Part shown: piece by piece, positions 1-24,000 of the stretch
Layout of the letters: every line of letters starts with the position of its first letter
Numbering within the stretch: the stretch's first letter is position 1
Assembly: GCA_030609055.1 (NCBI GenBank)
Contig: JAUWCZ010000011.1
Span: 1 to 24,000, forward strand
Length of the DNA stretch: 24,000 nucleotides
Reading direction: 5' to 3'
From: Chloroflexota bacterium
GTDB lineage: Bacteria > Chloroflexota > Anaerolineae > Anaerolineales > UBA11858
Made by a program: the position numbers and the translations under genes
Notes under the pieces: generated by a model
The model's database searches: none
What the model was told of the DNA's origin: nothing
The model's input: the letters and a program-made list of their open reading frames with translations, nothing else

Positions 1-672
1 CAATAAAACCATAATCGCTTCCCGGGGCGACCGGAGGGATTCCAATCCATCTAGGAAACGACTCATAATATCCTTCACTTTCTCGCGATATTTTTCGGGA
101 ACCAAACGCTGAATCAGCCAAGCAGCAACTTTTTCCGCCCGTTCTGGAAACATGGCAGCCATCATGAAAACCGCCAGGGCACCAAAAAATGCAGTCGATC
201 CCCATAGCGCCAGAGTCTGGATATTGCCGATAAAGCCTGATGCAGTAGTTAGTGTCGCCAATTCCGGCAGATTTAAAAAGACAAACCCCAACATGACCAC
301 CCCGTCAAAGACCCGCTCCACAACGATGGTCGCCAGGGAAGCAGAAATTGAAATGTCCTGTTTCCGTTTCAGGACCACTGCCCGCAGGAGTTCCCCTGCC
401 CGGGCAGGATAGATATTATTGCCCATATAGCCAATGGCCACAATAGGAAACATCTTTTGTGTGGTAACTGCTTTTACGGGACGCAGGAGATAATGCCAAC
501 GCCAGGCTCTAACCCAGACACCCACAAAATACACCCCCACACCGGGAAGCAGCCACCAGTACCGGGCGGATTTTAATGGTTCCCAAATCTCTTTAAGCCC
601 AAGACCCCGCAGTGCCAGGTAAAGGAATCCAGCACTCAACGCTATTCCAACCCAGAATTGCCAGCGTTTCAT
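1..672 (-). CDS. Partial (N-terminal 224 codons) flippase-like / lysylphosphatidylglycerol-synthase-TM (UPF0104) family membrane protein; continues beyond position 1
   Basis: Absent from the ORF track because it has no stop in the window. The reverse strand from ATG 672-670 is open for all 224 codons to position 1: MKRWQFWVGIALSAGFLYLALRGLGLKEIWEPLKSARYWWLLPGVGVYFVGVWVRAWRWHYLL...GYMGNNIYPARAGELLRA... The multi-pass hydrophobic pattern and the YPAR.GE motif are typical of the UPF0104/TIGR00374 family. The track ORF 152..412(+) is antisense to it. Confidence 0.75.
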   Translation of the reverse strand, partial: MKRWQFWVGIALSAGFLYLALRGLGLKEIWEPLKSARYWWLLPGVGVYFVGVWVRAWRWHYLLRPVKAVTTQKMFPIVAIGYMGNNIYPARAGELLRAVVLKRKQDISISASLATIVVERVFDGVVMLGFVFLNLPELATLTTASGFIGNIQTLALWGSTAFFGALAVFMMAAMFPERAEKVAAWLIQRLVPEKYREKVKDIMSRFLDGLESLRSPREAIMVLL

Positions 673-679
673 GGGGTTC

Positions 680-688
680 ATTCTACCA
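680..688 (-). promoter_or_regulatory. Extended -10 element (TGGTAGAAT) placed 7 nt upstream of the ATG at 672; implies a leaderless mRNA
   Basis: Minus strand reads caTGGTAGAATgaaccccATG. There is no Shine-Dalgarno sequence in the 7-nt gap. Confidence 0.4.
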
Positions 689-786
689 TGAAGTCAAGGA
701 CGACTATTGAGCCTCTCAAACCTGTAAAATCAGTCTATTGTGATGACATATGTAGATCGATGGGGTTTAAAAAAACGGCTGTGAAG

Positions 787-2136
787 ATGTCGATTATAAT
801 TGGAATGATGAACTGGAAAATGGCATTAATTCTGATCGCGGTTCTGGTGGTAGGTGGATTGATCATCAGCTGGCAACTGGCACCTCATGTTGAGGACATT
901 GATCCTGCTGATACATCTTTAGCCGGCAGGCAGCCGCTTAAGATCACTTTTTCTCGCCCAATGGATCCGGATAGTCTCGAATCCAATTTTGACCTCGACC
1001 CATCAATTCGGGGGAAATTTTCCTGGACTGAAATGTTTGACGAAGTAATTTTTACCCCAGATAAACCCTGGCCATCCGGTAAAACCATCTCCGTTAGGAT
1101 ATCCTCTGGAGCCCGATCCAAAATAAGACTGCCCTTATTAAGGAATAGATCCTGGACCATACAAGTAAGTCCCATACTGCTCGCCTACCTGTGGCCAGCT
1201 GACAGCCAAAGCAACCTCTATCTGGTTAATCCAGAAACGGGGGATAATCAGACTCTGACGGCGGAAGACAGTGGTATTTTGGATTACACTGTCACCCCTG
1301 ATGGGTTGGCTATCATCTACAGCGTGCTAAATGAAAACGGGGAAAGTAAGATTGTCTCTCTGGACCTTGTGAGTGGAAAATCCACTCCCGCAATCGAATG
1401 CTCTAGGGGGCTTTGCCGCTCTCCCCGTGTATCTTTCGATGGATCTTTGCTGGCTTATGAATATATCTCGCGGGAGCCTGGGGAGCATCCCGGGATCCGG
1501 GTTTTCGACTTTGATGGTCATATTCATCTAACAATTGGCAACCCGGAAGAATATCTCGATAATCCTCTCTGGTCTCCTGAAGGTTGGCTCTCATATTACA
1601 ACCACACCCGGCAAATGTACGTCTTCTGGAACCCTGAAACTGATCAGGAACTTACTCTTGAGAATGAAACCGGCGGGGATGGAACCTGGTCAGCCGATGG
1701 TCGTTATTTTGTCTGTACAGAAATTTTGTTCATCGGTGAAACCTTGGCGCCCAGGCATCTACTGCTGTATGACGTGACAGAAGAGACACTGGTTGATCTC
1801 TCTCAAGGCAACTTCCTGGAAGACTTAAATCCTATTTTTGCTCCTCAGGGTCTTTCGCTAGCATTCAGCCGGAAATCTCTGGATCCGGCAGAGTGGTCAC
1901 CCGGGCGTCAGCTGTGGCTACTAGACCTTGAGGATAACCAAGCCAAGGCTTTGACTGCCGCTGTCGATTTTCATCATACATCTTTTGCCTGGCATCCCGA
2001 TGGGAATCAGCTGGCCTATGTCCGGTACAACCAGGCAAAACTCTCTGACCCCCCGGAAATTTGGCTGATAAACAGGGACGGCTCGGGGAACCTGCGGTTG
2101 ATCATCAATGCTTTTGCACCTTCTTGGATTCCATAA
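787..2136 (+). CDS. Membrane-anchored protein with an SbsA/Big_5-like Ig domain followed by TolB-type PD40 beta-propeller repeats
   Basis: ORF 658..2136. I prefer the ATG at 787 (or 805/808) because 658 overlaps the divergent gene start at 672 and the TM helix MALILIAVLVVGGLIISW follows. The Ig-like segment is PLKITFSRPMDPDSLESNFDLDP..GKFSWTE..VIFTPDKPWPSGKTISVRIS. Repeated PD40-like motifs are SPDGLAIIYS, SFDGSLLAYE, WSADGRYF, FAPQGLSLAFS and WHPDGNQLAYV. Confidence 0.7.
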   Translation: MSIIIGMMNWKMALILIAVLVVGGLIISWQLAPHVEDIDPADTSLAGRQPLKITFSRPMDPDSLESNFDLDPSIRGKFSWTEMFDEVIFTPDKPWPSGKTISVRISSGARSKIRLPLLRNRSWTIQVSPILLAYLWPADSQSNLYLVNPETGDNQTLTAEDSGILDYTVTPDGLAIIYSVLNENGESKIVSLDLVSGKSTPAIECSRGLCRSPRVSFDGSLLAYEYISREPGEHPGIRVFDFDGHIHLTIGNPEEYLDNPLWSPEGWLSYYNHTRQMYVFWNPETDQELTLENETGGDGTWSADGRYFVCTEILFIGETLAPRHLLLYDVTEETLVDLSQGNFLEDLNPIFAPQGLSLAFSRKSLDPAEWSPGRQLWLLDLEDNQAKALTAAVDFHHTSFAWHPDGNQLAYVRYNQAKLSDPPEIWLINRDGSGNLRLIINAFAPSWIP

Positions 2137-2137
2137 G

Positions 2138-3271
2138 ATGCAGGATTTAAAGGAACTCACCCGTAAAGTTAAACTGGAAGCCAACCGGCTGGGTTTTCCC
2201 CTTGTTGGAGTGACTTCGCCTAATCCTCCTGAACATATCGAATTTTACCGGGAGTGGATCAGCGCGGGGTACCACGGCACCATGGAATGGATGGCATCAA
2301 AAAGGGCTTTGTATCGACGAGCTGATCCAAAAAATATCCTGCCAGAATGCGAATCCATCCTTGTCCTTGGTTCACCTTATCCTTCCCCAAATCTCAATAG
2401 GCTGGATGGAAAAATCGCCTCATATGCCAGCAACCAGGATTATCATGAAGTATTAGAACAGGGCCTGAAGAACATTGTCCAATTCCTGGAAGATTCAATC
2501 GGTGAACCGCTCCCAAACCGCTGGTACACGGATACCGGGCCAATCCTGGAAAAGGATCTAGCTCAAAGGGCCGGTCTGGGTTGGATCGGAAAAAATACCA
2601 CTTTGATCAACCAAAAATACGGCTCGTATTTTTTCCTGGCAGAAATTCTATTGGGGATTAAGTTGAATCCGGATCCTCCATTTTCCTCCCAACTCTGTGG
2701 ATCCTGCACCTCCTGTCTGGATGCCTGTCCCACCAATAGCCTGACTGCACCCTACACCCTGGATGCCAACCTGTGTATTTCGTATCAGACTATCGAAAAC
2801 CGGGAGGTTATACCTGTGGACCTCCGCCCACTTCTCGGTGATTGGATTTTCGGCTGTGATATCTGCCAGCAAGTTTGCCCTTGGAACCAGCACAAACTTA
2901 AGGAAGGAGAAATCCTGGAAGAATTCCTTCCCCGACCGGAACTTACTACTCTGGATCTCATGAAGGAACAGGGGCTTTCCCAGGATGCCTTCAGTTCTAA
3001 ATTTAAAAACAGCCCGATCAAACGGACCAAGCGGAAAGGGTATTTGAGAAATATCGCTATCGCTCTTGGGAATTTAAAATCAACCGGATCGGTACCCACA
3101 TTAGCACAGGCTCTGCAGGACTCGGAACCCCTTGTACGTGGTCATGCCGCCTGGGCACTGGGTGAAATTGGCGGGGAAAAAGCCCAACAAGCTCTTCTGG
3201 AAGCAGCTGCAGATGAGGAAAACCCTCAGGTGAAAGAGGAAATCCTGAGGGCTCAAAGCAAGCTCGCTTAA
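2138..3271 (+). CDS. queG: tRNA epoxyqueuosine(34) reductase QueG
   Basis: N-terminus MQDLKELTRKVKLEANRLGFPLVGVTS...YREWISAGYHGTMEWMA. Two 4Fe-4S ferredoxin motifs are CGSCTSCLDACP and CDICQQVCPWN. The motif CISYQTIE is present, as is a C-terminal HEAT-like PLVRGHAAWALGEIG. The ATG at 2138 lies 1 nt after the upstream TAA (2134-2136). Confidence 0.9.
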   Translation: MQDLKELTRKVKLEANRLGFPLVGVTSPNPPEHIEFYREWISAGYHGTMEWMASKRALYRRADPKNILPECESILVLGSPYPSPNLNRLDGKIASYASNQDYHEVLEQGLKNIVQFLEDSIGEPLPNRWYTDTGPILEKDLAQRAGLGWIGKNTTLINQKYGSYFFLAEILLGIKLNPDPPFSSQLCGSCTSCLDACPTNSLTAPYTLDANLCISYQTIENREVIPVDLRPLLGDWIFGCDICQQVCPWNQHKLKEGEILEEFLPRPELTTLDLMKEQGLSQDAFSSKFKNSPIKRTKRKGYLRNIAIALGNLKSTGSVPTLAQALQDSEPLVRGHAAWALGEIGGEKAQQALLEAAADEENPQVKEEILRAQSKLA

Positions 3272-3293
3272 TCCATTCAACTGTCAAAATAAT

Positions 3294-4169
3294 TCAAGCG
3301 AAGCTGCCCCTGCGCTTCAGCCTTCTTTGGATGGTTTTATAAGACCAGGCCAATACAAAAAACAACGTTGTGGTTAACACTATGGCAGGACCAGAAGCCA
3401 CGTTGACATAATACGAAAGATACAAACCAATCACTCCTGAGGCAGAAGCGATCATCGCCCCCAGAATCATCATCACCGGCAATCGCTTGGTAAGCAGATA
3501 AGCTGCAGCAGCCGGTGTCACCAACATAGCAACCATTAATGCGACACCCACAGCTTGAAAAGAAACCGCTATCGTTAGCGCGATCAGAACTAGCTGGAGA
3601 TACTCAAAAATCCGAGTGGGGATTCTTAGGGTGGCTGCCAATGTGGGATCAAATGTGAGGACCAGGAATTCCTTATAGAATCCTATCACCAGCAGGAGAA
3701 TCACCCCGCTGAACGCAGCAATAGTGATCAATTGGTTGCCAGATACACCCAGTACATCCCCAAATAGAAAATGGGTCAGGTCCACAGTATAACTCCTCAT
3801 CGTGGAGATAATGGCGATACCCAGTGCGAACATGCCAGCAAATATAACTCCAATAGCAGTATCCTCTTTGATTTTTGCACCCCGGCTAACCGCACCTATT
3901 GCCAGCGATACAATCACCGCCGTCCCTGTCCCCCACCAGAAGAGTGTTTCCCGTACCCCACCTGTCACCAGGTAGCCCACGGCAACACCGGGCAAAATCG
4001 CGTGCGCCAGAGCGTCTCCAAAGAATGCCATCCCTCGAAGTACCACGTATACACCCACCACAGCACAAACGATACCAGTTAGCACTGCGGCAGTTATCCC
4101 CCGGACCATGAAGGAGTATTGCAGTGGAGTAAAGATAATTTCAAAAAAGGTCATCATGATCTCCTTCAC
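3294..4169 (-). CDS. znuB: Metal (Zn/Mn-type, ABC-3 family) ABC transporter permease
   Basis: 291 aa and highly hydrophobic, with about 8 TM segments. It looks ABC-3/ZnuB/TroC-like (FGDALAHAILPGVAVGYL). It is the last gene of an SBP-ATPase-permease operon and overlaps the ATPase stop. Zinc specificity is inferred from context only. Confidence 0.8.
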   Translation of the reverse strand: MKEIMMTFFEIIFTPLQYSFMVRGITAAVLTGIVCAVVGVYVVLRGMAFFGDALAHAILPGVAVGYLVTGGVRETLFWWGTGTAVIVSLAIGAVSRGAKIKEDTAIGVIFAGMFALGIAIISTMRSYTVDLTHFLFGDVLGVSGNQLITIAAFSGVILLLVIGFYKEFLVLTFDPTLAATLRIPTRIFEYLQLVLIALTIAVSFQAVGVALMVAMLVTPAAAAYLLTKRLPVMMILGAMIASASGVIGLYLSYYVNVASGPAIVLTTTLFFVLAWSYKTIQRRLKRRGSFA

Positions 4170-4992
4170 AGCAACTGTCGCCTACTGCCAGAGTGTCAAA
4201 TTCACCCTCTACAAAGTGGAGATGCCCCTGGTATGCTTGCAGTAATAGATCCCGGGTGAATACCTCCTCAGGGGATCCAAACCCCAACAATCTTTTGTTC
4301 AGAAGCATCACACGCTGGAATTGTTCCGCAGCCAATCGGAGATCATGCATGGAAATTATGAATGTGACCTCGCGATCCTGGAGCGTCTCCAGGATGGTCA
4401 GGATGCTTTCCTGGGCTGGGACGTCGAGTCCATTAAGGGGCTCATCCAACAGCATCAATTCTGCCTCCTGAGCTAAAGCTCTGGCGATGAACATCCGCTG
4501 CTGTTCCCCGCCAGATAACTCGCTGATTTGGCGTTGGGAAAGATCGGAAAGACCCACAAATTCGATTGAGCGACGGACCACATCCCAGTCATCCGATTGG
4601 GGCCAGAGAAATGGTCCCATTTTGTTAATCCTTCCCATCATCACCACATCGTCGACAGTAGCCGGGAAGGACCAATCCACCTGGCTGCGTTGCGGTACAT
4701 AGGCAATACAGGTATGACCTCCAGGTTCATATCCGGACACCTTTACAACGCCCTCAGCAGGTTCCTGGATTCCAGCAATGACTTCAAATAAGGTTGTTTT
4801 CCCGGCACCATTGGGTCCAACAAGGGCAATTCCTTCCCCGGATGAGATATCGAAGGAAATGTTCTTTAATACGGTCCCGGTTTCATAACGGACAGATACT
4901 TGTTCCAGTACCAGTAACGGGGCATCCGGCTGATGTGGAGCGTACCGCCTGGAAAAAGACTGTCTGCGGAAAGAGTCAATCAGATTTTTCAT
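4141..4992 (-). CDS. znuC: Metal ABC transporter ATP-binding protein
   Basis: Walker A GPNGAGKTT, ABC signature LSGGEQQR, Walker B LMLLDEP and an H-loop MHD. It lies between the SBP and permease genes. Confidence 0.85.
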   Translation of the reverse strand: MKNLIDSFRRQSFSRRYAPHQPDAPLLVLEQVSVRYETGTVLKNISFDISSGEGIALVGPNGAGKTTLFEVIAGIQEPAEGVVKVSGYEPGGHTCIAYVPQRSQVDWSFPATVDDVVMMGRINKMGPFLWPQSDDWDVVRRSIEFVGLSDLSQRQISELSGGEQQRMFIARALAQEAELMLLDEPLNGLDVPAQESILTILETLQDREVTFIISMHDLRLAAEQFQRVMLLNKRLLGFGSPEEVFTRDLLLQAYQGHLHFVEGEFDTLAVGDSCCEGDHDDLF

Positions 4993-5025
4993 GCCATTAA
5001 TACTCCTACAGATCAGACTGTTGAT

Positions 5026-6006
5026 TTATTTTAGAGCATCCACTATAGTCTTAATATTGAATCTCATAAAAGTCAGGTAACTCTCTGCTGGAGGTTCAGC
5101 AGAGAGAGAACTAATATAAAGAGGAATCAAGTTAATACCGGTTTCTTCCGCAACCCGTTGAGAAAGAGTGGAATCATAATCAATTCCCACAAATATGGCT
5201 TTTACTTCCTGCTCACGGATGGTATCAATCAGCTCGGCCAGCTGCTGTCCGGATGTTTCCGCTTCTGTAGTTTGAGCAGGGATCACTGCCCCTATTTGCT
5301 CAAATCCATACTCTTCTGCGAAATAATTTAAAGAAGTATGATCTGTCACTAACTTTCGATTTTCAGGGGGTATTTGAGCCACTTGTTCCCGGATCCAGTA
5401 ATCTAATTGTATAATTTCACTCCTGTAAGCAGCTGCATTGTTGCGATAGGTCTCATTGTTGTCGGGGTCATTCTCTCCCAGCACTGCTTCGATATTATCG
5501 ATCCAGATCATGATGTTGTTGGGGTTAAACCAGACATGCGGATCCTCACCGCTGCTGCTGGGTAATTTTTCACTCTTATGGTCCTGATCTTGTTCTTCAT
5601 CCCCCTTGTGCTCACTATCAGGATCCCTCACTTCCAACGGGGAAATGCCCTCAGAAACCTCAAACACTGCTGCAGTGGTCTCTATTCCGTCAAGTAAATC
5701 ATCCAAGAACTCTTCCAGACCCAGACCATTTACAAAGATTAAATCTGCCTTGGAAACCTTAACCAGATCCTGGGGCGTGGTCTGGTAAACGTGGGGATTC
5801 TGCCCGGCTTCCAGAAGCACAGTAAGTTCAATGACATCCCCTGCGATAATTCCTACTACATCCCCCAGGAAAGTTGTGGTTGTGACAACCCTAAGTTTTT
5901 CAGTTACCGGAGGGGTTCCCCCTGATTTTGTACGACAGCCCACAAAACAAACACTTAGTAGTGTCAGTATCAGGAAAAATGACCCAATTCGGATTTGTTT
6001 CTTCAT
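5026..6006 (-). CDS. znuA: Metal ABC transporter substrate-binding lipoprotein (TroA/ZnuA cluster 9) with an acidic/His-rich loop
   Basis: From the ATG at 6006 the signal peptide and lipobox read MKKQIRIGSFFLILTLLSVCFVGC. Metal-site motifs are GQNPHVY and DPHVWF. The loop DPDSEHKGDEEQDQDHKSEK resembles the ZnuA-type flexible loop. The track start at 6036 (TTG) would overlap zur. Confidence 0.8.
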   Translation of the reverse strand: MKKQIRIGSFFLILTLLSVCFVGCRTKSGGTPPVTEKLRVVTTTTFLGDVVGIIAGDVIELTVLLEAGQNPHVYQTTPQDLVKVSKADLIFVNGLGLEEFLDDLLDGIETTAAVFEVSEGISPLEVRDPDSEHKGDEEQDQDHKSEKLPSSSGEDPHVWFNPNNIMIWIDNIEAVLGENDPDNNETYRNNAAAYRSEIIQLDYWIREQVAQIPPENRKLVTDHTSLNYFAEEYGFEQIGAVIPAQTTEAETSGQQLAELIDTIREQEVKAIFVGIDYDSTLSQRVAEETGINLIPLYISSLSAEPPAESYLTFMRFNIKTIVDALK

Positions 6007-6023
6007 GACATATCTTATTATTA

Positions 6024-6467
6024 TTAATTTAAACAACCATCACAACGCCCGAAGAACTGCAGCCAATGATCATCCACCCGATATCCGGTCTGCTTTTCGA
6101 TCGCAGTGATATATCCATCGATATCCACATTTCCCTCTATAACCTGCATCTGTCCGCAGTCCCTGCAGATCAAGTGATGTTTATGGCCCTCCAGAGTCGG
6201 CCAGATACCGTGACATCCTCCGGGTTGGTGGATCTGCTGAATTAACCCCAGTTCTTCCAGCATCTCCAGGGTGCGGTATACACTGGCGATTCCCAGAGAC
6301 CGTTCCAACTCCAAAGATTTTTGATAGATCTCCTGTGGGGTAAGGGCGGTTTCACTGGCAGCAATAATCTCCATCACCTGGCGGCGGGGCCGGGTCATCC
6401 GATAGCCGTGTTGGTGCAGCGAATCCTGCCAGGTATTAAGAACCTGCTCCACGTTAGATGGTGTCAT
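6024..6467 (-). CDS. zur: Fur-family metalloregulator, probably Zur
   Basis: 147 aa. A winged-helix N-terminus (RMTRPRRQVMEIIA..ALTPQEIY) is followed by HHLICRDCG...RCDGC metal-binding CxxC pairs. It is the first gene of the metal ABC operon and has a Fur-box palindrome in its own promoter. Confidence 0.8.
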   Translation of the reverse strand: MTPSNVEQVLNTWQDSLHQHGYRMTRPRRQVMEIIAASETALTPQEIYQKSLELERSLGIASVYRTLEMLEELGLIQQIHQPGGCHGIWPTLEGHKHHLICRDCGQMQVIEGNVDIDGYITAIEKQTGYRVDDHWLQFFGRCDGCLN

Positions 6468-6482
6468 GGAAACCTTCCTTAT

Positions 6483-6503
6483 TGATAATAATTATCATTA
6501 TCA
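6483..6503 (-). promoter_or_regulatory. Fur/Zur-box-like operator (7-7-7 inverted repeat TGATAAT-N7-ATTATCA)
   Basis: Minus strand TGATAATGATAATTATTATCA resembles the classical Fur box GATAATGATAATCATTATC. It lies between the -10 hexamer and the zur SD/ATG. Confidence 0.7.
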
Positions 6504-6511
6504 GTTGGGTT

Positions 6512-6541
6512 ATTATACTTTTCTGCTATTCTTTTTGTCAA
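6512..6541 (-). promoter_or_regulatory. Sigma-70-type promoter of the zur-znuACB operon
   Basis: Minus strand has TTGACA (6541-6536), an 18-nt spacer, then TATAAT (6517-6512). Both hexamers are perfect consensus. Confidence 0.65.
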
Positions 6542-6561
6542 GAGCTATCCCTGCCATTAAC

Positions 6562-6589
6562 ACAAAAAAGCCGGACAAATAGTCCGGCT
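6562..6589 (-). terminator. Rho-independent terminator downstream of the LysM gene
   Basis: Minus strand AGCCGGAC-TATTT-GTCCGGCT (8-bp perfect stem) is followed by TTTTTGTG. Confidence 0.75.
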
Positions 6590-6609
6590 CTTCATTTTTT
6601 GGGGGCTTA

Positions 6610-7380
6610 TTATTGTATTGGTACGGGGGTTAAGGTTGATATCGATCCGGGGGTGTTAATGAGTGTGTCCTCAACTTCGTCCGTGGGCGCAGGGGTCACC
6701 AGGTTCACTCGCACAATTAGAATCTGTCCTGGGAAAATGGCATTAGGATCTTCCAGGTCATCGTTATAGATCAATATATCCTCAACAGTGCTCCGCAGAA
6801 TAACTGCAATTGAACCCAGGGAATCCCCTGGGCGAACCATATACTCCACCCGGAAACCCGGGAGAACGTCGAAAGGAATGGGTGTAGGGGTAGCTACAGT
6901 CGCGCCTGGCGCTGGGACAAGGACTTCATCACCCACAAACAGAATCGGGTTGGATAGGTCGAGATCCAGGCGATCCTCGGCGGCGTTATACACCAGTAGA
7001 GTAAAAATATCCATATCAAATTGCTCTGCGATAGAAGCAAAGGTATCGTCTTCTTCAGCAATGTAGATCACAGCACCGGAACGGGTTGGCGAAGGGCTCG
7101 GTGAAGGAGTATTTGTAGGCAGCGACTCAGTCGGTGTTAACGTGATAGTCGCTGTAGGTGGAATCGGGCTGGGTGTAAAAGTTGCCGTTGGGGTTGGTGT
7201 TTTGGATGCAAAGATTGTCCCGATATCCATCCTGGTGCCGGTCAGCCAGAAAATCAGGAAAGCTGCACCAAGAATAATCAATAAAATCGTGCCTACAAAG
7301 AGCAAAATGTTTTGCCAGGATTGGTTTTGCCGCTTCCGGTAAGAGTTTATGATCTTTTTGGTTGATTCCTTATCACTCAT
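6610..7380 (-). CDS. Membrane-anchored protein with two LysM peptidoglycan-binding domains and Pro/Thr/Ser-rich linkers
   Basis: N-terminal TM NILLFVGTILLIILGAAFLIFWL. PT-rich linkers are present. LysM-like units are YIAEEDDTFASIAEQFDMDIFTLLVYN...VGDEVLVP and YMVRPGDSLGSIAVILRSTVEDILIYN...IFPGQILIV. Confidence 0.8.
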   Translation of the reverse strand: MSDKESTKKIINSYRKRQNQSWQNILLFVGTILLIILGAAFLIFWLTGTRMDIGTIFASKTPTPTATFTPSPIPPTATITLTPTESLPTNTPSPSPSPTRSGAVIYIAEEDDTFASIAEQFDMDIFTLLVYNAAEDRLDLDLSNPILFVGDEVLVPAPGATVATPTPIPFDVLPGFRVEYMVRPGDSLGSIAVILRSTVEDILIYNDDLEDPNAIFPGQILIVRVNLVTPAPTDEVEDTLINTPGSISTLTPVPIQ

Positions 7381-7529
7381 ACAAATTTATCCTTACTGAA
7401 TTGAGCTTTTATTCTACCACCTGTGCTGGTTATATTTCAGTAGGCTCAGTTCGGTTTTTCCTGCTGTATTCACGTTAATTCTACCTTATTTTCAGGACCC
7501 TGACGAATTCCCTCCATAGCGGGCAGGAT

Positions 7530-8711
7530 TCAGCGGTGAATCGAGAGGGAATCCCAGACAGCAAAATTCTTGTCTGAATCGGTATTGGCAAGCACCACTA
7601 AAAAGATCTGCACAGTTTCCCCCTTATAATCATCCAGGTCGATTTCAAAAGTCTTCATTTGATCATCACAGATCTCATTCCAATCTAGGAGAGTGATTAT
7701 GGTAGCGGGATTACCTCCTACCATGAGATTGATCCTGAAATCCACATCCCCGTTACCACAATTTCCACCTGGATTTGTAATTATCCCAACCCGGCCAAAT
7801 AATAAATCACCTGCATTTACTTTATAATCCGGAAATCGCCCGATGATATATTTCCCTTCTCCCACCGGTGGATAAGCTGCCAGTAAAATACCTGATATTC
7901 TACCTCCCTCCAACTCCTGACCACTCTGGAGAGCGATATAAGGATCACCGGGATCTCCCGGATCATCAAAAGTGAGGATTTCTCCTCCCAGGTCAATGTA
8001 ATCCACAGGTAAGGATCCGCTTCCCCAGGCAGCATCGTCTGCATAGATATTAAAATCAAACATCATCCCGGCCCCTTCAACGACGTTGATTTGAACCCAG
8101 AATGCTTTGTTAAATTCTCCCACGCCAAAACCATCCCCCTTTACATTGCGTAATTTCCAAAAGCCCTCGTATGTGCCAGTCTCCTGGGGAGCAACCAGAT
8201 CAACTGACACATCCACTGTATCACCGGGTTGAATAGTCTCTGAGGTCAATTCCAGAGAGGCAGGTCCACTGAGAGAATCTCCGCTCTCAAAATATAGTAG
8301 ATAACCAATGGTCCATGGACAGGACCCCGCATTCTCCAGCCGCCAGGTTTTAGTGAAATGTTCTCCCGGGGCAAGATCCATATCATCCGGGATGGTGACA
8401 TCTCTAATGAATTTAACCAGATCACAGGGCAATTCCGAATCTTCGTCCCCTCCCTCTGGTGTCAGGGTAGGAATTTTAAAGGTTGGTGTTGCAGAAGCAA
8501 GGAGAGTATCTTTCGGTACTGCTGTTCCCGGGGGTTGTGTGGAATCCGGTTTGCCGATACCAGCAGCGGTTAACTGGACAGAAACTGTCATCGCTGCCTC
8601 GGTATACAATGCGCCAGGCTTTCCTTCCGTCGGGGGGTTGTCCTGAGGCAGATTACAGGCACTTAAGATCACAATTAACAACAGACAGCAAGCTAAAAAC
8701 CATCTTTTCAT
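7530..8711 (-). CDS. Secreted lipoprotein with an NBR1-like Ig (N_BRCA1_IG-type) domain and an uncharacterised C-terminal beta-rich domain
   Basis: Signal peptide and lipobox read MKRWFLACCLLLIVILSAC. The segment CDLVKFIRDVTIPDDMDLAPGEHFTKTWRLENAGSCPW...VDVSVDLVAPQETGTYEGFWKLRN matches the NBR1-like Ig pattern. An AGGAG SD lies upstream of the ATG at 8711. Confidence 0.6.
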   Translation of the reverse strand: MKRWFLACCLLLIVILSACNLPQDNPPTEGKPGALYTEAAMTVSVQLTAAGIGKPDSTQPPGTAVPKDTLLASATPTFKIPTLTPEGGDEDSELPCDLVKFIRDVTIPDDMDLAPGEHFTKTWRLENAGSCPWTIGYLLYFESGDSLSGPASLELTSETIQPGDTVDVSVDLVAPQETGTYEGFWKLRNVKGDGFGVGEFNKAFWVQINVVEGAGMMFDFNIYADDAAWGSGSLPVDYIDLGGEILTFDDPGDPGDPYIALQSGQELEGGRISGILLAAYPPVGEGKYIIGRFPDYKVNAGDLLFGRVGIITNPGGNCGNGDVDFRINLMVGGNPATIITLLDWNEICDDQMKTFEIDLDDYKGETVQIFLVVLANTDSDKNFAVWDSLSIHR

Positions 8712-8836
8712 ATTATTCGCACTCCTGAAAAGAAATTGGTATCTATTTTATTGTACCCAAAACTCTCCCAATCGTGACAGGATCATAATCCACTCCCCCT
8801 GGAAGAATATTTTAAACAAGGGAATTCTGGTCGGAT

Positions 8837-9247
8837 TTATCGGTTTTGGAAAATCTCGAGAGCTGTTCGCAGATAGGAATCGATCGGGTAGGAAAACGCC
8901 TCCTCCACCTCTACCCAGATAAATTCTTCTGCTTCAGTGTTTAATTGCACTTTTCCATCACTTACCTGACAGATAAAATCAAAGAAGATAAAATGCTTTT
9001 CCTCCCAGAAGCTTTCATCATAGATGAATTCCTGAAAACACAAGAAGTCTGCCTTAAGAACCTCCAGACCCGTTTCCTCTTTCACCTCCCGATTGAGGGC
9101 TTCCTGTAAACGTTCCCCCAACTCTACATGACCACCCGGAATTGTATATCTCCCTTTCCATTTGTGGGTTTTCACAAGCAGGAGTCTTCCCTCGGGGTTA
9201 AAAATCAGGGCTCCGACAGTTGGCTCTGGGTAATGTTGTTCTATCAT
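8837..9247 (-). CDS. NUDIX hydrolase
   Basis: Nudix box GGHVELGERLQEALNREVKEETGL (G-x5-E-x7-REUxEExGU). 136 aa. Confidence 0.85.
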   Translation of the reverse strand: MIEQHYPEPTVGALIFNPEGRLLLVKTHKWKGRYTIPGGHVELGERLQEALNREVKEETGLEVLKADFLCFQEFIYDESFWEEKHFIFFDFICQVSDGKVQLNTEAEEFIWVEVEEAFSYPIDSYLRTALEIFQNR

Positions 9248-9293
9248 GAATTCCCCTTAAATAATCTCTCATAATCCGTTAAATAATACGGCT

Positions 9294-10643
9294 TCAGGAT
9301 TCAGTATTAATACGCTGGACACCATTCTCGAGGGGCAGGCTTGCCTGCATCGACCAGGGACCAGTCCAGGTGATGGTCACTGTTTTAACTTCTCCCAGTA
9401 GATCATGTCCACTCTCAACAAAGACTAACTTATTAGTCGGGGTTCGTCCCCGCCAACGATCCTTGTTCTTACCTTCAAATAGAACTTCCACAATTTCTCC
9501 AAGATATTTCAGATTTATCTCCCCCGCTATCTCTTCTTGTAATTCTTCGATTAATCGAAACCGGCGCCATTTTTCATCATCAGGAACAGTATCTTCCATT
9601 TTGCGGGAAGCAACTGTACCGGGACGAGCAGAATAACGGGCAATGTGAACTACATCCAGTTTCAGGTCACGGAGCACATCATATGAATTTTGGAATTGTT
9701 CTTCTGTTTCTCCCGGGAAACCCACAATTACATCGGTCGCAATAGATACACCGGGGATTCGATCCCTGATTTCCCCAATTAGGCGGTGGTACTGATCAAT
9801 TGTATACTCCCTTTTCATATTTTTCAGCACCTGATCATCTCCAGCCTGATGGGGAACTTCAATGTGGGGCATCAATTTCGGCAGGGAGGCAACCGTATCC
9901 ATCAATTCGGTTGTGAACCAATTGGGATGGGAGGTTAAAAAACGAATCCTTTCCAAACCATCAATGTCGTGTACCAGGTTCAATAATTCCGGCAAGGAGG
10001 TTTTCTCTTGTAGATCCAGACCATAGCGGTCAACAATCTGCCCCAGCAGAGTAACTTCTTTTATACCCTGAGAGACCAGCGAACGGATCTCATTGACCAC
10101 GTCCTGGACAGGACGACTGCGCTCAATCCCCCGTCGATAAGGAATGATGCAGTATGTGCAGGCATGGGAGCAGCCGAGTACAACAGGGATAAAAGCCGAA
10201 ACCAGATGCTGCTGGTCCGCTTCAGGAAGGGTTAATTCCCCGTCCATAAAAGCAAAACGACGAGAGGTTGCTTCTTGCTGCCAGGCTTTGGTTTCCTCCT
10301 GGGTCAAATATGCCATAAAAGGACCGGGGTCAGAGGGTGGTGAGAACACATCCACATGGGGAAATTGCTCTTCCAGATCTTTTGTTCCTTTGATGCCGAC
10401 CAGGCAGCCCATGACATTAATGACAGCATCCGGCCGGTTTCGTTTTATGTTCTTGAGAGAATTAATCCGCCCGACAGCGCTGTCCTCAGCACTCTGGCGT
10501 ACTACACAGGTGTTGAGAACGATCACATCTGCGTCCTCAGCTCTTGGGGTTGGTTGGAAATCCAAGCCCTCTAGAGCAGAGGCAACCCGGCGGGAATCAG
10601 CAACATTCATCTGACATCCCGAAGTCCAAATATGGTATTTCAT
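9294..10643 (-). CDS. miaB: tRNA (N6-isopentenyl-A37)-C2-methylthiotransferase MiaB
   Basis: MKYHIWTSGCQMNVADS (UPF0004 N-terminal cluster), the radical-SAM motif CSHACTYCIIPYRRG, and a C-terminal TRAM domain (GEIVEVLFEGKNKDRWRGRTPTNKLVFV). I place the start at ATG 10643 (MKYHIW). The track start 10652 overlaps the TATAAT -10 hexamer. Confidence 0.9.
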   Translation of the reverse strand: MKYHIWTSGCQMNVADSRRVASALEGLDFQPTPRAEDADVIVLNTCVVRQSAEDSAVGRINSLKNIKRNRPDAVINVMGCLVGIKGTKDLEEQFPHVDVFSPPSDPGPFMAYLTQEETKAWQQEATSRRFAFMDGELTLPEADQQHLVSAFIPVVLGCSHACTYCIIPYRRGIERSRPVQDVVNEIRSLVSQGIKEVTLLGQIVDRYGLDLQEKTSLPELLNLVHDIDGLERIRFLTSHPNWFTTELMDTVASLPKLMPHIEVPHQAGDDQVLKNMKREYTIDQYHRLIGEIRDRIPGVSIATDVIVGFPGETEEQFQNSYDVLRDLKLDVVHIARYSARPGTVASRKMEDTVPDDEKWRRFRLIEELQEEIAGEINLKYLGEIVEVLFEGKNKDRWRGRTPTNKLVFVESGHDLLGEVKTVTITWTGPWSMQASLPLENGVQRINTES

Positions 10644-10650
10644 GGATGCC

Positions 10651-10678
10651 ATTATATCTATATAAAAAGTACAGTCAA
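10651..10678 (-). promoter_or_regulatory. Near-consensus promoter of miaB; -10 lies 7 nt from the ATG (leaderless configuration)
   Basis: Minus strand has TTGACT (10678-10673), a 16-nt spacer, TATAAT (10656-10651), then ggcatcc and ATG (10643). Confidence 0.55.
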
Positions 10679-10714
10679 GCTGGTAAAAGTTGAATCTCCC
10701 CAGCAGCTTGAATT

Positions 10715-10758
10715 AATAAAAAAACACTCCCCAGAGTTAAGCCGGGCTTCCCGGGGAG
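10715..10758 (-). terminator. Probable rho-independent terminator after the SWIM gene
   Basis: Minus strand has CTCCCC...GGGGAG arms (10758-10753 / 10732-10727) around a GC-rich loop with its own CCGGG/CCCGG pairing, followed by TGTTTTTTTATT. Confidence 0.5.
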
Positions 10759-10799
10759 CGAACAGTACTAAATATAATCCAGAATGGGTCTTGAACCCG

Positions 10800-11039
10800 T
10801 TAATCCAGGGTTAAATCTGCTTCCTGAATTAAAATACGTTCTAACGCCATTGTATGACTGCAGCGATCTCTGGTCTGGAAAAAATCACAATCACAAAGCC
10901 ATTTGCCATCTTGGAAAGAGACCTGATGTGGGTTGTTTTGACCCTGAAGTGTTACAGACAGAGTATTGATCTTGATTCGTTCTCTTTCGCTGGCATATTG
11001 TTTTGATTTTTGGATTTTTCCAATTATTCCAGAATCCAT
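10800..11039 (-). CDS. Small stand-alone SWIM zinc-finger protein
   Basis: 79 aa. The CxCx(n)CxH signature reads WLCDCDFFQTRDRCSHTMALE. A GGAGG SD lies 7 nt upstream of the ATG at 11039. Confidence 0.7.
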   Translation of the reverse strand: MDSGIIGKIQKSKQYASERERIKINTLSVTLQGQNNPHQVSFQDGKWLCDCDFFQTRDRCSHTMALERILIQEADLTLD

Positions 11040-11057
11040 CTTTCTACCTCCGCGGGG

Positions 11058-11092
11058 TTAAAATAAAAAGCACGCAGCTTGAGCATGCGTGC
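11058..11092 (-). terminator. Intrinsic terminator hairpin located inside the leader of the SWIM gene (candidate attenuator)
   Basis: Minus strand GCACGCA-U-GC-UCAA-GC-UGCGUGC is followed by UUUUUAUUUU. It ends only about 10 nt before the SWIM gene SD. Confidence 0.7.
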
Positions 11093-11093
11093 A

Positions 11094-11138
11094 TTACTGA
11101 CCAATAAATAATATTCTTTTTCCCCTAATACATCTCAT
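11094..11138 (-). CDS. Candidate 14-codon leader peptide MRCIRGKRILFIGQ
   Basis: AGGTGG SD (11150-11145) lies 6 nt upstream of the ATG at 11138. The TAA stop (11096-11094) is 1 nt from the terminator stem. The ORF is too short for any homology argument. Confidence 0.25.
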   Translation of the reverse strand: MRCIRGKRILFIGQ

Positions 11139-11163
11139 AATAGTCCACCTTTAATTCCTTCCA

Positions 11164-11192
11164 AGTATACGTCGATTCTGGAATAAAGTCAA
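11164..11192 (-). promoter_or_regulatory. Near-consensus promoter upstream of the leader/SWIM unit
   Basis: Minus strand has TTGACT (11192-11187), a 17-nt spacer, then TATACT (11169-11164). Confidence 0.5.
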
Positions 11193-11254
11193 CGATCACC
11201 AGGCGGGTTTGGATTTATCAGAGATCTCCCACCCGTTTTCAAAGCTTGGCCAGA

Positions 11255-12310
11255 TCACCCGACATATTTCATCCAGATTAAAGTCCGGGAAGGTTTAAAC
11301 CAGTGTGTTTCCAAACTCAGGTTTGTTTTCCGTTTGGGAAAATTTAACCGCAGGGAACGTTTTAAACCTGGACTTTTCATCCAGTGGGGCAGGAATGCAT
11401 CCAGCAGGACACCCTCAGTTTCCGCGGACGACGCAATCCAGAGCCAATCTGCCCGCGTTTTTGATGACTGCCAAGAAACCACTCCAATCAACTGATCTTT
11501 CGCTGTGACAGCCCATTGCCGAATACTTGGATCAATCAGAAGTAGGCGGGAAATCCTCCCGGTGAGCCCTCCCCGCAGGAACTCAATTCTAAGCGGTAAA
11601 TGCCAGCGAACCTCCGGAGGATAATTTTTCTCTAACCACGTCCTTTGTTGAGACCAGTGTCTCGCCTTGTGAACTTGAACAGAAAATCCGGGCACATGCC
11701 AGTCAAGAAACTCGCGATTAATATCCTTGGGATCTAACATCCATGTTGTCCGACGGGAAATCTCCTGAAATCCTTGAGTGAGATAGAGGTCCACCGCGGC
11801 CTGATTACCTTCGTCCACCTGGAGCCAGATCCCATCCAATTGCCGGGGTAGGAGGAAATCCATAGCCTGCCGAACAAGGGAACGGGCAATTCCCATCCGC
11901 TGATACTCCGGATGAACAGCCACATTGGCGATCATATAGTAATGTTTCCCCCCGACATGATAAGGAATCAAACTCAGATTGCCGACTATATCACCCTTCT
12001 CCTCCCAGACATATCCAGTAAACGGCATGGATACTCTTCCAGCCATCTGGGTAGCCCACTCCTGAAAACGTTTATTGCGGGCAGAGGAGCGCATTTTCCT
12101 CAGCAGGGCTTCACCGTCAGGTGTGAGGCGGTCAGCAAAGCAGAGTTCTACAAGATCTGAGACTGAAAGCAGATCGGAGCGAACATTAAAAGGTCGGATT
12201 GGCAGGGAATCATCTATTCCGGACAATTGCACAGGCATGGGGTAGATTTTACCATCAGGGGGTTGATAGGGAGTATTAACAACTACCGACGGGACGGGTG
12301 TTATGTGCAT
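11255..12310 (-). CDS. GNAT-family N-acetyltransferase (two-domain, 351 aa)
   Basis: Acetyl-CoA binding motif VAVHPEYQRMGIARSLVRQAMDFL, then NQAAVDLYLTQGFQE. The C-terminal approx. 150 aa are uncharacterised. The start codon is uncertain because there is no clear SD. Confidence 0.75.
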   Translation of the reverse strand: MHITPVPSVVVNTPYQPPDGKIYPMPVQLSGIDDSLPIRPFNVRSDLLSVSDLVELCFADRLTPDGEALLRKMRSSARNKRFQEWATQMAGRVSMPFTGYVWEEKGDIVGNLSLIPYHVGGKHYYMIANVAVHPEYQRMGIARSLVRQAMDFLLPRQLDGIWLQVDEGNQAAVDLYLTQGFQEISRRTTWMLDPKDINREFLDWHVPGFSVQVHKARHWSQQRTWLEKNYPPEVRWHLPLRIEFLRGGLTGRISRLLLIDPSIRQWAVTAKDQLIGVVSWQSSKTRADWLWIASSAETEGVLLDAFLPHWMKSPGLKRSLRLNFPKRKTNLSLETHWFKPSRTLIWMKYVG

Positions 12311-12336
12311 CTAAGAGTTTAAGGTTCCTGACTATC

Positions 12337-12390
12337 GCCCGGTCATCAATGACCGGGCTGAAAACAACGCCCCTATTCGGGGGCTTCACA
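12337..12390. repeat. Left inverted repeat of the Y1-transposase unit: two hairpins (REP-like doublet)
   Basis: Hairpin A is GCCCGGTCAT-CA-ATGACCGGGC (12337-12358). Hairpin B is GCCCC-TATTCG-GGGGC (12369-12384). Confidence 0.7.
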
Positions 12391-12409
12391 GAGATCAGAA
12401 CACATTGAT

Positions 12410-12808
12410 TTATAGTTCATTTTGAGAGTTTGTTGTTCCCGCTGCGTGATGGAACTTCTGATTTTCCACATACTTACTTATTACCGGAACAATTTTCTCG
12501 CTGATTGTGAACACAGAATATCCAGTCTGCCAGTAGAAGTGACCATCACCAAAGCCTGATTTATTCAATTTTGCTGATGCTGTCCCTTTGATTTTTCCGA
12601 TAAACTGTGCAAGCGGAATTGTTCTTGGAATGTGAACTAACAAATGAATATGATCCTTCGTACCATTAAGGGCATATACTATGCCGCCCAAACCGATGGC
12701 TTTACTGCGAATATAATCGAACAATATTGGTTCAATCTCAGAAGTTATGGTTAGATCGCGATTTTTTGTCCCCCAAATAACATGATAGAACAACCTAGAA
12801 AATGACAT
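12410..12808 (-). CDS. tnpA: IS200/IS605-type Y1 (HUH) transposase, TnpA / REP-associated tyrosine transposase (RAYT)-like
   Basis: 132 aa. FYHVIWGTKNR N-terminus, HUH motif DHIHLLV, catalytic Tyr region WQTGYSVFT. A GGGGG SD lies 8 nt upstream. The gene is visibly more AT-rich than its neighbours. Confidence 0.85.
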   Translation of the reverse strand: MSFSRLFYHVIWGTKNRDLTITSEIEPILFDYIRSKAIGLGGIVYALNGTKDHIHLLVHIPRTIPLAQFIGKIKGTASAKLNKSGFGDGHFYWQTGYSVFTISEKIVPVISKYVENQKFHHAAGTTNSQNEL

Positions 12809-12822
12809 TTAATTACCCCCAT

Positions 12823-12876
12823 ATTTATCAAAGCCCTTTAGGGCGCTGTTTTTTGCCGGGTGATTTATCACCCGGC
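12823..12876. repeat. Right inverted repeat of the Y1-transposase unit: two hairpins (REP-like doublet)
   Basis: Hairpin B' is GCCC-TTTA-GGGC (12833-12844). Hairpin A' is GCCGGGTGAT-TT-ATCACCCGGC (12855-12876), extended by T6/A6 to 12849-12882. The reverse complement aligns with 12337-12390. Confidence 0.7.
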
Positions 12877-12942
12877 AAAAAAGATTATTAGATTACGATC
12901 TACTCTCCACGATTCTATATGCTTTCTTACGTTATTCCTCGC

Positions 12943-13380
12943 TCAAACTTCTAACAAAATCGTAACCGGTCCATCATTGTGGATTTCCACCAGCATATGA
13001 GCACCAAATTGACCCATTGCCGTAGATATTCCCAAATCCTCCAGGCAGGAAACGAAATAGGTTACTAATGGCTCTGCAACTGCGGGCGGAGCAGCATCTG
13101 TAAAGGAAGGCCGATGACCTTTTCTGGTATCCGCGTAAAGGGTAAACTGGGGGACGACCAGAGCTTCGCCCTCCACTTCCAACAGGGACAAATTCATCTT
13201 TCCAATTTCATCCTCAAAGATGCGTAAATGGGAAATTTTCCGAGCAAGTTTTTGGGTTTTCTCTCTGGTATCGTCCGGCCCCACGCCAAGCAAGATAACC
13301 AAGCCCTGGTTAACACCTGACAACAATTTGCCCCCTACTGAAACACATCCCTTTTGCACCCGCTGGATGAGCGCTTTCAT
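12943..13380 (-). CDS. dtd: D-aminoacyl-tRNA deacylase
   Basis: 145 aa. MKALIQRVQKGCVSVGGKLLSGVNQGLVILLGV... and the C-terminal NDGPVTILLE are typical of Dtd. It follows trpS by 3 nt. Confidence 0.9.
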   Translation of the reverse strand: MKALIQRVQKGCVSVGGKLLSGVNQGLVILLGVGPDDTREKTQKLARKISHLRIFEDEIGKMNLSLLEVEGEALVVPQFTLYADTRKGHRPSFTDAAPPAVAEPLVTYFVSCLEDLGISTAMGQFGAHMLVEIHNDGPVTILLEV

Positions 13381-13383
13381 TGC

Positions 13384-14385
13384 TTAAACCTTGGTACCAT
13401 AAAAACCGATTGCCTCTCGTACTTCTTTCATCGTCTTAGAAGCGATAACCCGCGCTCTTTTTGCCCCATCCAACAGGACTTCTTTTACAATATCCGGATC
13501 CTTTTCCAGGTCTGCCCGCTTTGAACGGAAAGGCACCAGGTGTTTATTAAGGTTCTTTGCCAGTTTACGTTTGCAGTCCACGCAGCCGATCTCCGCTTTG
13601 CGGCAATCCTGGTTGATCTGGTCGATCTCCTCAGGCGGAGAGAACACCTTATGCAGAGAAAACACATTGCAGACATCGGGGTCACCAGGATCACTACGTC
13701 GGATCCGCTGAGGATCTGTGACCATTTCCATCACTCGCTTTTCTGTTTCTTCAGGGGTCGCTGCTAACTCGATGTGATTATTGAGGCTTTTACTCATCTT
13801 CCGTTCACCGTCAATACCCAGTACTTTGGGAATTTCGGTCACTTTCGCATGGGGTTCTACTAGAATGTTTGTCTGGTAGCGATGGTTAAAGGATCGAACA
13901 ACCTCCCGGGCAAATTCAAGGTGCGGAATCTGGTCTGTGCCAACAGGCACTGTATCTGCTTTATAGAGTAAAATGTCGGCTGACATCAAGACAGGATACC
14001 CAACCAGTCCATAATTCACATTGTCTGGATTATCGCGCACCTTTTCTTTAAATGTCGGCAAAGCAGTGAGCTTCCCCAGAGGAGTTACCATGGAAAGGAT
14101 GGTGTGCAGCTCCATTACCTCCTGCACATGAGATTGGACAAAAATGATGCTTTGTTCCGGATCCATCCCGGCTGCCATCCAATCCAGAGTCATTTCCTGA
14201 GTATTGAGTTCCAGGTCCTTTGTGGTCTCTATTGTTGTTAAAGCATGGACATCCACAATACAGTAAACACACCTGTAATCATCCTGGAGGGCAACATAAT
14301 TTTTGATCGCTCCCAGGTAATTTCCCAAATGCTGCCGCCCGGTCGGCCTGGCACCAGAAAATACTCTGCCCTGCTTTTCAGCCAT
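13384..14385 (-). CDS. trpS: Tryptophan--tRNA ligase
   Basis: 333 aa. HIGH-region variant GARPTGRQHLGNYLGA and KMSKS loop (RKMSKSLNN), with TrpRS-like length and layout. Confidence 0.9.
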   Translation of the reverse strand: MAEKQGRVFSGARPTGRQHLGNYLGAIKNYVALQDDYRCVYCIVDVHALTTIETTKDLELNTQEMTLDWMAAGMDPEQSIIFVQSHVQEVMELHTILSMVTPLGKLTALPTFKEKVRDNPDNVNYGLVGYPVLMSADILLYKADTVPVGTDQIPHLEFAREVVRSFNHRYQTNILVEPHAKVTEIPKVLGIDGERKMSKSLNNHIELAATPEETEKRVMEMVTDPQRIRRSDPGDPDVCNVFSLHKVFSPPEEIDQINQDCRKAEIGCVDCKRKLAKNLNKHLVPFRSKRADLEKDPDIVKEVLLDGAKRARVIASKTMKEVREAIGFYGTKV

Positions 14386-14634
14386 TTATACCTTCTCCTT
14401 AAGATATTCTTCGTACAGCCGCAGCACTTCTTGTGGTTCTATATGCTGTCCTGTCTGAGCTTTCGAATAAATCAAATCATCATTCACAGAAATTTCATAT
14501 CTCCCAGCATCCGAGGGAATTAATGCAATTTCAGAAATATTATTTACATATTCCTTTAAGAAAGCGCCCATCAAACTGATGGCTCTGGGTAAATAGTTTC
14601 AAGGAACACAATATTCAATAGATATCCTATACAT
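14386..14634 (-). CDS. SelW/Rdx-family selenoprotein (CxxU), with in-frame UGA = Sec at 14601-14599
   Basis: ATG 14634 is preceded by AGGAGAAAAGGAAAA. The translation is MYRISIEYCVP-U-NYLPRAISLMGAFLKEYVNNISEIALIPSDAGRYEISVNDDLIYSKAQTGQHIEPQEVLRLYEEYLKEKV. This matches the Rdx pattern IEYCxx[C/U]xxxxRA plus the conserved ALIP..G.FEV.V.G.LI.SK core. The track shows only the part after the TGA (14386..14574, TTG start). The stop TAA (14388-14386) abuts the trpS ATG. Confidence 0.8.
14560..14598 (-). promoter_or_regulatory. Candidate bacterial SECIS hairpin downstream of the UGA
   Basis: The mRNA reads UGA-AACUAUUUACCCAGAG-CCAUCA-GUU-UGAUGG-GCGCU. The perfect 6-bp stem CCAUCA/UGAUGG (14582-14568) has a G/U apical loop starting 22 nt after the UGA. 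It can be extended by GAG/C.C pairs with a bulged G. Confidence 0.5.
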
Positions 14635-14784
14635 TTTTCCTTTTCTCCTGTACCAATAATTTTCCAAAATAGTATATCATAAGCCATCTCGCACTATTGC
14701 CATCCCTGTGAGAGATATCGATAATGCTGAGACTGAAATGACTCCACTTCAACAACGCTCATGTGCTACAATCGAAGTGAACCT

Positions 14785-15630
14785 ATGAGTAAGTTAACCG
14801 ATATCCGCCCCTCACCGTTGGCTGGCCGCTGGTATCCAGCAGATCCGAAAACACTGGCTGACAGCGTGGATGATTTTATCAACCAGGCAGAAATTCCGGA
14901 AATTTCCGGGAAGGTTATTGCCCTTGTTTCTCCCCATGCTGGTCATATGTATTCCGGACAAGTTGCAGGGCATTGTTTTGCTGCAATTCGAGATCTCAGT
15001 CCAGAACTTGTTGTGATCCTTTCTCCATATCATCCATATCACTCTCCTGTTATATTTACCACCACCCATCAGGCCTACGAAACCCCCCTTGGGATAGTAC
15101 CAGTAGATCATGATATGTTAGAGACTGTCGCTAAGGGACTACTTGACAAGACTGGAATAAAACTCTCCCGGGTTACCAACGATGGAGAACATGCGGTAGA
15201 GATCCTGCTTCCTTTTTTCCAACGCGCCCTGGCGGAAGAATTCCGTCTGTTGCCGCTGATGATCCGGCAACAGGACTCGGATGTAATGCAAGCGCTGGGG
15301 GACATCCTGGCTGAAATTCTGGCAGAAAGGAATGTCTTTTTGACTGCCAGTACTGACCTGTCCCACAATAAATCGGCAGAGAAAGCCCTGGGTCTTGACC
15401 AGACTATCATTGATCACATCATCTCCTTGGATCCGGATGGCCTCTACCAGGCTCAAAGATCGTTCACCGGGGAAGCTTGCGGGTTAGATGCTCTGGCTGC
15501 TCTACTCTGGGCTGCTAAAAGTCGAGGTTCCGTTACTGCCCATCATTTGCACTACGCCCATTCTGGTGATATTACCGGAGATAATACCGGTGTAGTTGGG
15601 TACGCAGCTGCAGTGCTCACTAGAGAATAA
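14785..15630 (+). CDS. MEMO1-family protein (AmmeMemoRadiSam system protein B)
   Basis: RPSPLAGRWYPADPKTLADSVDDFI...VSPHAGHMYSGQVAGHCF and the C-terminal VVGYAAAV are typical of the family. ATG 14785 is preferred over the track start 14761. TGcTACAAT (14764-14772) lies 12 nt upstream. Confidence 0.8.
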   Translation: MSKLTDIRPSPLAGRWYPADPKTLADSVDDFINQAEIPEISGKVIALVSPHAGHMYSGQVAGHCFAAIRDLSPELVVILSPYHPYHSPVIFTTTHQAYETPLGIVPVDHDMLETVAKGLLDKTGIKLSRVTNDGEHAVEILLPFFQRALAEEFRLLPLMIRQQDSDVMQALGDILAEILAERNVFLTASTDLSHNKSAEKALGLDQTIIDHIISLDPDGLYQAQRSFTGEACGLDALAALLWAAKSRGSVTAHHLHYAHSGDITGDNTGVVGYAAAVLTRE

Positions 15631-15646
15631 CTCATTGTAATCACCT

Positions 15647-16966
15647 ATGATTTGGAACTTTCTGTTCATACTCCTGCTGGTTGCCTTAAACGGTTTTTTT
15701 GTGGCAACAGAATTTGCGGTCATCACAGCCCGAAAAACCCGTGTCCGCCTACAGGCTGAGGCGGGTAATGCTGCCGCAAAGCAGGTATTAATTTGGTTGG
15801 ATAATCCGGAAGCCCGGGACCGTTTAATTGCAGCTGCCCAATTAGGAATCACCATTGTCAGTCTGGCATTGGGCGCGGTGGGGGAAAACACATTTGAAGT
15901 CTTGCTGAAACCGGTTTTTCATTCCCTTGAGATATCGTTTCAGTGGAGCCGAATCGAACCGGTCCTGACTGCGCTGCCACTGATATTTTCTTTAATCATT
16001 GTCACCAGCTTGCATGTTGTCCTTGGTGAACAGGTCCCAAAAGTAGCCGCTCTTGAATCTCCAGAAAAGATTGCGTTCTTCTCTGCTCAACCTATGAAGT
16101 GGTTCAATACAATATTTACCTGGTTTGTAGACATTTTAGATTGGGCTACTCATAGCATACTACGCTTGGTAGGGGTAAAAAGAACCGGGGGCAGCCATTC
16201 GATTATCTATACCGTAGATGAATTAAAGGAGATCCTGGTTGAATCGGAACAAGTTGGGACGATTGAATCCCCTCAACGGGAAATGATGCATGCGATTTTT
16301 GACTTCAACCGATTGCTTGTGCGTCAGGTGATGCTCCCACGGACAGAGATTATCGCCTTTCCAGTGGAGATCCCCTTGGATGAAAGTATTCAGACTGCTG
16401 TGCAAAACCGTTTTACAAGATTTCCTGTATTTGAGGGTGATCTAGACAATATCATCGGCGTGGTTCATATTAAAGATTTGCTCCGCGCTCAACAAGACAA
16501 GAGCGGTGAATCCTTGACTATGGGTTCTCTTGCCCGTGAACCACTGTTTATCCCCGAGAGCAGCACGGTTAGAGCGTTGTTGGGTCATTTCCGCACACAC
16601 AGCCTTCATATTGCCATCGTCCTGGATGAATACGGCGGTACCGCCGGTTTAATTACTTTGGAAGATGCCCTGGAGGAGATTGTAGGAGAAATCAGCGATC
16701 CATTTGATATAGTTGCTCCGGAGATTCAGCGCATTAACCAGAATACCGTCCTGGTGGACGGATTGACCGCCATCGATGAAGTTAACCAGACTCTGGGAAC
16801 CAAATTCAATGATCCAAATTACGACACCATCGCTGGATATTTATTAGGTCATCTGGATCGGATACCTGTCCAGGGAGAAACCATCATGCTCGCAGGGGGA
16901 ATCCAACTGCAGGTAGCAGCCATGGATGGTTTGAGAATCTCCAAAGTCCGCATACAGGGTGTGTGA
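15647..16966 (+). CDS. CNNM/DUF21-CBS-CorC_HlyC family protein (hemolysin-family, putative Mg/Co efflux-type)
   Basis: The N-terminal DUF21 TM domain has the ATEFA motif ([12 protein letters not shown]). This is followed by a CBS pair and a C-terminal CorC_HlyC-like domain ([19 protein letters not shown]). Confidence 0.85.
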
Positions 16967-19538
16967 TCTCATGATGTTGATTGAGCAAAAAAACCCATCC
17001 TACGCCCGGATTGCGGTAAATGTCCCTCATGTCCGGGGAGTATATGATTATCACCTACCTTCGTCCATCCAAAAGTTAGTAAAGATCGGCCAATTGGTTA
17101 CTGTGCCATTTGGACGGCAAACCGCACAGGGGATCATTCTGGAATTTCCCTCCACACCGGAAGTGCCAAAAACGAAAGATATCCAAACTATTCTAGATCT
17201 CCTGCCGGTGGTAACGCCGTACCAAATCAAACTCGCAGAAAGGATATCTCTGGAAACCATCTCCCCGTTGGGAGAGACTTTGCATGCCATGCTCCCGGCA
17301 GGGTTAAGCATCAAAGGGGACAGTGAATACCGGCTTACAGAGCGCAGCCTGGCACTGCTGGAAGCTGGCGAACCGCTTTTACCAGAGCTAACATCGTCAC
17401 AAAATCACCTCCTGGAATTATTAATTCAACGAGGTCCCCTACGGGGTAGGCAGATAAATCGGGCTCTTCCGTATAAAAATTGGCGGAAAACTGCCGGCTC
17501 TCTTGAGCGTCGGGGAGTGATCAGTAGGCAATCAACCCTGGGTACTCCGACCGTCAAGCCCAAAATGGAACGGCGTCTCAAGTTTATTGGTGAAATGGCA
17601 GAAGCGATAGCCCAGATGGATACACTGGCTAAACCTGGGTTCCCGGAAGCATTAACCCGCAGACAGGCTGTGGTACACCTGGTAATGGAAAGTGATATCG
17701 AGCTTCCCTTATCCGAGATTTATCGCCAGACAGACAGCAATCTGAACGATCTCAAGCAGCTGGTACAACGAGGTCTGGTACAGATCCTGGAAATACCTGT
17801 TCTACGCGACCCGCTAGAACAGGTAACGGTCCGACCAACAAAAAAATTGAATCTTACCGAGGATCAGCAGATTACCTGGGATGCCATCCTGTCCTCATTT
17901 GAAGAGAAAAATCCTGCGCCGTTCCTTCTCCATGGTGTAACCGGATCAGGAAAAACAGAACTCTACCTGCAGGCAGTGGAACATGTCCTTGCTGGGGGTA
18001 AACAGGCAATCATCCTGGTTCCGGAAATCGCCCTTACCCCACAAACTGTCAGCCGGTTCATGAGTCGTTTCCCGGAGTGGGTTGGTGTGCTGCACTCCGA
18101 ACTCTCTCAGGGTGAACGATACGATACCTGGCGGCTAGCTCGCCAGGGAAAGCTCTCCGTTATAGTTGGTCCCCGAAGCGCATTATTCACTCCCTTTCCA
18201 AACCTTGGTTTAATTGTGGTAGATGAATGCCATGACGACTCCTACTACCAGGGTGAAATTTCCCCCCGCTACCACGCTGTCGAGTCAGCTGTCGCCTATG
18301 CAGCCATCACCGGATCAGTATGCATCCTGGGGTCAGCCACACCCGATGTTACCAGTATGTATCATGCATCCCACGGCGAGTGGCGTTTATTAACACTTCC
18401 CAAACGAATTCTGGCCCACCGCGATTCCATTCAAATCCAGCTCAAACAATCAGGCCGAGAGCCCGAAACCTTACGTTATCAACCACTGCGAAAGGATCTC
18501 CATAGTGCAGAGATGCCCCGGGTGGAACTCGTCGATATGAGAACAGAACTCAAAGAGGGCAACCGCTCAATCTTCAGCCGTGCTTTGCAGGATTCCCTTA
18601 TTTCAACGCTTGAAAAAGATGAGCAGGCAATTTTGTTTTTGAACCGGCGTGGAAGTGCCACATATGTATTCTGCAGGGATTGTGGTTATGCCATGCGCTG
18701 TCCCCGCTGCCATACCTCCCTCACTGCCCACCAATCGGACAGCTCTCTCCGCTGTCACCACTGTGGATACAAGAGAAAAATCCCTCAAACATGTCCCTCA
18801 TGTGGGAGTGCCCGGATACGTCATTTAGGAACCGGCACCGAGCAGGTTGAATCTACCCTTCAGAAACTAATACCGGGAGTACGTACCATTCGTTGGGACA
18901 GAGACACCACCAGGAAAAAAGGTGCCCACTGGGAGATTATGGAGCAGTTTTCTTCTCACCAGGCAGATGTTTTGATTGGGACCCAGATGTTAGCGAAAGG
19001 ACTGGATCTTCCCTTGGTCACTTTCGTGGGCAGTGTGCTGGCTGATACTGGGCTGCACTTGCCTGATTACCGGGCTTCCGAGCGAACCTTTCAGGTGCTG
19101 ACCCAGGTAGCAGGCAGGGCAGGACGCAGCCCCCTGGGAGGAAAGGTCATCCTGCAAACCTTTGAGCCGGATCATTATGTGATTCAGGCTGCCTCACAGC
19201 ACAACTACAGGGATTTTTATCAGCAGGAGATTGAATATCGACGGGATCTTGGGTATCCCCCCTTTGTTAAGCTGATCAGATTGGAAATTCGGGCAAGGGA
19301 TTCAAAGGCTGCCGAAGCTGAGGGGCAGGCATATGCCGCAGCGCTGAAGGGCTGGATCAAAACAGAAGGTTATCGGGCAACAACTCTGGTTGGACCGGTT
19401 CCACCTTATTTTACGCGCATTCGAGGGGAAACACGCTGGCAGATCCTGCTGCGCGGGCCCAACCCGGCGGACCTGGTACGGGATCATCCTCCTGGTCCAG
19501 AATGGATCATCGAGGTTAATCCACCGGTCATCCTTTAA
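16959..19538 (+). CDS. priA: Primosomal protein N' (replication restart helicase PriA)
   Basis: Walker A GVTGSGKTE, DECHD box, and the Cys-rich zinc region CRDCGYAMRCPRCHTSLTAH...CHHCGY...CPSCGS. The N-terminus YARIAVNVP...YDYHLP is typical. The GTG at 16959 overlaps the upstream stop; the ATG at 16971 is an equally plausible start. Confidence 0.9.
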   Translation: MCDLMMLIEQKNPSYARIAVNVPHVRGVYDYHLPSSIQKLVKIGQLVTVPFGRQTAQGIILEFPSTPEVPKTKDIQTILDLLPVVTPYQIKLAERISLETISPLGETLHAMLPAGLSIKGDSEYRLTERSLALLEAGEPLLPELTSSQNHLLELLIQRGPLRGRQINRALPYKNWRKTAGSLERRGVISRQSTLGTPTVKPKMERRLKFIGEMAEAIAQMDTLAKPGFPEALTRRQAVVHLVMESDIELPLSEIYRQTDSNLNDLKQLVQRGLVQILEIPVLRDPLEQVTVRPTKKLNLTEDQQITWDAILSSFEEKNPAPFLLHGVTGSGKTELYLQAVEHVLAGGKQAIILVPEIALTPQTVSRFMSRFPEWVGVLHSELSQGERYDTWRLARQGKLSVIVGPRSALFTPFPNLGLIVVDECHDDSYYQGEISPRYHAVESAVAYAAITGSVCILGSATPDVTSMYHASHGEWRLLTLPKRILAHRDSIQIQLKQSGREPETLRYQPLRKDLHSAEMPRVELVDMRTELKEGNRSIFSRALQDSLISTLEKDEQAILFLNRRGSATYVFCRDCGYAMRCPRCHTSLTAHQSDSSLRCHHCGYKRKIPQTCPSCGSARIRHLGTGTEQVESTLQKLIPGVRTIRWDRDTTRKKGAHWEIMEQFSSHQADVLIGTQMLAKGLDLPLVTFVGSVLADTGLHLPDYRASERTFQVLTQVAGRAGRSPLGGKVILQTFEPDHYVIQAASQHNYRDFYQQEIEYRRDLGYPPFVKLIRLEIRARDSKAAEAEGQAYAAALKGWIKTEGYRATTLVGPVPPYFTRIRGETRWQILLRGPNPADLVRDHPPGPEWIIEVNPPVIL

Positions 19539-19585
19539 AGAGGGGTTTCTTCAGTTTAGGGGGAGATTTACTAACAGAAAATTTT

Positions 19586-19810
19586 TCACCTGCACTGATT
19601 CACAAAATCTTCAATGCGATCGAGCGCCTTTTCAATCTTTTCGTAGCGTGTTGCATAGGAGCAGCGTACAAATCCTTTTCCGCCCGCGCCAAAAGCCGAA
19701 CCTGGAACGACTGCTACGCGTTCTTCCTGAAGCAGATTCTTAGCAAATAATTCATCATCCAAGGTTCCGACAATATCAAAGAACATCCTGATACCTGATG
19801 GTTTTTTATC
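19586..19810 (-). pseudogene. 3' relic of a class-I (AspC-type) PLP aminotransferase gene
   Basis: ...PSGIRMFFDIVGTLDDELFAKNLLQEERVAVVPGSAFGAGGKGFVRCSYATRYEKIEKALDRIEDFV reads like an aminotransferase C-terminus (VAVVPGSAFG...R.SYA). Only about 72 codons remain. The rest of track ORF 19586..19900 reads into the inserted DNA. Confidence 0.7.
19795..19805. repeat. Left copy of the 11-bp direct repeat bracketing the insert (CTGATGGTTTT)
   Basis: 10/11 identical to 22668-22678. Both copies sit in the same codon phase of the disrupted gene. Confidence 0.6.
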
Positions 19811-19849
19811 TTGCATGATGAATACTATCAAATATCCAGTCAGTGGAAT

Positions 19850-19875
19850 TGTGGGAATATACGTATTTTCCCACA
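19850..19875. promoter_or_regulatory. 26-bp near-perfect palindrome (candidate operator) upstream of the Fic promoter
   Basis: TGTGGGAA-TATACGTATT-TTCCCACA, with 24 of 26 positions symmetric. GAATATACG recurs at 19884-19892, abutting the -35. Confidence 0.45.
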
Positions 19876-19893
19876 GATTGCGCGAATATACGC

Positions 19894-19921
19894 TTGACAA
19901 ATTGGATTAATCGTATATAAT
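19894..19921 (+). promoter_or_regulatory. Consensus sigma-70 promoter of the Fic gene
   Basis: TTGACA (19894-19899), a 16-nt spacer, TATAAT (19916-19921), then a GGAGG SD (19942-19946) 6 nt before ATG 19953. Confidence 0.65.
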
Positions 19922-19952
19922 CAATGATAGTGAGAATATTCGGAGGAATAAG

Positions 19953-21044
19953 ATGCGACTGATACTTGGGGTCGATATGGATAACGTTGAAATAAAAAAG
20001 GATTTAGGTTTTATTGAGAGCCGCCTTTATGTAGCGAGAAGCCTGATACCGAAAGAATATGAGATTGCTTTCCAGGAAACTGCTCACTATATTAGCGCTC
20101 ACACCTCCACTGCGATTGAAGGGAATCCTTTGGGAGAAGAAGAAGCAATGAATATACTCGCAGAAAAACCCAATCCGATTGCCCCGGATCAACTTGAGAA
20201 AATAAATCTTGATGAAGCATATGAATTTATGTTCTTTCTTGCATCAGACAAAACAACAATAATAGACGAGGGAATCATCCGAACAATTAATTCTATGATA
20301 TTAAAGGGATTGCCCGAATCACAAGCGCGTGCAAGGGGTCAATATAGAGTTGGACCATCTAAAATCGTAGACTCAGTTACCAGGGAACGAAGATACCTTC
20401 CCCCCAAGTCAACATGGGTTCCAACCTTGATGAAGAATTTTGTTCTTGATATTGATGAGTGGATCCAGAATTATCCTGGTCCTGTGGCAGCAGCTCTTGC
20501 CCACTTTGGGTTAATATCAATTCATCCATTTGAGGATGGGAACGGTCGAACCGCACGATTGATTGCTGATATGATTTTGCACATAACTGATTGTTCTGCA
20601 GATGGCATGGTTTCAGTAAGTCAAGAAATCCATAATCAACTTGGTACCTACTATAAAACACTTCACAAAGTTCAAGGAGAAAATTATAAAGAAGATGTTG
20701 ATGTTACAGATTTCATCATCTTTCATACAGGCGCACTTGCTTCCGCTGCCATATCGTTGGAGGAAAAAGCAATCCATTTTAGTCGATTACGAGACAATAT
20801 CACTAACCAATTGAGTGGTCTTCTTAATGAACGCCAAGTAACAGGATTAATGTATATGGTAGACATTGGTCAAATTTCTACATCACGATATGCAAGGTTA
20901 ACAGATAGTTCACAGAACACTGCTTTGACAGACTTGAATCCATTAGTCGAGCTTGGTTTAGTAAATCGTATTGGAGGAGGGAAGAACACAAGATATATTC
21001 TGGATCCATCTTCTAAGATAGGTAATGATGAGATAGTTGATTAG
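19953..21044 (+). CDS. Fic-domain protein (AMPylase-type), class II with N-terminal inhibitory motif and C-terminal winged-helix
   Basis: Fic motif HPFEDGNGRTAR (aa 191-202, nt 20523-20558). Inhibitory-helix motif S-TAI-E-G, i.e. [ST]xxxE[GN] (aa 52-57, nt 20106-20123). The C-terminal region LTDLNPLVELGLVNRIGGGKNTRYIL is wHTH-like. Confidence 0.85.
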   Translation: MRLILGVDMDNVEIKKDLGFIESRLYVARSLIPKEYEIAFQETAHYISAHTSTAIEGNPLGEEEAMNILAEKPNPIAPDQLEKINLDEAYEFMFFLASDKTTIIDEGIIRTINSMILKGLPESQARARGQYRVGPSKIVDSVTRERRYLPPKSTWVPTLMKNFVLDIDEWIQNYPGPVAAALAHFGLISIHPFEDGNGRTARLIADMILHITDCSADGMVSVSQEIHNQLGTYYKTLHKVQGENYKEDVDVTDFIIFHTGALASAAISLEEKAIHFSRLRDNITNQLSGLLNERQVTGLMYMVDIGQISTSRYARLTDSSQNTALTDLNPLVELGLVNRIGGGKNTRYILDPSSKIGNDEIVD

Positions 21045-21068
21045 GATAAATTTCAGAAAGGTACAATG

Positions 21069-21112
21069 AGCATCCTCAAGATTTGTATTCTATTCATAGT
21101 ATTGAGGATGCT
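21069..21112 (+). terminator. Long hairpin after the Fic gene (probable terminator; also a possible IS insertion landmark)
   Basis: AGCATCCTCAA (21069-21079) and TTGAGGATGCT (21102-21112) form a perfect 11-bp stem with a 22-nt loop, followed by ACTTTTGATT. Confidence 0.5.
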
Positions 21113-21222
21113 ACTTTTGATTGCATCTCCATAATTATTTTCGGGTGATACTATGAAAGCGTTCCTGCCGTAGTGCTAAACTAAGAGTAGTGACAAACCA
21201 GTTTAGCAAAAGGAGGAACGCT

Positions 21223-22266
21223 ATGTATCCATTTTACCTTGGAATTGACCTGCATCTCAAGCGAACTTACCTGGTACTGATGAACGCCGAGGGGGAAGTG
21301 ATCGATAAACGGCGCCTGAAGAACACTGAGATGGCATCCTATATTTCCAAAAATATACCCAAAGAAACCTATGCGGTGATGGAGGCAACCCGGAACTGGC
21401 CCTTCTTCTATGATCTTTTAGAGAAGCATGTTGAGCGGGTTGAGCTGGCGCATGCCAAGGGTGTCCGGATGATCGCGGAAGCAGCAGTGAAGACGGACCA
21501 GATCGATGCCTCAGTGCTGGCGCATTTGGCAAGGTTAAACTTTTTGCCAATCGCCTATGCCGCGCCCAAGGAGATTCGTGATTTACGGCAGCATCTGCGC
21601 TACCGGGAATGGTTGATAGACGAACGGCGGCGGGGGAAGAACCGGATCCATGCCGTTTTGGCGGGATACAACCAGGCCTCCCCTGTGACAGATCTGTTTG
21701 GCCGCTCAGGACGGGAATGGCTGAAGGAGATAGCTGAGAAGGAGCTGCGCCCTACATCCCGACGAGTGGTCCTCGAGACGCTGACTTTGATCGATCAGCT
21801 GAATGCTCAGATCAAGGAATTGGCGAAGGATATCCCGCTACCAGAGGAGCTGAAGCCAAAGGCTGAGCTGCTGATGAGTATGCCGGGTATAGGTAAGCTG
21901 CTGTCAGCGGTGATCCTGGCAGAGATCGGTGACATCATCCGATTCAAATCGCCCAAGGCATTGTGCAACTGGGCTGGATTGACACCCCGAGTGCATAAAA
22001 GCGATACAGTGGTGAGACATGGACGGATCTCTAAGCAGGGTTCACGTTACTTGCGATCTGCGATGGTGTGTGCTGCTATGACGGCATGTCGGATCAGTCC
22101 ACGTTGGTACCGGGTGTATGAGAACCTGGCCCGACGGATTGGGCGCAGAGGAGCCAAAGTGGCAGTGGGGCGACGGTTATTGACGGTGGTTTATTTTATG
22201 TTGAAACGAAACCAACCGTATGAAGAAGATTATGAGCAGCGACGAGTAGCTGAACAGGGAGCCTGA
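21223..22266 (+). CDS. IS110-family transposase/recombinase (DEDD RuvC-like N-domain + Transposase_20 C-domain)
   Basis: The N-terminus MYPFYLGIDLHLKRTYLV has the DEDD first Asp, followed by AVMEATRNW. The C-terminal motifs are LMSMPGIGKLLSAVILAEIGDIIRFKSPKALCNWAGLTPRVHKSD...GRISKQGSRYLR. An AGGAGG SD (21211-21216) lies 6 nt upstream of ATG 21223. The track start GTG 21190 is less likely. Confidence 0.9.
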   Translation: MYPFYLGIDLHLKRTYLVLMNAEGEVIDKRRLKNTEMASYISKNIPKETYAVMEATRNWPFFYDLLEKHVERVELAHAKGVRMIAEAAVKTDQIDASVLAHLARLNFLPIAYAAPKEIRDLRQHLRYREWLIDERRRGKNRIHAVLAGYNQASPVTDLFGRSGREWLKEIAEKELRPTSRRVVLETLTLIDQLNAQIKELAKDIPLPEELKPKAELLMSMPGIGKLLSAVILAEIGDIIRFKSPKALCNWAGLTPRVHKSDTVVRHGRISKQGSRYLRSAMVCAAMTACRISPRWYRVYENLARRIGRRGAKVAVGRRLLTVVYFMLKRNQPYEEDYEQRRVAEQGA

Positions 22267-22667
22267 CCCAACTGCTGGTTATCAAAAACCGATCTGGTGA
22301 ATGAGGCCCCTGGGATAAACCGAATGGTATAGTGTGCCTGATCTTGAATAAGATCTGCTTGAATGGAATAGCTCAAGTTGAGCACGGTTAGATGCATTGG
22401 ATCAAGGTTGCTGCTGATAGGGATTCACCAGGAAAAAAAGAACAGAAAGATAAGGATCGAGACAGATAAGAGTATGTCTCGGGAGGTATGATTGTGTTGT
22501 CTTTATTGAAAAAAGGAACCCTCTTGACGAACGCTTTCTTAGATGCAGTTTGGGTGCAAATCGGATTGAACTTGTGGAAACAATGGAATTTATGGACTAA
22601 ATCATCCCTATCGAGTGGACACAATGGACATAATGGACCCCTGTGTAAAGGATAAACTCCTTCCGAT
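22267..22667 (+). ncRNA. Candidate structured non-coding tail of the IS110-family element (possible bridge/seek-type guide RNA); extent and strand not established
   Basis: 401 nt without a convincing CDS. A 9-bp long-range pairing CTGGTGAAT/ATTCACCAG (22294-22302 / 22423-22431) encloses the hairpin GATCTT-GAAT-AAGATC (22340-22355) and the palindrome GCTCAAGTTGAGC (22371-22383). Another hairpin is GAGACA..TGTCTC (22459-22480). There are short matches to the insert termini (see findings). Confidence 0.25.
22574..22638 (+). repeat. Two imperfect 24-bp direct repeats near the right end of the insert
   Basis: GTGGAAACAATGGAATTTATGGAC (22574-22597) versus GTGGACACAATGGACATAATGGAC (22615-22638). 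They are 20/24 identical with starts 41 bp apart. Confidence 0.7.
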
Positions 22668-22678
22668 CTGATTGTTTT
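22668..22678. repeat. Right copy of the 11-bp direct repeat bracketing the insert (CTGATTGTTTT)
   Basis: 10/11 identical to 19795-19805. Confidence 0.6.
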
Positions 22679-22716
22679 AAAGTGGCAACACGCTTGGCAA
22701 TGACATCACGGCTCAT
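22669..22716 (-). pseudogene. 5' relic (16 codons) of the disrupted aminotransferase gene, with intact SD and ATG
   Basis: Minus strand caGGAGtcaaaATG (ATG 22716) is followed by MSRDVIAKRVATLKQS. This resembles the aminotransferase N-terminal pattern (L/I)(S/A)xRVxxLxPS. The reading frame then runs into insert DNA and stops at 22597. Confidence 0.5.
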
Positions 22717-22755
22717 TTTGACTCCTGGATGTTACCTGCCCCGGCTTGGTTTGGA

Positions 22756-23769
22756 TCAGATTTCAATCTCGGTATGATCCCCAATATTGATAGAGTGAGA
22801 CTCTCCTTTGATCACGGTAAACTGACCGATTAATGAAGCCTCTAGAATCACATCTTCAACCTGGGTCTTCTTTTCAATTATCGAATTCTGGATAACACTG
22901 CCCAGAATTCGGCAGCCTGCTTCTATCGTGGCATGTGGTCCGATGACCGAGGATTCCACTTCCGCTTCCGGGTGGATGTATACTGGAGGAATTATATTAA
23001 CCCCCATCCGTTGGCCAGCTTTTTCAGAGTTATCATGTCCATGATCCAAAAGGTAGCGGTTGGTGCTTAACACAGCTTCAAATGTCCCGGCATCCAGCCA
23101 GACATTGACTTTCTGGGTGCGCATATGACAACTTCCACTCTCCAGCATTATATTAATTGCATCTGCCAGGAAAAACTCCCCCTTGAGCTGAACTTTCTGG
23201 TCCATTTGCATTTCAATCGCCTGGATTAAATCCTGTCCTTTTTTAAAATAATAAAATCCCACCAGCGCCAGGTTGTTATCCATCGCTTTGGGTTTTTCAA
23301 TCAACCGGGTAACCCGCTGTTTCTTCCCCACCTCGGCAACACCGAATCGTCTGGGGTCCGGGACCGGTTTCACCCAAGCGACAATGTCTGATTTCTCTTG
23401 ATCAAGGAAGGAAAGGTCAGTCTCAATCAACGTATCCGCAAAAACCATGATCATTGGTCCATCAATATATTCCTTTGCCAAGTAGATAGCATGGGATTGG
23501 CCACGCATTTCCTCCTGAACCACAAAGTGCACTGTCAGTTCAGGATGCTCTTCTTCCATAAAGGTCTGGATTTTGTCTCCCAGGTAGCCGACAACAAAGA
23601 CATATTCCACTTTTAGGTCAGCCGGTAGAGTGGCAAATGTATCCAATACATGTTCAATGACGGTTTTACCAGCCAGGCTGATCAGTTGTTTCGGTCTGCT
23701 CCAGGTGTGAGGTCTGAGTCGTTTCCCGTAACCTGCCATGGGAATAACTACTTTTAGTATCTTTTTCAT
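22756..23769 (-). CDS. Sugar-phosphate nucleotidyltransferase (glucose-1-phosphate thymidylyl/uridylyltransferase-like) with a C-terminal left-handed beta-helix
   Basis: N-terminal signature VIPMAGYGKRLRPHTWSRPKQLISLAGKTVIEHVLD (G-x-G-x-R-L). The C-terminal hexapeptide-repeat-like segment reads IGPHATIEAGCRILGSVIQNSIIEKKTQVEDVILEASLIG. 337 aa. Confidence 0.8.
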   Translation of the reverse strand: MKKILKVVIPMAGYGKRLRPHTWSRPKQLISLAGKTVIEHVLDTFATLPADLKVEYVFVVGYLGDKIQTFMEEEHPELTVHFVVQEEMRGQSHAIYLAKEYIDGPMIMVFADTLIETDLSFLDQEKSDIVAWVKPVPDPRRFGVAEVGKKQRVTRLIEKPKAMDNNLALVGFYYFKKGQDLIQAIEMQMDQKVQLKGEFFLADAINIMLESGSCHMRTQKVNVWLDAGTFEAVLSTNRYLLDHGHDNSEKAGQRMGVNIIPPVYIHPEAEVESSVIGPHATIEAGCRILGSVIQNSIIEKKTQVEDVILEASLIGQFTVIKGESHSINIGDHTEIEI

Positions 23770-23921
23770 CTGTTCCCCTTTGATTCAATCAACTTTTTGG
23801 AAATTCATTATAACGGAGATATACTCCTTGAGGTACTGACAAATGACACAGCCAGATGTGGAAACCCCTTAACGTTCTTAGTGGTCTTAGGGGCAGAAAG
23901 ATCCTTCCCCGGTCCAGAAAC

Positions 23922-24000
23922 TCAGGCTAACTGTGTGTCCAACTCCGTCAGGGTTTTTTCAATCAGCTGAACAATTGAACCCAGGGTATCCGCATCAAAT
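23922..24000 (-). CDS. C-terminal 25 codons of an unidentified gene entering from beyond the window
   Basis: The minus-strand frame is open from 23999 to TGA at 23924-23922 (..FDADTLGSIVQLIEKTLTELDTQLA*). It is too short to identify. Confidence 0.3.
   Translation of the reverse strand, partial: FDADTLGSIVQLIEKTLTELDTQLA

What the first reader, a model, noticed from the sequence alone, without database searches (positions are those of the whole stretch)
14386..14634. Hidden SelW/Rdx-family selenoprotein: in-frame UGA inside a CxxU redox motif, truncated by the ORF caller
The track reports only a 62-aa ORF with a TTG start.
- Reading the minus strand on through TGA (14601-14599) reaches an ATG (14634) with a strong SD (AGGAGAAAAGGAAAA-ATG).
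- The added N-terminus MYRISIEYCVP-U-NYLPRA reproduces the Rdx/SelW thioredoxin-like motif IEYCxx(C/U)xxxxRA.
- The rest (ISEIALIPSDAGRYEISVNDDLIYSK) is the conserved core of the same family.
- TGA is a normal stop elsewhere in the window (16964-16966, 22264-22266), so this is not a reassigned code.
- The gene is packed against trpS (TAA immediately followed by the trpS ATG), forming a selW-like-trpS-dtd operon.
Standard annotation would miss or truncate this gene.
Basis: partly seen in the sequence, partly recalled or inferred. Interest (0 to 1): 0.75.

Follow-up and report, generated by a model that had tools for sequence, protein, structure and literature searches.

The report
SelW-like selenoprotein gene, annotated truncated
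This is a small redox protein gene of a well-known family in which a UGA "stop" codon almost certainly encodes selenocysteine, so gene callers record only its back two-thirds; it is a real but ordinary bacterial selenoprotein in an Anaerolineales (Chloroflexota) genome.

Summary
On the minus strand, ATG 14634 to TAA 14386 is an 82-codon frame with one in-frame TGA (14601-14599) inside IEYCVP-U-NY.

- **Family:** with U read as C, the product scores 69.4 bits on Pfam Rdx and passes NCBIfam TIGR02174 (CXXU_selWTH). The truncated ORF scores 39.9. The UGA aligns with the second Cys of CxxC in solved bacterial Rdx structures.
- **Conservation:** 29 of 29 related Anaerolineales species carry the gene directly upstream of trpS-dtd, always with TGA and never Cys. 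Three more distant loci (two lineages) have the TGA too.
- **Selection:** codons upstream of the TGA are under purifying selection (pN/pS 0.23). The 5' leader read in the same frame gives 0.91.
- **SECIS:** a hairpin 21 nt after the UGA (loop AGUUU) meets the published geometry. Its loop codons are frozen and its stems change in a compensatory way between clades. Its folding energy is unremarkable.
- **Genetic code:** TGA is the commonest stop in the window, so the code is not reassigned.
- **Not shown:** selA, selB, selC and selD could not be examined for this genome. Support is indirect, from Anaerolineales single-cell genomes and a Sec-peroxiredoxin on a related contig.

SelW-like CxxU proteins are a long-known bacterial selenoprotein family, so this is a new member of a known kind. 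Interest is low to moderate.

The parts
14386..14634 (-). Full coding sequence of the SelW-like (Rdx family) selenoprotein: 82 codons including one Sec-UGA, plus the TAA stop
   Evidence: Translation. Pfam Rdx 69.4 bits over residues 3-73 and TIGR02174 55.1 bits. The same frame is conserved in 29 related species.
14599..14610 (-). CxxU redox motif: Cys codon TGT 14610-14608, Val, Pro, then Sec codon TGA 14601-14599
   Evidence: The TGA aligns with the second Cys of CxxC in PDB 2fa8 and 3dex and in the Cys-form homolog P0003. Cys -3 and TGA are each 29/29 invariant.
14566..14583 (-). Candidate bacterial SECIS hairpin GCCAUC-AGUUU-GAUGG(G)C; the apical loop is at 14577-14573 and starts 21 nt after the UGA
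   Evidence: Present at the same place in all relatives with clade-specific stems. The loop codons are frozen. The geometry matches the published bSECIS model (PMC13188914). Energy is not exceptional.
14645..14649 (-). Shine-Dalgarno AGGAG, 10 nt upstream of the ATG
   Evidence: Sequence. AGGAG-like motifs sit at the same distance upstream of the conserved ATG in most relatives ('up20' column).
14671..14681 (-). Possible -10 region (overlapping TATGAT / TGATATACT); low confidence
   Evidence: The promoter scan hit ends at 14676, but hits are no more numerous than in shuffles. The block is conserved in the 87% relative L009 while sequence further upstream diverges.
13384..14385 (-). trpS (tryptophanyl-tRNA synthetase), whose ATG abuts the Rdx TAA
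   Evidence: PF00579. The Rdx-stop to trpS-start gap is -4 to +18 nt in the 25 relatives where both ends could be measured.
12943..13380 (-). dtd (D-aminoacyl-tRNA deacylase), third gene of the operon
   Evidence: PF02580. It is found directly after trpS in all 30 lineages examined.

Best explanation
The locus encodes an 82-residue SelW-like (Rdx family) thiol/selenol oxidoreductase in which UGA 14601-14599 is decoded as selenocysteine.

Inferred mechanism, from the established bacterial pathway:
- Translation starts at ATG 14634.
- When the ribosome reaches the UGA, the hairpin 21 nt downstream (14583-14566, loop AGUUU) is bound by SelB carrying GTP and Sec-tRNA(Sec). Sec is inserted instead of terminating.
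- The product has a thioredoxin-like fold with a Cys9-x-x-Sec12 redox centre after the first beta-strand. It presumably cycles between selenol/thiol and selenenylsulfide forms.
- The gene is co-transcribed with trpS and dtd and packed tightly against them.

Shown here: family membership, UGA/Cys alignment, conservation and purifying selection across the UGA, a conserved hairpin with the right geometry, and normal use of TGA as a stop.

Inferred, not shown: that Sec is actually inserted, that this genome has the machinery, and what the substrate is.
For: - **Family:** Pfam Rdx 69.4 bits (cutoff 22.6) and TIGR02174 CXXU_selWTH 55.1 bits (cutoff 34.2). PDB 2fa8 matches at E = 4e-10 and 3dex at 1e-9, with CxxC aligned on CxxU. 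P0003 CVDC aligns on CVPU.
- **Conservation:** TGA 29/29, Cys -3 29/29, and an ATG 11-12 codons upstream in every locus where starts were listed. More distant loci L052, L055 and L056 also read C-x-x-TGA.
- **Selection:** pN/pS is 0.225 for the 10 codons upstream of the TGA, 0.389 downstream, and 0.906 for the 5' leader read in the same frame.
- **Hairpin position:** a stem of at least 5 bp sits at the fixed position in 21/27 species, against 18% of synonymous recodings.
- **Compensatory stems:** GCCAUC/GAUGG, GCCCUC/GAGGGU, GCUUUC/GGAAGC, GCUCUC/GAGAGU and, in L055, GCCGUC/GGCGGC. In register 7-12/18-23 there are 15 double-change cells against 4.7 in shuffles, 0/500.
- **Frozen loop codons:** Ser +8 is AGT in 28/28 (13.7% of Ser codons in pooled trpS). 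Leu +9 is only TTG or TTA. Other conserved Ser, Leu and Pro positions use 4-6 codons.
- **SECIS geometry:** loop 5-6 nt, G at loop position 2, 21 nt spacing. [quoted passage not shown]
- **Stop usage:** TGA ends 8 of 16 long ORFs in the window and the Rdx gene itself in 7 relatives.
- **Lineage:** Anaerolineales single-cell genomes carry SelB and Sec-type formate dehydrogenases (PMC4959059). A related contig, L052, also has a peroxiredoxin with TGA at the peroxidatic Cys.
- **Literature:** SelW-like CxxU is a recognised bacterial selenoprotein family (PMC1088965, PMC1794560, PMC9312934).
Against: - No selA, selB, selD or tRNA-Sec was seen in the window or in about 0.6 Mb of related loci. The rest of this genome could not be examined.
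- The hairpin is not thermodynamically exceptional. z = 0.04 against dinucleotide shuffles, and mean z = -0.19 against synonymous recodings, with 0 of 27 below 5%. The 30-nt segment folds at -7.0 kcal/mol, just short of the model's -7.5.
- There is no Rfam match.
- The stem uses two registers among clades, so a single fixed structure pairs only 74-76% of cells. One register is not clearly better than shuffles on percent paired (51/500).
- Related sequences are not independent, so codon-fixation counts overstate significance.
- Prokaryotic SelW-like proteins are listed as 'predicted with high confidence', not experimentally verified (PMC13188914).
Confidence: 0.9

Rival explanations
1. Nonsense pseudogene, or a genuinely short gene. 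The TGA terminates translation and the functional product, if any, is the 61-62 aa protein starting at TTG 14574 or ATG 14571, as currently annotated.
For: This is what ORF callers and NCBI report. The 62-aa part alone still passes the Pfam threshold at 39.9 bits. No Sec machinery was seen in the DNA available.
Against: - TGA is kept in 29/29 species and 3 more distant loci, with no Cys or sense codon anywhere.
- The 10 codons upstream are under stronger purifying selection (pN/pS 0.225) than the downstream part.
- A conserved ATG and SD lie upstream.
- The truncated product would lack beta-strand 1 and the whole redox motif that defines the family.
Confidence: 0.03
2. Leader peptide plus attenuator. 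The 11-codon ORF MYRISIEYCVP-stop and the hairpin followed by GCGCUUUCUU act as a transcription terminator or attenuator controlling the downstream trpS-dtd genes.
For: The terminator scan flags exactly this hairpin and its T-rich tail at 14582-14568. The element sits upstream of an aminoacyl-tRNA synthetase gene, a class often regulated by leaders.
Against: - The T-tract is not conserved: 1-3 T in the 10 nt after the stem in most relatives.
- One terminator-like hit is fewer than the shuffles give (mean 1.9).
- The 'leader' is homologous to the N-terminus of Rdx proteins and continues in frame into the Rdx core.
- It contains no Trp codon.
- No T-box or other Rfam leader was found.
Confidence: 0.02
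3. UGA is read through as a standard amino acid (Trp, Cys, Gly or Arg). This could happen by near-cognate or suppressor decoding or by a locally reassigned code, giving a full-length protein without selenium.
For: Three database relatives are recorded with W at this position (P0030, P0040, P0083). Sec machinery is unverified for this genome.
Against: - TGA is the most frequent terminator of long, well-supported genes in the window. It ends the Rdx gene itself in 7 relatives, so the code is standard.
- The W entries are most simply a gene caller's TGA=Trp table.
- The position is the second redox Cys of CxxC, where Trp, Gly or Arg would abolish the motif.
- A position-fixed hairpin with a frozen G-U loop is what SelB-dependent decoding requires.
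Confidence: 0.04

Closest known systems
Prokaryotic selenoprotein W (SELENOW)-like proteins, Pfam PF10262 (Rdx), NCBIfam TIGR02174 CXXU_selWTH
   Same: Same family by profile score. It shares the CxxU motif, the small size (about 80 aa), and a SECIS hairpin immediately downstream of the UGA within the coding region. The family is described as the most abundant selenoprotein family in Sargasso Sea and GOS data and occurs in Deltaproteobacteria, Clostridia and Actinobacteria (PMC1088965, PMC1794560, PMC9312934).
   Different: This clade is from Anaerolineales (Chloroflexota). It is fixed in a tight operon with trpS and dtd in 30 lineages, and no Cys form was seen among them. I found no report of the trpS linkage.
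Bacterial Cys-form Rdx proteins with solved structures: Atu0228 (PDB 2fa8), SAV_2001 (3dex), 'Selenoprotein W-related protein' (2p0g)
   Same: Alignable over residues 3-72 at E = 4e-10 to 1e-5. The CxxC lies on the CxxU, and the IPS-x-GG-x-FE-(I/V) core is shared.
   Different: They carry Cys rather than Sec, are about 105 aa with C-terminal extensions, and need no SECIS.
Eukaryotic SelW / SelT / SelH / MIEN1 (Rdx12) thioredoxin-like family
   Same: Same Pfam family and the same CxxU/CxxC position. MIEN1 (PDB 2ljk) matches at E = 5e-5. It has a thioredoxin-like fold with a redox-active motif (PMC3527542).
   Different: Eukaryotic members use a 3'-UTR SECIS with SBP2 and eEFSec. The sequences are distant, and the cellular roles (14-3-3 and glutathione interactions) may not transfer.
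E. coli fdhF-type bacterial SECIS / SelB recoding
   Same: A hairpin in the coding region just downstream of the UGA, with an apical loop carrying G-U. Spacing and loop size fall within the consensus model (PMC13188914).
   Different: The stem here is short (4-7 bp). The primary sequence is unrelated. Binding by SelB is untested.

Membership tests
Rdx / SelT-SelW-SelH family (PF10262; TIGR02174) | Profile score above the curated threshold | tested here: met
   PF10262 scores 69.4 bits against a 22.6 cutoff over profile positions 1-71 of 74. TIGR02174 scores 55.1 against 34.2.
Rdx / SelT-SelW-SelH family (PF10262; TIGR02174) | CxxC or CxxU redox motif near the N-terminus, after the first beta-strand | tested here: met
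   IEYCVP-U-NY aligns to IRYCTQCNW (2fa8), IEYCTQCRW (3dex) and IEYCVDCRW (P0003).
Rdx / SelT-SelW-SelH family (PF10262; TIGR02174) | Thioredoxin-like fold | not tested
The fold is inferred from sequence homology to solved Rdx structures.
NF041051 SelTWH_Campy (equivalog) | Score above the equivalog cutoff | tested here: not met
   72.8 bits against an 88 cutoff. The gene is related to this equivalog group but is not a member of it.
Bacterial selenoprotein (SelB/SECIS-dependent UGA recoding) | In-frame UGA aligned with a catalytic or redox Cys of homologs | tested here: met
   Two true CxxC homologs also appear among the representatives (P0053, P0056).
Bacterial selenoprotein (SelB/SECIS-dependent UGA recoding) | Coding conservation on both sides of the UGA across species | tested here: met
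   TGA is 29/29. pN/pS is 0.225 upstream and 0.389 downstream, against 0.906 for the leader control.
Bacterial selenoprotein (SelB/SECIS-dependent UGA recoding) | bSECIS geometry: 3-9 nt apical loop, 4-16 bp upper stem, G in the first two loop positions, 16-37 nt from the UGA (PMC13188914) | tested here: met
   The loop is AGUUU(G/A) or AGUGU (CGUGU in L029), with G at position 2. The stem is 4-7 bp, apart from one mismatch variant in L016. There are 21 nt between the UGA and the loop.
Bacterial selenoprotein (SelB/SECIS-dependent UGA recoding) | bSECIS stability: MFE of -7.5 kcal/mol or lower | tested here: inconclusive
   In the window the 30-nt segment folds at -7.0 and the 65-66 nt segment at -9.7 kcal/mol. 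Clade II relatives reach -10 to -11. None is better than shuffles or synonymous recodings.
Bacterial selenoprotein (SelB/SECIS-dependent UGA recoding) | selA, selB, selC (tRNA-Sec) and selD present in the same genome | not testable with these tools
   None is in the 24-kb window or the held loci. Lineage-level support comes from PMC4959059.
Bacterial selenoprotein (SelB/SECIS-dependent UGA recoding) | Selenium demonstrably incorporated at the UGA position | not testable with these tools
   This needs 75Se labelling or mass spectrometry.

The most novel reading that the evidence does not exclude
The invariant placement of an obligately Sec-containing SelW-like gene directly in front of trpS-dtd may be functional rather than incidental. 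The junctions are -4 to +18 nt, the arrangement holds in 30 lineages down to 70% TrpS identity, and no Cys form was seen. One possibility is that the efficiency of UGA/Sec decoding, and hence selenium supply, gates expression of the downstream tRNA-charging and proofreading genes through translational coupling or polarity. Another is that the selenoprotein redox-protects TrpRS or Dtd.
Probability: 0.07. Interest if true: 0.55.

Novelty: new member of a known kind. Interest (0 to 1): 0.25.

Why it matters
- **Annotation:** the main value is correction. The deposited product (62 aa, 'Rdx family protein') lacks its first beta-strand and its entire redox centre.
- **Scale of the error:** of 66 genuine relatives among cluster representatives, 61 lack the CxxC/U segment. 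Three more carry a spurious Trp at the Sec position. I checked the DNA upstream for only three of those lineages, and all three had TGA. Surveys of selenium use in Chloroflexota would therefore undercount this family.
- **Biology:** it marks this Anaerolineales lineage as very probably Sec-decoding. It also supplies a compact, well-sampled natural series of SECIS variants inside a coding region.
- **Open observation:** the conserved link to trpS-dtd is a small unexplained observation.
- **What it does not do:** it does not change what is known about selenoproteins.

Tried and rejected
- **Rfam.** The gathering-threshold scan of the whole window and a permissive scan of 14480-14660 found no SECIS or other relevant family, only chance snoRNA-like hits with E above 1.
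- **Folding energy as evidence for the SECIS.** Rejected. It is no better than dinucleotide shuffles or synonymous recodings.
- **Covariance model of the hairpin (R1).** It recovered its own training set plus L031 (E = 0.012). It found no second element in the window and did not re-register the stems, so it added little.
- **Sec machinery.**
  - ARAGORN on the window and 30 loci found no tRNA at all.
  - Attempts to fetch the rest of the 35-kb contig gave one 5-kb flank without sel genes and two 'not on record' results.
- **Long multi-stretch hits P0016, P0037, P0059 and P0069.** These are Ig-like or repeat surface proteins, not Rdx domains.
- **Attenuator/terminator reading.** Rejected, because the T-tract is not conserved.
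- **Literature search for an SelW-TrpRS link.** Nothing was found.

Full report
**What is in the sequence**

On the minus strand, an ATG at 14634-14632 is preceded by AGGAG (14649-14645, 10 nt upstream). It opens a frame that runs to TAA at 14388-14386. The frame has a single in-frame TGA at 14601-14599. The product is MYRISIEYCVP-[UGA]-NYLPRAISLMGAFLKEYVNNISEIALIPSDAGRYEISVNDDLIYSKAQTGQHIEPQEVLRLYEEYLKEKV.

The mechanical ORF list gives only the 62-aa TTG-start ORF 14386..14574. The public protein collection holds only 61-62 aa versions. These include NCBI's MCK4801149.1, 'Rdx family protein [Anaerolineales bacterium]'. The trpS ATG (14385) abuts the TAA, and dtd follows trpS.

**Family**

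With U written as C, the 82-residue protein scores 69.4 bits on Pfam Rdx (PF10262, cutoff 22.6), covering profile positions 1-71 of 74. The truncated ORF scores 39.9 bits and covers only positions 23-71. NCBIfam TIGR02174 'CXXU_selWTH' is passed at 55.1 bits against a cutoff of 34.2. The Campylobacter-type equivalog NF041051 is not passed, at 72.8 bits against 88.

Against solved structures, the best matches are bacterial Cys-form Rdx proteins: Atu0228 (2fa8, E = 4e-10) and SAV_2001 (3dex, E = 1e-9). The eukaryotic MIEN1 (2ljk) is a weaker match. In these alignments the UGA position lies on the second Cys of CxxC. The same holds for the 41%-identical Cys-form homolog P0003, where CVDC aligns on CVPU.

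**Organism and relatives**

A scan of species-representative genomes with the window's TrpS returned 28 Anaerolineales/Chloroflexota MAG loci at 75-90% TrpS identity. Close metagenomic copies were L001-L008, all identical across the region shown in alignment A1. L009 is an 87% relative.

In every one of the 29 species with DNA upstream of trpS, an Rdx gene sits directly before trpS. The codon at the CxxU position is TGA in all 29, and none has Cys. An ATG lies 11-12 codons upstream of the TGA in each locus where starts were listed, usually with an AGGAG-like motif before it.

More distant truncated relatives found by the exhaustive representative search also read C-x-x-TGA when the DNA is inspected. 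L052 has VYCTV*HY, and L055 and L056 have EYCAV*GY. With U written as C, they pass TIGR02174.

**Selection across the UGA**

The table below gives mean pairwise Nei-Gojobori proportions over the 29 species.

| Region | pS | pN | pN/pS |
|---|---|---|---|
| 10 codons upstream of the TGA | 0.70 | 0.16 | 0.225 |
| 27 codons downstream of the TGA | not restated | not restated | 0.389 |
| 5' leader read in the same frame | not restated | not restated | 0.906 |

Synonymous sites upstream are near saturation while the peptide (Y-K-I-S-I-E-Y-C-V-P) is kept. This is the signature of translated sequence. It is incompatible with a pseudogene or with a start downstream of the TGA.

**The SECIS candidate**

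Counting from the U of UGA as position 1, nucleotides 19-36 form GCCAUC-AGUUU-GAUGG(G)C, at window 14583-14566. A hairpin occupies the same position in all relatives.

The published bacterial SECIS model requires four things (PMC13188914):
- a 3-9 nt apical loop on a 4-16 bp stem;
- a G in the first two loop positions;
- 16-37 nt between the UGA and the loop;
- an MFE of -7.5 kcal/mol or lower.

Here the loop is AGUUU(G/A) or AGUGU (CGUGU in L029). G is at position 2 and U at position 3 throughout. The stem is 4-7 bp and the spacing is 21 nt. The energy criterion is borderline. The window's 30-nt segment folds at -7.0 kcal/mol and the 65-66 nt segment at -9.7. Other clades reach -10 to -11.

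I tested stability honestly and it carries no weight. The fold is no better than dinucleotide shuffles (z = 0.04). It is no better than synonymous recodings of the same peptide (mean z = -0.19, none of 27 below 5%).

Three other observations do carry weight:
1. **Position.** An uninterrupted stem of at least 5 bp closes at nucleotide 24 in 21 of 27 species, against 18% of synonymous recodings.
2. **Compensatory stems.** The stems differ between clades but stay paired:
   - GCCAUC/GAUGG (GCCGUC/GAUGG with a G-U pair in L009);
   - GCCCUC/GAGGGU;
   - GCUUUC/GGAAGC;
   - GCUCUC/GAGAGU (L027), a double change relative to GCCCUC/GAGGGU;
   - GCCGUC/GGCGGC, with the same AGUUU loop, in the distant loci L055/L056, which are not linked to trpS.

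   Several of these changes alter the encoded amino acids (I/L/F at +7; M/E at +10; G/A/S at +11). The protein sequence therefore co-varies to keep the RNA paired.
3. **Frozen loop codons.** Ser +8 is AGT in 28/28, although AGT is 13.7% of Ser codons in the pooled trpS genes. Leu +9 is only TTG or TTA. Conserved Ser -7, Ser +22, Leu +26 and Pro +4 each use 4-6 different codons.

Because the clades use two registers that differ by one nucleotide, a single fixed structure pairs only 74-76% of cells. In register 7-12/18-23, percent paired, double-change cells (15 against 4.7) and the covariation score each beat all 500 shuffles. In register 7-12/19-24 the result is weaker. These counts are inflated by shared ancestry and should be read as qualitative.

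Rfam has no matching family. A covariance model built from the element found no second copy in the window.

**Not a reassigned code**

TGA terminates 8 of the 16 ORFs of at least 200 aa in the window, more than TAA (7) or TAG (1). It also terminates the Rdx gene itself in 7 relatives.

**Sec machinery**

This is the one link I could not close. There is no tRNA of any kind in the window or in 30 related loci. tblastn found no SelA, SelB or SelD homolog in about 0.6 Mb of held DNA. Attempts to reach the remainder of the 35.4-kb contig gave no relevant genes.

Indirect support comes from two sources. Published Anaerolineales single-cell genomes encode the Sec-specific elongation factor and Sec-type formate dehydrogenases, and Anaerolinea thermophila encodes SelB (PMC4959059). 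The related contig L052 (TrpS 70% identical) carries a second gene with UGA at a catalytic Cys. It is a BCP-type peroxiredoxin reading FFPQAWTPV-UGA-TSQ, which aligns to ...TQVCTKE of PDB 2ywn. It was called as a 44-aa fragment.

**Rivals**

- **Pseudogene or short gene.** This is excluded for practical purposes by the conservation and pN/pS data.
- **Leader peptide plus attenuator.** The terminator scan flags this hairpin and the GCGCTTTCTT tail. The reading fails for three reasons. The T-tract is absent in most relatives. The 'leader' is the homologous N-terminus of the family. No Trp codon is present.
- **Read-through with a standard amino acid.** This is not formally excluded without protein data. 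It is hard to reconcile with the redox-Cys position, the position-fixed G-U loop and normal TGA termination. The three database relatives with W at this site are best explained by a gene caller using a TGA=Trp table.

**Comparison with what is known**

SelW-like CxxU proteins were recognised as bacterial selenoproteins two decades ago. They were the most abundant selenoprotein family in the Sargasso Sea data, with 48 genes. They were catalogued in Deltaproteobacteria, Clostridia and Actinobacteria, with the remark that Cys forms are rare in Sec-using organisms (PMC1088965, PMC1794560). [quoted passage not shown]

The present gene meets every family criterion I could test, so it is a new member of a known kind. 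Two things are mildly new:
- **Operon.** The Rdx-trpS-dtd order is fixed in 30 lineages, with Rdx-stop to trpS-start gaps of -4 to +18 nt in the 25 relatives where they could be measured, and no Cys form among them. I found no report of such a link.
- **Extent of truncation.** Of 66 genuine hits among 50%-identity representatives, 61 lack the CxxC/U segment, 3 carry W, and 2 are true CxxC. I inspected the upstream DNA for only three of those lineages, so calling all 61 Sec forms is an extrapolation.

**Verdict**

I put about 0.9 confidence on a genuine Sec-decoding SelW-like selenoprotein. A specialist would not be surprised. The value lies in annotation correction and in a well-sampled natural SECIS series. 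Interest is 0.25.

Noticed in passing
L052:10772-11017 (+): A BCP-type peroxiredoxin has an in-frame TGA exactly at the peroxidatic Cys (FFPQAWTPV*TSQ, aligned to TQVCTKE of PDB 2ywn). It was called as a 44-aa fragment. It lies on the same contig as a Sec-form Rdx-trpS-dtd, so it is a second probable selenoprotein in a related lineage.
   Followed up: partly
window 14602-14604 (-) and the same codon in L009-L037: The codon just before the Sec-UGA is CCT in all 23 species with Pro there and GTT in the 4 with Val, whereas Pro at +4 uses all four codons. So the base immediately 5' of the UGA is U in 27 of the 29 species (the other two have A or C). The base after the UGA is A in most species. This may be a context requirement for Sec decoding or for anti-termination.
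   Followed up: no
P0030, P0040, P0083 (public protein representatives): Three Rdx relatives are recorded with Trp at the Sec position (YCAAWNY, YCAVWGY, FCVVWNY). A gene caller most likely applied a TGA=Trp table. This is a different annotation error from truncation.
   Followed up: no
L025 and L036: Two contigs of one MAG (MFD03804.bin.2.113) each carry their own Rdx-trpS-dtd copy, with different sequences. Either the bin mixes two organisms or the operon is duplicated. The trpS frame appears broken in L035 and L036, probably from long-read frameshift errors.
   Followed up: no
window 12410-12808 (-); also L009:1906-2115 and L015:3403-3798: An IS200-type Y1 transposase gene lies directly downstream of dtd, at the same place in at least three related genomes. 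An IS110-family transposase lies at window 21190-22266.
   Followed up: no
window 14761-15630 (+): A Memo-like protein gene (PF01875) is divergently transcribed from the Rdx operon across a 126-nt intergenic region, followed by CNNM/CorC and PriA. Memo is adjacent in roughly half of the relatives and a few kb away in others.
   Followed up: partly
L055:3139-3426 and L056:6059-6346: In a more distant Sec-form Rdx lineage that is not linked to trpS, the gene is followed by a GYD-domain protein (PF08734) in two different genomic contexts. This may be an alternative conserved partner.
   Followed up: no

Follow-up and report, generated by a model that had tools for sequence, protein, structure and literature searches.

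The window analyzed here, a 24,000-nt stretch of DNA from an Anaerolineales genome (Chloroflexota bacterium), contains an insert that sits in a decaying aminotransferase pseudogene. As a sequence-only reading of the window had noted, an 11-bp direct repeat is present at 19795-19805 and 22668-22678 (10/11 positions identical), and there are two genes only between its copies, encoding a Fic protein and an IS110-family transposase. The features of the locus, including a small non-coding repeat referred to as VE, are as follows:

19586..19762, minus strand: aminotransferase remnant, final ~59 codons and stop (Pfam PF00155 positions 312-361; alignment with L019 and L102)
19763..19805, minus strand: aminotransferase N-terminal codons 14-27, KPSGIRMFFDIVGT (comparison with L018, L019, and L102)
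19795..19805, plus strand: left repeat copy CTGATGGTTTT, codons K-P-S (window sequence; comparison with L102 and L018)
19806..21117, plus strand: Fic module, a self-contained low-GC (0.384) expression cassette (GC values; homology to L021)
19835..19846, plus strand: TCCAGTCAGTGG motif (search of 397 kb of fetched DNA)
19894..19921, plus strand: Fic promoter, consensus sigma-70-type, TTGACA-16-TATAAT, 12/12 (sequence)
19953..21044, plus strand: Fic protein, 363 aa (Pfam Fic 9.5e-15; PF02661 55.7 bits, cutoff 24)
21070..21111, plus strand: hairpin of 10-11 bp, then TACTTTT (sequence; fold -18.4 kcal/mol, z = -1.8)
21118..21147, plus strand: VE-left, TGATTG followed by a variable stub ending TTTTCGGG-TG (colinear alignment with IS-free VE copies)
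21148..22545, plus strand: insertion sequence (IS), 1,398 bp, IS1111 group of the IS110 family (homology to relatives, junction comparison)
21155..21164, plus strand: left subterminal inverted repeat GAAAGCGTTC, 7 nt inside the IS end (sequence)
21223..22266, plus strand: transposase/recombinase gene, 347 aa, intact (PF01548, PF02371, NCBIfam transpos_IS110)
22266..22300, plus strand: predicted seekRNA guide region (covariation in 35 elements)
22529..22538, plus strand: right subterminal inverted repeat GAACGCTTTC, 5 nt before TG (sequence)
22546..22668, plus strand: VE-right, variable and non-coding (sequence, comparison with relatives)
22668..22678, plus strand: right repeat copy CTGATTGTTTT, codons K-Q-S (window sequence; VE right-end junctions)
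22679..22716, minus strand: aminotransferase codons 1-13, with a Shine-Dalgarno (SD) sequence directly upstream (sequence; L018 and L102 orthologues)

Read on the minus strand, the right flank gives SD-ATG(22716)-MSRDVIAKRVATLKQS and the left flank the codon 14-27 sequence listed above, both as claimed from the sequence before, and the L018 and L102 orthologues read MSREFIA(E/A)RVATLKPSGIRK(F/I)FDIVATM. Because these orthologues carry a continuous N-terminus, codons 14-16 are truly doubled in the window, and the two repeat copies do share one codon phase. Codons 14-27 are joined to the C-terminal remnant at 19762|19763 by an internal deletion in which ~300 codons are gone. The remnant is 99.3% identical to the closely related strain L019 up to 19762, and L019 departs from the window at 19762|19763, running on into the gene's missing middle. 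Excision of the insert had been proposed to restore the host ORF; a joined reading frame does result, but its product is only 85 aa (codons 1-27 and the last ~60, the latter covering PF00155 positions 300-361 of 361), and since L019 retains the middle lost here, excision would not give back a functional host gene. The aminotransferase is a pseudogene in three related lineages too, and the lesions differ in each of the four decaying lineages. The pieces of the insert accumulated in a gene that was already dead.

An empty site, which the sequence-only reading had suggested looking for in relatives, was found in syntenic L102 and L018, which are uninterrupted (other species, 75-78% nt identity). 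In L102 the unoccupied site lies in the order Esterase, PepM3, NTP-transferase, aminotransferase, PriA, CNNM, Memo, and the L018 aminotransferase site is likewise without insertion. Comparison of the occupied site with these empty sites of different species (75-78% nt identity) bounds one segment containing the IS110 gene. Both relatives read K-P-S (AAG/AAA CCA TCA) at the site, so the left repeat copy is ancestral, and the T of the right copy creates C-TG-ATT, the junction found at 16/20 VE right ends. The 11-mer with at most one mismatch occurs four times in the window, vs. 0.71 expected. The repeat that brackets Fic, VE, and the IS is genuine, and its two copies resemble hybrid attachment sites. 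We found neither a same-species empty site for the Fic-bearing unit nor a second copy of that unit.

The IS is bordered by TG on either side (21146-7 and 22544-5). Nucleotide homology to its relatives begins at 21137-21145, and the common core stops at 22547. This TG is invariant at 52 left and 51 right unique IS junctions, with the flank consensus gGTG | CAantnnggtg. The subterminal inverted repeats match at 10/10 positions, outside of which lie the terminal extensions ATACTAT and TTAGA. IS1111-group elements pass through a double-stranded circle in which the ends abut, and the junction predicted for this IS reads ...CTTTCTTAGA-TG-ATACTATGAAAG... The transposase ATG at 21223 is preceded by AAGGAGG, and the protein, within the 330-350 aa typical of the IS1111 group, combines a DEDD domain (PF01548, 9.8e-18) with a Transposase_20 domain (PF02371, 8.5e-28) and scores 236 bits against NCBIfam NF033542 (transpos_IS110; cutoff 140). 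Non-coding DNA amounts to 262 nt (22267-22528) 3' of the gene vs. 68 nt 5' of it. Whereas the IS1111-group C-terminal motif is GL-P----S(T)G (PMC11187229), this protein reads GLTPRVHKSD, keeping the serine and then having D where G is usual. The unit 21113-22667 offered as a possible unit of mobility does not hold, as the subterminal repeats, the junctions, and guide covariation place the ends at 21148 and 22545. About 30 related IS copies in other contexts (57-95% protein identity) have only the segment 21148-22545 in common and Fic adjoins none of these ~30, which is what the sequence-only reading had named as evidence against its own proposal. The IS at 21148-22545 is the only part of the insert with direct evidence of mobility.

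Just 3' of the transposase stop codon, at fixed positions, are two segments that covary with the IS flanks. The T segment ACCCAACTGC (22266-75) is the complement, but for a 1-nt gap, of GCAGTT(T)GGGT in the right flank, and the B segment TCTGGTG (22294-300) agrees at 6/7 positions, in the same sense, with TCGGGTG in the left flank, so that the window's own predicted guides are imperfect for the present site. T matches of >=8 nt complementary to an element's own right flank occur in 10/35 elements, compared with 17/1,156 mismatched pairings, and same-sense B matches of >=7 nt to the own left flank occur in 16/35, compared with 115/1,178 crossed pairs. T lies 5' of B, the order reported for IS1111 seekRNAs (PMC11187229). 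Both match the flanks at 21147|21148 and 22545|22546, inside VE, and neither matches the outer 11-bp junctions. From this covariation, the IS is predicted to be steered by a seekRNA encoded just 3' of the transposase gene; it would recombine at TG.

The VE in which the IS lies also exists without it. When the two parts of the window VE are joined in silico without the IS, the product is colinear with the IS-free VE copies (L029, L030, L080, and L098). VE-right contains two triplets of 9-nt RTGGAMNNN repeats (22574-97 and 22615-38), in relatives the distance between the IS and the VE right end is steady at ~120 nt, and the TGATTG of VE-left recurs exactly at 22669-22674. The IS target within VE is a conserved site, TTTCNGG-TG-CARTTNNGGTG. 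Two independent assemblies stop at 21147 and a third contig begins at 22544; these contig ends suggest that those samples also include an allele lacking the IS, ...CGGG-TG-CAGTTTGGG.... A k-mer artifact (k = 31, repeat from 21118) would explain the contig end at 21147, but not the one at 22544.

To the left of VE, Fic forms a separate low-GC cassette (GC 0.384, compared with 0.505 in the IS and 0.477 in the host) that includes a promoter, operator-like repeats, and a hairpin of its own. The boundary between the Fic module and VE lies somewhere within 21045-21118, and the hairpin, which is probably the Fic terminator, could instead be part of the left portion of VE. By reading the sequence of 21045-21125 we found no integron attC, i.e., no RYYYAAC ... 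GTTRRRY inverse-core/core pair. Three GAATAT(A/T)CG repeats at 19848-19942 flank the Fic promoter, and the Fic promoters of L021 and L022 contain similar GAATATTC repeats; such palindromic repeats in a promoter suggest autoregulation. The exact Fic protein is confined to this locus, its nearest homologs (<=73% identity) are stand-alone, and L021, the nearest Fic locus, shows homology at the DNA level over 19886-21012 only. The TCCAGTCAGTGG motif sits 30 nt inside the left end of the insert, and its only other occurrences in the 397 kb of fetched DNA are at VE right junctions, with AGTCAGTGG elsewhere only 6 nt outside the VE right ends of L004 and L024. The Fic protein has the active-site motif HPFEDGNGRTAR at residue 191, matching the HxFx(D/E)GNGRxxR of the Fic/DOC family, an inhibitory-type motif STAIEG at residue 52, and a C-terminal winged-helix domain (PF22168). 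Class II Fic proteins, as reportedly described by Engel and colleagues in 2012, are Fic-domain AMP-transferases with an N-terminal inhibitory helix. We take the protein here to resemble class II in its HPFxDGNGRxxR active site, in a (S/T)xxxE(G/N) motif N-terminal to the active site, and in being a stand-alone gene in an accessory region; it differs from class II in its DIP2311-like C-terminal winged helix and in the palindromic repeats of its promoter.

The explanation that we favor, and consider somewhat more probable than its negation, is that the insert consists of the toxin-type Fic cassette, VE, and an IS nested in VE, and that it arose by att-type integration of a Fic-bearing circle, with the IS nested separately. 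The 11-bp repeat would then represent two hybrid attachment sites from one reciprocal site-specific crossover, the crossover point lying within TTTT between a chromosomal partner, ...ACC TGATGG TTTT AAAG..., and a circular partner adjoining Fic, ...TGATTG TTTT TTATC..., where the circle may have held Fic alone or Fic and VE. A hybrid-site crossover of this kind would explain the single repeat mismatch without later mutation. The IS would have entered VE in a separate event, and its presence here may even now vary. Against this reading, an upstream copy of the right-junction 11-mer was found at 0/23 other VE loci, and cargo capture is therefore no general property of VE. Of the two options left by the sequence-only reading, the one that makes Fic part of an extended left end of an IS110 element is not supported, because the ~30 relatives share 21148-22545 only, without Fic, and because the guides fit the VE flanks and not the outer junctions. 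The other, an IS within an unrecognized element, stands insofar as the IS is nested in VE, which exists without it, while the role of the IS as that element's only recombinase is putative. Fic is not carried by the IS as its own cargo.

A single 2.86-kb unit, in which the IS110-family element with an extended left end moved Fic as cargo through its RNA-guided recombinase and a half-matched pseudo-end, is quite unlikely in our judgment. It would account for a repeat that brackets Fic and the IS with no further recombinase gene inside, expanded cargo-bearing IS110 loci via half-site matches have been described (bioRxiv 10.64898/2026.08.14.744561), and a conserved stretch of the non-coding region, CCGATCTG (22289-96), equals the final 8 nt of VE-right plus TG. 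However, this 8-nt match lies in conserved scaffold and is seen only in the window, subterminal repeats and covariation between guides and flanks define the IS ends at 21148 and 22545 well, the T and B guides fail at the outer junctions, nothing resembling an IS end comes after the left repeat at 19806 (alignment p = 0.12-0.28), and left-side cargo is present in 0 of ~30 relatives. Sequential insertion, i.e., a Fic transposon or remnant making a 10-bp target duplication (TGATGGTTTT), followed by VE and then the IS entering the right copy and a G-to-T change there, is unlikely, if less so. Chromosomal codons 14-16 are duplicated on both sides, VE and the IS are independent elements elsewhere, and the Fic module has a 15/19 inverted repeat (19813-31, 21093-111) set in from its ends by 7 and 6 nt, but that terminal repeat is not significant (p = 0.11) and there is no transposase that makes staggered cuts. 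This sequence of events further requires an extra point mutation that happens to yield the VE-type TGATT, has to contend with zero differences in 19597-21147 between strains that differ by ~0.5%, and leaves the VE-flank motif at 19835-46 unexplained.

It is highly improbable that the repeat is fortuitous and that recombination with foreign DNA, whether illegitimate or homologous, rebuilt the region while the pseudogene decayed. The different lesions in four decaying lineages would fit such rebuilding, as would the third 10/11 copy of the 11-mer at 20587, within the Fic gene; against it, the two copies share codon phase, lie exactly at the N-terminal coding split with a 3-codon overlap backed by orthologs, and have a chance expectation of 0.05 per 6 kb per strand. 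We also consider rather doubtful a three-tier nesting in which VE is a non-autonomous, ssr9-like element, moved in trans by an IS1111-type recombinase or a dedicated integrase, that serves as an obligatory IS landing pad and can carry adjacent DNA, here Fic.

The IS resembles the IS1111-group elements ISEc11, ISPa11, and ISKpn4 (Siddiquee et al., 2024, PMC11187229) in its DEDD and Transposase_20 recombinase, here of 347 aa, in its subterminal inverted repeats, short terminal extensions, and long non-coding region 3' of the gene, in the top-strand match 5' of the bottom-strand match in that region (here from sequence alone), and in a sequence-specific target with no duplication beyond the shared dinucleotide. 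Unlike those elements, which target REP, attC, or transposon ends, it has its target inside a small variable repeat, and it has D, not G, after the conserved serine. The arrangement is also similar to ISPpu9/ssr9 of Pseudomonas putida (Pares-Guillen et al., 2025, PMC12288879), where an IS110-family module is paired with a small non-coding module that is also found alone in the genome, and where the shared dinucleotide, the point of recombination, delimits the modules. In ISPpu9/ssr9, however, the modules are in tandem, whereas here the transposase module is nested in the small element, whose mobility is putative, the dinucleotide is TG instead of AG, and there are no common boxes flanking both modules. 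Cargo-bearing IS110 loci have been reported (Hu, Xie, Yang, Rubin, 2026, bioRxiv 10.64898/2026.08.14.744561), and with these expanded loci our locus shares an IS110-family gene together with non-IS DNA, without other transposase, bounded relative to a related genome's empty site. It differs from them in a cargo boundary that mismatches the IS donor ends and guides, in that relocation of the whole body was not found here, and in having a single Fic gene as cargo instead of plasmid-derived resistance DNA.

An IS110-family gene and a passenger-like gene bracketed by a repeat do not suffice for a cargo call: here the actual ends, as located by subterminal repeats, covariation of guides with flanks, and IS-free targets, are 1.3 kb away from that repeat. 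It illustrates cleanly, in a natural setting, how an RNA-guided IS1111-type element has its target inside another small repeat, a kind of nesting that can lead to misannotated element ends and guide RNAs. If the IS recombinase also catalyzed the outer crossover, the locus would offer a small, tractable case of gene capture for the IS110 family; if not, accessory DNA would simply have piled up in a dead gene, as it ordinarily does.

The stretch between the two copies of the 11-bp direct repeat, inside an aminotransferase remnant, is organized as a Fic module followed by a small variable non-coding repeat (tentatively referred to as VE), which in turn hosts an IS110-family element of the IS1111 group (referred to as IS). 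Both repeat copies were found where the sequence-only reading had placed them, and open reading frames and domains confirmed that the two genes between them are Fic and an IS110-family gene. The features are as follows:

19795-19805 and 22668-22678: direct repeat copies, CTGATGGTTTT and CTGATTGTTTT respectively
19806-21117: Fic module, whose right boundary with VE falls somewhere in 21045-21117
19894-19921: Fic promoter (12/12 consensus), with three GAATAT(A/T)CG repeats around it
19953-21044: Fic gene, with a Pfam Fic domain (9.5e-15) and, at the C-terminus, a DIP2311-like winged helix
21070-21111: hairpin, with a T-rich tract after it
21118-21147 and 22546-22668: the two halves of VE
21148-22545: IS, with terminal extensions ATACTAT and TTAGA
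21155-21164 and 22529-22538: perfect 10-bp subterminal inverted repeat, GAAAGCGTTC and its complement
21223: ATG of the IS110-family transposase gene (PF01548 and PF02371), with AAGGAGG before it

The transposase scores 236 bits against the NCBIfam "IS110 family RNA-guided transposase", and an exact-protein look-up found no record of it. It was compared with relatives of 57-95% identity, at about 30 usable loci in other contexts, mostly in Anaerolineales MAGs. DNA homology of these relatives to the window begins at 21137-21145, and their common core stops at 22547. TG directly precedes ATA… at the left junction in 52 distinct cases, and the right end reads …TTAGA-TG in 51 distinct cases. Because TG borders both ends in the relatives, the IS spans 21148-22545 (1,398 bp counting one TG). 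It had been proposed that the IS carries Fic within an extended left end; this proposal is not supported, as the TG junctions and subterminal repeats set the true ends at 21148 and 22545, and no Fic gene was found near the relatives at the approximately 30 loci. Taking the outer TGATTG (21118 and 22669) as the IS ends was considered and dropped, given the subterminal repeats, the invariant TG junctions, and the existence of IS-free VE copies. Past the left repeat copy, the signal for a degenerate left end of the IS was not significant (p = 0.16 locally, 0.12-0.28 globally). On the sequence-level tests run, the IS is a new member of the IS1111 group, although its C-terminal motif reads GLTPRVHKSD, with D after the serine where G is usual; its predicted circle would have the junction CTTTCTTAGATG joined to ATACTATGAAAG. 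At another locus (L016:1-4400, CAVYHT010000024.1), a related IS forms a tandem array of a complete copy and several partial ones, with units joined as TTAGA-TG-CAACTGTGG-TG-ATAC. This looks like either local tandem expansion or repeated insertion into the target's second GG-TG-CA site.

Outside the IS core, the relatives show a short variable left stub and a variable right stretch of about 120 nt, rich in RTGGAM repeats, whose right end keeps a fixed spacing to the IS. IS-free VE copies are present at four loci (L029 at 2164, L030 at 2166, L080 at 1686, and L098 at 455) and read …TTTCT-GG-TG-CA-N7-GGTGCAA…; when joined in silico, the window VE halves align colinearly with them. VE plus IS is bordered in the window by exact TGATTG (21118-21123 and 22669-22674), and at locus L004 by TGATT on both sides. 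The other proposal of the sequence-only reading, an IS nested in an unrecognised Fic-carrying element, is partly borne out in that the IS lies inside VE and IS-free VE copies exist, whereas the tie of Fic to VE is one that we infer. At the locus itself, two left-flank assemblies (L001 from ENA and L002 from Logan) both stop at 21147, and a right-flank Logan contig (L020) begins at 22544. As one IS-free allele would give exactly such breaks, whatever the k-mer size, these contig ends hint that an allele without 21148-22543 (…CGGG-TG-CAGTTTGGG…) may be present. A VE circle would have the junction TTCCGATCTGATTG joined to CATCTCC.

The right half of VE contains two triplets of 9-nt periodic RTGGAMNNN (window 22574-22597 and 22615-22638), of which the pattern, not the sequence, is conserved across VE copies. 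A candidate guide inside VE matched its own right flank in 3 of 23 VE copies, not above the 5% in crossed controls, a negative outcome for a guide role; a 7-nt match between VE and the right flank is at a similar position in the window, L004, and L006. At eight loci (L009, L029, L030, L038, L051, L080, L093, and L098), a conserved block, AATCGAG(C/T)(C/T)GCCAA(A/T)CCAGT-TGATT, stands in front of VE's variable part, with upstream DNA unrelated between loci; this block may belong to a repeated target, as its left arm, or may form VE's own left end. tRNA genes were considered as VE targets, as several right flanks resemble tRNA 5' halves (L006:2420-2470, L033:1581-1625, L030:2294-2340, and L080:1814-1860), but were rejected because ARAGORN finds no tRNA. 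These tRNA-like halves have their own -10 box (GCACCCGTAGCTCAATGGATAGAGCRTCTGACTTCGAAT) and stop at the anticodon loop; ARAGORN and Rfam report nothing at these flanks, and no tRNA-like 3' half was found beyond VE.

For 35 elements with both junctions known, the 280 nt leading up to the right subterminal repeat were matched against the flanks of each element. One segment (T) has complementarity of at least 8 nt to the element's own right flank (core G plus RT) in 10 of 35 elements, versus 17 of 1,156 mismatched pairings; examples are L029 (RT GCAGTTCCG with CGGAACTGC), L035 (GCAACCGTG with CACGGTTGC), and L057 (TGCTTCTTTA with TAAAGAAGCA). A second segment (B) has identity of at least 7 nt to the own left flank plus TG in 16 of 35, versus 115 of 1,178 mismatched pairings (e.g., TTATTGTG in L060 and CGTCATTG in L061). 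The T match lies directly behind the stop codon, with the B match following 25-30 nt later, the order reported for IS1111-type seekRNAs (PMC11187229). In the window, T (ACCCAACTGC, 22266-22275, versus GCAGTT(T)GGGT) and B (TCTGGTG, 22294-22300, versus TCGGGTG) are near-cognate to their own flanks but imperfect. Judged from these sequence matches, the IS is RNA-guided, with a predicted seekRNA (about 22260-22400) whose guides are directed at its own flanks. Folding of the whole 3' region gave an uninformative z = -0.01, and Rfam returned no family in the window, in the 3' non-coding region of the IS plus VE, or in IS-free VE. Neither T nor B of the window matches the 11-bp junctions. Within the conserved seekRNA region at 22281-22296, ATCAAAAACC is complementary to TTTTGAT (21114-21120) and GGTTTTT (19800-19806), and CCGATCTG exactly repeats the final 8 nt of the right half of VE plus TG; since this region is low-complexity and conserved, these matches may be due to chance.

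The host aminotransferase is a decaying pseudogene clade-wide and a neutral landing place. Located between PriA and NTP-transferase, it is inactivated in four related lineages (window 19586-19805 and 22679-22716; L018, L019, and L102), with lesions that differ per lineage: a nonsense change, a frameshift, or either of two distinct in-frame internal deletions. Over 19198-19762, L019 shares 99.3% identity with the window and then runs into a gene part missing from the window, which places the deletion junction between 19762 and 19763; its own copy has an in-frame stop. In the L018 copy, the in-frame deletion is another one (N31 plus C39); in the L102 copy, codon 3 is a stop and there is also a frameshift. 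In silico excision was claimed to restore the host ORF; an ORF does form, but it has only 85 aa (codons 1-27 plus the last ~60, covering Pfam positions 300-361 of 361 at its C-terminal part) and would regain no function, because the gene is already dead.

L102, a 149-kb contig of GCA_004196255.1 with 75-78% DNA identity to the window, has the gene order Esterase, Peptidase_M3, NTP-transferase, aminotransferase, PriA, CNNM, and Memo, and its aminotransferase, full-length and free of Fic, VE, and IS, provides an empty site, in synteny with the window, from a related species; the L018 site is likewise empty of all three. No same-species empty site was found; a metagenome scan with the right flank, able to catch alleles of all three kinds (occupied, Fic-only, and empty), had 0 hits, and look-ups of the NTP-transferase and the 39-aa N-terminal ORF matched only one Logan contig. 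The minus strand of the right flank encodes MSRDVIAKRVATLKQS from ATG 22716, and that of the left flank KPSGIRMFFDIVGT; the orthologues in L018 and L102, MSREFIAERVATLKPSGIRKFFDIVATM and MS*EFIAARVATLKPSGIRKIFDIVATM respectively, read through the site, and codons 14-16 are therefore truly duplicated in phase, as the earlier reading held. Both orthologues have AA(G/A) CCA TCA (K-P-S) here, so the left copy (…TGATGG…, P codon) is ancestral and the right copy (…TGATTG…, Q codon) derived, and the chromosome runs through 19805. Matches to the 11-mer with at most one mismatch number 4 in the window versus 0.71 expected. A third copy (10/11, CTGATTGTTCT, 20587-20597), on the same strand within the Fic coding sequence, is probably due to chance (~0.05 expected per 6 kb).

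The Fic cassette has a GC content of 0.384, compared to 0.477 in the host and 0.505 in the IS. The exact Fic protein, which carries HPFEDGNGRTAR and, towards its N-terminus, STAIEG, was found only at this locus; its nearest homologue is 73% identical, and homologues occur as stand-alone genes that have tRNA, toxin-antitoxin, or rve genes as neighbours and no IS110. The function of Fic, like its regulation, is presumptive. The GAATAT(A/T)CG repeats have similar counterparts in the promoters of the homologues in L021 and L022, and GAATATTC-like palindromes surround the consensus promoter in the window (19848-19942), L021 (3900-4000), and L022 (1040-1137), which suggests autoregulation via the C-terminal winged-helix domain. 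A second strain (L001) has 31 differences from the window in 13953-19596 and none in 19597-21147 (pseudogene remnant, Fic cassette, and left half of VE), compatible with recent between-strain spread of this segment or a local sweep.

The one base that sets the right repeat copy apart (22673) creates C-TG-ATT, which 16 of the 20 VE right junctions aligned also show. A second hint that ties the Fic segment to VE is TCCAGTCAGTGG (19835-19846): within 397 kb, its other occurrences all sit immediately beyond the right ends of VE copies (L004 and L024). One reciprocal crossover within TTTT, between chromosomal …ACC TGATGG TTTT AAAG… and a circle with …TGATTG TTTT TTATC…, would produce exactly both observed junctions, mismatch included, without later mutation. 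The circle may have been Fic alone; VE would then have entered GCTACTTT-TGATTG-TTTTAAAGTGGC, the VE-type site newly formed at the right junction. Alternatively, the circle may have been Fic plus VE. The predicted circle junctions are TTCCGATCTGATTGTTTT joined to TTATCTTGC for Fic plus VE (with or without IS) and GCTACTTTTGATTGTTTT joined to TTATCTTGC for Fic only, and the predicted alleles are GGATGCTACTTTTGATTGTTTTAAAGTGG (Fic without VE) and GATACCTGATGGTTTTAAAGTGGC (empty site). We infer the att-type crossover, its position, and the order of events, as well as any part of the IS recombinase at the outer junction. Counting against the crossover, no circle, second copy, or same-species empty site of the Fic unit was found, nor was an upstream copy of the right-junction 11-mer at other VE loci (0 of 23). 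In a less probable alternative, a transposon that has since been lost made a true 10-bp target duplication, after which VE and IS inserted and a G changed to T; a Fic-only allele with two identical copies of TGATGGTTTT would fit it, but it needs more steps than the crossover and has no supporting end structure.

Cargo-bearing IS110 loci that arise via half-matched ends were reported in 2026 (bioRxiv 10.64898/2026.08.14.744561); the window locus departs from these in two criteria, boundary-guide matches and whole-body relocation. The arrangement resembles ISPpu9 and its ssr9 module (PMC12288879), which are in tandem, whereas the window modules are nested. Less usual is an IS1111-type element with its cognate target inside another small repeat, to which a protein-coding cassette would be joined by an att-like junction.

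What the first reader, a model, noticed from the sequence alone, without database searches (positions are those of the whole stretch)
22267..22667. 401-nt structured tail after the IS110 recombinase contains short matches to both insert termini and to the target repeat: candidate bridge/seek guide RNA
IS110-family recombinases use an element-encoded non-coding RNA whose internal loops base-pair with target and donor DNA. This was published in 2024 for IS621 (bridge RNA) and for IS1111/IS110 (seekRNA). In the IS1111-type layout the RNA lies 3' of the recombinase gene. Here the tail has these features:
- A 9-bp long-range stem (22294-22302 / 22423-22431) encloses smaller hairpins.
- CCGATCTG (22289-22296) is identical to the extreme right terminus/junction (22663-22670).
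- AAAAACCGATCTGG (22284-22297) is nearly the reverse complement of the left junction CCTGATGGTTTTT (19794-19806). By hand alignment that is 12 matches, 1 mismatch and 1 extra base.
- TGATCTTGAAT (22339-22349) is 9/11 identical to the first 11 nt of the insert, TTATCTTGCAT (19806-19816).
These are the kinds of guide-to-end and guide-to-target correspondences expected of such an RNA. However, they are short, I found them by eye, and I cannot assess significance or fold the RNA here.
Basis: inference. Interest (0 to 1): 0.65.

Follow-up and report, generated by a model that had tools for sequence, protein, structure and literature searches.

The report
IS1111-type insertion sequence guide RNA
The stretch after the recombinase gene does encode the guide ("bridge"/"seek") RNA that this kind of jumping gene uses to find its landing site.

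Summary

About 90 related copies from Anaerolineales genomes and metagenomes place the IS at 21146-22545 (1.4 kb):
- core TG at each junction
- 10-bp subterminal inverted repeats
- a 77-nt left end and a 279-nt right non-coding end

The Fic gene and 22546-22667 lie outside the IS.

A structured RNA of about 150 nt (22255-22402), overlapping the recombinase stop codon, is conserved in every copy. Six helices show compensatory base changes.

Four guide segments track the DNA across subfamilies with unrelated targets:
- RTG 22267-22275, antisense to the right target
- LTG 22293-22299, same sense as the left target plus core
- RDG 22326-22332, antisense to the left IS end
- LDG 22388-22396, identical to the right IS end

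The top-strand guide lies 5' of the bottom-strand guide, as published for IS1111 seekRNAs.

Joining the ends through one TG creates TTGACG-17-TACTAT, a junction promoter. No plus-strand promoter was found in the linear copy.

This is a new member of a known kind.

The parts
21139..21145 (+). Left target (LT), TTTCGGG, immediately 5' of the left core
   Evidence: The flank differs between copies but covaries with RNA positions 22293-22297.
21146..21147 (+). Left copy of the core dinucleotide TG
   Evidence: TG precedes ATA in every copy. Uninterrupted targets read ..GG-TG-CA... The junction promoter has a 17-nt spacer only if the join carries 2 nt.
21148..21222 (+). Left end. It holds a -10-like TACTAT (21149-21154) and the subterminal inverted repeat GAAAGCGTTC (21155-21164).
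   Evidence: Conserved as TGATAnnATGAAAGCGTTCC about 78 nt upstream of the ATG in about 75 loci. The inverted repeat was read directly from the sequence.
21223..22266 (+). IS110-family DEDD/Ser recombinase gene, 347 aa; an AAGGAGG ribosome-binding site lies upstream
   Evidence: Pfam PF01548 + PF02371. NCBIfam NF033542 at 235.9 bits against a cut-off of 140. PDB IS621 and ISCro4 at E about 1e-18. D9, E54, D92, D95 and S260 are invariant.
22255..22402 (+). Bridge/seek RNA core. It starts 10 nt before the stop codon (TGA 22264-22266).
   Evidence: Covariance model R1 scores 175.5 bits over 22236-22429, the only strong hit in the window. There is one hit directly 3' of the recombinase gene in essentially every locus.
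22255..22264 (+). P1, 5' strand; pairs with 22304-22312 and closes the target-binding loop
   Evidence: 99% of cells paired. Pair 22256/22311 occurs as GC 36, AU 26, CG 8, UA 8.
22267..22275 (+). RTG, the top-strand ('T') guide: CCCAACUGC, antisense to core G + right target (GCAGTTTGGG, 22545-22554)
   Evidence: Antiparallel complementary diagonal 22272..22267 against RT+3..+7, z 4.6-8.4. 9-11-nt exact cognate matches in many subfamilies. Best 10-nt window averages 8.04 for cognate pairs and 6.14 for non-cognate pairs. In this copy: 6 bp, a 1-nt offset, then 3 bp.
22276..22291 (+). H0 hairpin between the two target guides (UGGUU / AACCG)
   Evidence: 91% paired, with GGUC/GACC compensatory variants.
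22293..22299 (+). LTG, the bottom-strand ('B') guide: UCUGG + core UG, same sense as left target + core
   Evidence: Identity to the cognate flank at -5..-1 is .76 .74 .70 .90 .96, against .37 .42 .26 .40 .55 for non-cognate pairs; permutation 0/10000. Same-sense diagonal z 5.3-7.8. In this copy 6 of 8 positions match (AUCUGGUG against TTCGGGTG).
22304..22312 (+). P1, 3' strand (within the conserved UGAUGAGGNCCC block)
22318..22322 (+). P2, 5' strand; pairs with 22398-22402 and closes the donor-binding multiloop
   Evidence: Pairs 22320/22400 (CG 45, UA 27) and 22321/22399 (CG 53, UA 21).
22326..22332 (+). RDG candidate: GGUAUAG, antisense to the left IS end TGATAC
   Evidence: The base 5' of UAU is complementary to left-end position 6: 0.78 observed against 0.38 expected, z 6.1. 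CCUAU goes with TGATAGG and UUUAU/AUUAU with TGATAAG. This is the weakest of the four guides.
22333..22386 (+). P3 (GUGC/GCAC) enclosing hairpins H2 (22340-22345/22350-22355) and H3 (22358-22362/22373-22377)
   Evidence: H2 is 89% and H3 92% paired, with 5 of 6 and 5 of 5 pairs showing double changes. H3 is absent in some copies. The P3 register is ambiguous in about 30 sequences.
22388..22396 (+). LDG: UUAGAUGCA, identical to the right IS end + core + 2 nt (22539-22547)
   Evidence: Conserved even at 59% protein identity. ATAGATG occurs in both RNA and right end in L036, L040 and L073. The first base after GATG is identical in 53 of 54 loci (C/C 47, T/T 6).
22403..22523 (+). Rest of the right non-coding end; role unknown.
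   Evidence: Conserved only among close relatives and shorter in other subfamilies.
22524..22543 (+). Right IS end: -35-like TTGACG (22524-22529), subterminal inverted repeat GAACGCTTTC (22529-22538), tip TTAGA (22539-22543)
   Evidence: CTTGACnnnCGCTTTCTTAGATG is conserved in about 75 loci. The modelled junction gives TTGAC(A/G)-17-TAnnAT in all 56 loci tested.
22544..22545 (+). Right copy of the core TG
   Evidence: Same evidence as for the left core.
22546..22667 (+). Right target and the rest of a repeated host element (CAGTTTGGGTGCA unit, then TGGA(A/C)A repeats). This is not part of the IS.
   Evidence: IS-free copies of the element occur in L018 at 2126-2310, L001 at about 1140-1290, and twice in L084. 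TRF finds a 9-nt repeat at 22616-22638.

Best explanation
Window 21146-22545 is an intact 1.4-kb insertion sequence of the IS110 family with IS1111-type architecture. Its 3' non-coding region encodes a bridge/seek RNA of about 150 nt (22255-22402).

The RNA has two modules.
- Target module: helix P1 closes a loop that carries an antisense guide to the right half of the target (RTG), a small hairpin, and a sense guide to the left half of the target plus the core TG (LTG).
- Donor module: helix P2 closes a multiloop that carries an antisense guide to the left IS end (RDG) and a sense copy of the right IS end plus core (LDG).

Proposed mechanism, inferred by analogy with IS621 and ISEc11:
1. The element excises as a circle, joining ...TTAGA-TG-ATAC....
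2. That junction creates a TTGACG-17-TACTAT promoter, which transcribes the recombinase mRNA with the guide RNA in its 3' part.
3. The RNA is processed and bound by the recombinase.
4. It pairs with both strands of the circle junction and of a ...YTGG-TG-CA... target, and the DEDD/Ser recombinase exchanges strands at the TG.

What is shown here: the element boundaries, the conserved structure, and the covariation of guides with DNA. What is inferred: transcription, processing, protein binding and the chemistry.
For: Boundaries:
- Homology among copies starts at 21146 and ends at about 22545.
- IS-free copies of the target read ..CGG-TG-CAGCTTTGG-TG-CA...

Recombinase: Pfam and NCBIfam place it in the IS110 family, 'RNA-guided transposase'. 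It is similar to the solved IS621 and ISCro4 structures.

Structure:
- MAFFT alignment: 86.0% of cells paired against 76.2% in shuffles; 175 against 55.7 double-change cells; 0/500 shuffles as high; slid controls 30-53%.
- CM alignment of 83 distinct sequences: 88.6% against 77.0%; 314 against 94.8.
- The model finds exactly one copy after the recombinase gene in nearly all 91 loci, including sequences not used to build it.

Guides:
- LTG permutation test 0/10000.
- RTG cognate matches of 9-11 nt in subfamilies with unrelated targets (for example L060 11/11, L009 11/11, L070 10/10), and reprogramming between close relatives (L022 GCAACCGTG, L018 GCAGTTCCG).
- A scan of all RNA columns against all junction positions recovers the same diagonals.
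- LDG and right-end covariation.

Promoter: the junction promoter is present in all 56 modelled junctions. No plus-strand promoter was found in the linear copy.

Literature:
- The 3' location, the top-strand guide lying 5' of the bottom-strand guide, and co-transcription from a junction promoter match Siddiquee 2024 (PMC11187229).
- A bridge RNA in the right end of IS1111 elements, with donor guides in a multiloop, matches Durrant 2024 (PMC11208160).
Against: - There are no expression, processing or binding data.
- No Rfam family matches, even at E <= 10.
- The single-sequence fold is no more stable than shuffles.
- In this copy the guides fit their own flanks imperfectly: LTG 6 of 8; RTG 6 bp, a 1-nt offset, then 3 bp; RDG 4 Watson-Crick pairs and 1 wobble.
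- Support for the RDG is modest and partly confounded with subfamily identity.
- The P3 register is ambiguous.
- The z-scores and shuffles do not correct for relatedness of the sequences.
- In ISEc11 a short RNA carrying only the target guides sufficed, so the donor module may not act as a guide.
Confidence: 0.85

Rival explanations
1. Only the first module (P1-RTG-H0-LTG, about 22255-22312) is a functional guide, that is, a short seekRNA that reads the target alone. Under this reading the second module is a scaffold or processing element. Its copy of the right-end tip would have another cause, and the IS ends would be read through the subterminal inverted repeats by the protein.
For: For ISEc11 the 82-nt seekRNA carrying only the two target matches supported transposition better than the long form, and the role of the long RNA is unresolved. 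RDG covariation here is modest. Most of the LDG is invariant, so covariation rests on a few positions.
Against: The LDG changes together with the right end at the positions that do vary: ATAGATG in both in three loci, and T/T in 6 of 6. RDG position 22327 is complementary to the variable left-end position 6 in 78% of loci against 38% expected. The P2/P3 multiloop is conserved with compensatory changes across the whole family. Durrant 2024 describes donor-binding nucleotides in a multiloop for IS1111 members.
Confidence: 0.12
2. The conserved tail acts as DNA rather than RNA. It would hold recombinase-binding sites, an internal copy of the right end, or a 3' UTR/terminator, and the resemblance to the flanks would reflect insertion-site preference or DNA repeats.
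For: There is no transcript evidence and no Rfam hit. An internal 9-nt copy of the right end could in principle be a protein-binding site.
Against: Six helices keep pairing through changes on both sides, which is a property of a folded single strand. One guide is antisense and the other sense to the two halves of the same target, in exact register, across unrelated targets. No terminator-like site is present.
Confidence: 0.02
3. One reading: a 401-nt RNA (22267-22667), enclosed by the 9-bp stem, whose loops match the ends of a 2.86-kb insert at 19806 and 22667.
For: The quoted strings exist. A 12-bp imperfect direct repeat does flank 19808-22667 (read).
Against: Those positions are not the IS ends. 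The matches are at chance level. The stem is not conserved. 22546-22667 is host target DNA that also occurs without any IS.
Confidence: 0.01

Closest known systems
IS1111-family seekRNAs (ISEc11, ISPa11, ISKpn4, ISPst6; Siddiquee et al. 2024, PMC11187229)
   Same: - The guide RNA lies in the long non-coding region 3' of the recombinase gene.
- Subterminal inverted repeats are present.
- The top-strand match lies 5' of the bottom-strand match, with a stem between.
- Insertion is target-specific and orientation-specific, with no added bases.
- A promoter is created at the circle junction, so the RNA would be co-transcribed with the recombinase mRNA.
   Different: - The recombinase is only 23-27% identical to IS4321-type proteobacterial members.
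- The hosts are uncultured Anaerolineales.
- The target is a different repeated element.
- A second, donor-matching module is evident here, whereas the seekRNA paper left the role of the long form open.
- Nothing here has been tested experimentally.
IS621 / IS110-group bridge RNA (Durrant et al. 2024, PMC11208160; structures 8WT6 and related)
   Same: - There are two modules, each presenting one sense and one antisense guide.
- A 2-nt core lies at both junctions and is covered by three or four of the guides, depending on subfamily.
- The recombinase has the same two domains and the aligned serine.
- The sense guides run 1-2 nt past the core; the match at these positions rests mostly on invariant bases and was not tested as a handshake guide.
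   Different: - The RNA is in the right end, not the left end.
- The order of guides within each module is reversed.
- The donor guides sit in a multiloop with two hairpins rather than a simple internal loop.
- The core is TG rather than CT.
- The subterminal inverted repeats are long (10 bp).
IS1111-attC group (Tetu and Holmes 2008; Post and Hall 2009, cited in PMC11208160; recalled from memory beyond that citation)
   Same: The IS lands at a fixed position in a short repeated intergenic element. In one genome (L014/L015) that element lies about 60 bp from the end of an integron-integrase gene.
   Different: The element does not fold as an attC-like hairpin (ssDNA z = +1.26). It consists of direct 9-11-nt repeats. 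No integrase gene was recognised in the part of the window examined in detail (about 16960-24000). Membership is not supported.

Membership tests
IS110-family RNA-guided recombinase | N-terminal DEDD (RuvC-like) domain plus C-terminal Transposase_20 domain | tested here: met
   PF01548 at 64.8 bits and PF02371 at 97 bits. NF033542 at 235.9 bits against a cut-off of 140.
IS110-family RNA-guided recombinase | Conserved catalytic residues (D, E, D, D and the C-terminal Ser) | tested here: met
   D9, E54, D92, D95 and S260 are invariant in 9 proteins down to 56% identity. The Ser of GLTPRVHKS aligns with the Ser of IS621 ..TPRRYES... Assigning these residues a catalytic role rests on published IS621 work.
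IS1111 subgroup | Subterminal inverted repeats of 7-17 bp | tested here: met
   GAAAGCGTTC (21155-21164) and GAACGCTTTC (22529-22538): 10 bp, perfect, conserved in about 75 loci.
IS1111 subgroup | The longer non-coding region lies downstream of the recombinase gene | tested here: met
   Left end 77 nt (21146-21222); right non-coding end 279 nt (22267-22545).
IS1111 subgroup | GL-P----S(T)G motif in the C-terminal domain | tested here: inconclusive
   The sequence reads GLTPRVHKSD. G, L, P and S are in place, but D follows the Ser instead of G.
IS1111 subgroup | The recombinase clusters phylogenetically with IS1111 members | not tested
   Only pairwise figures are available: 23-27% identity to IS4321-type plasmid copies, best plasmid hit 38%. 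No tree was built.
Bridge RNA / seekRNA | Conserved secondary structure supported by compensatory changes | tested here: met
   0/500 shuffles reach the observed values, and slid controls are far lower.
Bridge RNA / seekRNA | [quoted passage not shown] | tested here: met
Bridge RNA / seekRNA | [quoted passage not shown] | tested here: met
   In the window's subfamily it covers only the G of the core.
Bridge RNA / seekRNA | IS1111-type order: the top-strand match lies 5' of the bottom-strand match | tested here: met
   RTG at 22267-22275 precedes LTG at 22293-22299.
Bridge RNA / seekRNA | Donor guides matching the right IS end (LDG) and the left IS end (RDG) | tested here: inconclusive
   The LDG is clear. 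The RDG is supported at one variable position only.
Bridge RNA / seekRNA | The RNA is made, bound by the recombinase and required for transposition | not testable with these tools
   There are no transcriptome or biochemical data for these uncultured organisms.
Bridge RNA / seekRNA | A hit to the published covariance models | not testable with these tools
   Those models are not available here. Rfam 15 gives no hit at gathering score or at E <= 10.

The most novel reading that the evidence does not exclude
This Anaerolineales lineage may be a deep, separate IS1111-like branch with three distinctive features.
- It carries a complete four-guide bridge RNA.
- Its targets are tandem 11-bp units (NTTYGGGTGCA) inside an integron-associated repeat that several distinct IS subfamilies hit at different positions.
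- The segment at 22423-22431 may pair with the LTG as a guide-occluding switch.

None of the three features is established here.
Probability: 0.12. Interest if true: 0.5.

Novelty: new member of a known kind. Interest (0 to 1): 0.3.

Why it matters
The result adds a well-resolved natural family of RNA-guided recombinases. About 90 copies span 56-95% protein identity, with many naturally reprogrammed guide/target pairs. They come from an uncultured phylum-level group far from the proteobacterial elements studied so far.

The data give a guide map, core dinucleotide, exact ends and junction promoter, which could be used directly to clone and test an IS1111-type bridge system. They also bear on whether IS1111 elements read their own ends through the RNA, a question the seekRNA work left open.

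For genome annotation, the result shows that 21146-22545 is the mobile unit. The Fic gene and the TGGAC-repeat element are not part of it.

Tried and rejected
- **Exact-sequence look-ups.** Look-ups of the recombinase found nothing on record.
- **Rfam.** No hit at gathering score or at E <= 10.
- **Single-sequence folding.** Uninformative.
- **Right terminus.** I first took the 7 nt after GATGCA (GTTTGGG) to be the IS's own right terminus or a duplication carried over from the previous site. I rejected this when IS-free copies of the target showed the same tandem units, and because only a 2-nt TG join gives the 17-nt promoter spacer.
- **Small hairpin.** A hairpin at about 22312-22322 was dropped in favour of P2, which has compensatory support.
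It is not conserved.
- **attC hypothesis.** The idea that the target element is an integron attC hairpin is not supported.
- **tRNA hypothesis.** The idea that right flanks in L002, L004, L005 and L061 are intact tRNA genes fails: ARAGORN finds none.
- **Validated seekRNA relatives.** A plasmid search returned only distant IS110-family hits, so I made no direct homology test against ISEc11 or ISKpn4.

Full report
**1.

All quoted strings are present at the stated positions:
- CCGATCTG at 22289-22296 and 22663-22670.
- AAAAACCGATCTGG against rc(19794-19806) = AAAAACCATCAGG.
- TGATCTTGAAT against TTATCTTGCAT, 9/11.
- The complementary 9-mers 22294-22302 and 22423-22431.

They carry no weight. 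Dinucleotide shuffles of the tail reach 8 nt or more in 54% of trials. Folding the tail alone gives z = -0.95 (293 nt) and +0.56 (401 nt). Rfam has no match.

**2. Where the element really ends**

The ORF at 21223-22266 is an IS110-family recombinase:
- Pfam PF01548 + PF02371.
- NCBIfam 'IS110 family RNA-guided transposase' at 235.9 bits.
- Similar to the solved IS621 and ISCro4 structures.

Scans of genome and metagenome collections gave 91 loci with relatives at 56-95% protein identity. Those from named genome records are mostly Anaerolineales MAGs; the metagenome contigs carry no taxon.

Homology among copies begins at GTGATACTATGAAAGCG (21145/21146) and runs to CTTGACGAACGCTTTCTTAGATGCA (to 22547). 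The Fic gene (19953-21044) and 22546-22667 are therefore outside the IS.

The ends carry a perfect 10-bp subterminal inverted repeat: GAAAGCGTTC at 21155-21164 and GAACGCTTTC at 22529-22538. The left non-coding end is 77 nt and the right one 279 nt. This is the IS1111 layout.

IS-free copies of the flanking element read ...TTTCTCGG-TG-CAGCTTTGG-TG-CAATCAGCGTGGAAAAGATGGAATTTATGGAC... (L018 at 2126-2310; also L001 and L084). The target is therefore ...YGG-TG-CA... and the core shared by donor and target is TG (21146-21147 and 22544-22545).

Joining ...TTAGA + TG + ATAC... gives TTGACG-17 nt-TACTAT in the window, and TTGAC(A/G)-17-TAnnAT in all 56 modelled junctions. The linear copy has no plus-strand promoter-like site between 21000 and 22750. 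This matches the junction promoter described for ISEc11.

**3. The RNA**

The conserved block starts inside the coding region and covers 22255-22402. On a MAFFT alignment of 49 sequences I placed six helices:

| Helix | Coordinates |
|---|---|
| P1 | 22255-22264 / 22304-22312 |
| H0 | 22276-22280 / 22287-22291 |
| P2 | 22318-22322 / 22398-22402 |
| P3 | 22333-22337 / 22382-22386 |
| H2 | 22340-22345 / 22350-22355 |
| H3 | 22358-22362 / 22373-22377 |

Support for this structure:
- 86.0% of cells pair against 76.2% in shuffles, with 175 against 55.7 double-change cells. No shuffle in 500 reaches these values, and slid controls give 30-53%.
- A covariance model built from the alignment hits the window once, at 22236-22429 with 175.5 bits.
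- The model hits one copy directly after the recombinase gene in nearly every locus, including sequences not in the seed.
- On that 83-sequence alignment the figures are 88.6% against 77.0%, and 314 against 94.8.
- Single pairs are telling: 22256/22311 occurs as GC 36, AU 26, CG 8 and UA 8.
- P3 is the weak helix, because two registers coexist.

**4. The guides**

*LTG.* The five bases 5' of the conserved UGAUGAGG block, followed by UG, have the same sense as the left flank plus core. Identity to the cognate flank at -5..-1 is 0.76, 0.74, 0.70, 0.90, 0.96, against 0.37, 0.42, 0.26, 0.40, 0.55 for non-cognate pairs. A permutation test gives 0/10000.

*RTG.* The segment just after the stop codon is antisense to the core G plus the right target. 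Cognate matches of 9-11 nt occur in subfamilies with unrelated targets: L060 ATGCGGGAGGT, L009 ATGCTTCGCGA, L070 GCGTAACTAC. They also differ between close relatives: L022 GCAACCGTG, L018 GCAGTTCCG. A match of 9/10 or better occurs in 21 of 50 cognate pairs and 30 of 2450 non-cognate pairs.

*LDG.* UUAGAUGCA (22388-22396) equals the right IS end plus core plus 2 nt (22539-22547). It changes together with the right end: ATAGATG in both in three loci, and the base after GAUG identical in 53 of 54 loci.

*RDG.* GGUAUAG (22326-22332) is antisense to the left IS end TGATAC. The base 5' of UAU is complementary to the variable left-end position in 78% of loci against 38% expected.

A scan of every RNA column against every junction position, with no prior assumption, returns these same diagonals as its top hits.

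In this copy the fit is imperfect:
- LTG: AUCUGGUG against TTCGGGTG, 6 of 8.
- RTG: 6 bp, a 1-nt offset, then 3 bp.

**5. How it most likely works**

The order RTG - hairpin - LTG matches the rule reported for IS1111 seekRNAs, with the top-strand match 5' of the bottom-strand match. Donor-matching bases in a multiloop match the description of predicted IS1111 bridge RNAs.

The proposed steps are:
1. The element excises to a circle.
2. The junction promoter switches on.
3. The recombinase and RNA are co-transcribed and the RNA is processed.
4. The ribonucleoprotein pairs with both strands of donor and target.
5. Strands are exchanged at TG.

The boundaries, the structure and the guide covariation are shown here. 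Everything downstream of transcription is inferred from IS621 and ISEc11.

The main open point is whether the second module really guides donor recognition, because a short target-only RNA sufficed for ISEc11.

**6. Comparison and novelty**

Both 2024 papers already established guide RNAs for this family, and one predicted them in 93% of IS1111 elements. This is therefore a new member of a known kind. It is distant in sequence from the studied elements (23-27% identity to IS4321-type copies) and unusually well documented by natural variation.

**7. Caveats**

- There are no expression data.
- The shuffle-based statistics do not correct for shared ancestry.
- IS1111 membership by phylogeny was not tested.
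- The GL-P----S(T)G motif reads ...KSD here.

Noticed in passing
window 19795-19807 and 22668-22679; 19586-19900(-) and 22664-22711(-): CTGATGGTTTTTT and CTGATTGTTTTA form a 12-bp imperfect direct repeat around a 2.86-kb segment that holds the Fic gene, the IS and the TGGAC-repeat element. Removing the segment with one repeat copy joins MSRDVIAKRVATLKQS in frame to GIRMFFDIVG...VAVVPGSAFG. The result is an 87-aa aminotransferase-like remnant that lacks the middle of the enzyme; Pfam matches only model positions 312-361. The larger segment may itself be a mobile or cassette-like insert.
   Followed up: partly
window 19953-21044 (+): A Fic/DOC family protein (HPFEDGNGRTAR motif) with a DIP2311-like C-terminal domain just below the curated Pfam cut-off (26.5 bits against 27). 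It lies immediately upstream of the IS and is followed by a hairpin at about 21079-21121. It is not part of the IS.
   Followed up: partly
window 22546-22667; L018 2126-2310; L001 about 1140-1290; L084 (- strand, two copies): The IS target is a repeated intergenic element of about 170-190 bp. It often begins GAGTCGCC, then has 1-3 tandem 11-mers (NTTYGGGTGCA), then 9-11-nt TGGA(A/C)A repeats. Copies recur 0.3-1.7 kb apart in some genomes. Its nature is unknown, and it does not fold as a hairpin.
   Followed up: partly
L015 1380-2363 (identical region in L014): An integron integrase gene (TIGR02249 at 454 bits against a cut-off of 265) ends about 60 bp before the target element that carries the IS. 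This hints that the element is integron-associated.
   Followed up: partly
L010 1-4400: Five RNA hits and tandem partial IS copies on a long-read contig binned as Alphaproteobacteria. One junction reads GATGCAACTGTGGTGATAC, consistent with a right end and a left end inserted in adjacent 11-bp target units. It could also be an assembly artefact.
   Followed up: no
L084 (- strand) about 213-330: A distant subfamily (59% protein identity) sits in the TGGAC repeats of the same host element, in the opposite orientation. It has a duplicated right-end fragment (CATCTAAGAAAGCGTTTGTCA, twice).
   Followed up: no
L035 and L037, right flank within 30 nt of the IS: Relative to L053, the right flank of L037 carries an extra TGATACCGGG, which contains the first 6 nt of the left IS end. 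This may be an excision footprint or an aborted event.
   Followed up: no
L061 left flank; L002 right flank: These flanks look like tRNA fragments (rc GGTTCGAGTCC...GCGCCCA in L061; GTAGCTCAATGGATAGAGCG in L002). ARAGORN finds no intact tRNA in these loci.
   Followed up: partly
window 22423-22431: The segment complementary to the LTG is partly conserved as CACCAG or CCCG in close relatives. It could sequester the guide, but no compensatory changes were seen.
   Followed up: partly
window 21223-22263 (protein): A weak sub-threshold match to the TIGR-Tas RNA-guided endonuclease model (NF052498 at 38.7 bits against a cut-off of 100).
   Followed up: no
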